A stretch of 64,000 nucleotides of DNA from Eutreptiella sp. 'Long Island Sound 2002' (taxonomy: Eukaryota > Protista > Euglenida), in the NCBI GenBank assembly GCA_964036045.1, contig OZ038378.1, forward strand, positions 28,334,001 through 28,398,000, read 5' to 3'. Every line of letters starts with the position of its first letter. Within the stretch, counting starts at the first letter, position 1. This document shows, piece after piece, positions 1-64,000 of the stretch. The notes under the pieces were generated by a model. That model searched no databases. It had not been told where the DNA came from and saw only the letters and a program-made list of their open reading frames with translations. The position numbers and the translations under genes are program-made.

Positions 1-19
1 TTTGGATAGGCCAACCCCC

Positions 20-213
20 CCCCCCCCCCCAAGCAGCGGGATACCGGCATCCCACTAGTGTGGCGTTGGGGGGTTGCTAGAAGCCCGTGGTGAGGTGTCC
101 TCATTTGCCTTGCTTCCCACGCTAAGCACCCACCGGACGCTAACAACGTCTTGGTGAGGCGCTGGTGGCGGTACAGGGACGCCAAGAGCCTATGGTGAGG
201 TGTCCCTGCAGCC
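20..213. repeat. ~200-bp non-satellite 'head' unit, copy 1 (homologous to 5790-5990)
   Basis: Both copies share cccacgctaagcacccaccgg, gcgctggtggcg, acgccaag and tggtgag, and each is followed by a satellite tract. Confidence 0.75.
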
Positions 214-417
214 TTTGCCCTCCCCTATGTAGTCTCGAACTACGCCTCATCACGGCCTCACACTGCGCCCCTGCATAGTCCCACGCTATGCTCCGGCACA
301 GTCCCACGCTGCGGTTTAGTGCGGACAACCTGCTGTGCCCCTGTGCAGCCCCATGTTGTGCCTTTGCGTAGCTGCACACTGAGCCCCATAGTGTGCCACA
401 TTGCGGCCCCACTCTAG

Positions 418-2004
418 GATCCTGTTAGAAACGCAATGGTGGTCTATTAGAACGTCGTTCTAATTCGAACAATTAGAACACTTTTCGGTCAGACCACCTC
501 CTTGTTCTAACGGGTTAGAACATCGTTAGAGCACCTTGTGTCCATTCACCTCGGGTTGTTTTTGTATGCCCTCTCCCATTGATGACCTAACTACCCACCT
601 CGTGGTGGGACCGGTTTGCAGGATGATCGCGTTTGGGAGCTGTTGGGGCAGTGGGCCTCGTTGTCCCTGGGGGCCCACCACCGGAACGCAACACTGCAAC
701 GCAATGGTGCAATTGTTGGTCTATTCGTGTTCAAACCAAAGTGTTCTGATCGTGTTCTAGCGCTTTTTGCCTCGTTCGTTAGAACGTCATTAGAACGGTC
801 CAGTTAGACCATGATTAGAACGAGTTGCACCGTTTTCGTTGCAGGCCTTTCAAGGCATCATTGACCACGACACAATCCACTGGGGTCGTGAAGGTGATGT
901 TGCAGCTACGCTTCGGTTTGGTGGCCACACGCCTTTCAACCGGCGTGTGGCAGGGGTATCTCCGGCCCCTCAAGTGGCCTCCCTCTTCAATGAGCGAGTT
1001 TGGCGCAAGGACACCGGGACGTGGAGTGGCTTGGAGGTGCGCCAGACCATGGCACGGGATCGGGCACACCACACATGCTTCTTGGCTTGTGGCAAGTCAT
1101 TGCCGTGTGCCAGTTGTAGTGTGACCCCGCTCCTTGTGATGCCCCGGCAGTTGGTGACACCGTGCATTTTGCATTGCACCATGGCGATTGGTCGCCTGCT
1201 GTAGGTCGTCATTAAGGCGCTATCCTATGCGGACAAGATCCGCCTAGAGGGCGACCTTGCGGACCATAAGACAGGATGCTTCATCTTCCACTCTCGGAGT
1301 CTGGACGCGTGCCGTAATGAGGAGGCGGAGGCCTACCTCTGTTTGGCGGGGTTGGGGAATAGGGATGACCGGGACGACGGGGGCATCGCGGATGAGGGTG
1401 GGGATGGGGATGGGGACAAAGGTGGGGATGGGGGAGAGCCCCGTGCCACCAGCCCAACGACTCCGGACATGGAGTCATACGGCGTCCCCCAAGGGGCAGG
1501 GGAGGGGCAGGCTCCAGGGCAGGGGCAAGTTCCAGGGCAGGGGCCAGGGCAGGGGCAAGGGCAGGGGAGTGGGAGTAGCCCCGGGGCGCCTATTGGGCCC
1601 CCCGAGCACACGGGCTTTTCATTGAACCGGTGGCAGCACCTGTGACTCGCTTTCAATGAAGAAAAAGTACTAAATGTTTGGTGCTGTGTGCCTTCGCCAA
1701 ATGTGCTCTAATCATATGCTAATAAAACACTTCCAACGGCGTTCTAACGGCGGCGATCCAAAAAGCACTAAAACAAAGTTAGAACAAAAAATGGTTTCTA
1801 CCCGAAAAGTGAGAAAAATTGATTGTTTCGAAAAAAAAGTCATTCTGAACCTCGTAGCAACTATTTTCGGCCTCCGACCCCCCCCCAAAAAAACTCGGGG
1901 AACACCCCCAGGTGTACACACGCGGATAATCGGAGAGTTCTAATTGTTGTAATTAGACCGTTAGAACAGAATGGTTAGACCACCGTTGGGTTTGTAGCAG
2001 TTCG
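418..2004 (+). mobile_element. Non-autonomous/decayed TIR DNA transposon inserted in the satellite
   Basis: Imperfect TIRs: CTGTTAGAAACGCAATGGTGGTCTA at 422-446 vs reverse complement CTGCTACAAACCCAACGGTGGTCTA ending at 2000 (21/25 identical). CTAG flanks both sides (414-417, 2005-2008). Multiple GTTCTAA/TTAGAAC motifs lie near both ends, and the satellite resumes after the element. Confidence 0.8.
839..1645 (+). pseudogene. Internally deleted transposase remnant, probably RAG1/Transib/CMC-like
   Basis: GGHTPFNRRVAG resembles the second catalytic motif (GD..F...v.G) with D>H. VTPCILHCTMAIGRLL resembles the (C/D)xxH motif. In-frame stop at 1202-1204; low-complexity G/Q-rich tail. Confidence 0.45.
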
Positions 2005-3732
2005 CTAGGGCACATAGCGCCTTTGCGCAGTCCCATGCTGCGCCCCAGCCCAGCCGCCTGCTGTGCCCTTGCGCAGCCGCGCTCCGTGACCCTGCGCGGC
2101 ATCACACCGCTGCCCTGTACCTGCGCAGCCCCGCGCAGCGCCCCGCGCAGCCGCTTGTTGCACCCCTGCACACTCCTCCACTGCGCACTTGTGCAGCCAT
2201 GCGCCACGCTCTTGCGCACCCCCAAAATGAGGCCCTCGCTAGGCCCCTGCGAAGCCCCGCGTTGCACCCTTGCGAAGCCCGACGTTGCGTCCCAGCGTAG
2301 CCCCATGTTGCACGCCTGTGTTGCCCCATGCTACGCCCAGGCGGAGCCACACGCTGCGCCCCTGCGCGGCCATCCGCCGCGCTCTTACGCCGCCCCACGG
2401 TTGCGCCCCTTGCTCCGCCCCTGCAAAGGCCTGCACCGCACCCCTAGGTAGCTCCACACTGTGCCCCAGCGCAGATCCGAACCGCACTTTTGTGCAGCCC
2501 CATGCTGCGCCCGTGTGCAGCCACACACTACCCCCCTGCTCAGCCCTATGCCGTGCCTTTGTCCCTGCGCAGCCCCGCACAGCGCCCCAGCGCAACCGCG
2601 CGCTGTGCCCTTGCACATTTCCAGACTGCGCGCCTGTGCAGCCATACGCCGTGCTCCTGTATTCCCCCACACTGCTCCGTAGCGTAGCCGCCTAATGCAC
2701 CCCTGTGCAGCCCCATGCTGGGCTCGTGCGCAGCTTCACGCTGCGCCCCTACGCCCCCCCATGCCACGTCCCTGTCCCTGCGCAGTCTTGCGCAGCAATG
2801 CTACACAGCCCCACAATGTCCCCGTGCGCAGCTGCCTGCTGCTCCTTTTGGCGGCCCCATGCTGCGCCCGTGCGCATCCACACATTGTGCCCTTGCACAG
2901 TCCCATGCGGTGCCCCTAGCCTTGCGCAGCCCCGCACAGCCCCCGAGCTCAGCCGCCTGCTGTGCCCCTGCACAGTCGCAGACCGCGCCCCTGTGCAGCC
3001 ATACACCGTGCTGCAACGTACCCCCACATAGCGCCCTAGCGCAGCTGCCTAATGCACCCTTGTGCAGCCCCATGTTGTGCCCCTGCGCAGCTACATGGTG
3101 TGCCCCTACACAGCCTACTGCCGCGCCCCTGTCCCTGCGCGGTCCCCCACGGCGCCCTTGCGCCCCACAGTGTGTCCTAGTGCAGCTGCGTGCTGCACCC
3201 CTGTTCAGCCCCATGCTGTGCCCGTGCGTAGCCACACGATGTGCCCCTGCACAGCCCCATGCTGCGCCGCTGTCTCTGCGCAGCCCCCCACCACCTCCAG
3301 CGCAGTCCTGCAGTGCGCCCCTACGCAGCCATATGCCCCACTCCTGTGGGGGCCCACGCCGCGCCCCTTGTTGCGCTCCACCGCAGCCGCCTGCTGCAGC
3401 CTTGCGCATCCCCGCACTGCGCCACTGCGCAGCCCTGCAGTGCGCCCTTGCGCAGCCCCATGCAGCGCCCCAGCAAAGTCCCCCTCTGCTCCCTTGCGCA
3501 GCCATACGACGTGCCCCTGCGCGGCCCCACAATGTGCCCTTTGTTGTGCCCTTGTGCAACCCCACACTGCACCCTTGCGCCGCTCCACACCGTGCCCCTG
3601 TGCCTTCGCAGCCCCACGCTGCGCCCCTGTCCCTGTACAGCCCCGCGCCTTGCCCCAAGGCTGCCACTTGCTGCACCCCTGCACAATCCCGCACGGCGCC
3701 CCTGCGCAGCCATATGCTGCACCCCTGCACCG

Positions 3733-3925
3733 CCTCAAGTAGGTTCTCCAGCATCGCTAAAAACCACGCCGCATTGCCGTTGGTAACGCCCATGGGTGTC
3801 ACCTCCCAGGAGGGGTCCAAGTGGGGTGCTCATGGCTGTGCAGGCTGTGCAGGACTCATTGGCGAAAGGTATCTGGCGGTAGCCATGTTTCAGGTCGATC
3901 ACCGTGACGATCCTCGGCTTTAACT
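3733..3925 (-). pseudogene. Ty3/Gypsy reverse-transcriptase fragment embedded in the satellite
   Basis: IDLKHGYRQIP...TAMSTPLG and, in another frame, WEVTPMGVTNGNAA...MLENLLE are Gypsy RT motifs. Confidence 0.8.
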
Positions 3926-5789
3926 GTTTTGCAGCATGTCCTCGTTGAGGCAACCTGTAGCTGTCATGCCCCTTGGTGCGCCCCTGCGAAGCCCCTCACT
4001 TCACCCTTGCGCAGCCCCACGCTGCGCCCGTGCACAGCCCCGCACTACGCCCCTACGCAGCCCCACACTGTGCCCCATTGCGGCTCCTCATGGTGCGCCC
4101 CTGCGCTAGGCCACGCCGCACCCCTGTTCCTGCGCAGACCTGCACTATGCCGTAGCGCAGCCACACACGTTACGTCCCTCGGTAGCCCCGCAGTGCGCCC
4201 CTACGCAGCCCCACATGGCCCCCTTGCGCGGCCTCGCGCCGCGCTCCTGTGCCACCCTGCATTACGCCCCAGCGTGGCCGCGCACTGCGCCCTTGCGCAG
4301 CCATACGGCGTGCTCATGCGCCCCCCCACGCTACACCCGGGCACCGCCCCACGGTGCGCCCCTGTGCAGCCACACACTGCATCCTTGCGCTAACCCGTGC
4401 TCCGCCCGTGTGCAGCCACACGCTTCGCCCTTGCCGCTTTGCGTTGCACCCTTGCGCAGCCCCACGGTACACCCCTGCGCAGCCCCACACTTTGCCCTGT
4501 GCAGCCACACGCTGCACCCTTGTGCGTCCCAGTGCTGCGCCTCTTGGCCGCCTTACGGTGTGCCCTTTCTCAGGCCCACGCCGCGCCCCTGTCCATGCGC
4601 AGCCGCGCACTGCGCCCCAGCGTAGCCACACACGTTGCGCCCCTGCACAACCCCGCACTGCGCTTTTGCACGGCCTCGCGCCGCGCTCTTGCGCGGCCAC
4701 GCACTGCGCCCCTGCTCAGCCACATGCCGTGCTCCTACGCGGCCCCACACTACACCCTTACGTTGCGCCACGCTGCGCCCTTGCCCAGCCCCACACTGTG
4801 CCTGTGTCAAGCCTCACATTGCGTCCCTACGCCGCCCCACGCTGTGCCCCTAGGTAGCCACACGCTGCACCCTTGCGCAAACCCGTACTGTGCCCTTGTG
4901 AAGCCACACACTACGCCCTTGCGCCGCCTCGCGCTACTCCCCTACGCCCCTATGCAGCACCACACTACACCCCTGTGCCCCTATCCAACCACACGCTGCA
5001 CCCCTATGCGATCCCGTGCTAGCGCCCCTGCACCGCTCCACGGTGCGCCCCTGCGCAGCCCCACACTGCGCCCATGTGCCGCCCCATGCCGCGCCCTTGG
5101 GCGACCCCGCGCTCCGCAACTGCGTTGCCTCTCATTGCGCTACAGCGCAGCCCCATGCTACGCCCCTGTGCAGCCCCAGGCCGCGCCCTTGCGCCGCCTC
5201 ACGTTGCGCCCTTGCGCAACCACACACTACACCCCTACGCAACCCCACAAGTCGCCCCTGAGCACACACTGCGCCCCTGCACATCCCCACGCCGCGCCCG
5301 TGCGCCGCCTCACGCAATGCCCTTGCGCAGCTCCACATTGCGGCCCTGCGCAGCCCCACACTGCGCCCCTGTGCAGCCCCAAGCTGCCCCCTGCGCGACC
5401 TCGCACTGCGCCTATATGCAGCCACATGCTCCGCCCCTGGGCAGCTCCACGCTGCGCCCACCCGCAGCCCTGCGATGTGCCCTTGTCGCTCGCAGCCACA
5501 CGCTTCGCTCTTGCGCGGCCCCATTGTCCGCCCCTATCCCTGCCCGGCCCCACGCTTCGCCACTGCGTAGTCTTGCGATGTGCCACTGTCCTTGCACAGC
5601 GACGCGCTGCGCCCCTGCACGGCCCCGTGGTGCGCCCCAGCGGAGCCCCACGCCGCGTCCCTGCGCAGCCCCAAGCTGAGCCCTTGCGCAACCCCGCACT
5701 GGCCCCTTTCCCCGCACGGCCCCGCGCTACGCCCCTACGTAGCCCCGTCTTGTGCCCTTGTTCCTACATAGCCACACCCAGCGAACCCC

Positions 5790-5990
5790 CCTCCCCCCGC
5801 CTCGGCAGCGCGACACTAGCATCCTCGTGGTGTGGCACCAGTCGCATAATGGCGTTGCCGGAAGCTTGTGTTCACGTGTCCCCGCTCACCTTGCACCCCA
5901 CGCTAAGCACCCACCGGTTGCCAACCACCCCTGGGTGACGCGCTGGTGGCGTTTTCGGTACGCCAAGGGCCTGTGGTGAGCTTTCCCCGT
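5790..5990. repeat. ~200-bp 'head' unit, copy 2
   Basis: Diverged homologue of 20-213. Confidence 0.75.
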
Positions 5991-7559
5991 AGCCCTCCGC
6001 TCACCCTGCGTAGTCTCACATTGTGCCCCATTACGGCCCCACGCTGCGCCCCAGTGCTGCCGCCTGCTGTGGCCCTGTGCAGCAGCACGCTGTGTTCCGG
6101 CGTAGCCGCCCGGTGTGACCCCGCACAGCCACGCGTTGTGTTCCTACGCAGCCACACGGTGCGCCCTTGAGTTCCTGCACAGTCCCATACTGTGCCCCCG
6201 CACACTAGTGCGTTGTGCCCCTGCACAGTGCCACGCTGGGCCCCAACGTAGCTACACGCTATGTTTCTGTGCGGCCACACGATGCGCCCCTCCGCCCCCC
6301 CACGTGGCGTCCCTGTGCAGCCCCACACTGTGCCCCTGCACAGCCCCACGCTGCCCCCTTGCGCCACCCCACACTCTGCCCCTTTTCCTACGCAGCACGG
6401 CATTGTGTCCCTGCACAGCCCCACTCTGCGCCCTTGCGCAACCCCACATCGTGCCTTTGCGGAGCCCCACACCGCACCCCTATGCAGCCACGCACTGCGC
6501 CGGAGTCCCTACACAGCCACACATTGCGCCCCTGCGCATCCCCACGCTTCACCCCTGCGCAATCCCATGCCGCCCCCCTGCGTAGCCGCACGCTACGCCC
6601 CTTCCCGTGCACAGCCACCCGCTGCGCCCCTGTGCAGCCCCAGACTGCGCTCCTACGCAGCCCTTCGCCGCGCCCCCGCGTAGCTCCACGCTTCTTTCGT
6701 GTGCAACACCACATTGCGCCGCGACGTTCCCCCTTGCCCCTGCACGGCTCCATGCTCTACTCCTGTGCAGCCATGCGCTGCGCCCCTTCGCAGCCCCACG
6801 GTGCACGGCTGTGCAGCCCCGAGCCCTACCCCTGTCCCTGCGCGGGCCCACGTGTTGTGTCCCTGCGTAGCCACCCGTTGCGCTCCTACGCAGTCCAACA
6901 CTGCGCCCCTGCACTATATGGCATTCTGCCTCTACGCTGGCCCATGCTACGCCCTTGCGCGGTCCCACGCAGCGCCCCCACACGGGCTCACACTGCCCCT
7001 TGTTGCGCTCCTCCTTTATGACCCCACGCTGCGCCGCTGCGCGGACCCACACTGTGCCCCAACTCATCCTTGCGTTGTTGTCCTGCGCAGCCCTATGCGG
7101 TGCCCTTGCGCACCCACATGAGCGGTCCCCCTCCCCACCAAGAAAGGCAACACCACCACACCAACGCGCAGCACCCCCCCCCCCCTTCACACGAAACTTT
7201 TCCGGCTAGTGACAGCCCCCTGTGGCGCGGGCTGTGCTGTCACTCGCCCGCTTCGGCCCACCCTGACGGGACGGAGTAAACGGCGCTATGGATCGTTGGG
7301 GGCGATTCGTTCTGGCAGCCCCTCTTCGGCTTTGCCGTCGCCTGGGGCGGGCCAATCAGAATCTAGCATCCAAAATCCCCCCACCACCTCAAATTGCCCC
7401 ACCTGGACCCCCCCTCCCTCCCACCAACCCTCCGGGCCGCCCATCCTTTAGCCCCCCCCCCCCCCGCCGCCCACTTTGGCCCACTTCTACTCGGGGTTGG
7501 GGGGGGGTTGCATACAAAAGCGAGGAGACGGCCCCCAGGTGATGCACTATTTTCTCCAT

Positions 7560-7735
7560 TTGCCTGTTGCACATTCCCCCCATTTCCCGGTGCATGAGTA
7601 CGAAGGTCACGACGCATTGCGAGTGAGACCACCAGCGGGGCGGGCACACAGCCGCCTTCTGCAAATGGCGAGACACAAGCACAAGGACAAGCACAAGCCC
7701 CGTTGCCCCCTACTTCCCCCACATTCCCCTGCTCG
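7560..7735. repeat. Dispersed repeat with (CACAAG)n and CCCCATTT-type tracts, copy 1
   Basis: gcggggcgggca...gccgcc...ggcgagacacaagcacaag...cacattcccc is shared with 32600-32826. Confidence 0.75.
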
Positions 7736-10700
7736 TTGCCAAGACATCACTCACCCCTATAGTGCAGTGATAAGTTTTTGTTTGTTTGGGTGTGTGAGGT
7801 CAAGCAACCCATGTGCACGGCGGCTGATCGCCCGCCCGCACACCATTGTGTGTCACAGGAAGTAGCAGCGAGTGCAACGAGAGCGGCAACTAGGAGGACG
7901 GCGCCAGGGAGGATACACGGAGTGGCGACCACAGGAAGGAAGAGTTCGACGGGCGGGCAGCGGAAACCAGTGCAGCACGAGACAGTGGGCCCGGGGCGCC
8001 CCAGGCGTGGACAATGTGCGGGTCTCAACCACATCGGGGTCTCTAACGGAGCCACCCAGATCACCGCAAAGTGGGTGCAGCGCGGGCTCACGGAGGGTAT
8101 GGCGTGCAATGGCGACCACGTAGTGCGCCAGGTGCCCGCGCACCGACGGAGGCACTGAGTCGATATCCCCAAGACTGCCAGGGAGCGGGGGCTGTGGAGC
8201 TAGTTCAAGATGATGCCCGCAACGAGGACTTGGTGCAGGCCGACGGCAGGCACGACGAGAGCAGTACAGCCTTGCGGGGCAAGCGACGAGCGTGCAGCGC
8301 GTAGCGCACGCGCGACAAGACGGAGCACCGGCTGCACCGAAGCCGGCGCGCATATGGCGGCGCGGCGCAGGCTTGGGCGGCCGAGGCAAGCACGAGTTGT
8401 ATCACACAATGGAGAGCTGGTGCACCGTCCTCGCAACATGCCCGGGAAATGGCGTGTATTGTCCCAAGGTTGCCCGAGCGGGCTGCCCTCGGCAGATGGC
8501 GTGTACTGCAATTTTGTGCACCATAGTGGATGCCGTGCACTGCTCAGGATGGACCAGCCAGGCCGCTCTGTGACAGATGATAGGTACTGCGGCAGATGAC
8601 GTGTACCCGGCTAAGTCCAATGGCTGCAGCGATGGGATCACGTGTACTTTGGAAGGTGACGCGTACTCAGCAGTGCGGCACAATGCGTGCAGCGAGATGG
8701 CGGGCACTGCACGAGCGAAACGAGGGGCACCACAACACAAGACGAGGTAAAAGCACCCATCTCGCTTTGTCTTCAAGTCTTGCATCATGTTTGGCAATGG
8801 ATGAGATAGTGATGGGGCGCACCCCAGAGCTCATGAGGCGGTAGACCACAAAATCAAATACACCCTCGAAACGTTTGAGCGTATCACCGCCCAGAACACA
8901 GCGTGGAGTTCAAATTGAAAGATTGAGCAGTCAAACTTTCATATGACGAAGCCCTCACCGAAGGGACCAAGAGTGCCCGGCTGCTCCACTTCTGTGGGCA
9001 TGACTCGCGGATAGTGAGCACCAGCCAGCGGTGCAGTCCATGGCTCTAGCTATGCAAGTGCTAACGGAGGCCCACATTCAGGAAGCGTCGTTCGATGTGT
9101 CCTTTGACGTAGTCGGTACAGGGGGCAGGCTGACAGCGCCTACCAAATGGAAGGTCGTAGTGCATTGCATCCGGGAGGCGGCGGCAGCAGGTGCGCAGCT
9201 TGTGGCAGCCTTGAATAGCCCGACGGCCGAGAGGGTCTTTCGCAAAGTTGCGTGGAAGCTGGTCATGCAGGAGCTCGTGGACGCGATCTGCGCCAAGCCC
9301 AACGCCGCGGTACGGTCTTTGCAGGCGGTGAGCCCTGCGGTGGATCGACTCCCGCGGCGCAGCCCACGCCTTCGCGAACGTGATGGAGAGCAGGACGCAA
9401 ATGTCGGCCGCTAGTCCAATGAGGACCAGTGACGACAGCGGGATGACGATGACGACACAGACAGGGAGTGGCGGTGCTGCATCGGCAAATCGCGCAACAG
9501 GGCCCTCTCCTGACCGCGGATGCCGAGCACTCATTGACGCCGGGAGTGTGGTACTAGCCCGAGCCGGGAAAACATATGCAGCACCGGAGGTCATGGCCGA
9601 CATGCCCACCGAACGGGATGTACGACACCTTCGGGCACGCCTCCGGCGTTTTTGGGTAGCAGCTCCGGGGCATCTTGGAGGACTAGAAACGTGCAGCAAG
9701 TCAGGAAGTGCTGCGCATACGGGCAGATCGAAGGGCAGCGCAGCGGGAGCGAGACCAAGAACATCTAGTCCCACCAAGCACGAGCCGCCGGATGTTCCTG
9801 GTAACACCGCAATACGACCCGGGGCCAGCACACCAGCGGGTCACACAGCGGCTGCACCGGGAATGGGCCGAGGCAGCGGAGAAGGAGAGGCAACGTCGAC
9901 GAGAACAATAGGAGCGGCACGGCGGAACAGCGACTCCAGCGACAGGCGCGTCGCACAATAGGGTGGTCCGGGGACGAGAGCGCCGGCGAGTTCGAGGTCG
10001 TCACCGATCACATAGCAGCCATTGGAGTGGTCTTGATACGGGTCGTCAAGGGGTGTGACTCGGCGGACCTTTCTGCGAGAGCTGAAGCTCGTGCTCAGGT
10101 ATAGCAACGTGGAACCAATGTGGGGCCATGTCGCACAATTGTGTGACAAACACAACTCCCGCCAAGCCATGCAAGTCGTCGCGTACCACACGGCGTTGTG
10201 GGGCCAGCAGGAGGTCACTGTTGGATGGACACAAAATTTCCCATCTAGCCATGGGACAACACGCGCATTTTGGTGGATGCGGGCAAGGCGGTACCGGCAA
10301 GACCCGCATCCCACAGCCACAAGGCGGAGCCACGATTGAATATGGGGCACGCAGCACGAGAAAGTATGGGCAACATCACACACTATGTAGCATGCCCTCC
10401 ACACAGTGTAGCAAACACGTATCTCTCTCCTTGCGGAGGGAGAGTGCCCAAGCGGCCGAGTCACCGACGAGGTTGCCCCATGGGCTGGAATGGGTCAGGA
10501 GGTGAGGGAAGCACAAATGGAAATGGCGCAGCGCAGTGGTATGTGGGTGGTGCGGGGAACCGCCGAGAGAAAGCGGTAGTCACTGAGGAGCCCTGAGACC
10601 CGGCGCGCCGTGCAACATATGCCAGGCATTGGTCGCGCCGCGGACAACTAGTTTTGCATGGCGTCCGTGGAGCAAGAGTTCCGCACATCCGGCTAGCGGA

Positions 10701-11278
10701 CTAGGAGTGCCAAGAAGTGTGCCCCGGGAGTCACGACGGATGAGCTAGAGCGCAAGGTACAGTGGGGCACAGTCCGGCCCCAGATGACACGCGGAGCCTT
10801 CAAGAGGCAGGAGTGGTGGAGTGGAAGGTGGTCCACGCGCACGGCATGCATGGCGGCGCGGAGCGCATGGGCGTCCGCCAAGTGCAGTGGGTGGCATCCC
10901 CCCAGGGGGGAGCGCGTCGACACATCTAGTAGGCCGATTCGAATGTGGAGAGACATAATTTGAGCTGGAAGCAGGACAAGACTGGGAAGAGGTGGGGCTG
11001 ATTCCAGGATTCCGCAAGTGCACCTGCCCATGTGGGAGCTGTGAGCCAAGCTTGATGGACCATGGAGGTCGCCGACGCAGTGCGCCTGATATATGAATGT
11101 GTACAACACAAGAGATAACGGCGCAGCGACGGAGGGGTGGCGCGGCGACCGCTAACGTCCGGAGCCGGGCTAGTGCACAACTGGTGGTTGCAATATTATG
11201 AGGAGACATGACGGAAACCAGAGTGCGCCAAGTGCGTTGTGCACGTGGCGCTTGCAGGGCAAGCAGTGCGATTGACAG

Positions 11279-11935
11279 GTGGAAGTGTACTCTGGGGTCC
11301 CGGTGATTCTGCTGGGCGAGTGCAACGGGTTCGTTCCCCGGCATGAGGCCACCAAGGCGGTGGCGAAGGCCGTACGGGTAGTAGTGGTGACCATAGGAGA
11401 CGGCCAGCTGCTACACAAGGAGTGGGCGCTCGTTCCAAAGCACCTAGTGGGCGAACGGCACGTGACATATGTGCCGGGTGTCGCAGACCACCCTTGGGTG
11501 ATCGCGATGGCGGTCACCCACACTGGTGGAGGAGCGGCCATGGCCCAGGGGCACAAGCCTGTAGTCATCACGGGATGGACGAATGGTGACCGAAGGAAGT
11601 ACGGAGACATCATGGAGGCGCTAAGCTACGGAGAAGTGGCCGTCGACACGTGGCTGGTGCTCATGCATGAAGCATCAGCGGCCATCGCCGGAGAGATGTG
11701 GAAAGCCGGATACCTAGAAGGTCACTGGGAATACCTGCAGGAGCAAATCCTTCAACCTGAACATGACGGAGGGGAGCTGGGGCGAGCAGTCGCAGACCAA
11801 GTGTGGCATAACATGGTCTCGGAGCGCAATGTCCTGGATGCGGCGGTGCTCAGCGGGGAGACAATGCGAGTGCTGAAGCTTGCCAAGCCTCTTCCACTGC
11901 ACCAACCGACCAAGCTGTGGGCTGCACAATTCTAG
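11279..11935 (+). pseudogene. LINE ORF2 apurinic endonuclease C-terminal part plus linker
   Basis: PVILLGECNG (cf. GDFN) and VADHPWV (cf. SDH); a GGVA motif lies upstream near 11130 in another frame. Confidence 0.7.
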
Positions 11936-12094
11936 TGGCTGGTCCGCGGGCACGAAGTACTGTCCGTCGTGCCGAGGGTGGCGGCAGCCAGGCACCAACC
12001 AGAACCGAAGCCGCCGACGGAGGAGGAAGTGAAAGCGTACAAGCCGCCTGCGATAGGCTCACACCGTCAGGAGGAGTACAGCAAGCTTGCTGAG

Positions 12095-12500
12095 GCATGA
12101 AGGCTGCAGATCACGCGTGAGTCATGTGTGCGAATTCTGCAGGGTGTAGGATACCCGTTCACTGTGTGGGAGACCATCCAAGTGGTGCAGAGTCAGCAGT
12201 CGGACACCATGATCCTGGATGGGTTTGCGCCACGGCCGCAAAAACACCTAGGCCTACCGGGGATCCCGGCGGTACGCAGACTGCTGAACCAACCCTTGAC
12301 CTCGCTGCCGGCAGTCAATATGGGATGCCTACACATGCCAAGCAAGAAGAGAGTGTTGCAATCAACTTCTCATGGCCCGTGACCACAGGGCATTTCCGAG
12401 AAGATCTCCCCATAGCGTAATGCTGAGAGATTTGACAAAAAAGGACAAAAAATGGTTGTTCAAACATTGGACTTTAAAGAGGCAATTTGGCTCTAGCTGA
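12095..12500 (+). pseudogene. Frameshifted LINE RT N-terminal subdomains
   Basis: MKAAD (K-A-x-G/D motif), K.PRPTGDP..., QPLTSLPAV (cf. RPI.L), then MVVQTLDFKEAI (cf. LDFxKAFD) at 12452-12487. Confidence 0.55.
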
Positions 12501-12524
12501 CCTAGGCGAGCCTCCATTTGATGT

Positions 12525-12554
12525 CACTTTCTGAGTGTCTATTTTATTTTTTCG
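12525..12554 (+). other. Euglenid spliced-leader (SL) exon sequence embedded in genomic DNA
   Basis: CACTTTCTGAGTGTCTATTTTATTTTTTCG vs the Euglena SL as recalled, ACTTTCTGAGTGTCTATTTTTTTTCG. It is followed by ATTGAC rather than the GT expected in an SL RNA gene. Confidence 0.85.
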
Positions 12555-12841
12555 ATTGACCCTCAGAATTTTGTTGATGAATCCACCACTAGTCCAGGCT
12601 GTTTGGTGATTGGAGAAAATCCTGGGCTGTTCAAGTTCTGGGGCAATTTCCGTGGATTATTGAATATAATCTCTCCAACATCGAGCCACCGTCATTTCCT
12701 TGGTCAACCATTTGTGGTTTACATTGCCTACATCGCTATTTCCATCCCAAACCGCCTTTTTAATTCATCAACGCCTTTGGACAACAAGCGCCAACTATTC
12801 AAAATGTCGTTCTTTGGTATCGGATCAAAAACCAAAACTCC

Positions 12842-14422
12842 GTGTATCCCGCTGCCGTCTCCCTTTCCAATCCCAAAGGGAATTGCTCATGGTGCGCCGA
12901 ACTCTGGTCTACGCCCAAAACTTCGTGGGAAAACAATTACGTTAAATTTGGAACTTACGAGACCGATACCCGCATGTTTGATTCCAAACTTTTTATAGCC
13001 CACTCCAAAGTTCGCCAATTTCTCTACAACAAGCACCCGTGTGATCGTGACCTACGAGGAACCGACTTCACCAACGCCTTCATCAACATATATATCAACA
13101 AGCAAACCCAACACTCATACCTATCTCCCGCTCATGACTTGTTCTTCCACAAAGACGAGTACCTCCCGAGAGTGGCGTTCTACCTTGCACCTCCAATAGA
13201 CAAGGCGGGGCTTCGGCCGACCTTAAAAATGTCCAAACACTACGTGGAGCTTTTGAAGACAAATCTTTCCTCTCCGAGCACTCCAATCCGTGGATGGTTT
13301 ATCACAACTAGCTTTGATACGGAAATCTCTTCAAAGGCGTTCCTTCCCATTATGAATGGCTCCCTTATCCAAATAAAAGACTACATATCCGAGATTTATG
13401 TGTTCAAGGAGACGAAGAATCAATTCTCCTTGGTACGAAACAACGCGCCCAACTTTGTGGAAACGAATGGTCAATCCCTTCCTACCGTTGCCCTATGGCT
13501 AGATAGCCGAAAATCTAAAACGGATGAAGTACAATTCTTTGATGTGAACCTTCACGAGCCCACCCTTGCTGAAGCCTTTCAACACGCTCGCATCCCTAAA
13601 CCGCCCGCCACCATCAACTCCAAAGTCCGAATAGATGTCTCCCTCAAAATGTTACGTTCATTCTACGAAGAAGCCAAAATTCGGAACCAGAAAATCCAAG
13701 GGGATTTCATGCCTACGGACAGCCGGCTCATGCAAACGGGTTTCAACCGAGCCTTCGGAGGTTTAAGTGACATGATGAGCATCAACTCATCGAATGCTTT
13801 CTACCCGCGAGGTGGGATGCGAAATTTTGCCTCTCCTCTTGAAGGTTTTGTTACATATGATTGGGACTTATCGCCGCCCTTTGACATCTACTTGCGCAAC
13901 GCGGTGGTCAACTCTCCGGCTTTCGCCAATGGAGACATATTCATCATGCGAATTGAGGATCTCCATAACACGAGAACTTTCCAGGTAGTCCCCTCTCGAG
14001 ATTGCAAGTCACGCAACCCCGATGACAAGGCGGGTGATGTTTGGTCTATCACAAGGAGAAACTATGCGGCCCATCCAAGATATTGCATGTATGAAGGTGC
14101 GCTCATCAAAAATCAATCAAGCTTGTTGGTTACTTTAGACTCCTCGGTGGTGGCATGCGGGCTGCAAAAGACCCCGCTACAAACCTTTGCTACACGGATG
14201 TTTCGTGATGATGGTTTTTTGCTATTCAAAGGACCGGCGGGAACCATGGTCCCATTATGCAATGAAAAGCCGCAAGCATTGAACCTTACCTCGTCGGCCG
14301 TGCCTCAAGATAAATGGCCTCTCCCCAAAGACTCCGTGCGCACACCTAGTGATCCGTGCCTTGTTGAAGTGGCCGCCCCTACGACCGAGACCGAGAAGGT
14401 TAGAACAGGCTTTCACTGTTGA
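12842..14422 (+). CDS. Intronless 526-codon ORF, unknown protein; likely SL-headed retrocopy (possibly pseudogenised at its 5' end)
   Basis: Long, non-repetitive, stop-free ORF with lower GC than its flanks. The same frame is open from 12764 and, past one TAA at 12761, back to 12593. Six N-x-S/T sequons; no recognised domain. Confidence 0.7.
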   Translation: MYPAAVSLSNPKGNCSWCAELWSTPKTSWENNYVKFGTYETDTRMFDSKLFIAHSKVRQFLYNKHPCDRDLRGTDFTNAFINIYINKQTQHSYLSPAHDLFFHKDEYLPRVAFYLAPPIDKAGLRPTLKMSKHYVELLKTNLSSPSTPIRGWFITTSFDTEISSKAFLPIMNGSLIQIKDYISEIYVFKETKNQFSLVRNNAPNFVETNGQSLPTVALWLDSRKSKTDEVQFFDVNLHEPTLAEAFQHARIPKPPATINSKVRIDVSLKMLRSFYEEAKIRNQKIQGDFMPTDSRLMQTGFNRAFGGLSDMMSINSSNAFYPRGGMRNFASPLEGFVTYDWDLSPPFDIYLRNAVVNSPAFANGDIFIMRIEDLHNTRTFQVVPSRDCKSRNPDDKAGDVWSITRRNYAAHPRYCMYEGALIKNQSSLLVTLDSSVVACGLQKTPLQTFATRMFRDDGFLLFKGPAGTMVPLCNEKPQALNLTSSAVPQDKWPLPKDSVRTPSDPCLVEVAAPTTETEKVRTGFHC

Positions 14423-14820
14423 TTGCTTTGATGATATTGTTTTGTTGATGCCCCTGCTTGCTCCTGCTGCTTCTTGATGTAGTTCAGGTTTTCCAAACAA
14501 ATAAGTTTTGATGAAATCAACCCAAATAAGTACCCACAGTTGCAAGGCAAAGGACCACAGGATCAAATCCACAACATGAAGGGCTGCAGTCAAAGGAGAT
14601 AGTGTAGCAACAAAGCAAACTCACAATAACTACATATTTATGAAAAGATAGTTAGAAAATATCCTACAAACATGGAAAAACTGCCCACATGGGCATCCTC
14701 TCTTTTATAGTGCAATCTAGAGATGTGCACTCTTTGTTTTGGGTCCCATAGGTGCTGAGGTGGCATGGCTTGTGGCGCCGAGGTCACTGCCATCTCACAT
14801 GGGATCTTCCTACTTAGCTA

Positions 14821-14897
14821 GGCTGACTGGGAATTGAACCCAGGACCTCTCAAAAAGAGGTGCCACAGCCCCCTAGGCTGCAGACCACTAGGATAGG
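14821..14897 (-). pseudogene. tRNA-derived (His-like) fragment or SINE head
   Basis: Minus strand has TAGTGGT (A-box-like), a CTGTGGC loop (GTG) and a perfect T-arm CTGGG-TTCAATT-CCCAG, but no acceptor stem. Confidence 0.4.
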
Positions 14898-16183
14898 TAA
14901 GCATTCATGAGAAAACATAGAAAAATGTATAGGCTCTGGATCACTGTCAGCGCCTCAGTCAGTCCAGGAAATGGTGTATAAGTCCGATCAGTTGGGGGGT
15001 CAGGGGTCCACACAACATCCATTATTCAATGCTTGGTTTTATAGGTCAAAATGTCTTGTCACCCCTTTTTGGATAGGCTAATACCAAGATAAAAATGAGT
15101 TATGCCTTTAGGCCTCTTTATAACAACTAAAGCTAACCTTTTGGCAGGGAAATACACTTTTTTTTACTCCCCCCTTGTGCTGTGGTGGCCACCATTGTCG
15201 CATTTTAAAGGAAAAAGGGAATTTTTCTTGGCCTCCCCATGGCTTCAACATCTATTTAAAATTTCCTATAACATCCCTAACATTGGAAAGAAGGCGCTGC
15301 ATCACGGCAGTCGCCTGGTTTTGCTGAGTCGTAACAGACACCTACACCTCCCACTGCGCTCATTGGGGTCGCTGGGGCAGCTGTGGCTTGGTAGGTGGTT
15401 AGAATGGGCATCCCAATTCATGTGTGCACAACCCTCTCCCTCCAAATGGCAAAACGCAATGCAATACACAAAACCCAACGCAGGATGTGATCACAGCACG
15501 CTGTTTTCGGGGCTCAATGAACCTGCTCTAAGACCTGATCTGTCCTTAGTGCGTTGGAAATTAATTTACCCTCATGGGGGTTTGGGATTCAGTACAGTGG
15601 TCCAGGAGTCACTTTTTCGGCCTGAACACGGCCTACTCCACTGTTTGCGCTCCAGGATATCTGCAGAGAAAGGACGAAGGGTTGAGGGACTGACAAACAC
15701 GCAACGATCGACGCAAACACCCAAATCCGTCAAATGACGGCGTAGAAATTTTCTGACATCACACACCTGTCCGGAAACTCCATGTGCATTAAATGCACAT
15801 TTTTACGCAATTTTATTTCATCACAGGAATTTTTCAATTCCTGGATTTACACGCAGAGAAAAGCGGCGCGCCGGAGCGCATCCTAATTGGGCGCTGGAAA
15901 AGACAGAAATAATGAGATTATAACAGTATGTCACGTAATAATAAGAAAATGACGAGACACACAATTAATAATAAACGTAGAAATTCCAGCTTTGCTTCTA
16001 GGAGCAATCAAGAAGAAAGAATTCAAGAATTCAAAATCAAATGAAAGAACAAGGTATAAACATTTAGGTCTTGTTTGCTTTGTATGCAGCATGCACATTG
16101 CTTGTCTCGTGTTATCGTGAACTCGCCGTGTAGCAACGCAAACATAGAGTAGAGGGACAGATTAGAAGATTGTACGATGATTA

Positions 16184-18778
16184 GGACCCGTCTTTTTTTC
16201 AAAACCTGAAGCTGTAGCTTCAGAAGGCCAAGACCCCCCCCCCCCCCCTCCCGGTGAAGCTGCCCGACCAAATCTGCAAGTGGTTGCCTACCAGCTTTGC
16301 GTATTCCTTTACTAACCAGTGTTGCACATGAAAACGCCCTCCCTTTTGGAACCCACAAACAAAACACAAGCAATTGAAGCATTAATGGACACCAAAGTGT
16401 GACCTCATTGATCATTTGCGTCGGAGTCACCTCAACGACTGGAAACAACAGTAGACATCCAATGGAGTTATCTAAATGTCAACGACACCTGAATCACACC
16501 TGAACTGCTCAAGAAGCCACGGCGGCAGGTTATCCTCCGGTTCGACGGTGTCGCTCTCTGCCCCAAACCCCTTCCAGCGCACTTGATAATGCACCTTCCC
16601 GCGCCTTTTTACTGATTTGATGATCCTTTCAGGCTCATACATGGTCTCATCACCATTTTCTCTCTCATATGCATCTACCAAGTCCTGACAATGGCGCAAT
16701 GACTCTGCGGGCTCCTCTGTGTCATCCCCCTCCCCATACCCTTTCCACCGAACTACATAATGCACCACCCCATCCCGCATCGCTTTCCCAACAATGGCCT
16801 CTACCTCTGCCTCGTCCTCCCCTTCACTCTCTTCTTCCCCGCGGCGCTTGTGAGGGACAACCTTATCTACTCCCCGGTAGGCTTTGGCCCTTTTGGCCCT
16901 TTTGGGCGGGGGCTTTTGGGAGAGGTTGCGTTTGGACCGTCCATGCACCACTCGCATGTGTCGCTTCAAAGTGGCGTGTTTGAGGGTCTTCCAACATGGA
17001 CACAAAGGGCAGACAAACACACTTTCCCCTTTCGCAAGTGGGATACCCTCGGGGAGCTCGCGACATGCATCAATGGACTCCAAATATGTAGGGAAATGAC
17101 CCTCCAAACCCGCACTCCCCTCCACGGAGTCCAGAAACTTGGGAACCTTTGGCAAAGGGTCGGGGGTGACGTTGTTGATCAATCCTTTGCAATACCGCGT
17201 TTGAGCGAGCCACACGTTCCAATGCGCTCTTCAAAATCTCCATGTCAAAGACCGACCGGTGCTCCGATGCCATGTCAAAAATGTCGCAACAAGTCGTACA
17301 AAGGTCACGCACGATAGCTTGTGGAGGTGTAAGCATAGGGGCAGCATCATCAAGGGTGGAGGAGGACCCAACGTCAGTGCGAGCGGATGAGGACGCAACG
17401 GAGGCAAAATGGTGCTCTTCAACGTCACAAGTGCTGCTACTACTTGCAACATCCGATTCCGCGGAGTGCACTACTGCGTCCAACCGCCACCAAAGAGTCA
17501 AAATTCTTGCGAAGTTGAAGGGCCCCCGAAGCGAGCAAAGGTAAAGGCCGGGGTGGCTTGGTTACCTTGGTTCTCACGATGAACTTGTCCATATGTGGCA
17601 AAAGGCAAAAAGGCTGTCGGACCATGGATTTGTGTGGAAATGTGAAACAACTCATAGCGCAAGGCTCTCGGCACCTCTACAACCAAAACTAAAGCAGGGG
17701 CGTGCCTTCGTACAACAAATGAACAACGTTGGACCACATTAAAAGCCACTAGCGCACTTTGTTGACGTCGCCGTTTTGACATGCACTGCAAATCTAATTG
17801 TATCATCTGCTCACTAGTACACAGGAAAAAAACCACTCCTTGTGCGAGGCTCCTACGACCTCTACAAACAAAAGTGAAGCAAAGGCGCACCTTCCTACAA
17901 TCAATAAACACCGTTCGCGCGCAGTAGGGAGGCCCGGGTCGCACGGCTGACGTCGCCGATTTTAGATGCCATAGCAATGCAACGCAAATCGGAATCCAAC
18001 AAAAACACAAGGCAGAGTGGAAGGCTTCTACGAAGTCTACAACCAAAATCAAAGCAAGGCTGTGCATTCATATACGGAATCAACACCAGTGCACTTCAAA
18101 ACAAATCAAGACAAATCCTGCAACTTGAGACAATTGTGCATTGTGTGGCACTCACATGGTGAATGCTATTGCAGCTCAGAATTCAGCAAGGCATTTGAGG
18201 CAGAATCGTACAATTGTGGCACTCGCATGAGTCATGTTGCAGAGCATCCACCCATTCATACCTTAACAACGATGCGCCTACCTCAGTTGCCTCCTAGTCC
18301 ACTCATCTTCCACTCGGGCTCCTCCGGCTTCAAGGGACTTGTGATCCCCCATACACGTAGGCGTGGCAAAAGCCGAAGCAAATGCGCCCATTAACGTGTA
18401 CCAGTCCCCTCCCAAGTGCATTGATGCACCCAAGGGGGACAGCCGGTGTGGGCTGAGGCACCACACCAGGGTTTAGCCAGATCCTTAACTCCGGGCCTTC
18501 TATCATCCACCGGAGTCACCCTTGTTTCCGAATCGTGTCCTAATTGGCAATTGGATAGAACTAACACTATTAGCATCGTTGTTAAGGCCGTCGATGGGCT
18601 GGCCTGCTGTGAGCGCGCCGCCGAAGGCAGGGAGCGCGCCGCCACCACAGGCCCCAAATCCGCCAAATCAGGTCCAAATTTGGCATTGCACAAATTTCTC
18701 CAGCTGTGAAGCCGGCCCCAACCCCCCCCCCCCCCCCTCTGAAGCTACAGCTTCACGATTTGAAAAAAAGACGGGTCC
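16184..18778 (-). mobile_element. PIF/Harbinger-like TIR element carrying a chromodomain gene
   Basis: 41-bp TIRs GGACCCGTCTTTTTTTCAAAACCTGAAGCTGTAGCTTCAGA (16184-16224) and 18738-18778 with 2 mismatches; TTA duplication at 16181-16183 and 18779-18781. Confidence 0.88.
16472..17215 (-). CDS. C2H2 zinc finger plus two tandem chromodomains (C-terminal part; upstream exons likely within 17.2-18.4 kb)
   Basis: CPLCPCWKTLKHATLKRHMRVVH; EVEAIVGK...HYVVRWKGYGEGDDTEEPAESL; YEPERIIKS...HYQVRWKGFGAESDTVEPEDNL. Confidence 0.85.
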   Translation of the reverse strand: MWLAQTRYCKGLINNVTPDPLPKVPKFLDSVEGSAGLEGHFPTYLESIDACRELPEGIPLAKGESVFVCPLCPCWKTLKHATLKRHMRVVHGRSKRNLSQKPPPKRAKRAKAYRGVDKVVPHKRRGEEESEGEDEAEVEAIVGKAMRDGVVHYVVRWKGYGEGDDTEEPAESLRHCQDLVDAYERENGDETMYEPERIIKSVKRRGKVHYQVRWKGFGAESDTVEPEDNLPPWLLEQFRCDSGVVDI

Positions 18779-19031
18779 TTAGAGGTGAGATTGGGTGATT
18801 AGAACATACACACGCGCGCATAAACGCTTGCATCGTTTGTGACTCGTTTCTTCTCTCCCTTGCTTCGCTCTCCAGTGGTAGGTAAGGTAAGTAAGCCCAG
18901 GAGGGGCCACCCCCTGGTGGAGTTCGTGCTTGTGGTATGGATTGTGGGAAAAAAGGATGATTAGAGTGGGAGATTGACGGCTTCGTGCATACGCGTGCAT
19001 GCATATGGTGCATTTAAGGGTAGGCCACGCG

Positions 19032-19752
19032 TGTTGCGCACGGTAAAACCCTTGTTTAGGTTACTCAGGGGCTCCACCCTACTTTCTTTAAGAGAACGGG
19101 TGGAGTTCCTTAAGCTTGCTTGCTTGCACTTTGGTTTGGGAACAGCGTATTATAGGGCAGTCTAAGAAGCGTATAATACGTGGAGGCTGTCTTGGTTCCT
19201 CAGTCTCAAACCCAAGCCATTTGCCTTTGCTTTACAGGTGGGCAGGTCAGCGTGAATAGGTGCGGTCCCATGCCGTGCTAAAGCATACGGCGCTGATCAC
19301 ACAATCAACAAACTGCGCCTCAGCCAGGAGTGGCGAGGGCAGTCCGACATCTTCGACATCCACGCTATGCACGCAACCTGAGCACTCCTTCCCTCCAAGC
19401 CCTGACAGGGAAACGCGTAGTGGCGTCCCTGTTAGGCCACAATCGCTTAGTAGCGCTGTGTTCTCTTGTTCTTTTCGCAGGTAGGCCACTAGGGCCTGTG
19501 ACACGCTCATCATCAACACCAAGTAGCGTGTGTGTGTAGGAGTGGCAAGCCAGGGTGAGGGCTTGGGCCTCAGAGCCCGCTCATCCTTCGATGGCTGGTG
19601 CCACTGTAGTGAGTGTAGGACCTGTAGTGTGTGTGTCATTGTCCCGCCTGTTTCCTGAAATTTTATCAGGGTTTTGGTGGGCAGTGGCAGTGGTAGTCTA
19701 GGTTTTGGCCACGTAGCAAACAGGCGTTTTCATGCCTCATAGCTTTTGGCCA
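19032..19752 (-). repeat. Putative 3' LTR of the Gypsy element
   Basis: TG at ~19032 to CA at ~19752, followed by cccctcccct (PPT-like on the minus strand). There is no partner LTR to confirm it. Confidence 0.3.
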
Positions 19753-20054
19753 CCCCTCCCCTTGTAGTAGGCAGGCAGGTAGGAAAACCAAGACCTTGGC
19801 GTTATCGCTGGGTATTCCCCCAAGAAAGTCTGGTGCCAGCACAGAAAGTAGGCACCTAGGGGCGGAGAGACGCGGGGCGTACCCCGTGGCACCGGTAAGA
19901 CATCCGCCGGGTTCAGCAAGGGTGCAGACTTGGGTATAATTAGGACACCATTTCTGCAGCTTGCTCACAGGTCCCCAAGATCAGCACACTCACACACACA
20001 TAGGCAGGTATAGGAAGGGTTCCGTCCCTAGGTTTCTTCTGAGAGGCAAGCGTT

Positions 20055-22820
20055 TCAGCGAGCCTCAGCAACTCTCCTAGGTAGCAACTCTCCTAGGTTG
20101 TTCTGGGACAAGTAGTCAACCAGAACAGAATTCAGGCGTCCCTCTGGAAGCACGAAGGCAGAAAAGGATTCCCAGGTAGCCTCTTCAACTCCAAACCCTT
20201 CCCAGAGGGTGAAGAAACGCCACCCTTGGGGATAGCGGTGTCGAATGACCGACTTCACCAGGTAGAAGCCTTCCTTAGCCATCTCCTCGGCATTCATGCC
20301 GGGGAGTTCTCCTTCTACTTCCATTGGGCTGGCAGCGCCCTGTAGGTCCAGAGCGGCGATCTCCTCGCCGTGCAGTTCCCATTCTTCCCCACAGAGGTCC
20401 TCTGGGTCGTAGTAGCGCTTGAGCTGTTGAGCAGCGCACACCAGGGTCCCCCCTAGTTGGGGAGAACACCGCACGGTGATACGGTGACCATCCACAGATA
20501 GGATCTTGTAGGGCCCAAAGTAGGGGTCATCGCTGGTGCACCGTGGCCAGGCGGGTAGCCGACTGTGGCGCACCAGCACCCAGTCTCCCTCTTGGTAGGA
20601 GGCTGGCACCCTGTGCTTGTTCTTCTTGTTCCACTGGCGCTCCCTCACTCTCTGGAGCATAGCCTTGGCCTTGTCCACCTTGTCTTGTTGTTCCTTCACC
20701 CACTTACCCACAGTGGAGTAGGAATCCTCAGGATAGGGAGCGTGTAGGAACCACGCTGGGCGTCCCATGAACAGCTCATGGGGCGCATAGCCAGTTGCCG
20801 AACTCTCTTGGGAGTTCATCATCAAGGATATGACGGGGAGTAGTCTCACCCAGTCTTTGGTGCGCTCAGTCTTGCACCATATCCTTACGTTCTCTTTGAG
20901 AACACGAATCTGTCGCTCACATAGGGGGTTACTCGTATGAGTATAGGGAATCCCCGTTGACACCTGGACATTGAGGGACCTCAGGATTCTCTTGTACCAG
21001 CCAGTGTCGGAGGGTACTCGGACGCCCTTGTCTGGGTTGATCTCTTTGGGTGCCCCATAGACACAGAACCACTCCTCCAAGAGTATCTTGATGGTCTCCT
21101 CGCCGGTGATGTCTTTAGTACATGGGAACACCCTGGTAAACCTGGTCAACCCACAGGTTACCACTAGGGCAAAGTTATAGCCCCCGAACTTAGGCATCTC
21201 TGTGTAGTCCACGTAGAGAACACTGTTGGCACTGTGGGGGATAGGGAGAGTCAAATAGAGACCTTTGTCCCTGATATCCCCAGGTTTACAGGACCGACAC
21301 GGGCACTTGTCCACGATAGGCTGGAGGGTTTTCCGCACCTGGTCATCCGTCCACGTAGAGTCGAACCACTGCTTGAACAGCCTCAGGGTATGGTTGGCCC
21401 CCACATGACCAATGGACTCATGGGTCCACTTGAGGAGTGCCCGAATTCGGTCGCTAGGCACGACTATCCGGTCCTCATGCCAGAGGTAGGTCTTGTGCCG
21501 CTTCCACTTTTCCTGGTTGACCAGGACGGGTTCCAGACGCTTCTCCGGGCGTTTGTAGATATCCCCAAACTCCTTCAGGTACTCCACCTTTCGGAGTCCA
21601 TCTAGAGGTCTGATCATGGTCATGTTCAGGTCCAGGTGTACATCCATACGGTTGAACGCCTCCTTGGCTAGTTCCTCAGACCTGGCACCAATCATGTCGT
21701 CGAAGTTGTTGCGGTTGATGTAGTCCGCACACTCGTTCTTGACGCCCTGGATATGATGTACTGAGAGCCGTAGCTGGCTCAGGTAGGTCCACCAGCGTCT
21801 GAGCTTAGCCTTCTCAGGTGGGGGTCCCTTCTGGAAGGTGCGGACCGGTTCTTGGTCGCACAGCCAAACCACTGGGTTACTCCCCAACAGTCGGGACTGA
21901 GAGGACAGCACCAGCATACCCGCGAGCAGTTCCTGCTCGTAGGTAGAGTAGTTACCCCGGGCCTGGTTCCATTTCCAATTCCAATGACCCAGGGGAACCA
22001 GGACCCATTTGTCGTCAATGTAGCTGTGCTTGAGAGTACCGTCTCGGTTTAGTCCATGAGTACCCCATTGGGAAATAGCCGAGTCGAACTCCTCCTTCTC
22101 TAGTGCTTGCCACTGGAACAACGTTCCACCTCCGTCCACATTGCTGGCGTCAGTCACCAGGATAATCTCCCCTTGTGCTCTAGGCACGCCCAGGCACTTA
22201 GCGTTGGCCACTTTGTCCTTGAGCTCGTCAAACGCTTGTTGTTCTTGAGGGCCCCAGCGCCAAGTAGTACTCTTCTTGATCAAGTCCGTCAGAATGGCGC
22301 TAGTGTAGGTGAAATTCTTGATGTGGCGGCGGTAGAAGTTGCAAGCCCCAATGAAACTGCGTACATCATGGAGTCCTTTCTTGGGGTCTTCATGTCGTAC
22401 CTTAGCATCCATCAGGGGTTTGGCCTTAGAGGCCGCAGGGGTCCACCACCCATAGCCAATGTCGAACCCCAGGTACTGCATAGTCTCTTGCATGAACTCA
22501 CACTTCACCAACTTGAGTTTGGTGTGGTTCTCCTTGCAGACCGCAAAGAACTCGCCAAAGAGGATTAGGTGGTCCTCTTGGGTATTGGTTCCCAGGCCTA
22601 CATCGTCGATGTGTGCTTCCATCGGGGCGCCCCGGGATATGAGTTCTTGCACCACAGGTCTTCGACGTAGGATGGATAGGATCTTGTTCATCAGCTCTTG
22701 GAAAAGAGCGGGTGCGTTGGCCACGCCAAAGGGCATGACCTTCCACTTGAACACCCTCCCCTGAGGGGTGATGAAGGCTAGGAGTTCCTGGGCATTGGGC
22801 GTCCACTTGCCGGAATCCAC
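20055..22820 (-). pseudogene. pol: Gypsy pol: RT C-half, RNase H, integrase, chromodomain
   Basis: MPFGVANAPALFQ, AHIDD, YLG; LVTDAS...EQELLA...CDQ...ADY; H..GH...CPCRSC; YVDY...PDKG...CER; GPY; LVKSVIRHR...LWEGFGVEEATWE. Confidence 0.95.
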
Positions 22821-23517
22821 TTCGCTTGTCCATCTTCGTCTTGTAGCGGCAGGAGGCTATCTTCTGGAGGGTTGACTCCATATTAGGAATGGACCCTAGG
22901 TGGTTCAACATCTTCTTGTTCAGCTCTCCATAGTCCACTACCAGCCGTTTGGCTGTAGACCCAGGCTTAGCCACCAGGAAACAAGGGCTGCAGTGTTGGG
23001 GGTAGTCCCCATCCTTGTACTCCGGGACCAGGCCAGCGTCGATACATTCTTGTATCCGTCGCTCTATCTCATCAGCCTGCTCTTTAGGTGCCGGATAGGG
23101 CCTCCTTCTCATCTTGTGACCCACGAACTCGGGCTTCAGCTTGAGGTCCATCTGTACCAGCTTGTCACAGGATGCTTGAGCGGCTAGTTCTCGGAATACT
23201 TCCAGGTAGGTCCTGATCAGCTTCTGTACTCTAGGGTCCAAGGGTTTGATCTTGTCCTCCATGTCCTCGTCAGAGTGTAGATTGCTTGCCCCGTGGTGTA
23301 TAGAAGCAGGGAGGTGATCCTCAACCGGCTCAGCGTCCTTGGTCGTATCCTTCAGTCCTTGATAGGCGTAGAGAAGGTCTCGTTCCACAGTCTCAGGTGG
23401 TCGGTGACAACATAGGCACACTCGAGGGGGTTCGCATACGCATTCCTCTGAGAGTTCATCCTCCTCTGGGGTCCTCACATGGGCACCCCATACGCTCTTC
23501 ATGAGCTTCAGGTCCAC
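22800..23517 (-). pseudogene. pol: Gypsy pol: RT N-half
   Basis: RRPYPAP...SPCFLVAKPG...RLVVDYGELN...KMDKRSGFRQV; frameshift near 22810. Confidence 0.9.
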
Positions 23518-23544
23518 CTCTCGCTGCCAGGTGGTAATCCTCTG

Positions 23545-24933
23545 TTATAGGTCCTCCTTCAGTTGGGAGATATCTCCCATAGACCCTTGCTTCAACGGCC
23601 ATGAGCGGCGGGTAGGCCTAGCGTAGCATAGCTTTTTCGCCACCAATCTCCTCTTGGAGTCCACGTACTCTCTCAGCCTGGATCGGGGGTCCAACTCCTC
23701 GTCCAGGGGCTCCTCTCCCCTCATGGAGAGTAGGGGTTTCAGTGGGGCAGCGTACTCGCCGTTCTCCACTTCCTCCACACACGTCTGCACGAAGAAGGCG
23801 TCGTGCTCAGTCTCGTCATCAGAGTGTATAGAGCTGGGTAGCTCGGATAGCCCAAACTCTGAGACTACATCAGGATTAGATACACGGCAAGGGGAGTTGG
23901 GGGCAACAGTGTCAGACACGACGTACTCGTCTCCCCCAGGAGTAGTCTCCACGGCGTCTCGAGGTCGTAGTTGATTTTTCAGGACGTCCAGGGTGTAGCC
24001 GCTGCTCTCACGTTGAATTTCCTGGACCATAGCAGGGTCCAGATCTTCGCAGGGCACTGGAGCTAGGCTGCCGTCCACCACGCTTAGCATGCTCCCCCAT
24101 CAAGGTTTCCCGATGGGCGTCTTGCGGCCCAGAGGCACGTAGATGGCGTCATCCGGCAGCTGGATGGAGGTGAGTGTTAGCTTGTCCAATAGAGTACGCC
24201 AGTACTCATTTCCCCCATGGGCTCCCCAATCGGGAGAGCACAGGACCATACGGGAACGTTCCAGGGCCACCTTGGTCAGGACCTTCCCCAGTTCACTGAA
24301 TCTTGGGTTCCCGTAGGCCATCCCGAAAGAGGGCCAGTAAAATTTATAGCAGCAATTTTTCCCCTTGCTGCAGTAGAGGTCCAGGACATGTTCCTTGTCG
24401 CTGGCGAATAGCTCCACGTTCAGGTCTTCCCGGGAGTATCCCAACTCCTTCAGACCTTGGTCCAAGACATCCCCCAGGAGCTGATAGTCCTCAGTTTCGG
24501 AGGCGACCATCATGGTTGAGGGCTCCCTCTTGCATACCCTCAGGTAGCTAGACGTGTGCTCAGACTGCTCCAGAGGTACAAATTCCCAGCCGTCACCATG
24601 GTCCACTTGGAGGACGTAGGGTGCTTGCAGTGTGAGGGATAGGATCTGGGAGTGCTCGACGAAGAAGTCGGTCCCCAGTACAAAGTCGAAGGCTTCGGTG
24701 TCCATCACGTAGAACCGATGGGCAATGCTTCTAGAACCCACAGGCACTTCGACCTCACAGTCCCCACAACTGTGCACCATATGCCCATCTCCCATGCGGA
24801 TGGCTGCGGTAGGCAAGATGTTCTTCAGGTCCCCACAAGGTAAAATTTTCTTGGCCACAATAGATATAGTGGCCCCAGTATCCAGTACCCCCAGGTATTC
24901 ACGTCCCCCAAGACGGATACGTACCCAGAACAC
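23545..24933 (-). pseudogene. pol: Gypsy pol: aspartic protease, Dam-like methyltransferase domain and spacer
   Basis: LDTGATISIV (protease); VELFAS...YCS...YWP...YGNPRF..LGKVLTKV....MVLCSPDW....YW..LL (DIRS-type MT); frameshift near 24095. Confidence 0.8.
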
Positions 24934-24934
24934 C

Positions 24935-25345
24935 AGGTCTGTAGGCCCCCCGGAGCGTCCCTGTCAGAACTCCGCGGGGCAGGTCACTTCGAACCCCTTC
25001 TTCTGGAGTTTCCGCGCCATGCGCATGAAACGGGAGCGCTTGCGGGCATTAGACTGGTCCCCATCTTCGTTACCACGCTTGGTCCCTTGTTCTTGTTGGC
25101 CTTGCGTCTGGGAACGGGTCGTAGGTCCCGTGTTGGGTTGCCCACCAGAGGGCTCAGGGTTCCGCCCTGGCGTAGGATTGAGGTTCCCTCCGGACGGGTT
25201 CGCGTTCTTGTCCTTCTCAGGCTTGCAGTCGCCGCCTCCTGGTCCACCTTTGCCTTTGCCTCCTTGGCCTTTGCCATGGAAAGAAGGGGCACAACATAAA
25301 CAAAGTCACGCGCCCAGTGCTGGCAGAAGGAGGGATCTTGAGGCT
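24935..25345 (-). pseudogene. gag: C-terminal remnant of Gypsy gag
   Basis: G/K-rich low-complexity peptide (GKGQGGKGKGG...RKRSRFMRMARKLQKKG) directly upstream of the protease. Confidence 0.55.
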
Positions 25346-25421
25346 GAGAGAGCGAGGGCAATGGGCTAGAGAGAAGCGGAGGCTAGGGACACCCAATCTG
25401 CTATGGTTCCAGCATGCATGA

Positions 25422-25953
25422 GTGCAAGGATCGTCAGCGATCCACCTGCGACGGCTTGTGTACACCGTCACCAAACAACACATCGAAGACGACCGAGAAC
25501 TAGTGGTGCTACTACTTGACCAGTCCAACGCGTATGGTCAGCTTGACAGAATCGGCATGATGCACCTGGTAGAGCATGACCCCGGCTTCCACACGACATG
25601 GGCAGAGGCCTTGTACCTCTATGCCAAGCTCCTCGTGTTCATCCTCACGCCGTATGGACTGTCGGAGGGATACACCATAAGAGAAGGCGTTATACAAGGA
25701 GGGGGCATGGACCCCATCCATTTCTTATGGTTCACCATGCTCCTGGCGGTGTGGTGCGGTTGGCACACCACAGGGGTAGCCCTGCGCACCACGATGGGGA
25801 TTCAGCAGCTCAGGCCGCAGGCGGTACTGGACAACGTCACCATGTTCGCAGCGAGTCCAGGACGTGTCATTCAAGACGCCGACGGATTGCTGAAGCACGG
25901 GGGGCGCATGAACCTGGTGATTAACGCAGACAAATTGGCGCTGCTGCACTACT
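25422..25953 (+). pseudogene. LINE RT core
   Basis: LLDQSNAYGQL, GVIQGGGMDP, AVLDNV (degenerate xxDD), INADK. Confidence 0.88.
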
Positions 25954-26132
25954 TGGGATGCAGCGTTCTAGGGCGTGGTGCGGAACCCCCCCAATTTTGG
26001 GTGTTGTTAATATGGTTGGAACCCGGAATTTCACATGTTACATGGGTGCACTATGATGCAACAATGTGCCTTCCATGTTTCGTTTGCTCGATATTGCCCG
26101 TTTTGCACTTTTTGCGATTTGATCTTTGTGTG

Positions 26133-26699
26133 CTCTAACTAGTTATCGCGGGGTTAGAACGGGGTTAGAGCACTAGTTATCGCGTGGGTTATCGCGCGAT
26201 AACCTAGTTATCGCGGGGGTTATCGCGGGGGTTATCGCGCGATAACTAGTTATCGCGTGGGTTATCGCGTGGGTTATCGCGCTTCATTTTATGTTTCCCC
26301 TTTTCGCTTTAGCTCTCAACTGACTGGCAACTGACTTGACTGATTTGAGAGGCACCCTATCCAAATCATCCAAAAGACTGTGTGACTGATTTGAATTTGT
26401 GATTGTGGCGCCATGTACCCCGTGCCTGCACATTGTTGACATCTCCAAGGTTTCCTGGGTGCAAAATCAACGTTTGTGAAGGTTTTAGGGTGCCCAACGC
26501 TTGCTCTAACACCACCAGTTAGTGCGCACTAACCCCTGCTCTAACTAGTTATCGCGGGGGTTATCGCGCTCTAACTGGGTGCTCTAACTAGTTATCGCGG
26601 GGGGTTATCGCGCTCTAACTAGTTATCGCGGGGGGTTATCGCGGGGGTTATCGCGCGATAACCTAGTTATCGCGGGGGTTATCGCGTGGGTTATCGCGT
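26133..26699. repeat. Left subterminal array: ~19 copies of GTTATCGCG in two blocks, plus GCTCTAAC/GTTAGA motifs
   Basis: Counted directly in 26142-26282 and 26548-26698; several copies form GTTATCGCGCGATAAC palindromes. Confidence 0.9.
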
Positions 26700-26762
26700 G
26701 TGTTTTTTGGGCCCTTGCTTCAAAACCCTCCCTCATTTCGCGCCCAGGTCCTCTTATTCTTC

Positions 26763-28421
26763 ATGGACAATGCTGTCAATGAGGCCCTGCGGGCTCTCAA
26801 CACAGCCAACCTGCGGCGGTACACCGATCTGCAGTGCCCCAAGGCCCGGCGGCGGCGTTTGAAGGCGGTTCAGCGGCTGGTGCGAGTTCTATTGGGTGAC
26901 CCAGACGTCGTGTGTGGCACCAACACCAAAGGCGAAGTTTGTTTAAGTGGTGGGGCGTGCACTGCCCTGTCTGGCCCACTTGGCGGCCATCTTGCATTAA
27001 CAGCTCAGGAGCATGAGGCCCTGAGCATGCTACGCATGGCATGCAGCATGCATCTCTCCCAACGGGCCCTTTTGCGAATGCCCCGCCGTTGCACACAACG
27101 GGACCTAAGGACCGTTCGGCAACGGATCATGCCCTACTTTCCCCAAACCACCATTGTAAAGTCTACCACAGGCCGCAATAGGGCAGCTGCCCATGTGCCT
27201 TTGCAATCAATTGTGCAAAATGCAATATCTATGGCCCGAGTTATTGGGAAACCCCCCCCTAGTGGCGTTGCCATTATTGTTATTTCAGTTGATGCGACTT
27301 CCTTGTGGAAGGCATCCTCTACCCGTGCCGATGTATGGGTTAATGTATGGGGGGGGGCAAAATATGCTTCGAAGGTGAAGCTATGGGCCTCATGGTTTTG
27401 CATGGATGGCGGGGATGAACAGGCTTTTTTGAGAAGCCTGGACATCTCCGCCAACCTCAACCAAGAGGTGAGGGATGTGGAAGAGGACGTTGTCCTCTTT
27501 CAAAACCAATTTTTGACTTGCACTGTCATTTTGACAGGGGATGGGAAGGGGATGCAAGCAATGGGGGGGGCTGGGTCTAAGTGTTGGTTGTGCAAAGACC
27601 CCAATGGGATTGTTGAGCAAATGGGGGTGGAGTCCACCTCAAGATGGGGGTCATTCTTGAGAAGTGTGACCCCTGATAGGCGGCCGGGGGACTACCAACA
27701 TGCAGCATGCCGCATTCTAAACGGCATTGCAAAGCGCATTGAGACCACCCTCCAGGCCCTCCCCCCTAGTACCCCTGGTAAGGCCCAAGCTCTTGCAGCT
27801 TTGCAGGCCTTCAAACAAGCCCTCAAGGATGAGACCGCAGGCATCCCTCTTAGGGAACGCCTCCCTTCGGCCTCGAGGGCCACAGAAAAAGATTTCGATC
27901 TAACCAGCACCAAAGTTTTCCTAACCTCCCCCCCCTTCCAAAGGCAATTTGTGGAATGCCTCAAAGAGCATGTCCCCACAGTGAGGACCCCTGGGGGACC
28001 TATGTTATGGGTTGTTGTGCATGTCATGGTGAAATGCATTGAGGGTTTGTATGAGCTTTGGAGGGTGAGGGAGTTGTACACTCTAACCCAAGTGGAACGC
28101 CACCGTGCGTTGACCACAAAATTTTCAAAAGCGTGGGGAGACTCAGGTTGGTCCCCCACCAGGTGGATCCATTGGTGCTTGGCACATTCCACCTTTTTTG
28201 CCGAGAAATGGAGGAACATTTTTCAGTTTTCCTCCATCCCAACGGAGTATCGGCATGGGCCTTACAAGAGGAGGCTCAAAAATTGTTTTAAGGGTTGGTC
28301 TTTGGTGAGGCCAAGTATGTCCCTCCGCCACATGCACCATTGCATGTCCATGAACGCCCTGGAGCAAGGGCTTTTGGGACTGGAGGCAGCCAAGGCCTCA
28401 GACATTGATGACTTTGTATGA
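26763..28421 (+). CDS. RAG1/Transib-like transposase, 552 aa from the ATG at 26763
   Basis: ISVDAT (D), GGDE, LTGDGK (D), CWLC, GDYQH, IHWCLAH (Hx4H), SSIPTEYRH (E, 20 aa after the last His as in RAG1). Confidence 0.85.
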   Translation: MDNAVNEALRALNTANLRRYTDLQCPKARRRRLKAVQRLVRVLLGDPDVVCGTNTKGEVCLSGGACTALSGPLGGHLALTAQEHEALSMLRMACSMHLSQRALLRMPRRCTQRDLRTVRQRIMPYFPQTTIVKSTTGRNRAAAHVPLQSIVQNAISMARVIGKPPPSGVAIIVISVDATSLWKASSTRADVWVNVWGGAKYASKVKLWASWFCMDGGDEQAFLRSLDISANLNQEVRDVEEDVVLFQNQFLTCTVILTGDGKGMQAMGGAGSKCWLCKDPNGIVEQMGVESTSRWGSFLRSVTPDRRPGDYQHAACRILNGIAKRIETTLQALPPSTPGKAQALAALQAFKQALKDETAGIPLRERLPSASRATEKDFDLTSTKVFLTSPPFQRQFVECLKEHVPTVRTPGGPMLWVVVHVMVKCIEGLYELWRVRELYTLTQVERHRALTTKFSKAWGDSGWSPTRWIHWCLAHSTFFAEKWRNIFQFSSIPTEYRHGPYKRRLKNCFKGWSLVRPSMSLRHMHHCMSMNALEQGLLGLEAAKASDIDDFV

Positions 28422-28489
28422 AAAACGACCACAGATGCTTTGTGCCAAGTGTTTTGTGTTGTTTGTCCTAGTGAGGGATGGAGGAGGGG

Positions 28490-28612
28490 TGCGCGATAAC
28501 TACCCGCGATAACTGCGCGATAACTGAGTTATCGCGCGATAACTAGCGCGATAACTAGTTAGAGCAAGGTGCTCTAACTGCGTTCTAACTCTGTTCTAAC
28601 TGTGCTCTAACT
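28490..28612. repeat. Right subterminal array: ~5 inverted CGCGATAAC copies plus G(C/T)TCTAAC motifs
   Basis: Direct reading; mirror orientation to the left array. Confidence 0.9.
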
Positions 28613-28804
28613 CTTTGACCCCCCCCCCAAAAACCACCCCCATGATGCGGGTTATGTGGGGAAAGAAAGGGGATGGGGGGTTTTTGAGGGTGCTGAATCC
28701 ATTTTTTTAGGTGGTTTGCCCCAAAATTGAGGGTAGGTGGGTGTTCCAGAAATTGCGTTCTAACTAGGGGTTCCGCACCACGCCCTAGAACGCTGCATCC
28801 CACT

Positions 28805-30713
28805 GTTTGGGCAGGAACGGCATGCGGTGCATGCCGTTGCGACATCAAATTGGAGGGTACACAGTGGAAGCCAGGCGCAACGCAGAGTACGTGCGGCACC
28901 GGGAGGAGATGTAAATTGGTTCGGCACGGGGAGGGAAGAATTGGCACACGTACGGCGCCTCAGCTGGAGAGTCCAAGCACGGGCCAAGCCGAGGACGCCT
29001 AGCGTAAGCGTCCTCAGAGTGCTGGTGGAGGGAATTGTGATGAATGCATGGGTCATCCGGCGTGTCGTATAATTGCTAGATGATGCGCTGGGCTAGCAGC
29101 CTAGACCGGTGGGTGTAACGGCCGTGGGGGCGGCAGTCGCTCGGCTGCACAGAGCGGTTCTCGACCTGCCCAATAAGACGCCTTGGCGCTTCATATTTGG
29201 GGCCGAACACCTAGCCATGGCGCACCCTGCGGTCAGCTTGTGGATCACGTTCCCGTTGAAGCTTACCATAGCGGCCAATTCGGCACACGGCCAAACAGGA
29301 CGGGCTGTGCGGTGGGAAGTGGTCAGACACGTGCAGGCAACACACACCCAACCACAAAGCCCCGTGACGCACAGCGAATATGACATCCTTGGGCGCTGGT
29401 GCGCGCAAGTGGGATGGAGCGTCCGCGTGGTCCGGGATGAGAGTCACGGAGAACGGTGGACGTACGATGGCCGGCCCCTGCTGGCACGGCAACCACTGCT
29501 ATTGGTGGGGGACTTCAGTGCACATGCTAGCCAGCATGAATGGGGCATGGGGGCAATACTGGCGGCGTTACAAGGTGACGTGCTATGGGAGGCAAGGGCG
29601 TGGATGCACGTGCAAGGGGCCTCCACCACACTGCTCGAGGCGACCATTCTGCACGAAGCGGCGCGGGCGGTTCTGGAGACCACGGAAGGGCGCGAAGCTT
29701 GGCCGACATTGTAACGGTTTGCTGACAACCGGGCGGCGAAAGTGCGCCTGCAGCACGGCCCAATGGCCACGGCATGTGTGGAGCTGCTACAACGAGTTGA
29801 AGCAGCCGAAGAGTTGCACGTGGCAAGAAATTGGACCGTCGGCTGGAGTGCAGCGCAGCATGACACGGGGGCGACGGATGTCGTCTCAATGGTGAACAAG
29901 CGGGCGGATGAGATCAGCAACCTCGCTCGGGTGGCAAAGCGGAACGATCACAGGTGGCACGTACCGCAATCTTGGATTGACCGTGACACCCTCTTTTGGA
30001 AGCAGGGCGATGCCATCATCTGTGACGTGTGGCCAATGGCCAAGAGGGACTTCGTGTGGGGCCCCAAGAACAAGGTACACAACGTGGAGAATGTGCACCC
30101 AGTGCCTGTGCCGCCGGAGAGGCAACCAGACAAGCAACTCCGAACAACGTGGGAGACGGTGAGCCCGCTACTCCCCAGGGATGCGGTCATGGCCAAGCTA
30201 TCGCGGGCATGCCAGGACCTCACGCAGTTTCAGGCGGATGGAGAAGGATCAGGAGAGTGTGCCCGTTGCGGCATGCACGTGGCAGTACAACGCCATCATC
30301 TCATCCATGAGTGCCCAGTGGTCCAGCGCCATTGGCGAGCGGCCGTTGATGCAGTGGCGGCGCTCATACAAAAACAACTAAAAGCACGGGCCCGCCTGCT
30401 GCGGGCGTGGCGAGGAGTTCTGCTGGAGCGGCCGCCCACGGTGCCAGTGGTGTACGTGGGCTGGACGCAACCGTGGGACCACGGCCTCACAAGGCCGGCA
30501 GGGGCAGCAGTGTTGCCAGTATGTGTTCACATTGTGCCATCTCAGGCAGTCGTCCAGGCGCTGCAAAGGTGTATCCGCACCGACGCCAGTCTGCTCTTAG
30601 TGCATTGCATGCGTGCAGTGTACCGTGTACAGGGCATGGAGGAATGGACGGCTAAAGACGTCTTGGCCGTCCAGCGACTGCTGCCATGGGCCGGAGTGAC
30701 GTGGCGGCTGTAG
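28805..30713 (+). pseudogene. LINE RT thumb, RNase H and CCHC zinc knuckle
   Basis: YVRH(L)GGDVNWFG; LVGDFSAH / TTLLEATIL / FADNRAA / WSAAQHDTG..VNKRADEIS (RNase H D-E-D-D); CARCGMHVAVQRHHLIHEC. Confidence 0.85.
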
Positions 30714-30856
30714 ATGGCGAGAGTGGCGCGCGGGCCGAGGACTGGGGCCTATGGGAACGTGCCGTGGCAGGTGCTTGAGCAGGTGCTCCACCTCGTGGAA
30801 GACTTCCACCTGGACAGCGCAATAGAGCTTGCCCTAGTGGAGGCGGGTGCGCCGGG

Positions 30857-31524
30857 CGAGGGGAAAATTGGCTTGCGCGGGGGCGGGGCGTGGGAGCCCC
30901 CCGAAGGAGGGGGCGAAGGGGGTCTTGCAATGGGACATTTGTGACAGAACCCTTGGTAAAGTGCCAATCACCTCGAAGAGAGGTTGTTAGATCAAGCAAG
31001 CGCAGGCAGGGGCGTCGTATACCCCCCCTTTTTGGGGTCATTCGCTTAGCATACCCCAATGCATGATATAATAATTTGTAGTCAGAAGGCTCCAAGCAGT
31101 GGGGATGCGCACTTCTGTCAAAAGGACCCACGGTCGAATGGTAGCGCAGCCGACAGAAGATTTTTTGGTCGGCAGTTCGAATCATTGCCTGTCGACGCGC
31201 CCGACGGGGTGCAAACCGCCGACCGCAAAGTCGGCGGCGGGTTGCATTACCGGTCGGCTGTTGTGTACTACGGGTCTATCTGCCCTCCCCACTGCTTGGA
31301 GCCAAGTCTGCCACTGACAAAAACCCAAACTGTGCGTTTTTGTCCGACCGGACATAAATACCACCACTGCTGCCCCCCCCCCCCATGGAAGTTCAACTTT
31401 ATTTGCCACCATCTATGACCTTTTTCAAGGCCCTGTCACGGGAGCCAAGGAGGGGGGGGGGTCCGGGAAAGGGGCTCCAACGACCCCCCCCCCCCCGCTG
31501 CGCAAGCCAATTTTCCCCCACCCC
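30857..31524. mobile_element. MITE (~670 bp) inserted in the LINE 3' ORF
   Basis: Inverted GGGGAAAATTGGCTTGCGC near both ends; CGCCGGG/CGCCAGG flanks; removal gives the in-frame peptide EAGAPG|RVRVRYMRATPD. Confidence 0.65.
31088..31303. mobile_element. Small MITE-like element (216 bp) nested in the larger MITE
   Basis: Perfect 18-bp IR GGCTCCAAGCAGTGGGGA; AA on both flanks; several GCCGAC/GTCGGC hairpins inside. Confidence 0.6.
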
Positions 31525-32599
31525 CGCCAGGGAGAGTGAGGGTCAGGTATATGCGGGCGACGCCGGACAGAGATGAGTGGCATGGGCTAGTGGATCCGCA
31601 GGCGACGTGGATGGTCCACGTGTGGAAACAACGGCGAGAGAGTACCCAGAAGGGCATCCTCGTAGGTGTCACGGCGGCCGACGGCACTTTCGTCCAGGGC
31701 ATGCGTGAGCACGAGGCAGTCATCATGCGCATCCAAGGATGGTTCATAGTGCTAGCAGTCACGGAGTGCATGCAGTATCGATGCCCTACCCAACAAGGGC
31801 TCAACAAATGCTTCGCAGACGTCGCTGTGTGACACAGGATGGGAAGCCCAAACAGGAGACGTACAACTAGCAGTGCATACGGACCTATGTACTCACGCAC
31901 TGCTTGTAGACCTCGTGTTGGCCCACCCCTTGTTACACCGCTACCTGTTAGGGGCCCCGGGCGCTCTCGCGGCCCCGCTCGCCACGAGTCTCGATTTCCT
32001 GTGCGTACTCCCTTCCCTGTCGCGCCTTGCATAATGCTGCACTCACCTTTCACCTCCGCTGCAATTTCCTGTCCTCTGGGCGCTGCCAGTAGGCCGCCTC
32101 TTCAGTGTTCGTCGGCCGGCATCAGACGCGCTGATGCCCAACAGGACCGTCGCTCTGGCCTCCGCGCATGCGCATATGCCGGGGCCATTGGCCACCGCTG
32201 TACATGTGCTTCACCGGACTTTCGACCTGACTCGTACTGTGTCCTGCGGCTACCCTTTGCGTTGTGACTGGCTCCCTTTGCCCTGGCCGGCCCAGCCCTT
32301 GTGCGGACAGACGCTCTAGTGCCCCATGAGACCAGCACTCTAGTCCTGGTGACCTCCCTTCCGCTGTCACTTGCATGCATCCAAGCCAGCTTCTGCCTAT
32401 TCTGGCGCCCCTGCTCCTGTCCTCCCTGCCGTGCCCCTATGTACTCCGGTGGCAGGGTCGCCTCGATATATATCTGTCATGGATGGCTGGGGCTGGTCGC
32501 CGCGGACCAGGTGCGCTTCAGTGGCCATCCCTCGGACGATGACCTCACGGGTCTTCACCACTTAAACCCTTTGCCTTTGCCTTTGCCGCGTTGCTGTGG

Positions 32600-32826
32600 C
32601 TGATGGTGGTCCCTCCCGCAGTGGCCTGCCGCCTCGGGGCCGCGTTCACGACCGTGTCCCCGGTGCGGGGCGGGCAGACCGCCGCCGTCTGAAAAAGGCG
32701 AGACACAAGCACAAGCACAAGCACAAGCACAAGCACAAGCACAAGCGCCCCACATTCCCCCATTTCCCCCCATTTTCCCCCACTTGCCCCCATTTCCCCC
32801 CATTCTTCCTTTTCCCCATTTTGTAG
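32600..32826. repeat. Dispersed repeat with (CACAAG)7 and CCCCATTT tracts, copy 2
   Basis: Homologous to 7560-7735. Confidence 0.75.
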
Positions 32827-32904
32827 CGGGAAGTTGTGCGGGAAGTTGACATGTCAGGTGGAGCGAGTAGTTCTGGACCCTGGAAGACTGGGGCTAGAAG
32901 TCCT
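32827..32904 (+). CDS. Putative host-gene exon (REVVREVDMSGGASSSGPWKTGARSP)
   Basis: Pyrimidine tract plus TAG acceptor, GTGAG donor, phase 0; joins in frame to 33038. Confidence 0.45.
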
Positions 32905-33037
32905 GTGAGCACGACGGAAGACGATGGCTGCTGCACCCACAACGCAAACACGCACCCTAAGAGCAGTGCAATTTGTTGTTCAGTGTGTGCCCCTGTTAAG
33001 TCCCCCAGGGTTCCCTTTGCCCTTTGTGCCTCGCCAG

Positions 33038-33331
33038 GTGATGCAGGCCGCAAGAAGGCTGGCATTGATCGAAGATGCAGTTCCGTATGACGCCCTGCTT
33101 GGTGCCCTGCGCACGGCCTATTCTACAGCTCAGAGTCAGTTGATGTTTGCCTCAAGTCGAACGAAGGTCCCAGTCCAGCCAGTGCTCCGGGAGCTGCTTG
33201 CCCGTGAGAATCTGCTGGAGTGGAAGGAGGAGCTGAAGGATTTGATGACTGTTCTGGGGACTGCAGCACATGTGAACCGCCGCCGCTCCATGAGGGCCCT
33301 TGCGAAGCTACAGTACCTGAGCGTCGAGGAG
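33038..33331 (+). CDS. Putative host-gene exon, helical (ARM/HEAT-like?) protein
   Basis: cctttgtgcctcgccag acceptor, GT donor at 33332, 98 protein-like codons (VMQAARRLALIEDAVPYDALLG...LQYLSVEE). Confidence 0.65.
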
Positions 33332-34520
33332 GTCTGCAACCCTCGAAAAGTCAGCCCATCACAAATTCTCTGCGTAGTCGCCCGCTTGTTGGTCACCGAA
33401 ATGACGGTTGCCTGGCACTGAGGGTGTCCAAGGGCAGGGTTATGGTGTAGACGTCCCAAAGTTTCCAGAGAGCAGATCATCTCCCTCAAGGAGTGGGTGC
33501 GGAATTCACCAGCAAACTACTGATTCTGTGAAAGAAGGCATTGGTCAGGCTCCCGGATAGGACACCCGTGGCTTGTGCGTTTTCCATCTGGGGGAGGGCG
33601 GGGGAAGAGAAGGAGGGGCATTCCAGGAACTTCGAGTGTCCACCATTCGGGTCAGGGAAGGCTGGGACACCGCAAAACATCTGGTACCATGGCGTACTCT
33701 TTGCCTGGGGTTTGAGCCAGACTTCCTACCAGCGCCATTTGGTGTGCCGTTCCTACGCCGTCCCTCCTCCCAGCTGAGCAATGGCCCCCAGTGATTGTGC
33801 TTGGGCAGGGCACAAACACAGGAAGGCACAAGGTGCACATGAAAATTTGTTTTATCTTGGACCCACAGCACACAAGTGCCAGGGCATAGCACAGGGGGAA
33901 CTGGGCAATCACACAGAAACAAATTGCGTGACTTGTGGTAATGAAAAATCCCCGACCCACAGACTGCAGACCGCATATGGAAACAGTGCACTCGTGATGC
34001 CGAGGAATACTGGGCTGTTGCTGATTTTCAGACAGGGCACTGGACACCAGTTGTGCTACACAGAACCAACCCACCGGAACCCCGCTACAATCCAGTACCT
34101 CTTGGTAGGTAGCTGTGTTAAAGTGGGTAAGTTGACCAAATGTTCCACGTACACCTTCGCTGAGCTCACATTAATGAGTGTTTACCCCCTCCCCCCCCAG
34201 CGCGAAAACCCTTAGCCCCCCCCCCCCCCAGCCCCCAAAGGATCCATGGCTCAACCATAGAACCTGCAGCTCAATCATAGACCTGTGCCTCCAAAGTGTG
34301 CCTTTCTGCTACCCTCCACAGCCCACCCCAACCGTTCATAATAACTGTGCATGCCCCTCAAAAACCCTGTACAACCTGCACCCCATGCCTTCTGTGCCCC
34401 CTGAACGCAAAACCCCTCAACACTGTGTCCCTTTAGCTTCTGAGCATTTGGCCCCCTGTGCCCTGAACACTGTGGCCCTCTCCGCAACGCTGCAACCCTC
34501 CACAAGTCCACACCCTCCAG

Positions 34521-34670
34521 GTCATGAGGCAGATCCAAGTCACTGCGCAGCAGTCGGACCTCATCCAAATGCTGGAGGACTTTGCAACCAATGACTGGGA
34601 GGCAGACTACCACATGGAATCCAGAGTCGCTGCCGCTCACAGCCTGGCGAACACCATCCACCGCGAGCCC
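34521..34670 (+). CDS. Putative host-gene exon (VMRQIQVTAQQSDLIQMLEDFATNDW...SRVAAAHSLANTIH)
   Basis: ccctccag acceptor in phase 0, compatible with the donor at 33332. No GT donor before the stop, so it is either a last exon or is followed by a non-canonical intron. Confidence 0.5.
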
Positions 34671-37600
34671 TGAGCACAGGGGATTAGCGGTTCCCACATG
34701 CGCCATCCGTCACATGATGATGCGCCTTGGCCACCAAGGATTGGGGGCTGAGGCAGGGAGCACGTTCCACAACCACTGGCACGTGCACTGCTCAATGCGT
34801 CCACCTATGCTCTTATGGATGGGGCCGCTCTAATTGAGGTGGCTGGCTTCACCGCGGCGGTGGTTGTCACAAGATTGAAGTGAATATGGTGCGCGGAGCG
34901 TATGGAAACGGTTCCAGCAGCATCCAGTGGACGCAAGGGGTGTCTGCTGGCGGCTCCTTCCACGCTGTCGGTCACTGCGAATACTGCTGCAACCTCCTGA
35001 CAGCCCTGTCACCTCCTTTGTGCATTACAGAACACTTGCTCGTCTGCAAAATGGTTGTGAGCCTGCCAGCGTCGTGTGTGTTATGGGCCGTCCTCGTCGG
35101 GCCATGAGGGTTTAGGTTGGCAGGGACACGCTGAATTTTGGTCAGACCTGCGACTGGTGTCCGGCCGGGGAAGCGAGTTTCAATTCAGAATTTATTTCAT
35201 TGGTTTCATTCATTCATTTTAGGAACTAGTCCCATGCTGCTTGGTACTTAGTAGGATCTGTGTCGGAACCAGAGCTGAGTAGGAACCAGCTGCATTCAGT
35301 GATGCGATCACATTGGATGTAGCGGACACCAGCGGTATGTCCGCTACATCTCGTCGTCTAATTTCTACAGCGCATGGCGTCTCCAGGGCGCTGATCGTTT
35401 GGTTTGCCTCTTGCCACCGGCAGAAGGGTCGGTGAAGGAGCGGGTCAGAGCCACCCTGTTCTGCCCCTCCCTGCCTTCCAGTGCAGCCTGGCGACGGGGG
35501 TGAACGCATGAGACCGGCTCCCTGCAGCAGAAGAGGCTCAGCTCCGGGTGCGCAGGTTGCGGCAACGTTCACTCCTGTGCAAGGAATTCAAGTGGCGGGA
35601 CGCCCCCCCTCCCCCCAAACACCTTGACCAAGAAGGCCTATTTTGCGACCAACACTAATTGCCTGACACACCCTCTCCAATGCTGTCTCGTGTTTAATCG
35701 CCAGCTTTCTCGAGCTTCTCATTGGTGCCAGAATGAAAAGGTGTGCTTTTGATTGGTGTTGCCCCAGCACACAGCACACCCAGTGATGAGCTCTAGGCCG
35801 CAGAAGATGATCATGACAAAGCCAACCGGAAACACAAGGTTTTTCACGTGAAAGGTTCCAGGAAAATCTCACATCAAACATCAATCGGCTGACACGACTC
35901 ATATTCGACACGGCCTTCTCTATCATTCGGGGACAACCACCCAAACACGTGTGCAGCAGCAGGCAGTGCTTCGATTTTTCATGAAATGCGGGTTTTCTAG
36001 ATTTCCGACGGCGACTTGACTTCTCAAGGGTCATGTCAGAAGTGTGCATGATCCCACACTCACCAAAACTGGGTGCCGGGCCGCCCACATTCAGCCGCAC
36101 CCATCCCCGTTTGGTGTAGGCCCCGCCCCATTTACATCCTGGATGCCGGTGCAAGTCTGGCCCATGTGCTGGTTTGCCTTGCGCCCGGAGATTGCCGCCC
36201 CCATCTGGGTCCTGCCCCCAGCGCCGTGTCACGCCGGTGCCACCCAATCGGGGCTCTCTCTTTGGTCACCTGGGATTAATTCCATGGCATATGGTTCCAA
36301 TGGCTGCCTGAAAAGGCATTCGGAGGCCAGACCAGCTTGGCATGGCTGAGTATCCATTAGTCCCGGTTGGTGTAGGCCCCACGTGAAGATGCCACGACGG
36401 TGGCCAGACATCCTCCCCCTCCCCCCGTGCGCGCTGTCCAGCATACGATGGCATAAATATGTCTTGTGGACGGTCAACACACCACCATCGTTGTTGCACT
36501 GGCAGCACGCTCTCGGTGCCATTCTGTGTCCCTGGCTCTTGGCCTCACTGGAGTCAGGGTTTGAGCCCTGGAGCGTCTTTCCCCAAGACCACGACAGCGG
36601 GCGCACAATCCTTCTCCAGAGCAGAGCCTTATTACATAGCACAGTCCCACTGCAGGCAGGATGTTGGTACCACCAGTGACCCCCAACCATCTTCAAGTTG
36701 CATTTGAAACTTCGAGTTGCCTTGAGCCGGTTTGGTGTTGTGTGAGTTGCGGGTGCGCGCGCACGTGTATGTTTGTGCAAGAATGCTCCTGCTGCTGCTG
36801 GCCCCTGCTGCATGACCTGGTATCAGAGTCAGCTCATCCTCACTGCGTGAGAAGTCCGCTACCACAATTAGTTGGGGGACATTGGTAGAACTGGACAGGT
36901 CTGAGCCTTGATCCCTCGAGTTCCCTCCAGTACCACACGGTGAGCGGGCTCCGCCAGCTCATCCTGGTCTGGTCACAAACAACTGCTGCTGCTGCTGCTG
37001 CTGCTGTGTGGCATCGCTTTGTCAAGCCCCCAGACGCCTGCTCTGTCCACATGCATACAGACGCATGCATGCATGCAGACCCTTGCAGTGGATGCACAGG
37101 GGTCCTTGCTCTCAAGGGCACATGCATGTGCCCCCGTGGGGCATGCACGACCTGGGACACGCACAAAGTGCAATAGGACCATCGGGTTGTTGTCGCTTCT
37201 TCCGCTGCGTTCCGCAGTGCCCCATTCAGACTCATTTCAAAGTGGGAACACAGGCTGTACCGCGGGTGCGGATATGTACTGTTCTGTTGCAACAATTCCG
37301 ACCTCAAAAGTTCTGCCGCACTTTTTCAACCCAATTTTTAAGGTCTGGTGCGTGTTTTTTGGGAAATCAGGTGGTTGAACAAATTGGCACCGTCACAGTG
37401 TCACAGACCCAAACCCCAACAGCGTGCCTGTCTGCGTGTGCAGTGCTTCCGCTACACTGCGTTCCACCATTGCAGCAGCTCCTTTCCATCAATGGACCGC
37501 TTTCTGGTCCAACCGATTTCTGTCTCATCTGATGCCACCCGGACAGAGTTGCAAGCGGCAGCTGCACCTTCAGCCAGGCGCAAGAAGCAAGCAAAAGACG

Positions 37601-40600
37601 ATGTCTGCCGCCCACAGCAATCCGGCGGGTCAGCACAACAGGTGACACAGGCTCCGCAGATGGTGAACAGACCTTGCGGAGAATTGCTGGGCACTATGCG
37701 GAACATTTGCATGCCATCTGTATGCTTGTGCGTGTGTGGTGTGCACACTCGGCCTGTTCCTTTGCCAGTGCCCGTTTGTCACGTGCACCACGCGTGCAAG
37801 GTGCCTGGGGCAGACCAAAGGCACGACTGAAGAACTGACTGCCTCAGGACGGGCGACAGCAGTATCGACGCCCAGCACAGGGGACCCCCTTCGTCAAGTC
37901 ACAAGCTAAGCTGAGCTCGGAGTCCAGCACCCCCCGCCCCCCCAGGTCTGCTGCACCTGCCCCGCTGCCACGGTGCAGCGGCGCAGTGTAGGTCAAATAA
38001 CGCTTTTGTCTGTCTAATCAGCTCAAGCCTCTGATATCATTTTGCCATCCGTAACGATGATGGGCAGTGTGTACATGTATAAGTTTTGTGGGTCGATTCA
38101 TTCGGATGACCGTGCGCGCGCACCTGAACAACACTGTAGGACGCAGTCAGAGTGCTGACAAATGTTGACTCGCAGTGGCTGCTAGCCCAGGTTGTGACAG
38201 AGTCTTTAGTAGGCCATCATCACGGGGTGTCGTGAACGCAAGCCCAAGGTCTTTAGGTGGTAGAATCGGGGTCAACCAATGGTGGTTTCCGTTTCATGGA
38301 TGACGGTTGCTGGTTGGTTGCTGGAGGTTTGGGCGTTTGGGCGTCACAACAGTCTAGCACTTTCTTGTCGAAGGATCGCCTGTGGGTTGCCCGCCCTTAG
38401 TGAGGGATATGCTGTGCATGTCGTTGTTTGGCCGGCTGTCCTCATTCGAAAGTGGCCGTCGTACGGGCTTGGCACTTCATTATTCCATCAGACAGTCGTT
38501 GCGCCACCGCAGGCGCCATGGCGTTGGTCTTCACAATGGCTAGCACCAGTAAACCAGGTTTACCTGTGTTTGTGGGTGTAGTGTGCAGAGTTGCTGGCAG
38601 TGTTCGACTGGACACCAGCCCTCGCCCTCCCCTGCCCCACCCACCCATCCTGTGGCATGTGCTGTACTTAACAATACATAGCCCTGTTGCATCCATTATT
38701 TAGTAGGGCCCACCCACATCCGATATCTGACTCAGTAGATGTCCGCCCTCCCCAATTACGCCCAGACACTAGCAGCAATTCTAGTACTGCCCCCCCCCCC
38801 CCCCCCCAAGCACGGCCTTGTCTAAGCACGGAATGGGTTGAAGCGCTGTTTTTAGGATTTTTCTGACACAGCATGCAGGACCTCAATCGGCTAATTTGTT
38901 TTTGGGATTTTCTGGAACCGCTGTTTTTTGTGGTCCTGAATGGAGGATTGGGTGTTTGTGACGCGCTTGTAGAGGGAAAGAGGGGCTCAGTCATGTGTCT
39001 GATTCTCCTTTCCAACCTTCTGCCTCATCTTGAACAATTGGACATGCTTGCCTTTCGGAGCTGGTTTTTGAGCAGGTTTTGCGGCAGGTTAAGGGAATAA
39101 CAATGCTAGTCATAGCTGAAATTCACATCAAAACAAACAGCATGGGGTTGCAATGTGTGGTACAATGTTGTTATGAACAGAATGCAGGGCTTCTGTTCCA
39201 TGGCACCTGATGCCCCCGATAGTGAATAAGGACAGGCAATATTTGGAAAGTTGCTTGTGCATTGTACCATGCTGTGTAAGGTTTGAGGCCTGTGCGTGGT
39301 TTGTGGTTGTGTGTGTCACGCGCATGCACGGCCTTGTCTACGCACGGGGTGGGCGTTGAACCGTGGTTTTCCCTGGATCTTTGGGACCGCAGCCGTGCTT
39401 GCGCAAGGGGGTGGGGGGTGTAAGTTGGCACACAGGCACGCTTTCATCTGAGTAAGGAGCCGGAGGAGCCTTGCACTCACGTGTTGGTTGTAATGGGTGA
39501 TGGCCATTGTCGCTCTTATGGCTGAGCATGGGATCCCCATCACCGTTGTTCCATGCAAGGAGGCACGCACGCGCCAGGGAGTGGTGGGTGCACGCCCCAA
39601 CTGGGAGGGATGTGTTGTCTCTGCTTCGGCTTGTGGTGCACAACAGTACCTGAAGAGTGCGGGTCTTTCTTTGTAATTTGTAATTTCTTTGTAATTTCAG
39701 GACAGCCTGAAAGTTCAGGGGGCGGAATGAGATCGGCTAGGGCCTGAGGGCGGCGCTTAGCAGGTCACCGGCAGCAGTTGCCGCTCGACTGGTGCTGGTT
39801 GGAGATTCAGGTGTCCAATTCTTCTCTGACAAGAACAGTCTGGAGCTGCAGTGGTGGACGGGTCCCATCCAAGCAATGCACCACCGGAGTATATGTATAG
39901 CAGGATGTGTGGAAACTGCAGTGGGTGCATGGATGCATTTGGGTTCGCCTGATGCTGATCTCTGGACACTGGAGAGATCTTTCCTGCTGCCCCTGCTGTT
40001 CCACAAGTCCTGCACAGAGTGGCAGCAGCAGGCTGAAACCCTGCCCAACTCTGCTGGTCCCTTGTGCCAGAAATTGCTGCTGGGCCTGACAACTGCTGCA
40101 GTGCAGCTGTGCAAACATCAGGCTGTCCCCGTGGTCACCCTGAGCTAATTCCATTGCATACGTTTCCACTGGCTGCTTGGAAAGGCATGCTAGCGGTGGA
40201 GCTTGGGCTGGACGCGAGCTTGGCATGGCTTAAGTCCTTGTCCACTAGTCCTTTGTTGACCTCGACTCCTGACCTCTTTGATGATCAAGATGAAGATGTG
40301 CGGTGGGGGAGGACCCTCAGCAGGAGCAGTGGCAAGATTACGGCCATTCAACCCCCCCCCCCCCCCCTCCCCGCTAGGATGTGCCAGTGCGTCAGCTCCT
40401 GATGCCAATTGCGCTGAATGATTTCGTGCTGCCCTGATCCAGCGTTGGGGATGAGGGTCTGAGAAGCAGTGGGGACTCTGCAACCTGTGCACACATTTTA
40501 CTTGAAACAACGGGCCACAAGCCACTGCACAACCACCAGCCCTCCACACAAGGGTTTCGTGGTTTTTCTTTTTGTGACCTGACCCTTTTCTAGGCTGAGG

Positions 40601-43600
40601 TTCCATGCACGTGAATCGCATTTGTGAGGATGAGATGTTGCCCCATGCACCACAAGAGAGGGACAAAGGCAGGGGAGGGAATCTATGCAAACCCAAATCA
40701 GAACAGAAGCAGAGCACACAAAGTGGCCAGAAAACAAAACAGGAGCACACAACACGGAACACATCCGCTTAAGCACATGCAGACATGCACATGTACAGGA
40801 CGCGTAGGGACCGTATTAATTTGGTACCTAATTTTAATTCGGTAGCAAATGTAGTGCAGCCACATAAGACATGGGTATGGTGACAAATTTGCCAGCCACA
40901 TAGGGTCATGGACACATTTGTTGTGAGTGTATTTTACAAGAGACCACTTGCAAGGCAGTTTCATTCCCAAGAACTTGAGGTTGCACGAGCCCAAACCGGC
41001 CCTTTACCCTCGGGCAAAGGCATCTTCAAAGGCATCTTCAAGTGGTGAGCATGTGCAGTTGTTCCGCATGGTGTATGATCGCAAGAAGGGTTTCCAAGCC
41101 GAACATTTGTAGGCTTCTCATCCCTCATTGCTTGTAGGAACATGGGTATGAACCTGAAGTTTCATGTTTCAAACACTTTCTTGTGTTCACATGCCTTTGG
41201 GAACGTGGGCGGAGGTTACAGTGCACTCATGCCATGCACTCACCCACGTGTGTGTCGGTACTTGTATGTGTTGCACGCAAGCCACACCCTTGTCTAAGCT
41301 ACAGTAGGCGTAGGGACCGTATTGATTTGGTACTTTTGCGCAGCTATTACAAAGGGGGGGGGTACATGGTGCAAGCAGATGCTTGCGTATCCGCATGGAA
41401 GTAGATGCTGCCGAGAATTTTTTCGGGTAGGTTTTACCGCCAAAGCGGGGTAGGAGAATGGGTTTGTCTTCCCCCCCCCCTGTGGTAACAAACCCAGGTA
41501 ATAGGAGCATGAGAGGTCAATACTGCCACACCACTGTCGGTAGCTGTTCCCAGCTGATAGACACACACAAACAGACATGAGCGTGCAAGATGGAAAAAAG
41601 TGCCATTCTTGGTCGAAACGGGAGTATACGCTGATGTGCCCTGAGGCTGCTTTGAGCCCAGAGCAGTCACTACAATCTGGCCCACTAGATGGGTGTCCCC
41701 ATGAACACAGCCACACAAACAACAACAACACCACAGCACAAACAGCACCAAACCTAAATCTGAATAGCACCAGCTATGTGCACTGGGGTACACCGAACAA
41801 GCATCTCTGTTCACAGTGGAAGCCAGAGTCCCCGCATTTCCCTTTGCTTTTCCTTTGTGCACAATTCCAAGTGGTGTGAGTAGCACAGCACCTGTCTTGT
41901 GCAAGCACATTGACACTGTGGGGTGATTGCCGCATCATACTACATGTGCACATGATTCCGGGGTTTTCCCCCTAGTTTCAGGGGACAAGTCCCTGTCTAT
42001 TGGTCCGTTGGGCTGGTGGGTATCCCAACACCAGAACAGTGTGAAAGTCAGTCTGAAAATAAACTGGAGTCCCTGCTTTGCGCTTCTGGCTGAATGGCTG
42101 GCATTGAAAGGGACCCTCCCCTTTTGCATTTCTCTTGCATCCTCATACATGGGCTGGCGCAGCTACCGGTTGTGGCCATAGCAGCTCCTTGGATGGCAGG
42201 AGCGTCAGAAGCTGCAAGCTATTTGGCCATGTGGATGGGAGGGCACAGCCAAATACAGCAGAGAGGATCTGCCCCAACTTGGGAGGGTTTTGGGTGGATA
42301 GGCTTGGCGTGTTTCGCTTTGTTTCCAGGATGAACCAGCCAGATGTCTTAGATTGGATTGGGCTGTTCTGCTCTGCAATGGACACCTTGGCCACCCCAGG
42401 ACTACCTACCACCCTGTGTGTGACCACGATGGTGACGCCATACTTCTTGCGGCTGGCCCTGGCACCTTGTCTCACATGCTGTCACAACCCCGAAGATGCT
42501 GACTCACCGCCATGATGCCTCCAGCACACTGGCCACACCACTTTTTGGGCCAGCCCAGCCGAAATCTCTCCTAACCTCCCCCCACCCCACCTCATCCCAG
42601 TTTGTAGTACTGTCACATGGCCGGTGGTGCGGTAGTACGGTCACACCGCCAGGCAGCGAACTGATGAGGCAACGAATGCCGTGTGAAGGTAGATGTGGCT
42701 GGAGCTAAGTGTTGGGTCCACACCTGACCTTTTGAGGGCCCCACTTTCTAGGCAACACTTGGTACTGTGTCCACGGTGGCATCAGGGTAACAGCAGCAAG
42801 AGAAGGCCGCACACCAGCAGAGGCCAAGCATTAATGCAGTTCAGACAGAGGTCTGAACGGTGCATCACAGTGAGTGTCGTTGACAATTGACGAAGTCCCA
42901 GTTGTCTTGGGTAGGGTACTGAGGGTGAATGTATTAGACCGGCTTCCTGCAATTGAAGATCGGATACTTTCTGATTGGCAGGTTGAGGCAATATTCCTCG
43001 ATTGTCCCTATCGCTGTGCATGCAGCATGCCATCATGCTGGACCGAGGCCCTGTGGCACAAATCTGTATGCTGTGCATCCAGTCCAATCACAGTTCAGCA
43101 TTTGGTTGTGATATGACTGAAGTATTTAGCTGAAGGCAAGATTTTGTCGTACGTTTGGGGGACTGCGACAGGATGTTCTTTTGTTTTTTTTGGGGGGGGG
43201 GATGTGATCATACTGCGCCAAGTGGTGGAGCAGTGGCAGTGTCCAAACAACGTGAGGTGGGCTCATTCTTTCTGCTTTTGTTCTTAAATATGCTGTTTAG
43301 CATGAGCTTGCGCCAAGAGGCAGGGGTGTTATCGCAGGGCGGAGCGACCACGGGCAGGCTTGAGGCTGCAGCAAGGGGACCTCCTGCTTTGTTGGCAAAA
43401 AGGGTGTCTCCTCTTGCGCGGGCGCCTCAGGAGAGTACGAGGGGGGACGCGGGGCCCAAAGGCCCAGGGGCTAAGCTCCTAAATGTGCATTCCTTCCTCC
43501 TATCGGCAGCACAAATGTACATTTCGTTTGAACACCCATCCCTTCTTTTCTCGTTGCCTCCGGGCCGTAGCCTGACAGGACAGAGGCAAGAACACAAATG

Positions 43601-46429
43601 TAGGGCCACGGTCGTTTATGCCCGCCTGAATGAATGGACTACCGTGCCCCCCCCCCCCCCGCCTTGCAATCTCACCCCCCCGGGAGGGAGACCGTCACTT
43701 CACTGTTTTGCTGGGCAATATCTATTGCGGTGGTTTGCGTTCCCTTCTGTCACACACACGTTCTTGCATTGCTTTCCCATTACTTCGAATCAGTCACCTG
43801 TGTGTATCCTGTGATATTCTCTCTCCAAAGGCGGTGTACAGGGTGTCGTGTCCCTTTTTCAGACCCAAGATGTTTTCTCCCGGTGACCGTGTATGGTACC
43901 ACTCACGCACACTTGGTGCACATGTGCTGGCCACTGTTGTGGGGCCTTGAAATACCCTTGCAACCCCCCCCCCCCCCCTAGGGGGGTGACCGTCACTTGG
44001 CGACCGTCTCCCCCCCCCCCCCTGGGGGGGGAGACCTTCACGCGCTGTGGGGGGGATTTCAAGGGGGGGGGGTACCACCCGGGCTATGCGCCAGAGGTCC
44101 CCTACACCTCCCTGTCCCAAGGCTTGTGTGGGTAAGGGAGTGAGTGCGCTGTCTGCAGATATGTTTTAATGCAATTTGATGAGTGGGAGTGTGCTAAGAT
44201 AGAACGCAACACACACAGCTCCTTGATTCAGACCGGACTCGAGCTGTCGTAAGTATGAGACATGCGCTGTGCTCAGGGTTTGCATGTATGCATGTATGAC
44301 AATGGATGTGCCCCAAATGGGGGACCAGGTGCCTGTCCATTTCTGACCCCCCCAGCCCCCATTCCCCAGGCTACACCACCGATGTGCATGCGCACCTGAC
44401 GCTCCTTTGCCGACAATGCACATGAAGTATTGTGAGAGGTGCCAGAGCGAATCTGGAGGGTAGCGACCATTGCTGATCCAAGCTACAGCACCAATGGGGC
44501 CCCCATTTTTTGTGAATTTTCTCAAATGCGTTCGATACCAATTTTTGAGTCACCATCGTAGGACGTTTTTTTTGGGTGGAATGTTTCCAGGTGGCCGCTG
44601 ATATTTGTGAGTGATGTTCCTGTGGGCTGCCCATGAGCGAAGCTACAACCCCGTAGTCTGTGACTTTTAGGTGTAGCTGTGACCAGTGTGGCAGGGGCAG
44701 GAAACAAGATGCAAGTTGATGCCCTGTTTTATGGGATTGTACACAGTTATGCCGTGCTTCATCTGAGTGGCTATGCCTAGCAGCAATTATAGCCGGGTAC
44801 TATGTTTTAACCCCCCCCTCTTTGCCCTTGTGAACCCCGCACCCATCCTCTTGTGCCCACCCACCCACCCGGTCCTTCCTTGTTAGGATTTGGCCCATTT
44901 ACTACATTCCAAATGTTGCTTGCAGTTGTAGGTAGTCAGCGTATCATCACCCTCTGGTCGGCTTGAATCTCAAGATGCACTTGCAAACTTCCCTGCTGGG
45001 TTTCTTGGAGCAGATCAAGGGGGTTGGGGCATCAGTTGCCGTTGCAATGCGACTGGCAGGGGAACCCAGTTGGTGAAGTGGGTGGGTCAAAGGTACGAAT
45101 TCGAGTTCCTGAATTCGTCAATCGACACTGGGCAGCATGCATACACGTGTTGGCTGCCCCACAACTGAAGCAACCACATGCTACGTGCTTCCGCTTTGTT
45201 GCACATTGTTGTACCAGATTGCGCAGCCTGGCAACTTGAAGCAGAGCGTTGATGGGGGCTGTGCTGTCACTCTGTATTGGGGATTGCAGGCGGTTCCCTC
45301 CAAGCGGGGTGACGGGGTTGCGGTACGATTTCTCCCATGACACGGGCTCATGACTCTTTCTGATGATTGCTTCTGGAAAGGGCTGTGCTGCACTGTGCAC
45401 TAGCAGAACACCTTGCATGCCCTGCTCGCATTGGGCGCCAGCATGACCAATTTGAAAAAAAGGCACGGCAAAATGAGGGTCTGTCATCTCATTTTTCATG
45501 AGACATGGCAGTTCACTGCCATACGGCCACGCAGTCTGACAGATGCACAAGTCCTCCTGGTCTCATGGGTGGAGGAACCAAGTTGAGGCCAGTGCTCTGG
45601 CCGTGCACGGAGGGAATATGACAAGTATACCCCTGATCATGACAGCATTAGGTCACTGACCAGCCCACGTTCTGGGTTGCCCAGCGTTGCACATATTTGT
45701 CCCATCAACATTTCCAGGGTTCTCCTGAGCACGCTTAATGACACCTTGAGTGTCTGGAACTCAAAAAAAGGAATATGACAAGTTTTCCCCGGATCCCCTG
45801 CCTCCCCCACGCCACGGAAGGTGCATGTACCGTATCTTTTTTGAGACCATTTAATTTTGGCCATGATTTCCGAATGCAGGGAACCTGCGCATTTGCATGC
45901 ATTCTCAGGTATTCATGTGTTCCGGCCACCATTCTTTGTGTTTTGGGCCACAACACTCATTTGACTGCAACATGTAACGTCATTTGTGCCTGGTGCATAC
46001 ACAGGTGTTCTTTAGGGTGTACCAACGGGGTGGTTTGTTTTTTGCTATCTGTTGGGTTTTCACTTGCTGCATTGAAAGGCAGAGTACCGAAAACCACGCA
46101 AGCTTGGCATGACTTGCTTCATTATATAGGCACAGACTTGTCTAAGTGCAGGGTCCCCGCCTTAGTTGTTTTCCCCTGAGTTTGTTTGCGTAAGAGGGAA
46201 CGGGGATTTGCAGCATTGTTTTAGGTACAATATGTGCACAGACTGTGTTCATTTGGGGACCTTGGTAGCCTGGAACAAAGAGGTGGGGGTGAGTCTGTAA
46301 GGTGACCAAGAGGCTTGTGGTGCATTTATCTAAGAAGCTGTGCGGTGTCTAGTTTAAGCGTTGTTGAAAATTTAGTGGAAGGCGCCTGAGAATTTCTGTA
46401 TCTCAGGGGGAGTGTTAGGGGGAGCATTA

Positions 46430-47848
46430 GCGCGCCGGGCATCTTTTTTTTGACCATTCACCACCCGTGCCTGTTTTTGCCCCCACCTCACCAAACAATT
46501 TGGAGTACCTTCTCGCCGTGTCTAAGAATTTGGCCCATCCTTTGCACCCAGTTCATGACGATGGCAAGGGTGGTGGTTGGAAGTGGTGGGTGTGACATTT
46601 TGTGTTGTTGAATTCTCATATTTTGGCTTATACAAGGTGCCTTGCAGAGAAGGTTCGCGGTCTAGTGCGGTCTACTTGGGGGACTTCCCAAGGTGAGGAT
46701 AAACTTGGGGCTAGGGATAAGATACGTAATACAAAGGTAGCGCGCCGGGCATGCGCCGGGCAAACATTCCCCCTTGGCGCGCTGGGCGCGCGCCGGGCAT
46801 CTTTTTTTTTACCATTACCCACTCATGCCTGTTTTTGCCCCCACCTCACCAAACAATTTGGAGTACCTTCTCGCCGTGTCTAAGAATTTGGCCCATCCTT
46901 TGCACCCAGTTCATGACGATGGCAAGGGTGGTGGTTGGAAGTGGTGGGTGTGACATTTTGTGTTGTTGAATTCTCATATTTTGGCTTATACAAGGTGCCT
47001 TGCAGAGAAGGTTCGCGGTCTAGTGCGGTCTACTTGGGGGACTTCCCAAGGTGAGGATAAACTTGGGGCTAGGGATAAGATACTTAATACAAAGGTAGCG
47101 CGCCGGGCATGCGCCGGGCAAACATTCCCCCTTGGCGCGCTGGGCGCGCGCCGGGCATCTTTTTTTTTACCATTACCCACTCATGCCTGTTTTTGCCCCC
47201 ACCTCACCAAACAATTTGGAGTACCTTCTCGCCGTGTCTAAGAATTTGGCCCATCCTTTGCACCCAGTTCATGACGATGGCAAGGGTGGTGGTTGGAAGT
47301 GGTGGGTGTGACATTTTGTGTTGTTGAATTCTCATATTTTGGCTTATACAAGGTGCCTTGCAGAGAAGGTTCGCGGTCTAGTGCGGTCTACTTGGGGGAC
47401 TTCCCAAGGTGAGGATAAACTTGGGGCTAGGGATAAGATACGTAATACAAAGGTAGCGCGCCGGGCATGCGCTGGGCAAACATTCCCCCTTGGCGCGCTG
47501 GGCGCGCGCCGGGCATCTTTTTTTTTACCATTACCCACTCATGCCTGTTTTTGCCCCCACCTCACCAAACAATTTGGAGTACCTTCTCGCCGTGTCTAAG
47601 AATTTGGCCCATCCTTTGCACCCAGTTCATGACGATGGCAAGGGTGGTGGTTGGAAGTGGTGGGTGTGACATTTTGTGTTGTTGAATTCTCATATTTTGG
47701 CTTATACAAGGTGCCTTGCAGAGAAGGTTCGCGGTCTAGTGCGGTCTACTTGGGGGACTTCCCAAGGTGAGGATAAACTTGGGGCTAGGGATAAGATACG
47801 TAATACAAAGGTAGCGCGCCGGGCATGCGCTGGGCAAACATTCCCCCT
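46430..47848. repeat. Tandem array of ~4 near-identical 358-bp units
   Basis: Near-identical short ORFs recur at 46602/46960/47318/47676; only a few substitutions between units. Confidence 0.95.
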
Positions 47849-48684
47849 CAGAAGACCATGAAGACCTCACCTACTGAACTGTGGGAATGCCGTGCACGCA
47901 GTGCAAACTTTTGCATGTCGGCAACTACTTGAACCCTAGTTTTGGCCCTTTTTCACCAGTTGGTTGTTCCGTAACAAAATTTTTTGCGCTTCTTGTGCAT
48001 TGAGGATGTGGCTGTTTTGTCAAAAATTCTTGTTTTAGGTGTGCACGGAGTGCCCACGCAGTGCGCTCGCAGTGCCCACGCAGTGCACCAACTTGGCCTG
48101 TGTTGCAGTTTGAATCATGATTGCGCCCCTAAGAAGCTCAGAGTGTATCATGTGATTATTCTTGGGGCTTTTTCGTTTCCTTTTGCTTTGTCATGATCTT
48201 TTTTGGGGGCTACTGCGTGCCACCAGTGTGCCAAACCACATCATCATCATTGAAGTGTTTAACCACCATTATTAGTTTGGCACCACATTGGCGTGTCAGT
48301 CTCCCACTGCATAACCTGGTTTCAGACTCAGCTAATCCTCACTACGTGTCAGATCCGCTACCACAGCCACTGTGGGATTATCGTAGCACTGGACAGCTCT
48401 GAACCTTGATTCTGAGAGGTTATCTCGCGTACTGTAAAGTGGGCAGGCTACGCCAGCTCATGTTGGTCTGAGCCAAAAAAAAATTAGTTTGGCACCACAT
48501 TGGCACCACACTGGCAGCCTCTGTGGAACCACGACACTGCAAGCATCTCTACGACCACTGCGTCCATTGCCACATTGCAGTGTTGCTGCACCGCGGACTT
48601 GGTGTCCCTGCCAAATGCCATCCCACTTTCTTGGTCATTTTCTTGCAAGGATCCCGGGGTTTTATGAGTTTTGAGATACCGTTT

Positions 48685-48832
48685 CTGAAAGCCCTGCATT
48701 TCGCCTGCAATGCAAATTTGTCCCCTCTGTTCTGTAGTCGTTGATGATGTTGCTGGTGCTGAAAGCCCTGCATTTCGCCTGCAATGCAAATTTGTCCCCT
48801 CTGTTCTGTAGTCGTTGATGATGTTGCTGGTG
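48685..48832. repeat. Perfect 74-bp tandem duplication
   Basis: ctgaaagccctgcatttcgcc...gatgatgttgctggtg occurs at 48685 and 48759. Confidence 0.9.
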
Positions 48833-49039
48833 AAGTCTCTTGTCCCCCTTTGCTCGCTCGTTTGGTTTTGATACCACAAACTTCTGTTTTGACCATCTCA
48901 CTATGTTAGCACTTGTTGTGTGTGTGTGTGTGTGTGTTTTGCCTGTGACATTGGGTTGGCTTGTACTGGTATGCACACATGCGGAAGTGCACGTGCAAGG
49001 TGTGATGGAAGTCAAGACCTGAGTTGGGAGGAGGTGCTG

Positions 49040-49630
49040 CTTGGGCACTGTGAGGCAATGTGTAAGTCTGACTTCTTGCGATTGTGGATGAGGATCGTTT
49101 GGTCCGGATTAGCAGGTTGAGGCCACATTCACCTCCAGGAACCTAGCATGCCATCAGCCAGTGACAGCCTGTGGTTAAGTTGCAACCGAGGAAGGAAGGA
49201 TTTCCGTTGAAACAGATTTGGAGGAAAGACAACCCTGTACCAGCTGACAGCGATGGGGTGGGCGCAGCATGAGCACTGTGAGGGAATGTATCAGTCCGAC
49301 TTCTTGCGGTTGTGGATGAGGACTGTAAGGTCCGCATTAGCAGGTTGAGGCCTCATTTACCTCCATGGCCATGTTCATCCTTGCTGTTAGCGCTTGGTGA
49401 CCAAAGAGGAGACACTAGGCAACGCTTGGCAAGGAACAGCTTGACGCCTTGGTGGCGCTTGGGAGACAAGCGTCCAAGCGCTTTGCCCCCCCAAAGTGCA
49501 CACTTTCGACATGCAAATTCAACTCCAGGGCAATAGCATGCCATCAGCCAGTGACAGCCAGTAGCCTACATCCCACAGAATAAGTGAAGGAACCCCGTTG
49601 CAACAGATTCCGAGGAAAGACATTCCTTTG
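49040..49630. repeat. Diverged local duplications (~100-bp and ~90-bp blocks)
   Basis: gcactgtgagg...gacttcttgcg.ttgtggatgagga...attagcaggttgaggcc at ~49044 and ~49274; tagcatgccatcagccagtgacagcc at ~49144 and ~49534. Confidence 0.75.
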
Positions 49631-51210
49631 GACAGCTGACAGCCATTCTCAGTCAACCATTCTTGGTGTCACCTTTTGCTGTAATGAAGCCAGACCACAC
49701 CAGATGTTACACCACCCCATGACATGCACCCATGTGGCGGATCACTGTTGAGGCCTAGTGCCTGCTTGCCGCCACATAGTCTACCAAGGAAGCTGCTTTC
49801 CTGGGGAATGCCAAGACCACAGTGCACCTTGGAAAGAAGTCAAATAAAGGTCAAGTTTTGAAGCTACTTCAAAGTACTTCACATTAGTCACGTGAGATGC
49901 GGTCGATTTTGGTTCTGTGGGGTGCTTTTCTTTTGGCTCTGCACCCATCGATTGAAACCCTATCTGCAAGCCACAAATGCCTAGATCCTGTGGTGATGCC
50001 CCCCTCCGGTACACGGGTCCCCTACCCACCCAATCAGTCAACATACGAGTATTGCACTGTGCACAAACATTATCATGCTGCTTGTCATTGAAACTTGGTA
50101 GCTCAACGGATGGTCCTGCGAGGGGTTGCGCCGGTTTCAGCCTGTCAATTCTGTCGTGTTTCAAATATTTTGCTGGCCGTGCTCAGGTTTGCGTTTTGGC
50201 ATCACAGCACTGTGTCAGGTGTTCCTCCCCCAAATTGCATGCCATGCCTGCATGCCACGTTGTCCTGTTCAGTAATCGCAGAATTGGTCAGGTCTGATGC
50301 TTTACACCAAGGGTCCCTTGGATGTCCTTGTGGAACCTGCTCTCCCCACAAGGGCTGGATTGAAAAAAAAACACGTTGTTTGCGAGCTAAGTGAGCAAAT
50401 GACAGCTTGGAAGGTCAGCATATACCTTCATTTCAGTGTGTTTTGTATTCTTGACAATCTTGCTGCTGCCTGACTGCGAGGATGGGCCATCAGCCTGAGC
50501 GCCTTACTGCTACTCAGCACAGGCCTGGTGTATAGAAAAAAAAACAATGTTGCTGCCGCCTGACTGCCTTTTCAAGTCAAGACAGCAGATACTTATTTGC
50601 AAAGAGTGCTTTGCGTGTTTCAACCCTTTTCCCAAGTGCAACCAAGCACCCAAACTGCACCAAAATGTTGCATGGAGTGGATACCGAATTTGTCCATGCA
50701 CACCTGGCCTACCATGCCACATGTACACCATACCTATGAAAAGTTTCACAACGGATGTACCCAGATGGAGAGCAATAGCAATTTCCATTGGATTGTTTCC
50801 AGGTCATGCTTGGGTGCACAATGAGGTTTTGAGGTTTGATCCCCAGGGGCTGGTCATTACTGGCTGGTGGTCATCACTTGTCAGACATGACAATCCTGCT
50901 GGGGTTTCAGTTTATGATGAGGTTGATGATGAAGATGATGCTCAAGATGCTACCTCCAATGAGCAGATATTCTTTCCAGAACTACTTCCCTTGCCCATAG
51001 ATCCCATCATTTGAGCAAGATTGCTGACTCTTGCTGCGTGTTGGTTTTGCAAGCGTCTCTCAGATCTTCTTAGCAGGCGTTGGGGGAGGTGATCGTAGGT
51101 CTGGATACTCTTTCTGTCCGACTTTGAGTCCATAATGGCTGTCTACTCTTCGTCGGAAGCCTTGCTTGTGAAAAGCATCAGCTCCTCTTGCGCTCCAACC
51201 GAATCCGTCG

Positions 51211-52199
51211 TCAACTTATCGAGCGCATTTGATAATTCCATTCCAAGTTGGATGATTGCTTGCAGGCTCGGCTTCTCCGGCACCACTTCACTGTGGTGAA
51301 AGCCTGACCGACAGCTGCATCAATTTGTGGGACGGGCCAGCATATATGCACAAGGGACAGAAAATCTTTGAAGCTTTGGCTGCTTTTCTTCAGCGTCTCT
51401 AAGAGGGATCTGTCTCCACCGTTGGTGGCCGACATGATCACCCAGTCCACATTTTCTTCCTCTTCACAGTTTTGCAAACGAGCTAAGAGAGGAAATCTGT
51501 CAAATTGCAAAGCCCATGTATCCAGCTGCTTCGGGGTAACCACCGGTATGGTGTTGCTTGGTGCTTTTTCTCCAGATGCAAACCTGGCTGGTGTAATTCT
51601 GGCAACCAATAAGACAGGCTCCTTAATCTTTTCGGTTGTATCCGCTTCCTTCCTTTGCTTCCTTTCTCTTCGAGTAGTCTCTTGCAGACCACACATACTT
51701 CTGATCTCGCGGTGTACGCACTTGCACCTGACTTTACGCTTTTCGTCAGCGTGTGCAGCAATTCCACAAAGCACGGTGTACGTGCTGCAGGTCCAGCTTT
51801 CAGGCTCCATGCAGTGAAAGGTGACACCGTCGCCTTACTGCTTACCCTGTTAGCAATCATTGCCCATTTGAGCCTCCGGGTAATCTCTCCCATTAGCCTG
51901 GAAATATCCGTTTCATCGAACTCCAAAGCGGTAGCCAGTCTTGATGGTAGAGGTTCCAGATAACACATGCCAGATTAGAACATACTTGGAGTCTGTTCTC
52001 CCAATCCGGAAGCGACTTGGATGCCAGTAAGTGTCCGTTGATAAGCGACAGGGGCGGCTCCGACCCAAGCCAACGCCAAACCAGCATTTACCACGGCTTG
52101 CTCAATCTTTGAAGGATACCGATTCAGATCACCTTGGGTTCCTTTTGATTCTACTAGAAACTTTGATTCTCCCATTTTGGCCTTCCTTTTTACACTCAC
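51211..52199 (-). pseudogene. Decayed ORF of unknown type with a Cys/His cluster, probably TE-derived
   Basis: 51975-52199 and 51483-51968 are in the same frame with one stop between them (PCFVELLH...CVVC); the protein-like reading continues in another frame to 51211. Confidence 0.35.
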
Positions 52200-55100
52200 A
52201 CAAGTCAGCGCAAACAGTAGTCAGCATGTTGCAGTGTGGTTCATAAAATACACCAGATGAACAAAGAATCAGGCAGATGCAGTGAAGGAAACTGAGCAGA
52301 ACGAAGTGCGGAAGGACAGTGGGCCATCCACTACATTCGACGGCAACCCAAAACTCCTCAAACCTCCTAAATCTGGGGTTTGTTCAGCAAACTTTCCGTA
52401 AATTCTTCACAATTCGGTCTAATACTCGCAACAGGGTGTCTCGCAAGGTCCTCGGTTTTAGTATTCACCACAAAAAAACTCAAAAGAGCTGGTTTTCATA
52501 AGGGAGACAAAACGTTTTACAGCCCATTGATCCCCAGATCGCTTGGAGCAAAGGTCAGTTCTTTGCTACCCCAACTCCGGACACTGGTGAAGCACATTTG
52601 GAACTTTTTGCCCATTCGCGTTGCGCTTTTCAGAATAATCACCATGCATGGTCGTGTGCACAACGGCATCTTATGCACAGCTCAATTCCATCTTTTCCGT
52701 TGCAATGGCGATTTATTGTGAAGCCTCAGAATACAAAACAGGTAATTGCTACAATTCATATGAAGGTACATCATTTGTCGTGTTTTGTATATTTTTCTGT
52801 TTCTCATTTTCGCGTTTTGGAATACCAAGCTTCGGTATACAAAAGTTTGCAATTTGTACTTTATGCATAGGTGCGTAGTGAGGATTCGCATTCCCATGTT
52901 GAAAAGCCAGTTATTTGGTGATCGTCCAATGTGGATTGCCGGGCATAGCATTCAAAGCAAGAGGCATTTCACACACAATTATGCCCTCAATCGGTGCTTG
53001 TTGATTTCATAGCAAAAATTGTCTGTTCATGGAATTGGCTGCCAGTCTTCACAATACACATGTAGTTGTTTTACATTGGGCATTTCCGGTGACGAGGCTA
53101 AGCAATTTTGTTTAAACCTAAAATGTGCAAAAGTGAAGATGATTAAGCAATATGGCATCCGCCCGCCAATGTGGTTTCTTGTTCTTTTTGTCCGCTCCGT
53201 TTCTGTGGTCCGTGGTCTTTGCTCCGCGCGGTTGCGTGTTTGTGTCTTGGCTCCTCTTGTTTGTGTCGGTCTGGCCCAGTATCCCTCTGCGTTTTGGCTC
53301 TTCCAGTGCTTTGACGTTTTGTGTGTGCGCCCTGCGTGTTCTGGTGCGTGTCGCGGGCCCTGCGCGCTCGCGTTCGGTGTTGAGTGCGCTTCCCGGTGTT
53401 GTGGTTGTGGTCCCTGTGGCGAGGTGGCGTGTCATGTGCCAGCTTTGTATGCCGGTGCCGTGGTTGTGGTGTTTTGGTTTGGTGCTTCTCGGTGGGTGTT
53501 GTGTGGTGTGTCCGCTCGGTTAGCCGGTGCCGTGGTCGTGGTGTTCTGAGTGTGCCTGTCTGGCGTGCCTTGTGGCCCCGCTTTGGTGCGCTACGCCTGG
53601 TCGGGTCCGGGCGCTTTCGGTTTGCCGGTCGGCTTTCCTGTTGCCGTGGTGCTTCCCCCTACCGGATGCTCTGCTCCTCCGGTCTGTCTGGGTGGCTGTG
53701 CGGGGCTGTGGAGGCCCGCCGATTAACGGGTTCTTGGTGCCTGCCTCTGGCTCCGGTGTATATCAATTGATTCTTGGAGCAGTGATGTAACACCTTGTTT
53801 GCTACTCGCATATCCAATTCTAGGCGTTGTGTCTCTATCCCATCTGCATTTGTTCCCGCCTCACGATTTGTTCCATTCTCCATGTCCTCCATGTATGGAT
53901 GGTGCGCCTGATTTCGTTTGAAATGGTTGATGAAGTGTCCCGAGGTTCTTATCCAACGGGTGCCACAGGGTGTTATCTTGAAGGAATTTTTGATTTTGTA
54001 AAACAGGGAGGCAGCGGTGAGGTCAAGGTCAATGGGAGTCATGGGTAAGAAGCCTGAAGAAACTTGAATAGGCGGTAGAGCTTGCAAAACGGCACGGACC
54101 TTCCGTATTGTAGCAGAGATTTACCTGCCGCTAACCGCGACCTTGGGAGCTTTAGCCCTCATGGTCCGTGCCCGAGTGGACCCGAGGTCATCATTGACGA
54201 TGCCATAAGGAAATCTTGGTTGAAGGTTGGGAACAAAAAACATATTCCAAAAGAAGCATGGGAATCGACATGAAGACATCGTCACCCTTTTTGACCGAGC
54301 ATGTTGAAAATGATGTCATCTCCGAGTACCTCCGGAAAAATCCGACGAAGAGGTCATGAACTGTAGGGGAGGATCAAAGATCCTGCACTACCAATAGCGA
54401 AGGATGCAAAGAGCACCCAGGTTGGATGTAGAAAGGCCAATGGAAATGACTCCGAGCCCTGTCCCTCGGATGTTCAATGCTCTGTCGGACTTTGAGGGAT
54501 ATCTGACTGGCTACCATTCGGACACTGCGGACGAAGAGCCAGATTTCTCAACTGCGAGATCGCATACCGCGCAAAATGCTGCATTTCACCAATGATGCAG
54601 AGGAGGAATCTTTGGTGCGAATGACAGCAGCAACTAAAGTCCCAAGACATATTGAGGTCGGGACGATGGGACATGCCCCCATGGACCAGGCAGACCTTTT
54701 ACTTAAAAACTTTCAAAATATCACGTTTCACACCTTGTTTTTAGTATGCCGTGGTGCGGCGGTTCCCATTTCTTGTGTCGCGGCTCATCTGCGCTTAGGT
54801 ACAACTGTAGTTTTTGGAAAACATTTGACGATTCCTAACGTTTTACGTCAAATTTTAATGATGGGACTTACTAAATTGCTAATGCTTTCGCTAAACTTCA
54901 GGATTCACACAATGTGAATTTCATTCTCTATTTTTTTCATCCGCTGAAGGTTTTTGACCTTCATTTAGAGTATTGCTCCGCGTTGACGTTTGGTCAAGAC
55001 GTTTACTCAAACGCTGTTCACATATTGATTGCGTGTTGCATTAGACTAGAGTTAGAGCGATCGACCATACCCTAGTGAAGAACCATGTGTGCTCTAGGGA

Positions 55101-55688
55101 GGAGGTTCTGGCTTCCAATCCCACCGTCCTGTATATTTGGGCCAAACGTTTCCCCTCAATTTTCGAAACATTTGATGAATACCCCTTGATTGAAACATTG
55201 TACACGGTACTTTACACTTTTTTTCAAGGTACCAGTAGGGTAAAATATGTGTGTCAACTGATGAGAGTGTCATTTGCTGGTTTGAACTATTGTCTCAGGG
55301 AATTTCATCAGAGTTTGAGCCTTTGCCATTGGTCCTACTAGCTTGAGCAACTAGTACCCTGGGGGGGGGGAAGAAAAAGTCGCTAGCCACATCACTTGTC
55401 GGGCACTTGTTCTAGCTCAGACGCCCCCTATTCTTTGAAAGTATTAAAGACTAAGATGTTATCACTATCTTTATTCTTTTGATGCATTAAGTACATTTTT
55501 GAAGGACACTAGGGCAATAATCCTAGCCCTCCATGAAGTTCACCCCTATCACTCAATGAAGCGGAGATATCCTCCTTCATGCGGATAGAAACCGAAATAC
55601 AATAGGGACGTGTTGCCTTTTACCATACAAGTTAAGTCCTGTGGTCTCCTACCTCGGGACCTAGATACTGAAAAGTTTCGTCTACTAT

Positions 55689-58600
55689 TGTTATACCGTC
55701 TATCACGAGAATCAGCGAAGCACAGCACAAGACTTCTCATACTTGTTACAGATTCGTCATCTCAGATCAAAGTCGCAATCAGGCATATTGAGATTTTAGT
55801 ATGCCTGTAGAGTAATAAAATGTTCATAACAACACAATACAATAAATCAAGAATCGCAACACAATCCAAACTCCTATTCTCTTTATTGTACATGCGCGAC
55901 TTACAGCAAATCCTGCGACTGTCACATTCACACAAATAAAATGCTTGAGTTCGTTACACTCCCCTCACAAGCTTAGTGCTGAGGCACCAAGCGGATTCAC
56001 AAACTGATGAACAAAAGGATTTTACACAAAAAAGTATGCCGAAAAATAATATGACACTGAGAAAACTACCCAGTGCCCTATGGACCCTACCGGGCTTTCT
56101 TTTTGAAAGGGACCCGGCATAGGGGGTGGCTGAGTTGTCACTGTGCTGGGGGCGCTGTACCTTGGGGTTGGTGTTTTTGTACCCTGACAGAGGGGGCTCC
56201 TTCCATACGTGGGGGGGTGGACGCGGTTCATGCCCGCTGCACCCTGTCCCATGGACCTACCCTGATTTCCTTTCCAGGTCCCCATTGTACTGTCCCCTGC
56301 CACAGTGTGTTACTGCAGCTAGTCAATGTAGGTCAGTGTATGTGTGTGTGACTGTACACCCTCAGCATAGGTAAACACCCAAACCCGCGACCACAAGGGT
56401 AAGAAAAACTCCTATGCTGACGGGGGAAGGCTGGAGGGCCGGACCCTGACATGGGTTATACACCCAGTTTTAATCTACACTGGTGCTCAAGCCCACGAAT
56501 TTCTGACGTAGTCCAGGGGGGTCTGCACCTAAGACAAAACCCTAGGGATTTTCTCTGCAAACGCCCACCAGTATCATACACACATTGGGTTAAAATTTAT
56601 AAAAGGTTAGAAAATACCCAAACATACAAACAAATTTCAAAAACTCCTGCACCCAGAGCACACACCAGCGGAGCATACCACAGAGCGAAGCCACAAAAAG
56701 TAGGAGCAGTTTTCTTGTCATGTATCAGAACCCACTTAGTATGTACAAACTTCTGAATACCTTAAAATTACTTCACTGTATGGAAATTATTTTTGATATC
56801 CTCCCTTGATTCAGCTTGTGGTGATCTGGCTCCTTGGCTCACTCTGGGACTCCACTTCAGTCTTGTGCTCTGAGGCTGGACCTGTAGACAAACAGAGTAG
56901 ACAGGGCAAGATCACGTTATCTGTTCCGGGTCACGTGCCACGCCTGTACCTAACTCACGTGTGTACGCCATACAAGTGTGAACCCACACACCAACACTGG
57001 CCAAAAAAATGAAACAGAGAATCAACCAACAACTGCAGGTGCAAGCCGCACTCCTGAGCTGAACAGCTACAACGAAGTACAACCACTACAGTGCTCACCA
57101 CCATATGGAGCTCAAACGCTCAGCGGCCAGCCAACACATACATTTCAAACCCTTTCACTCAGGGGGATACCCTGGTAGACTAGTCATTCTAGCTCTCACA
57201 GCTAAACTAGCTACGGGAAGGACACCCAAACCATAGGGTGGGGGGGCTGGCTTACACTTCAGCCACTAGGCTTTGCGATCAACAGGCACCTGCATACCTG
57301 TAAGGGGGGGTGGCGGCCTCACGCCTATGCCTACAGGAGGGGTCCCTGTAATTAACGTTTCCCAGACTCTCAAAAAAAAATTGAGACTTGGTCAGCAGTG
57401 CACATGTAAGGGGGAAGAAGGCTCTAGCCTTGGCTTACTAAGTGCCAAAAAAGCTACGCTAGCAACCTGCACAACAAACAGAGGCCAGTGACGAAGTGAC
57501 ACAAGGTAGAAGTGGGCCTAAAAAAAAAACACAACTCCGTGAAACATTGAAACAACCTGAACCTCTGACCCACAAATTCGCTAAATCTACAGACCCAAAT
57601 GGCAGTGTCCTCAACAACACTGCCCCAAACGAAACAAAGCTTGCTTCTCGATACATGAAAAACGACTCACTGTAAACTCCTGAGCTCCAACGCGAACAGT
57701 GAGATCGAACTCAACATTTCAGATTCACATCAGAATTTCCAGATTCCCACATGTTCGGTCTATACATTCAGATAGTACCTGAAAACTGTTCGACTTCAAT
57801 CCCTTCGTGCATGACTCCGGCGTCCTGCTCGCGGACGCCCAGGCTGCTTACTCCTCGCGGAACTGCAAACCCTTGTCAGCAGGAGCCCTTGCATGGCGCG
57901 TTGCAGCCGCTCTCGCACGCTGAACGCGCTTGCCGCCACGGCTCGTAGGCTGCTGGTGACCACGTGTTCCTGCGCCTTTACCCACCCTTTTGAGCTCCTG
58001 TAGAAGATGCTGTACTCGTTCCTGGAGCTCCAAGTTGAGCGCATCGCGCTCGGCAATTCTTTTCTCGAGCAACACCACACGCGCTTTGTTTTCACCAAAC
58101 TGCACCTCAGCAGTCTCAACAGCCACCTTAAACTTTGTTTCAGTGTCTAACAACCGTGCCTCCAGGACTCCAATCTGCTTATGTAACCTCTTGCAAGTGC
58201 GATCAGCACGCCGCCGTTCAGCGTTTAAATTCTCAGCTGCCCTATGCTCAACTGTCTCCAGCAAATTTTTAATTAACTAGCGTGCCGGCTCCAACTGCAC
58301 CTCAGACGAACAAGAACTCAACTCATCAACAGCATCACGAGTAAGTTCCCCAGACCTCTTGATGCGACTACGCTCGCGTTGCTCTCTGGAGCGGCGACTG
58401 CTGTCAGAGCATTTGTTACCTGTAGAACGGCTCCTCTCCTGATGATCTCTGGTGCGGCGTCTTGTGTCATCACCATTAGAACAACTCCTCGCACGATGCT
58501 CTCTGGAACGGCGGTGCCTGTCACGAACTTCAGAGCAACTCCTCTCAAGACACTCCCCAGAGCGACGCTTCTTGTCACGACCTTCAGAGCGACTCCTTTC

Positions 58601-58966
58601 ACGACGCTCTCCGCAGCTCCTGTCACGACCTTCAGAGCGACTCATTTTGATTCGGCTATACCAATCTCCTGCGCTTGACGGCAACTAAAATCTTGATATT
58701 ATAGTGTCCCTCACCAGAATCAGCGAAGCACAGCACACGACTTCTCATACTTGTCACAGATTCGTCATCTCAGATCAAAGTCGCAACCAGGCATATTGAG
58801 ATTTTAGTATGCCTGTAGAGTAATAAAATGTTTATGACAACACAATACACTAAATCAAGAATCGCAACACAATCCAAACTCCTATTCTCTTTATTGTGTA
58901 TGCGCGACTTACAGCAAATCCTGCGACTGTCACATTCACATAAATGAAATGCTTGAGTTCATTACA
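55689..58966 (-). mobile_element. Non-autonomous LTR retroelement (270-bp LTRs, gag-like ORF, no pol)
   Basis: Direct repeats 55689-55958 (TG...CA) and 58697-58966 (TA...CA); PPT-like ctcccctc at 55959-55966; CTAT/CTAC flanks. Confidence 0.85.
57848..58684 (-). pseudogene. Gag-like ORF: RS/RE-rich repeats followed by a coiled coil, interrupted by a stop
   Basis: 58277-58684 (RSRSEGRD repeats) and 57848-58264 (heptad-like LEARLLDTETKF...LELQERV) lie in the same frame just inside the 5' LTR. Confidence 0.55.
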
Positions 58967-59043
58967 CTACTTATTGTTGTCCTATGCTGTAACTGGTTCT
59001 GAATCTAGTTGCTTGGCTAGGGTCGCCAAGCTATATCCTGTGT

Positions 59044-59581
59044 GGGGCGCAATCTACTTGCCCCGAGTTCCTAACCAGTGGCCTACTCAACAAAATATTG
59101 CCCATCAAGTGCTTCACACTATCTTCTTGGCCAAAATGTTGCCAGTTTTCTCATTAAATGCATATGCTTTGTTTAAAAAGATTTTACTTTGTACTTTGGT
59201 TCCCCGGCGGCGCCCGCCGCGGTCGGACTACCGGTAGGAGGAGTAGCTGAAGGCATAGAGGCTGGTGCAGTCGCGGCAAATCGTGCTGCATGAGCGACGC
59301 AGAGAAGCGCAACGACAGAACCAAGCTTCAGAGAGAGATATATTCTGGTTTGTGAATTAGTGCAGTTGAAAACCCTGCTTTCGGGCGCAACCTACTTGCA
59401 CCAAATTCCTAACCAGTGGCCTAATCAACAAAATAGTGCCCGTCAAGTGCTTCACACTATCTTCTTGGCCAATATGTTGCCAGCTTTCTCATTAAATGCA
59501 TATGCTTTGTTTATAAAAGATTTTACTTTGTACTTTGGTCCTCCGGCGGCGCCCGCCGCGGTCGGACTACCGGTAGGAGGA
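59044..59581. repeat. Diverged ~200-bp direct repeat (period ~339 bp)
   Basis: 59044-59242 vs 59383-59581; both end in ccggcggcgcccgccgcggtcggactaccggtaggagga. Confidence 0.85.
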
Positions 59582-60063
59582 ATAGGTAGGTAGGTAGGTT
59601 GACTCGGGACTGGGGTTACCCCGCTGGGGGGTCTTACCAAGGGGCTTTTGCTCACCCACCCAGGGCCCTACTGCACGTGCCCCCACAAAGCGGCTCCCCC
59701 ACATGGGGGAAGGGCGCGGTCGCCGCAAGCAGCACCCTACAGCGGGTTCTGCCCAGAGATTTGACCCATGTTCGACCGAAGTCTCACACTCCTCTCCTTC
59801 GGGCGGATGATGCGTTGGGAGGGGTCCCATCGCACATCCTCATCAACCTCCGGATTCTGGGGCCCAGGGGCCGGGAGCCACGCCATAGGCCCTGTCCTGC
59901 AGGCACCCCCACCTGGGTTGGTTTTCAGTAGGCGTGAGGCGACTTGAAGAAGCACTTGCTACGGGACGCGCATGCCGTGGCGCACACTCACGCCTCCTGA
60001 CTCGGTGGAGCTTGCGCTCTCCCAGAGGGCCGGGGGTTCGAAGTAGGTCGTTGTGGTTGGTCG

Positions 60064-61150
60064 GTCGGTCGTTTAATGGTTTGGCGTAGCTTGTTAATGT
60101 CGGTCGGTTGCGTGATGGTAGAATCACAATGTTCTGTTTTCTTCGCGGGTATGGTCGTCGGCGGGCGTGGCGCACTACGGTGTCGCGGACCCGTTGGACG
60201 ACGTTCCCGTTGCGACCGGTGCACGCCTGGCCGGTGAGGTGTTCGCTGGCTTGCGTGTGGTCTGTTTGGGGTCAAGTCGCGGCTGCAGCTGCGGTGTGGT
60301 TGGTGCGTGGCTGTCTTGGCTGCCTCGTGGTCGGCTTTGTTTGCGTGGGTTCTGTCGCGTTGCTGCCGGTGGTTGCATCTCCGAACGTTGGTTGTGTAGC
60401 CGGCACGTTCGTGTCGGTGCTGGTTAGTTGTGTCTTGGTTTGTCCAAGTGTGGTGTAGTGTAGTTTGTTAATGGTGGTTCTTCGGTCGTTTAATGGTTCG
60501 GCGTAGGCTGTTAATGTTGGTCGGTCGGTTGCGTAATAGTGGAGTCACGATGTTCTTTTTTGTTCGTGGGTATGGTCGTCGGCGGGCGTGGTGCAGCACA
60601 GGGTTGCCATCCCGTTGGACGCCGTTCCCGTTGCGACCCGTGCACGCCTGGCCGGTTAGGTGTTGGCCGGCTTGCGTGTGGTCTGTTTACGATCGAGTCG
60701 CGGCTGCAGCTGCGACGTGGCTGGTGCGCAGTTGTCTTGGCCGCCTCATGGTCGGCTTGGGTTGCGTGGGTTCCGTAGCGCTGCTGCCGGTGGTTGCGTC
60801 GCCGAACCTGGTTTGTGTACGTCCGTGTCGGTGCTGGTTAGTTGTGTCTTGGTTTGTCCAAATGTTGTGTAGTGTAGTTTGTTAACGTTGGTTGGTCGGG
60901 TTCGTAATGGTAGAGTTGTGGTGTTCTGTGGTGTTCCTGGGTACGGTGGTCGGCGGGCGTGGCGCACCATGGTGTCGCCGACCCGTTGGACGCCGTTCCG
61001 AGTTCGACCCATGCATGCCTGGCCAGTTTGGTGTTCGCCGGCTCGCGTGTGGTCTGTTTATGGTCACTTCGTGGCCGCTGCAGTGGCTTTGTTGGTGCAC
61101 GGTCATGTTAGCCGCCTCATGGTCGGCTTGTTCGTCGTTCGGTCCTTGGC
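60064..61150. repeat. Three diverged ~420-bp TG-rich tandem units
   Basis: ggtcggcgggcgtggcgca...cccgttggacg...gcacgcctggcc recurs at ~60155, ~60577 and ~60948. Confidence 0.85.
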
Positions 61151-62849
61151 GCTGCAGCGGGCGACAGCGGGGTCGGGTGTTGTTCGCGTAGTTGCCATGC
61201 TCATTTCGGCGTTGCTTGGCTCTAGTTGCGCGGGGCCGGTCTGGTACGTGTTGACTGTGCGCCGTCCCCTAATCGTGGGGGAGAAAGGTAACGAGAGGTT
61301 GTCTGACCGCTGTGAAGAGTTTCCCAATTCGGTGCTACATTCCCTGTCCCGCCCTGGCAGCGTTACATGCACAACCCATCATCCGGTATTTCGCAGTGCC
61401 CCTTGGCCGTCCTGTCAGCCTCGTCTGTGCCATTCATATGTACAGCCCCGTCAGTGGCAAGGCCCCGTCGGTCCCCCTTGGTGCAGCCCCGTCCTCCCCA
61501 TGGGAGCCCCGGGGTGCTGATCCGGCTCGGTGGTGCGGTGCTCGTGTTCGTGTCTGCCTGCCTGTCGTGTCCCTTATTGTGCCGTGTCTCGCGGGTTATG
61601 TGGCTGGCGGTTCGGTGTCGCCGTGCGGTGTTTGGCGGTTAGGGTGGCTCGGTTCGTGCTCTGGTGTTAGGATGCTCTGTCCGGTGTGGCGGGCTGGGTC
61701 CGGCATAACACACCCGTGCCCGCCGGCAAGAGCCGGCGGGTTCGCGGGTCCCGTGTGGCGAGCCTTTGGTCCCTTGCGTGCGCCTGGTGGGGGTCCGGAG
61801 GAAAGGAATACTGGTCAGTGTCGAAGCCCCCCCCCCCCCCCGCTCCTTGTCGCTTTGAACTTTCCGGGCTGCTGTGAACGTGTCCCTCGTACCATTCTTG
61901 CAGGTTAAATGTGCTGAATCCGGCCCAGCGTCCCAGGCTTCGTTACAGACTGTTAAGTTTCTGAGCTGCGGGGAATGTGTCCCTCGCACCATTCTCGCAG
62001 GTTATAATCCGCCCCAGCGTCCCAGGCATTTAACTTTCCCGTCGGAGGTGCGCGCCGGTCCCATTGGCGCACGTATCCCTTGATGCTCGCCTTGGAAGGT
62101 AACATTCTGCAAGATGGCTCGATAACATTCCCATGGTCATCAGCCCGGCCGTGGGTCCCGCTTGTTTGGCTGGCCTCTTGGCCTGGCCCCTTGTGGGTCC
62201 GGTTCGCGGGAGAGGGTTAGGTGGAAGGACAGGTCCGTGTTGGGCGCCGTTCCTTGTTCTGTCGCGGGCGGGCTGCGGGGGTCCTGGAAGCGTGGCCCCC
62301 GCCCGGGGGATGTGGGAGGAATTCGTTGGGTTTTCGTTCGTGTTCGACACCATGGGCTGCTAAGGCTAGCCCCTATTTGCTGGGTGTCCGTTGCACGCGC
62401 CGGGCAGGTCGGCGTCTTTTTCGCTGGCGCGCCCGACCGATAGGCGTTGGCGGAGTGTGTTGCACGGTCGCGCTTCGTCGGGTTGTACGAGGGGGTCCTT
62501 CTGGGCAAGGTCGGTTTGCCAGGGGTCATTGCGGTTGATGGCCGATTCCGCAGCCGTTGGTGTGACGTCCATCGTCGGGTCCTCTGGCGAGAGGAGGTGA
62601 TCCCGCGGCCGCCGTGTTGTCTCCTTCCTTGCGTATGGCCGGTGCGGAATTCGCGTCGCGCGCGCGTGGTGGTGCGTCGTCACTGCAGGTCCAGTGGCCG
62701 GCTGCGGTAGGCAGGGCACGCGTGTGCCGCGTCGGGTGGGGCGGGGCGGTCCCGAGTGGTTTTGAGGGTGCGTTCCCGGTTTCGGCCCGCGGCGGCTCAG
62801 GGCCCTGGGGGGTTTCCCACGCGTTGCACAGGGGCGCTGCGGAGGGCGC

Positions 62850-63764
62850 TGAAGATCTCTTGCACAAGGGCCGCGTGTGCTGCCTGGGCCTCCGTCTCAG
62901 TGTGGAAGATGGGCTGCAGTTGCTCGCCCAGTGCCAGCGCCCAGATCTGGTGGATCGCGAAAACGGGGCACAGGTTGGGCGCAGTGGGGGTCTCTGCTGT
63001 CCGTTTGCGCTGGGGGATGGCCTCCAGTTGCTGCCGGCCGTCGAGGTAGAACCTCCATGTTGCTGACCATTCCCTGGTGTGCGGCCAGCGGCGCCGTGCC
63101 CACCGCCAGAGGCAGTACAGGGCATGGCTTGGGTGCCAGGTTGCCGGCCGTCCCCGACACGATGGCCGTCAGGGGGTCCGCGGGCTGGTCGTTGAGCAGG
63201 GGGCTGGGGCTGTCCGGCAGGGCCGTGGTCGCCGGGAGCAAGGAGTCGACGGCCTCCAAGCTCCAGTGCCTCTCCTGCGGGTGCGGGATGATCCGAACTT
63301 GGTAGTAGTGGCCATGCTCCGACACGATCATGGTGATGGTGCTGGGGTCACGTTCGCGCGGCGGGGGCGCTGCGCGTGCCGTCTCCGGGTACCGCGCCGG
63401 CTGTCCTGCTTTCCCATGCCGCCGGGTCTTCGTGCGGTGGGATGCGGAGGGTTTCGGGTCTCGGCGGCTGGGCGGCCCCCTCCCGGCCTCCGGTGCTGGG
63501 CGCGGGCCTGGGGTCTGTCGGCGGTGCTATGAGCGTGTGTACCCAGCCCAGGTTGCGGACCCATACGCCTCCCTGGGCTGGCTGGTAGGTGTTGAACCAC
63601 CAGATCCACGCTTCAACAAGGTCGTCTGAGATCTTTGTCCCGCGAGTGACGAGCGCCTGGAGCTGCCGCACAAAGATTTCGGTTGTTGCGGCGTGTGGCA
63701 GGGGGACCACGGCGAACAGCCTGTTCGGGTTGACGTCATGGAGGTGTTCCCGGAGGGCTGCCAC
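62850..63764 (-). pseudogene. Ulp1/C48-like cysteine protease domain, frameshifted
   Basis: KISDDLVEAWIWWFN (cf. WLxDxxI), EHGHYYQVRI (His), EAVDSLLP (Asp), PNLCPVFAI at 62953-62979 (Cys; cf. DCGVF). Confidence 0.6.
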
Positions 63765-64000
63765 CAGCTCGCTCGAGGGCTTGGTAGCGTGGATGCCGTA
63801 GAGCGCCCTCAGTTCCGCATCGTCGAAGGGACCTGTGCCCCTCTGCTGCGGTGGGCGGGGGGGGTGGGGGGGGCATCGTCACCCGGTCCTGGTCCAGCGT
63901 GGCGCTAATCGGGGAGGGGTGCGATGAGGTGGTGCCAGAGTGTCCCCCAGGCGCGTACTCCGTGGGGGGCTCCCGTTGCTGGGGCATCCAGCAGGTCGTG

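Follow-up and report, generated by a model that had tools for sequence, protein, structure and literature searches.

Why should a spliced leader (SL) exon, which is normally added to an RNA by trans-splicing, stand in genomic DNA ahead of a long intronless reading frame? The question was raised by a locus in a 64-kb (64,000-nt) stretch of euglenid DNA, here called the window. The original prediction offered two answers, a recycled host mRNA or a cis-encoded SL on a mobile or viral gene. Comparison with related copies indicates that window 12524-14393 is very probably the dead 5' fragment of an autonomous APE-type LINE, of which the full copies start with a complete host SL exon.

The leader exon and the window copy

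The stretch 12525-12554 corresponds to the second through the last base of the 28-nt SL printed in PMC3621762, the same paper describing the SL as identical in Euglena gracilis; such an SL is compatible with Euglena or Eutreptiella. The match is exact over its first 21 bases, 3 nt are inserted in the T-run, and the preceding base is T where the SL gene has A. The insertion is absent from 10 other copies and from the SL RNA genes, being therefore private to the window copy. Hence both a full euglenid-type SL and a variant T-run, as predicted, are present in the DNA. A 19-mer of the SL was found only once in the 64-kb window even when 3 mismatches were allowed, with 0.02 matches expected.

Directly 3' of the SL copy the window reads ATTGAC rather than GT, as had been noticed before. 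By scanning metagenome contigs for the SL exon, we obtained four genuine SL RNA genes (L011-L014, on metagenome/WGS contigs), in all of which this same exon precedes GTATA and an Sm-like site. The window SL, which is followed by ATTGAC and is present as a single copy with no GT intron, Sm site or tandem array, is thus real, complete and outside any SL RNA gene. Moreover, the 100 nt after the SL resembled the SL RNA introns no more than shuffled sequence did. The locus therefore shows the host SL exon at the 5' end, a junction exactly at the exon 3' end and no SL RNA intron, as is expected of an SL-headed retrocopy. Rfam gave nothing at the gathering threshold in the window, and a permissive scan of 12400-12900 gave no ribozyme and nothing meaningful around the SL. 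As to the SL RNA genes themselves, those on L014 (PJEL010298919.1) are arranged in tandem with 782-bp spacing, and the introns of L011-L014 fall into two types, GTATATAC... and GTATACAT..., presumably from different species.

The long frame of the window is a 526-aa ORF (12842-14422), consisting of LINE ORF1 plus a foreign end of 29 nt. It had been read as coding that begins immediately after the SL without an ATG; however, the relatives have a 5' UTR of about 250-270 nt and a conserved ATG, which places the ORF1 start at window 12804. Nor is the frame intact: aligned with P0001, a relative whose ORF1 is unbroken, ORF1 of the window copy shows 1 frameshift, contains 0 internal stops and spans residues 1-530 of 598. 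The likeness of the window copy to all relatives ends at 14389-14393, at which point the relatives continue together. Therefore the terminal 29 nt of what looked like the ORF, with the stop codon and GTTAGA, are unrelated DNA, and the GTTAGA at 14398-14404 loses its proposed role as a donor of this gene, since it sits in DNA unlike the relatives' continuation. The missing poly(A), also remarked on in the original prediction, is explained by the same 3' truncation. A target-site duplication (TSD) of the window copy was looked for and none was found, and the missing 3' part of the LINE was not found elsewhere in the window. L002, L003 and L008 are also cut at the 3' side, at similar but different points. 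Rearrangement after insertion is the likeliest cause of the truncation. The features are summarized in Table 1.

Table 1. Positions of the element-derived features and their neighbours in the window
Feature	Position	Strand	Remarks
SL exon copy	12524-12554	+	T for A at 12524; private 3-nt T-run insertion
Stretch derived from the element (very probable)	12524-14393	+	Homology to 10 other copies; equals positions 1-1836 of L006:8468-17864
Conserved post-SL block of the 5' UTR	12555-12644	+	84.1% cross-subfamily identity; contains 7 nt complementary to the SL
Variable part of the 5' UTR	12645-12803	+	41.7% cross-subfamily identity
ORF1, broken and 3'-truncated	12804-14393	+	Conserved ATG; 1 frameshift; about 68 last codons missing
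Non-element DNA with the apparent ORF end and stop, and GTTAGA	14394-14422	+	No likeness to the relatives' continuation
Unrelated dispersed repeat (neighbour)	14677-15168		Matches L001:4077-4569 and L005:14756-15153
Ty3/gypsy-like remnant (neighbour)	16472-25300	-	Chromo, RT, RNase H, rve and protease domains

Several other repeats were observed in the window. The dispersed repeat of about 0.5 kb at 14677-15168 contains no recognised domain and adjoins LINE copies at three loci; in L005 it directly abuts a broken LINE end. A search around the neighbouring gypsy remnant revealed no pair of LTRs. About 4 tandem units of 358 bp, 98-99% identical to each other, occupy 46430-47848, and a related unit is found at L005:3996-4387. 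Short GTTATCGCG-type repeats, partly palindromic, are clustered at 26131-26698, and a 573-aa ORF with no Pfam match lies just downstream of them. The region of about 2230-7060 is 66-70% GC with strong negative GC skew and internal repeats that are 63-72% identical, and its long ORFs on both strands gave no Pfam match.

A LINE family headed by the spliced leader

A word search with the window ORF returned 17 paralogue-like proteins, 57-87% identical and all encoded on Mb-scale ENA contigs, and one 90% cluster of ORF1 relatives has 106 members. Ten loci were fetched from the ORF1 matches, all of them in one assembly (ENA ERZ25074135). In the window and in L001-L003 and L005-L010, the DNA homology starts exactly at the SL, while the upstream flanks are unrelated to each other. 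Thus 10 of the 11 family copies are SL-headed, the remaining one (L004) being 5'-truncated; as the copies were sampled through ORF1 matches, the share of 5'-complete copies is inflated.

The full copies show a common layout, namely SL, 5' UTR, ORF1 (about 600 aa), an AlkB-like oxygenase, APE, RT, RNase H and poly(A). In Pfam terms, the order in the longer copies is 2OG-FeII_Oxy_2, Exo_endo_phos, RVT_1 and RNase_H. RVT_1 and Exo_endo_phos were both detected in L001 and RVT_1 in L006, and the order is the same in L005 and L010. The family therefore contains the RT and APE domains of an APE-type LINE, which are absent from the truncated window copy. The AlkB-like 2OG-Fe(II) oxygenase lies between ORF1 and APE (L001:7640-9046 and L006:10001-11677); its closest match is human ALKBH8 (E 3e-13), and L001 retains the HxD...H iron ligands.

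The 9.4-kb reference copy, L006:8468-17864, has an exact 28-nt SL head, a poly(A) end and a TSD of about 14 bp. It is inserted in a gypsy-like element, of which the matching empty site is found at window 19379-19394 on the minus strand. Similarly, L010 ends with poly(A) and has a 16-bp TSD, with an extra G before the SL, and L009 has a 14-bp TSD and poly(A). The 5' UTR of the LINE in L009 also harbors a nested DNA transposon of about 6.9 kb with perfect TIRs of about 24 bp (L009:1115-7985). No terminal repeats (LTRs or TIRs) of the LINE itself were detected; the element thus combines 3' poly(A) and TSDs of variable sequence with the lack of terminal repeats, as a LINE does. As TSDs of 14-16 bp bound the full copies, these copies point to target-primed reverse transcription of an RNA that starts at SL base 1. 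Hence the proposal that the SL entered the DNA through reverse transcription of an SL-bearing RNA is borne out by the exact junction, the differing flanks and the relatives with poly(A) and TSDs.

Which RNA was copied is a different matter. The original prediction suggested the mRNA of an ordinary host gene, retrocopied from an intron-bearing parent elsewhere as in dinoflagellate mRNA recycling, with the SL spliced onto an internal acceptor. An SL head on an intronless ORF would indeed look like this. However, the longer copies run on from ORF1 into AlkB-like, APE, RT and RNase H regions, the family is multi-copy (the 17 ORF1 matches and the 106-member cluster), ORF1 has no relatives outside such loci, and it starts with a conserved ATG of its own. 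We thus consider a host-gene origin very unlikely; the unit represents the 5' terminus of an autonomous LINE, which agrees with the mobile gene of the prediction, and a cis-encoded SL on it comes close to the reading favored here.

The same copies bear on two further readings. A chance match to the SL, or an assembly chimera with cDNA, had been named as grounds for dismissing the locus, but in view of the 0.02 matches expected per window and of the same head on 11 further copies, located on Mb-scale contigs and accompanied by TSDs, either is hardly credible. Equally negligible in our judgement is an SL RNA gene or gene array, or an element inserted in such a gene in the style of SLACS, CZAR or CRE. 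A full SL exon in genomic DNA would fit it, yet the upstream flanks are unrelated between copies, neither a GT intron nor an Sm site follows the exon or the element, there is no tandem array, and the endonuclease is of the APE type.

Among solved structures, the nearest to the RT is human L1 ORF2p. The named outside relatives of the RT from the word search show no more than 31% identity and bear generic names, from which no clade assignment is taken. A distant lineage was also found, in which ORF1 is 26% identical, the gene order is the same and the SL head matches in 25 of 26 bases, followed by sequence that is unalignable. In the sequence P0054/L016 from a sediment metagenome, neither a Pfam domain nor DNA similarity to the LINE was found.

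ORF1 itself is an orphan protein. The relatives found for the window ORF were all LINE copies. HMMER over 1.84 billion representatives gave 52 ORF1 matches; ten of them were looked up, and all 10 came from ENA, 9 of the 10 on large contigs. Pfam returned no family for the window ORF or P0001, and a PDB sequence search with the window ORF gave chance matches only. The AlphaFold2 model of P0001 was poor (pLDDT 48), and Foldseek with this model found nothing in the PDB at E <= 0.001. Meanwhile, the dN/dS between the long frame of the window and L001 was 0.086 over 506 codons, a comparison between subfamilies, indicating that ORF1 was a working gene during subfamily divergence. Judging from its position, ORF1 may serve as an RNA-binding or packaging protein of the element.

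Origin and upkeep of the leader at the 5' end

Across the two subfamilies, the SL is 89.5% identical and the next 90 nt 84.1%, compared with 41.7% in the following 160 UTR columns and about 74% in the body. All changes in the SL are private to single copies. The junction between SL and body is the same in all family copies and lies exactly at the exon 3' end, which argues for one trans-splicing event rather than an SL RNA gene as its source. In the genome this junction reads CG, not AG. No stacked, shortened or relict SLs were seen among the copies compared. RNAalifold predicted helices in the 5' module, including pairing between the SL and the sequence after it, without covariation.

A LINE reverse transcriptase could also have switched templates onto the SL RNA, as in U6/L1 chimeras, and a small-RNA sequence at the 5' end of a LINE copy is what such a switch would leave. 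But the copies contain the exon only, ending exactly at the splice donor with an identical junction in all of them, no variable junctions were seen, and the sequence after the exon does not resemble the SL RNA intron. We regard such a chimera as highly improbable.

Trans-splicing of the element's own RNA is thus the preferred source of the SL, and it may have happened once or in every generation. In the former case, an ancestral LINE RNA would have been trans-spliced and then reverse-transcribed at full length, and the SL with about 90 nt would thereafter have been carried with the element as a selected 5' module. This module could act as an internal initiator and/or leader, with the RNA starting at SL base 1, in a manner akin to Pr77. 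Rearrangement would later have removed all of the window copy 3' of about 14393, and one frameshift would have arisen in it.

In the latter case, the SL would be added anew by trans-splicing in each generation to the RNA of a few SL-less source copies with an acceptor before ATTGAC, and the SL-headed copies would be dead ends. This would explain why every copy started from a canonical SL and all changes are private, and why the SL is kept in the lineage whose adjacent sequence is unalignable; it would equally lead one to expect that three diverged lineages have preserved the SL perfectly. The CG junction also fits, in that an SL-headed copy is not re-spliceable there. On the other hand, none of the 12 loci is an SL-less copy with an acceptor, L004 being merely 5'-truncated. 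Dead-end offspring would hardly sustain strong purifying selection on ORF1 or a family of at least three diverged lineages, the 90 nt 3' of the SL show the conservation expected of a functional module, and there are no stacked or relict SLs. Fresh addition in each generation is therefore a plausible account, but one that we would not expect to be the true one.

The purifying selection and the radiation of lineages imply that SL-headed copies must themselves give rise to new copies. In addition, since the junction is CG and not AG, an SL-headed copy would not be spliced again at the same site, and neither stacked nor shortened leaders were seen. On these grounds, the sequences compared argue on balance, with modest confidence, for inheritance of the SL in cis as a 5' module over fresh trans-splicing in each cycle.

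The first position of the SL deserves separate attention. The 5' junctions were compared, including those of the window (12523-12524), L003, L010, L008, L005, L007 and L015. Position 1 is A in the SL RNA genes and in 4 copies, T in 6 and C in 1 (11 copies), and a G precedes it in three copies, L010 among them. As far as can be read from DNA, these position-1 changes may be a trace of reverse transcription over a capped and modified first nucleotide. A more elaborate proposal can be put together from these elements: the host SL exon would be a heritable, selected and cis-encoded LINE 5' terminus, serving as a portable initiator/leader; the AlkB-like domain would strip the cap-proximal methylations of the SL so that the RT reaches base 1; and the A-to-T change at position 1 (6 of 11 copies) would record that a modified base had been copied. 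As a whole, we consider this proposal rather unlikely.

It should be further pointed out what the family means for the study of euglenid genomes. A third of the DNA of euglenid genomes is unclassified repeat (PMC11252322). The E. gracilis genome paper gives LINEs as 1.5%, with no detail on SL heads, and no description of an SL-headed LINE in euglenids was found in the literature searched. The copies described here provide direct genomic proof that a euglenid retrotransposon RNA bears the SL and is copied to its first base. Full-length LINE insertions in euglenid genomes can be recognized by the SL head as a natural marker, and an SL in DNA should not be read as host-mRNA recycling before mobile elements have been checked. 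The family also brings to light a LINE that encodes both an AlkB-family domain and an orphan ORF1 of 600 aa, and it offers a testable parallel with Pr77 of trypanosomatid LINEs, the recruiter of SL-gene transcription factors.

Comparison with known systems

SLACS, CZAR and CRE of trypanosomatids are inserted in SL RNA genes, always at the same site of the exon, and borrow the promoter of the gene. Like them, the present LINE would have an RNA that starts with SL sequence. However, its SL is complete, its insertion sites are dispersed with unrelated flanks, and its TSDs come from unrelated targets; a fixed site flanked by the two halves of an SL RNA gene was not observed.

Human L1 consists of ORF1 and APE-RT, with poly(A), TSDs and target-primed reverse transcription (TPRT), and has ORF1-only derivatives, HAL1 among them. 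The SL-headed LINE shares the arrangement of ORF1 plus APE-RT, the poly(A), the TSDs and TPRT, and L1 ORF2p is the solved structure closest to its RT. The identity of the RT is low, though, and ORF1 is unrelated; the SL-headed LINE additionally contains RNase H, the AlkB-like domain and the SL head.

An AlkB m6A-demethylase domain is carried by Ty3/gypsy elements of orchids (PMC9289625), which are thus likewise retrotransposons with an acquired AlkB-family dioxygenase. Those elements are plant LTR retrotransposons, whereas ours is a euglenid LINE with a domain nearest to ALKBH8. In the literature searched, no report of an AlkB domain in LINEs was found.

SL-tagged retrogenes of dinoflagellates are described as 'mRNA recycling' of host genes and often contain stacked relict SLs (PMC6050394, PMC5585692, PMC12014239). 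In both cases a DNA-encoded 5' SL marks a reverse-transcribed, trans-spliced RNA. In contrast to the dinoflagellate retrogenes, it is the retrotransposon itself that supplied the tagged RNA here; a single SL of full length is present, and the LINE resides in a euglenid. By analogy, the SL-headed LINE unit would resemble the dinoflagellate retrogenes in its origin.

The closest parallel in function may be Pr77, the hallmark of L1Tc, ingi and their non-autonomous relatives in trypanosomatids (PMC1874656, PMC8190864, PMC3185411). Pr77 of L1Tc acts as an internal Pol II promoter to which TBP and SNAP50, promoter factors of the SL RNA gene, bind (PMC1874656, PMC8190864). Like the Pr77-bearing LINEs, the SL-headed family is a Euglenozoan APE-RT-RNase H element with a short 5'-terminal block conserved across families; its own block is conserved across subfamilies (89.5% and 84.1% against 41.7%), a likeness to Pr77 by analogy only. 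Pr77 is not an SL, and its transcripts are described as unspliced, whereas the block of the window LINE family starts with a complete SL exon. The SL-headed LINE also differs in its separate ORF1 and AlkB-like domain, and Rfam finds no HDV-like ribozyme in it. Taken by analogy, the SL-headed 5' unit may nevertheless resemble the Pr77-type heads in function.

Follow-up and report, generated by a model that had tools for sequence, protein, structure and literature searches.

This stretch of euglenid DNA contains what is very probably a recent, internally deleted copy of a high-copy, 7.1-kb cut-and-paste DNA transposon that encodes an enzyme with a RAG1 fold. The family to which it belongs is best described as an unnamed lineage of the already described EnSpm/Mirage/Chapaev/Transib/Plavaka (CMCT) clan, and not as Transib proper. 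We regard it as a real and probably active protist lineage of a known clan. The features of this copy (hereafter the window copy, the window being the whole 64,000-nucleotide stretch analysed) are collected in Table 1.

Table 1. Features of the window copy and its insertion site, with positions in the window.
Feature	Position	Strand	Basis or remark
Interrupted host ORF, upstream part	25422..25951	+	continues at 28805-28914 after removal of the element and one CT
Left target-site duplication (TSD), CT	25952..25953	.	sequence; single CT in the empty-site contig of run X1
Left terminal inverted repeat (TIR), 36 bp, starts 5'-TGGGATG	25954..25989	+	alignment border identical in 6 complete copies
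5' repeat block 1, GTTATCGCG and GCTCTAAC arrays, mostly forward	26133..26282	+	site counts, alignment to parent
Internal-deletion junction, 16-nt filler	26320..26335	+	between parent positions 366 and 4632
Repeat block 2, same 9-mers (GTTATCGCG/GCTCTAAC), directly 5' of the transposase gene	26504..26698	+	
Transposase gene, 552 aa plus stop, uninterrupted	26763..28421	+	ORF, homologue starts, fold, motif conservation
3' repeat block, same 9-mers (GTTATCGCG/GCTCTAAC), mostly opposite to the 5' blocks	28492..28613	-	
Right TIR, 36 bp, ends ...CATCCCA-3'	28767..28802	-	inverted-repeat match to the left TIR
Right TSD, CT	28803..28804	.	sequence; empty-site contig

Element ends and insertion site

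The two TIRs are complementary at 36 of 36 positions; the rest of the window has no further match, and 100 shuffles gave none. The termini, TGGGATG...CATCCCA, are uniform across copies, and every one of the six complete copies is flanked by a 2-bp duplication (CT, AT, TG, TG, TG and TT); neither a 5-bp duplication nor CAC-type termini were seen among these six. An earlier note on this DNA had proposed perfect 36-bp TIRs and a 2-bp CT duplication. Both proposals hold, the second on the agreement of the flanks, an empty-site contig and the five further complete copies. The same note called the ends non-canonical, which is correct in that they are not Transib-like, but they lie inside the range described for the CMCT clan (TSDs of 2-5 bp). 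The window copy could also be read as ending in ...CCC with a 3-bp duplication, ACT; this reading was rejected because the other copies do not fit it. Three contigs of divergent relatives (L010-L012) yielded no complete TIR pair, and L010 showed a likely right end and no more.

Excising the element and one CT in silico restores the host reading frame (...LLHYCLGRNG...IGGYTV...YVRH... to the stop). The exact empty site, carrying one CT, is present in run X1, where a contig fuses position 25950 directly to 28802. This contig has a depth of 37.7, compared with 65 and 84 for the flank contigs, and it could derive from a paralogue of the host repeat instead of an allele. The host had been described as a LINE; the restored frame supports the insertion as drawn, but the LINE identity is not confirmed, as no Pfam family was found in the host ORF and Pfam therefore supports neither a LINE nor a reverse transcriptase. 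An Rfam scan of the window gave no match.

A deletion derivative of a four-ORF parent

Alignment to a 7098-bp parent element (L009:4943-12040) resolves the 2849-bp window copy into parent positions 1-366, the 16-nt filler and parent positions 4632-7098. The 4265 bp that were lost include three ORFs; what remains comprises both TIRs, the 9-mer arrays near the ends and the 552-aa transposase gene in full length. The element thus looks intact, as the earlier note put it, in its perfect TIRs and ORF, but it is an internally deleted derivative. Likewise, it is true that the window copy has no RAG2-like gene, but this statement is incomplete because the deleted copy has lost the other genes of its parent.

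Those genes are three ORFs, of about 680, 400 and 210 aa, which precede the transposase gene in the long forms L005, L006, L008, L009 and L015. ORF1 (about 680 aa) has weak matches to PhyH/2OG-Fe(II) dioxygenases; as a candidate transposase it was ruled out, being PhyH-like while the 552-aa ORF has a DDE fold. ORF2 has a C-terminal coiled coil (residues 254-391), and its single-sequence model (pLDDT 52) is too poor for the N-terminal half to be judged. ORF3, for which no Pfam family was found, follows ORF2 in the same frame after one stop. Two short forms (L003 and L004) carry deletions different from that of the window copy, and at least three independent deletion derivatives all keep an intact transposase gene.

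The motif GTTATCGCG occurs at 28 sites within the element and at none in the remaining 61 kb of the window. In the parent, ORF1, ORF2 and the transposase gene are each preceded by a spacer with a block similar to block 2, an arrangement that suggests co-regulation. We presume that the GTTATCGCG/GCTCTAAC arrays are candidate transposase-binding sites.

Transposase motifs and predicted fold

The ORF at 26700-28421 has 573 aa counted from GTG; because homologues begin at ATG 26763, we set the start there, which bears out the earlier claim of one uninterrupted 552-aa ORF ending at 28421. Residues are numbered here on the 552-aa protein, and the 573-aa numbers of the earlier note are higher by 21. 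The motifs that it listed are all present at the expected places: D177 (VDAT), G216GDE, D260 (TGDGK), C274/C277, D310xxH313, H470/H475 and E495, with C274xxC277 and H470xxxxH475 located between D260 and E495. Among 19 relatives (28-94% identity), C274, C277, D310, H313, H475 and E495 are invariant and D177, D260 and H470 nearly so. The D-D-E, CxxC, Hx4H and 20-residue His-to-Glu spacings do equal those of RAG1 (RAG1 residues from PMC4914335), but CxxC, Hx4H and the His-Glu spacing are found across the whole CMCT clan (Kojima 2025, PMC12730594) and are therefore not specific to RAG1.

An AlphaFold model of the 552-aa transposase (pLDDT 91.7, pTM 0.83) supports its reading as an RNase-H-fold DDE transposase with the multi-domain architecture of RAG1 and Transib. 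In the model, D177 lies on strand 169-181, D260 directly after strand 249-258 and E495 in helix 492-496, the predicted Cys2/His2 zinc site bridges the insertion domain, and the parts of the RAG1 core (DDBD, pre-RNase H, RNase H, ZnC2/ZnH2 and CTD) are present. RAG1, BbRAGL and HzTransib account for all of the best 49 Foldseek matches in the PDB (E 6e-11 to 1e-5), and the P element comes next (E 1e-3). VIA-align gave Z 22.9 to RAG1, with model residues 82-550 on RAG1 460-1007 (dimerisation domain to C-terminal domain), and Z 21.3 to HzTransib (residues 21-478), followed by the P element (15.0), ISCth4 (9.4) and Hermes (8.9). The alignments to RAG1/Transib structures cover about 420 residues at 11-13% sequence identity. 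Model, Foldseek and Z-scores thus agree on a DDE transposase of RAG1/Transib fold, as had been proposed.

To our knowledge, however, the PDB contains no CMC transposase structure, so RAG1 ranks best there by default. In the AlphaFold DB, 28 unnamed or otherwise-named proteins outrank the first entry named RAG1, and the alignments to several of these extend over the first 80 residues, a part that most RAG1 alignments omit. Clusters named RAG1, DUF1280, Plavaka and Transposase_21 lie at much the same distance (TM 0.63-0.68, language-model feature scores 0.89-0.93). The RAG1 clusters have a feature score of 0.93, slightly above DUF1280 and Plavaka (0.90-0.91); the DUF1280 clusters are the best named look-alikes outside RAG1 (feature score 0.91, TM 0.63), the Plavaka clusters score 0.90 with TM 0.65, and the best Atlas feature match has Transposase_21 clusters among its structural neighbours.

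Copies, age and activity

The window copy is 99.4-99.9% identical in DNA to other copies, with 3 nucleotides differing in 2156 when it is compared with three of them, and at no position compared does its transposase depart from the majority residue. One assembly contains clusters of 275 and 174 near-identical transposase proteins as well as many family members with a truncated ORF, and the summed contig depth in run X1 is very high. The sequence of the window copy is present in several independent runs, estuary metagenomes included, and relatives at 31-38% identity occur in other assemblies, public sequencing runs and metagenomes. Among intact copies pN/pS is 0.15-0.57, a ratio biased downward because the copies were picked for intact ORFs; pairs with L002 are invalid, as its compensating indels were compared without alignment. 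Metatranscriptome contigs cover the transposase ORF, and these could be contaminating DNA of a very high-copy repeat. The element is young, high-copy and plausibly active. This agrees with the 'young, possibly active' of the earlier note, to which the identity between copies, the empty site, the majority residues and the large protein clusters all lend weight.

A possible route of transposition can be outlined. The transposase may bind the GTTATCGCG/GCTCTAAC arrays and the TIR tips and pair both ends, after which D177, D260 and E495 would excise the element, probably via a hairpin on the flanking DNA by analogy with RAG1/Transib. The free 3'-OH ends would then attack the target 2 bp apart, and repair of the stagger would duplicate 2 bp of nearly any sequence. 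Gap repair interrupted after excision could produce deletion derivatives with filler DNA, such as the window copy.

Clan placement and alternative explanations

Judged by sequence, the family belongs to no named transposase family. Pfam hmmscan of the ORF (E up to 10), of gene calls containing it and of the 19 relatives returned nothing relevant, and neither phmmer nor a family-profile hmmsearch against PDB sequences (E up to 10) returned a RAG1 or HzTransib chain. Among the matches listed by word-seeded and exhaustive protein searches there were relatives of the query and no reference transposases, and a word-seeded profile search returned copies from the same assembly only. Given that no sequence links it to a named family, clan membership rests on fold, motifs and language-model likeness. 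The clan is described as having TSDs of 2-5 bp and, in most cases, 5'-CA..TG-3' termini (Kojima 2025, PMC12730594); the 2-bp TSD falls within this range, and the ends of our element are TG..CA. Such ends, unlike those of most CMCT elements, count against the placement, and PlavakaA has the TG..CA type too (PMC12730594). The 'undescribed lineage' of the earlier note is thus apt as far as no family is named by sequence, but the clan itself is already described, 2-bp TSDs included.

It is decidedly unlikely that we are dealing with a genuine Transib/RAG-like lineage, nearer to the RAG1 ancestor than any other from protists, whose stagger was shortened from 5 to 2 bp and whose ends changed. Such a lineage would account for RAG1 and HzTransib being the best solved-structure matches over the whole core, for the slightly higher feature score of the RAG1 clusters and for the D-D-E, CxxC, Hx4H and His-to-Glu (20) spacings of RAG1 (PMC4914335). 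But the first of these is a ranking by default, 28 proteins stand above the first RAG1-named entry in the AlphaFold DB, TM-scores to the RAG1, DUF1280 and Plavaka clusters are about equal, and the shared motifs are clan-wide (PMC12730594). Moreover, 5-bp TSDs, CAC termini and any RAG1/Transib sequence match, even by family profile, are absent. We also think it unlikely, if a little less so, that the family is a deep independent branch, sister to Transib plus RAG1, that is currently active with a 552-aa enzyme working alone. In that case Discoba would offer a minimal RAG1-fold transposase that is independent of RAG2, and with it a direct way to study how a 5-bp stagger became one of 2 bp and how the ends were recognised ancestrally. 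No finding draws the family closer to RAG1 than to the CMC families; it therefore has little bearing on how RAG arose, and the relevance claimed for it in the earlier note was overstated.

Two further explanations concern activity. It is possible, though doubtful, that the short copy is effectively non-autonomous and needs the dioxygenase and/or coiled-coil proteins in trans from full-length copies. The recurrence of the multi-ORF architecture in the sampled long copies and the co-regulation suggested by the repeat blocks would fit, as would the finding that the window copy, L003 and L004 each have their own junction, so that no short form has been shown to amplify itself. However, RAG1-fold and CMC-type DDE enzymes hold the entire catalytic machinery, HzTransib works alone, and the independent deletion derivatives have all kept the transposase gene intact. 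Least probable of all is that the copy is inactive today, either as a dead relic or as an assembly artefact. Neither transcription nor a new insertion has been directly demonstrated, and truncated members are many; perfect TIRs, an intact ORF with majority residues throughout, the near-identity to three other copies, the empty-site form in the independent run X1 and the occurrence of the sequence in several independent runs, estuary metagenomes among them, all argue against it. A recent deletion copy of a probably active CMCT-clan element is the explanation that we prefer.

Significance

Euglenid genomes are huge and repeat-rich, and their DNA transposons are poorly annotated. In a euglenid, as our analysis indicates, cut-and-paste transposons of the RAG1 fold (CMCT clan) are present in large numbers and are probably still mobile. 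The family adds one more lineage to those whose RAG1-like enzymes duplicate 2 bp of target, and the parent element, with its weak PhyH-like match, is a non-fungal case of a CMCT transposon with a 2OG/Fe(II) dioxygenase. The family alone does not change the picture of RAG origin. A compact, consensus-like 552-aa transposase with defined ends and candidate binding sites is an attractive substrate for transposition assays, and transposase and ends together may become a genetic tool for euglenids.

Comparison with known systems

With RAG1, BbRAGL and HzTransib the element shares, in the model, the whole core fold, the DDE triad on an RNase H fold and the Cys2/His2 zinc site. It differs from RAG1/Transib in its 2-bp rather than 5-bp TSD, in ends that begin TGGGATG rather than with a CAC-type, RSS-heptamer-like sequence, and in its perfect 36-bp TIRs with no heptamer/nonamer-like 12/23 asymmetry. 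It also has long subterminal 9-mer arrays, no HMM-level match to these proteins and, in the window copy, no RAG2-like partner.

PlavakaA, a fungal CMCT lineage, has 2-bp TSDs, 5'-TGT..ACA-3' termini and C(2)C and H(3-4)H motifs (Kojima 2025, PMC12730594). Our element resembles it in its 2-bp TSD, TG..CA-type ends and C(2)C/H(3-4)H motifs, and Plavaka clusters are among the nearest named look-alikes; the termini, TGG..CCA, share two of three bases, the host is a euglenid and not a fungus, and the Plavaka Pfam model (PF18759) matched neither the ORF nor the 19 relatives by hmmscan. ESTA elements are EnSpm-like, with TA TSDs, a TET/JBP-like 2OG/Fe(II)-type dioxygenase gene and a transposase recognisable only via RAG1-level remote similarity (Kojima 2025, PMC12730594). 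The 2-bp TSD, the remote RAG1-level transposase and, in the parent, a 2OG/Fe(II)-type dioxygenase gene are common to both, whereas the TSDs of our family (CT, AT, TG, TG, TG and TT) are not TA and its cargo is weakly PhyH-like, not TET/JBP-like, and lost from the window copy.

Mirage likewise has a 2-bp TSD, and the nematode DUF1280 (PF06918) proteins, which we take to be linked to Mirage, form clusters close to our transposase in both feature and fold; hmmscan of the ORF gave no match to PF06918. CACTA elements make 3-bp TSDs and end in CACTA. The 2-bp TSD and TGGGATG ends set our element apart from EnSpm/CACTA, and hmmscan of the ORF gave no match to PF02992 (Transposase_21). It nevertheless resembles EnSpm/CACTA in its short subterminal repeat arrays, inverted between the two ends, and in belonging to a family of multi-gene autonomous elements with frequent internal-deletion derivatives.

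Results

The element is framed by a perfect 36-bp inverted repeat, 5'-TGGGATGCAGCG...GGAACCCC, which the earlier note had described and which has no further occurrence in the window and none in shuffled sequence. Six complete copies share identical outer borders and carry the same dinucleotide on both sides (Table), for which the chance is about (1/16)^6; the duplicated dinucleotide varies among copies. The 2-bp CT duplication proposed for the window copy is borne out: CT stands on both flanks, and a contig from public sequencing run X1 fuses window 25950 directly with 28802, giving an empty site with one CT. This contig has a depth of 37.7, and the flank contigs, which end at the element borders, have depths of 65 and 84. 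This could mean that the insertion is heterozygous or polymorphic in the sampled material, or that a paralogue of the host repeat exists without it; either reading confirms the element borders as well as the 2-bp duplication. Among ten element ends, single ends included (window, L001-L009 and L013-L015), 5/10 target dinucleotides are TG or the complementary CA where about 1.3 are expected, which in so small a sample hints at a weak TG/CA target preference.

One ENA assembly contains hundreds of proteins 74-100% identical to the transposase, the two largest clusters having 275 and 174 members. We compared nine further distinct loci of that assembly, four of which carry a second locus id (wider flanks). 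One of them, L009, holds a 7098-bp parent with the same inverted repeats as the window copy and four ORFs, all on one strand. The window element consists of parent 1-366, a 16-nt filler and parent 4632-7098, at 99.4% identity, and is a deletion derivative of that parent. Filler-bearing internal deletions are the usual outcome of interrupted gap repair after cut-and-paste excision. L003 and L004 have internal deletions unlike the window's, and L005, L006, L008 and L015 are long forms. ORF2 and ORF3 of the parent could be joined by read-through or could be two separate genes; a similar pair (approximately 400 and 210 aa) is seen again in L005, L007 and L015. Over the parts that could be judged, all but the N-terminal half of ORF2, the parent's extra genes show no RAG2 likeness. 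The reported lack of a RAG2-like gene thus holds for this copy, but the family is a multi-gene transposon.

Relatives of 31-38% identity all start at the Met of 26763, so that the protein encoded by the single long ORF between the inverted repeats is 552 aa. An exhaustive search recovered 542 relatives, the full-length ones at 31-38% identity lying on short contigs of other ENA assemblies, public runs (Logan) and JGI metagenomes; neither the single protein nor the family profile matched a Pfam family or a PDB sequence. The motifs listed earlier are all in place (D177, G216GDE, D260, C274/C277, D310xxH313, H470/H475 and E495, in 552-residue numbering). In a 19-sequence alignment C274, C277, D310, H313, H475 and E495 are invariant, and D177, D260 and H470 nearly so. 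The AlphaFold2 model is confident (pLDDT 91.7, pTM 0.83; 67-sequence alignment) and places D177 on a strand, D260 directly past strand 249-258 and E495 within a helix, a predicted arrangement that is the classical RNase H/DDE one. Foldseek against the PDB gave 49 matches at E <= 1e-5, every one RAG1, BbRAGL or HzTransib, with P element transposase next (E 1e-3). VIA-align scored RAG1 highest (Z 22.9, model 82-550 against RAG1 460-1007), followed by HzTransib (Z 21.3, model 81-545 against HzTransib 21-478), the P element (Z 15.0), ISCth4 (Z 9.4) and Hermes (Z 8.9). By these scores the predicted RAG1 fold is well supported.

The 9-mer GTTATCGCG has 28 sites within the element and 0 in the remaining 61 kb of the window, with GCTCTAAC-type motifs alongside; the 9-mers point mostly forward in both 5' blocks, and in the 3' block most are reversed. 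Since blocks also lie ahead of genes in the parent, they may act as promoter or regulatory modules besides being putative binding sites. Relatives in L010 (38% identical), L011 and L012 keep the layout of repeats with different short motifs, as co-evolution of putative transposase-binding sites would produce. The subterminal motif of L010 is AGGAACCC, unlike the window's. The likely right end of this relative (P0073, on a Logan contig) is also 36 nt and reads TGGGGTG...GGAACCCC from its tip, sharing outer TGGGRTG and inner GGAACCCC with the window repeat.

The host reading frame (...LLHYCLGRNG...IGGYTV...YVRH...stop) becomes continuous again once the element and one CT are taken out, as had been claimed; the LINE identity given to the interrupted host ORF was looked for and not confirmed. 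The element is inserted amid a nest of retroelement remains, and the family inserts into other repeats, its neighbours including a piggyBac-type gene and a Ty3-type pol. The label "euglenid-type" is consistent with a match in the window to a euglenid spliced leader (Table).

Recent activity of the transposon is likely. The two inverted repeats of the window copy are identical to each other, 3/2156 nucleotides differ from three other copies, and the protein has the majority residue wherever sampled copies differ. Among copies picked for intact ORFs, pN/pS is 0.15-0.57. Several independent runs, from three organisms, contain the sequence, as do estuary metagenomes. Estuary metatranscriptome contigs span the ORF without splice joints; these may be DNA carry-over from a high-copy repeat.

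Table. Locations of the element, its copies and neighbouring features
Feature	Location	Remarks
Window element	25954-28802	duplication CT
Transposase ORF as listed	26700-28421	573 aa from GTG
Spliced-leader-like match	12528-12551 (+)	3 mismatches, at 3' end
Protease-motif ORF	24100-24933 (-)	retroviral-type aspartic, LDTGATISIV; just upstream of insertion site, opposite strand
L003 copy		duplication AT
L004 copy		duplication TG
L013 copy	4644-8202	duplication TG
L015 copy		duplication TT
Parent	L009:4943-12040	duplication TG
Parent ORF1		680 aa; weak matches to PhyH / 2OG-Fe(II) oxygenase
Parent ORF2	L009:7662-8897	411 aa; C-terminal coiled coil
Parent ORF3	L009:8901-9509	202 aa; in frame with ORF2, past single stop codon
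Parent ORF4		552 aa; transposase
GTTATCGCG/GCTCTAAC block	L009:5161-5270 (parent 219-328)	spacer ahead of ORF1
GTTATCGCG/GCTCTAAC block	L009:7478-7672 (parent 2536-2730)	spacer ahead of ORF2
GTTATCGCG/GCTCTAAC block	L009:9825-9936 (parent 4883-4994)	spacer ahead of transposase gene
Ty3-type pol beside copy	L009:13868-18745 (-)	RT, RNase H, integrase, chromodomain
piggyBac-type transposase gene beside copy	L001:5640-6962 (-)	PF13843
Likely right end of relative	L010:2938-2973

Discussion

The element observed in the earlier note is real, and the interpretation given there is partly supported. RAG1 ranks best in the PDB by default, since the PDB is without any CMC-type transposase. Among AlphaFold DB clusters the best 28 matches (E 1e-13 to 2e-9) are unnamed or otherwise named, and the first RAG1-named entry comes at rank 29. 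TM scores in the ESM Atlas are alike (0.63-0.68) for unnamed clusters and for those of RAG1, DUF1280 and Plavaka; with RAG1 families set aside, the closest clusters that bear a name are those of DUF1280, Plavaka and Transposase_21. The RAG1 residues used for comparison (D600/D708/E962 and C727/C730/H937/H942) were numbered correctly (PMC4914335), and the spacings do match, but these are clan-wide and do not mark RAG1 specifically. Two defining features of Transib, 5-bp duplications and CAC-type ends, were looked for in the element and not found, and we did not assign it to Transib.

The element represents a euglenid lineage, as yet without a name, within a known transposon clan, and it opens no new view on the origin of RAG, for which relevance had been suggested. 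For transposon specialists its interest is moderate; the window adds a clean transposase-only deletion derivative together with an empty-site control. Target-site duplications in the CMCT clan (the EnSpm/Mirage/Chapaev/Transib/Plavaka group) are 2-5 bp; PlavakaA has 2-bp duplications and 5'-TGT..ACA-3' termini, and ESTA combines TA duplications and a dioxygenase cargo with similarity at the RAG1 level only (Kojima 2025, PMC12730594). Chapaev has been assigned within the Transib superfamily (Kapitonov and Koonin 2015, PMC4411706).
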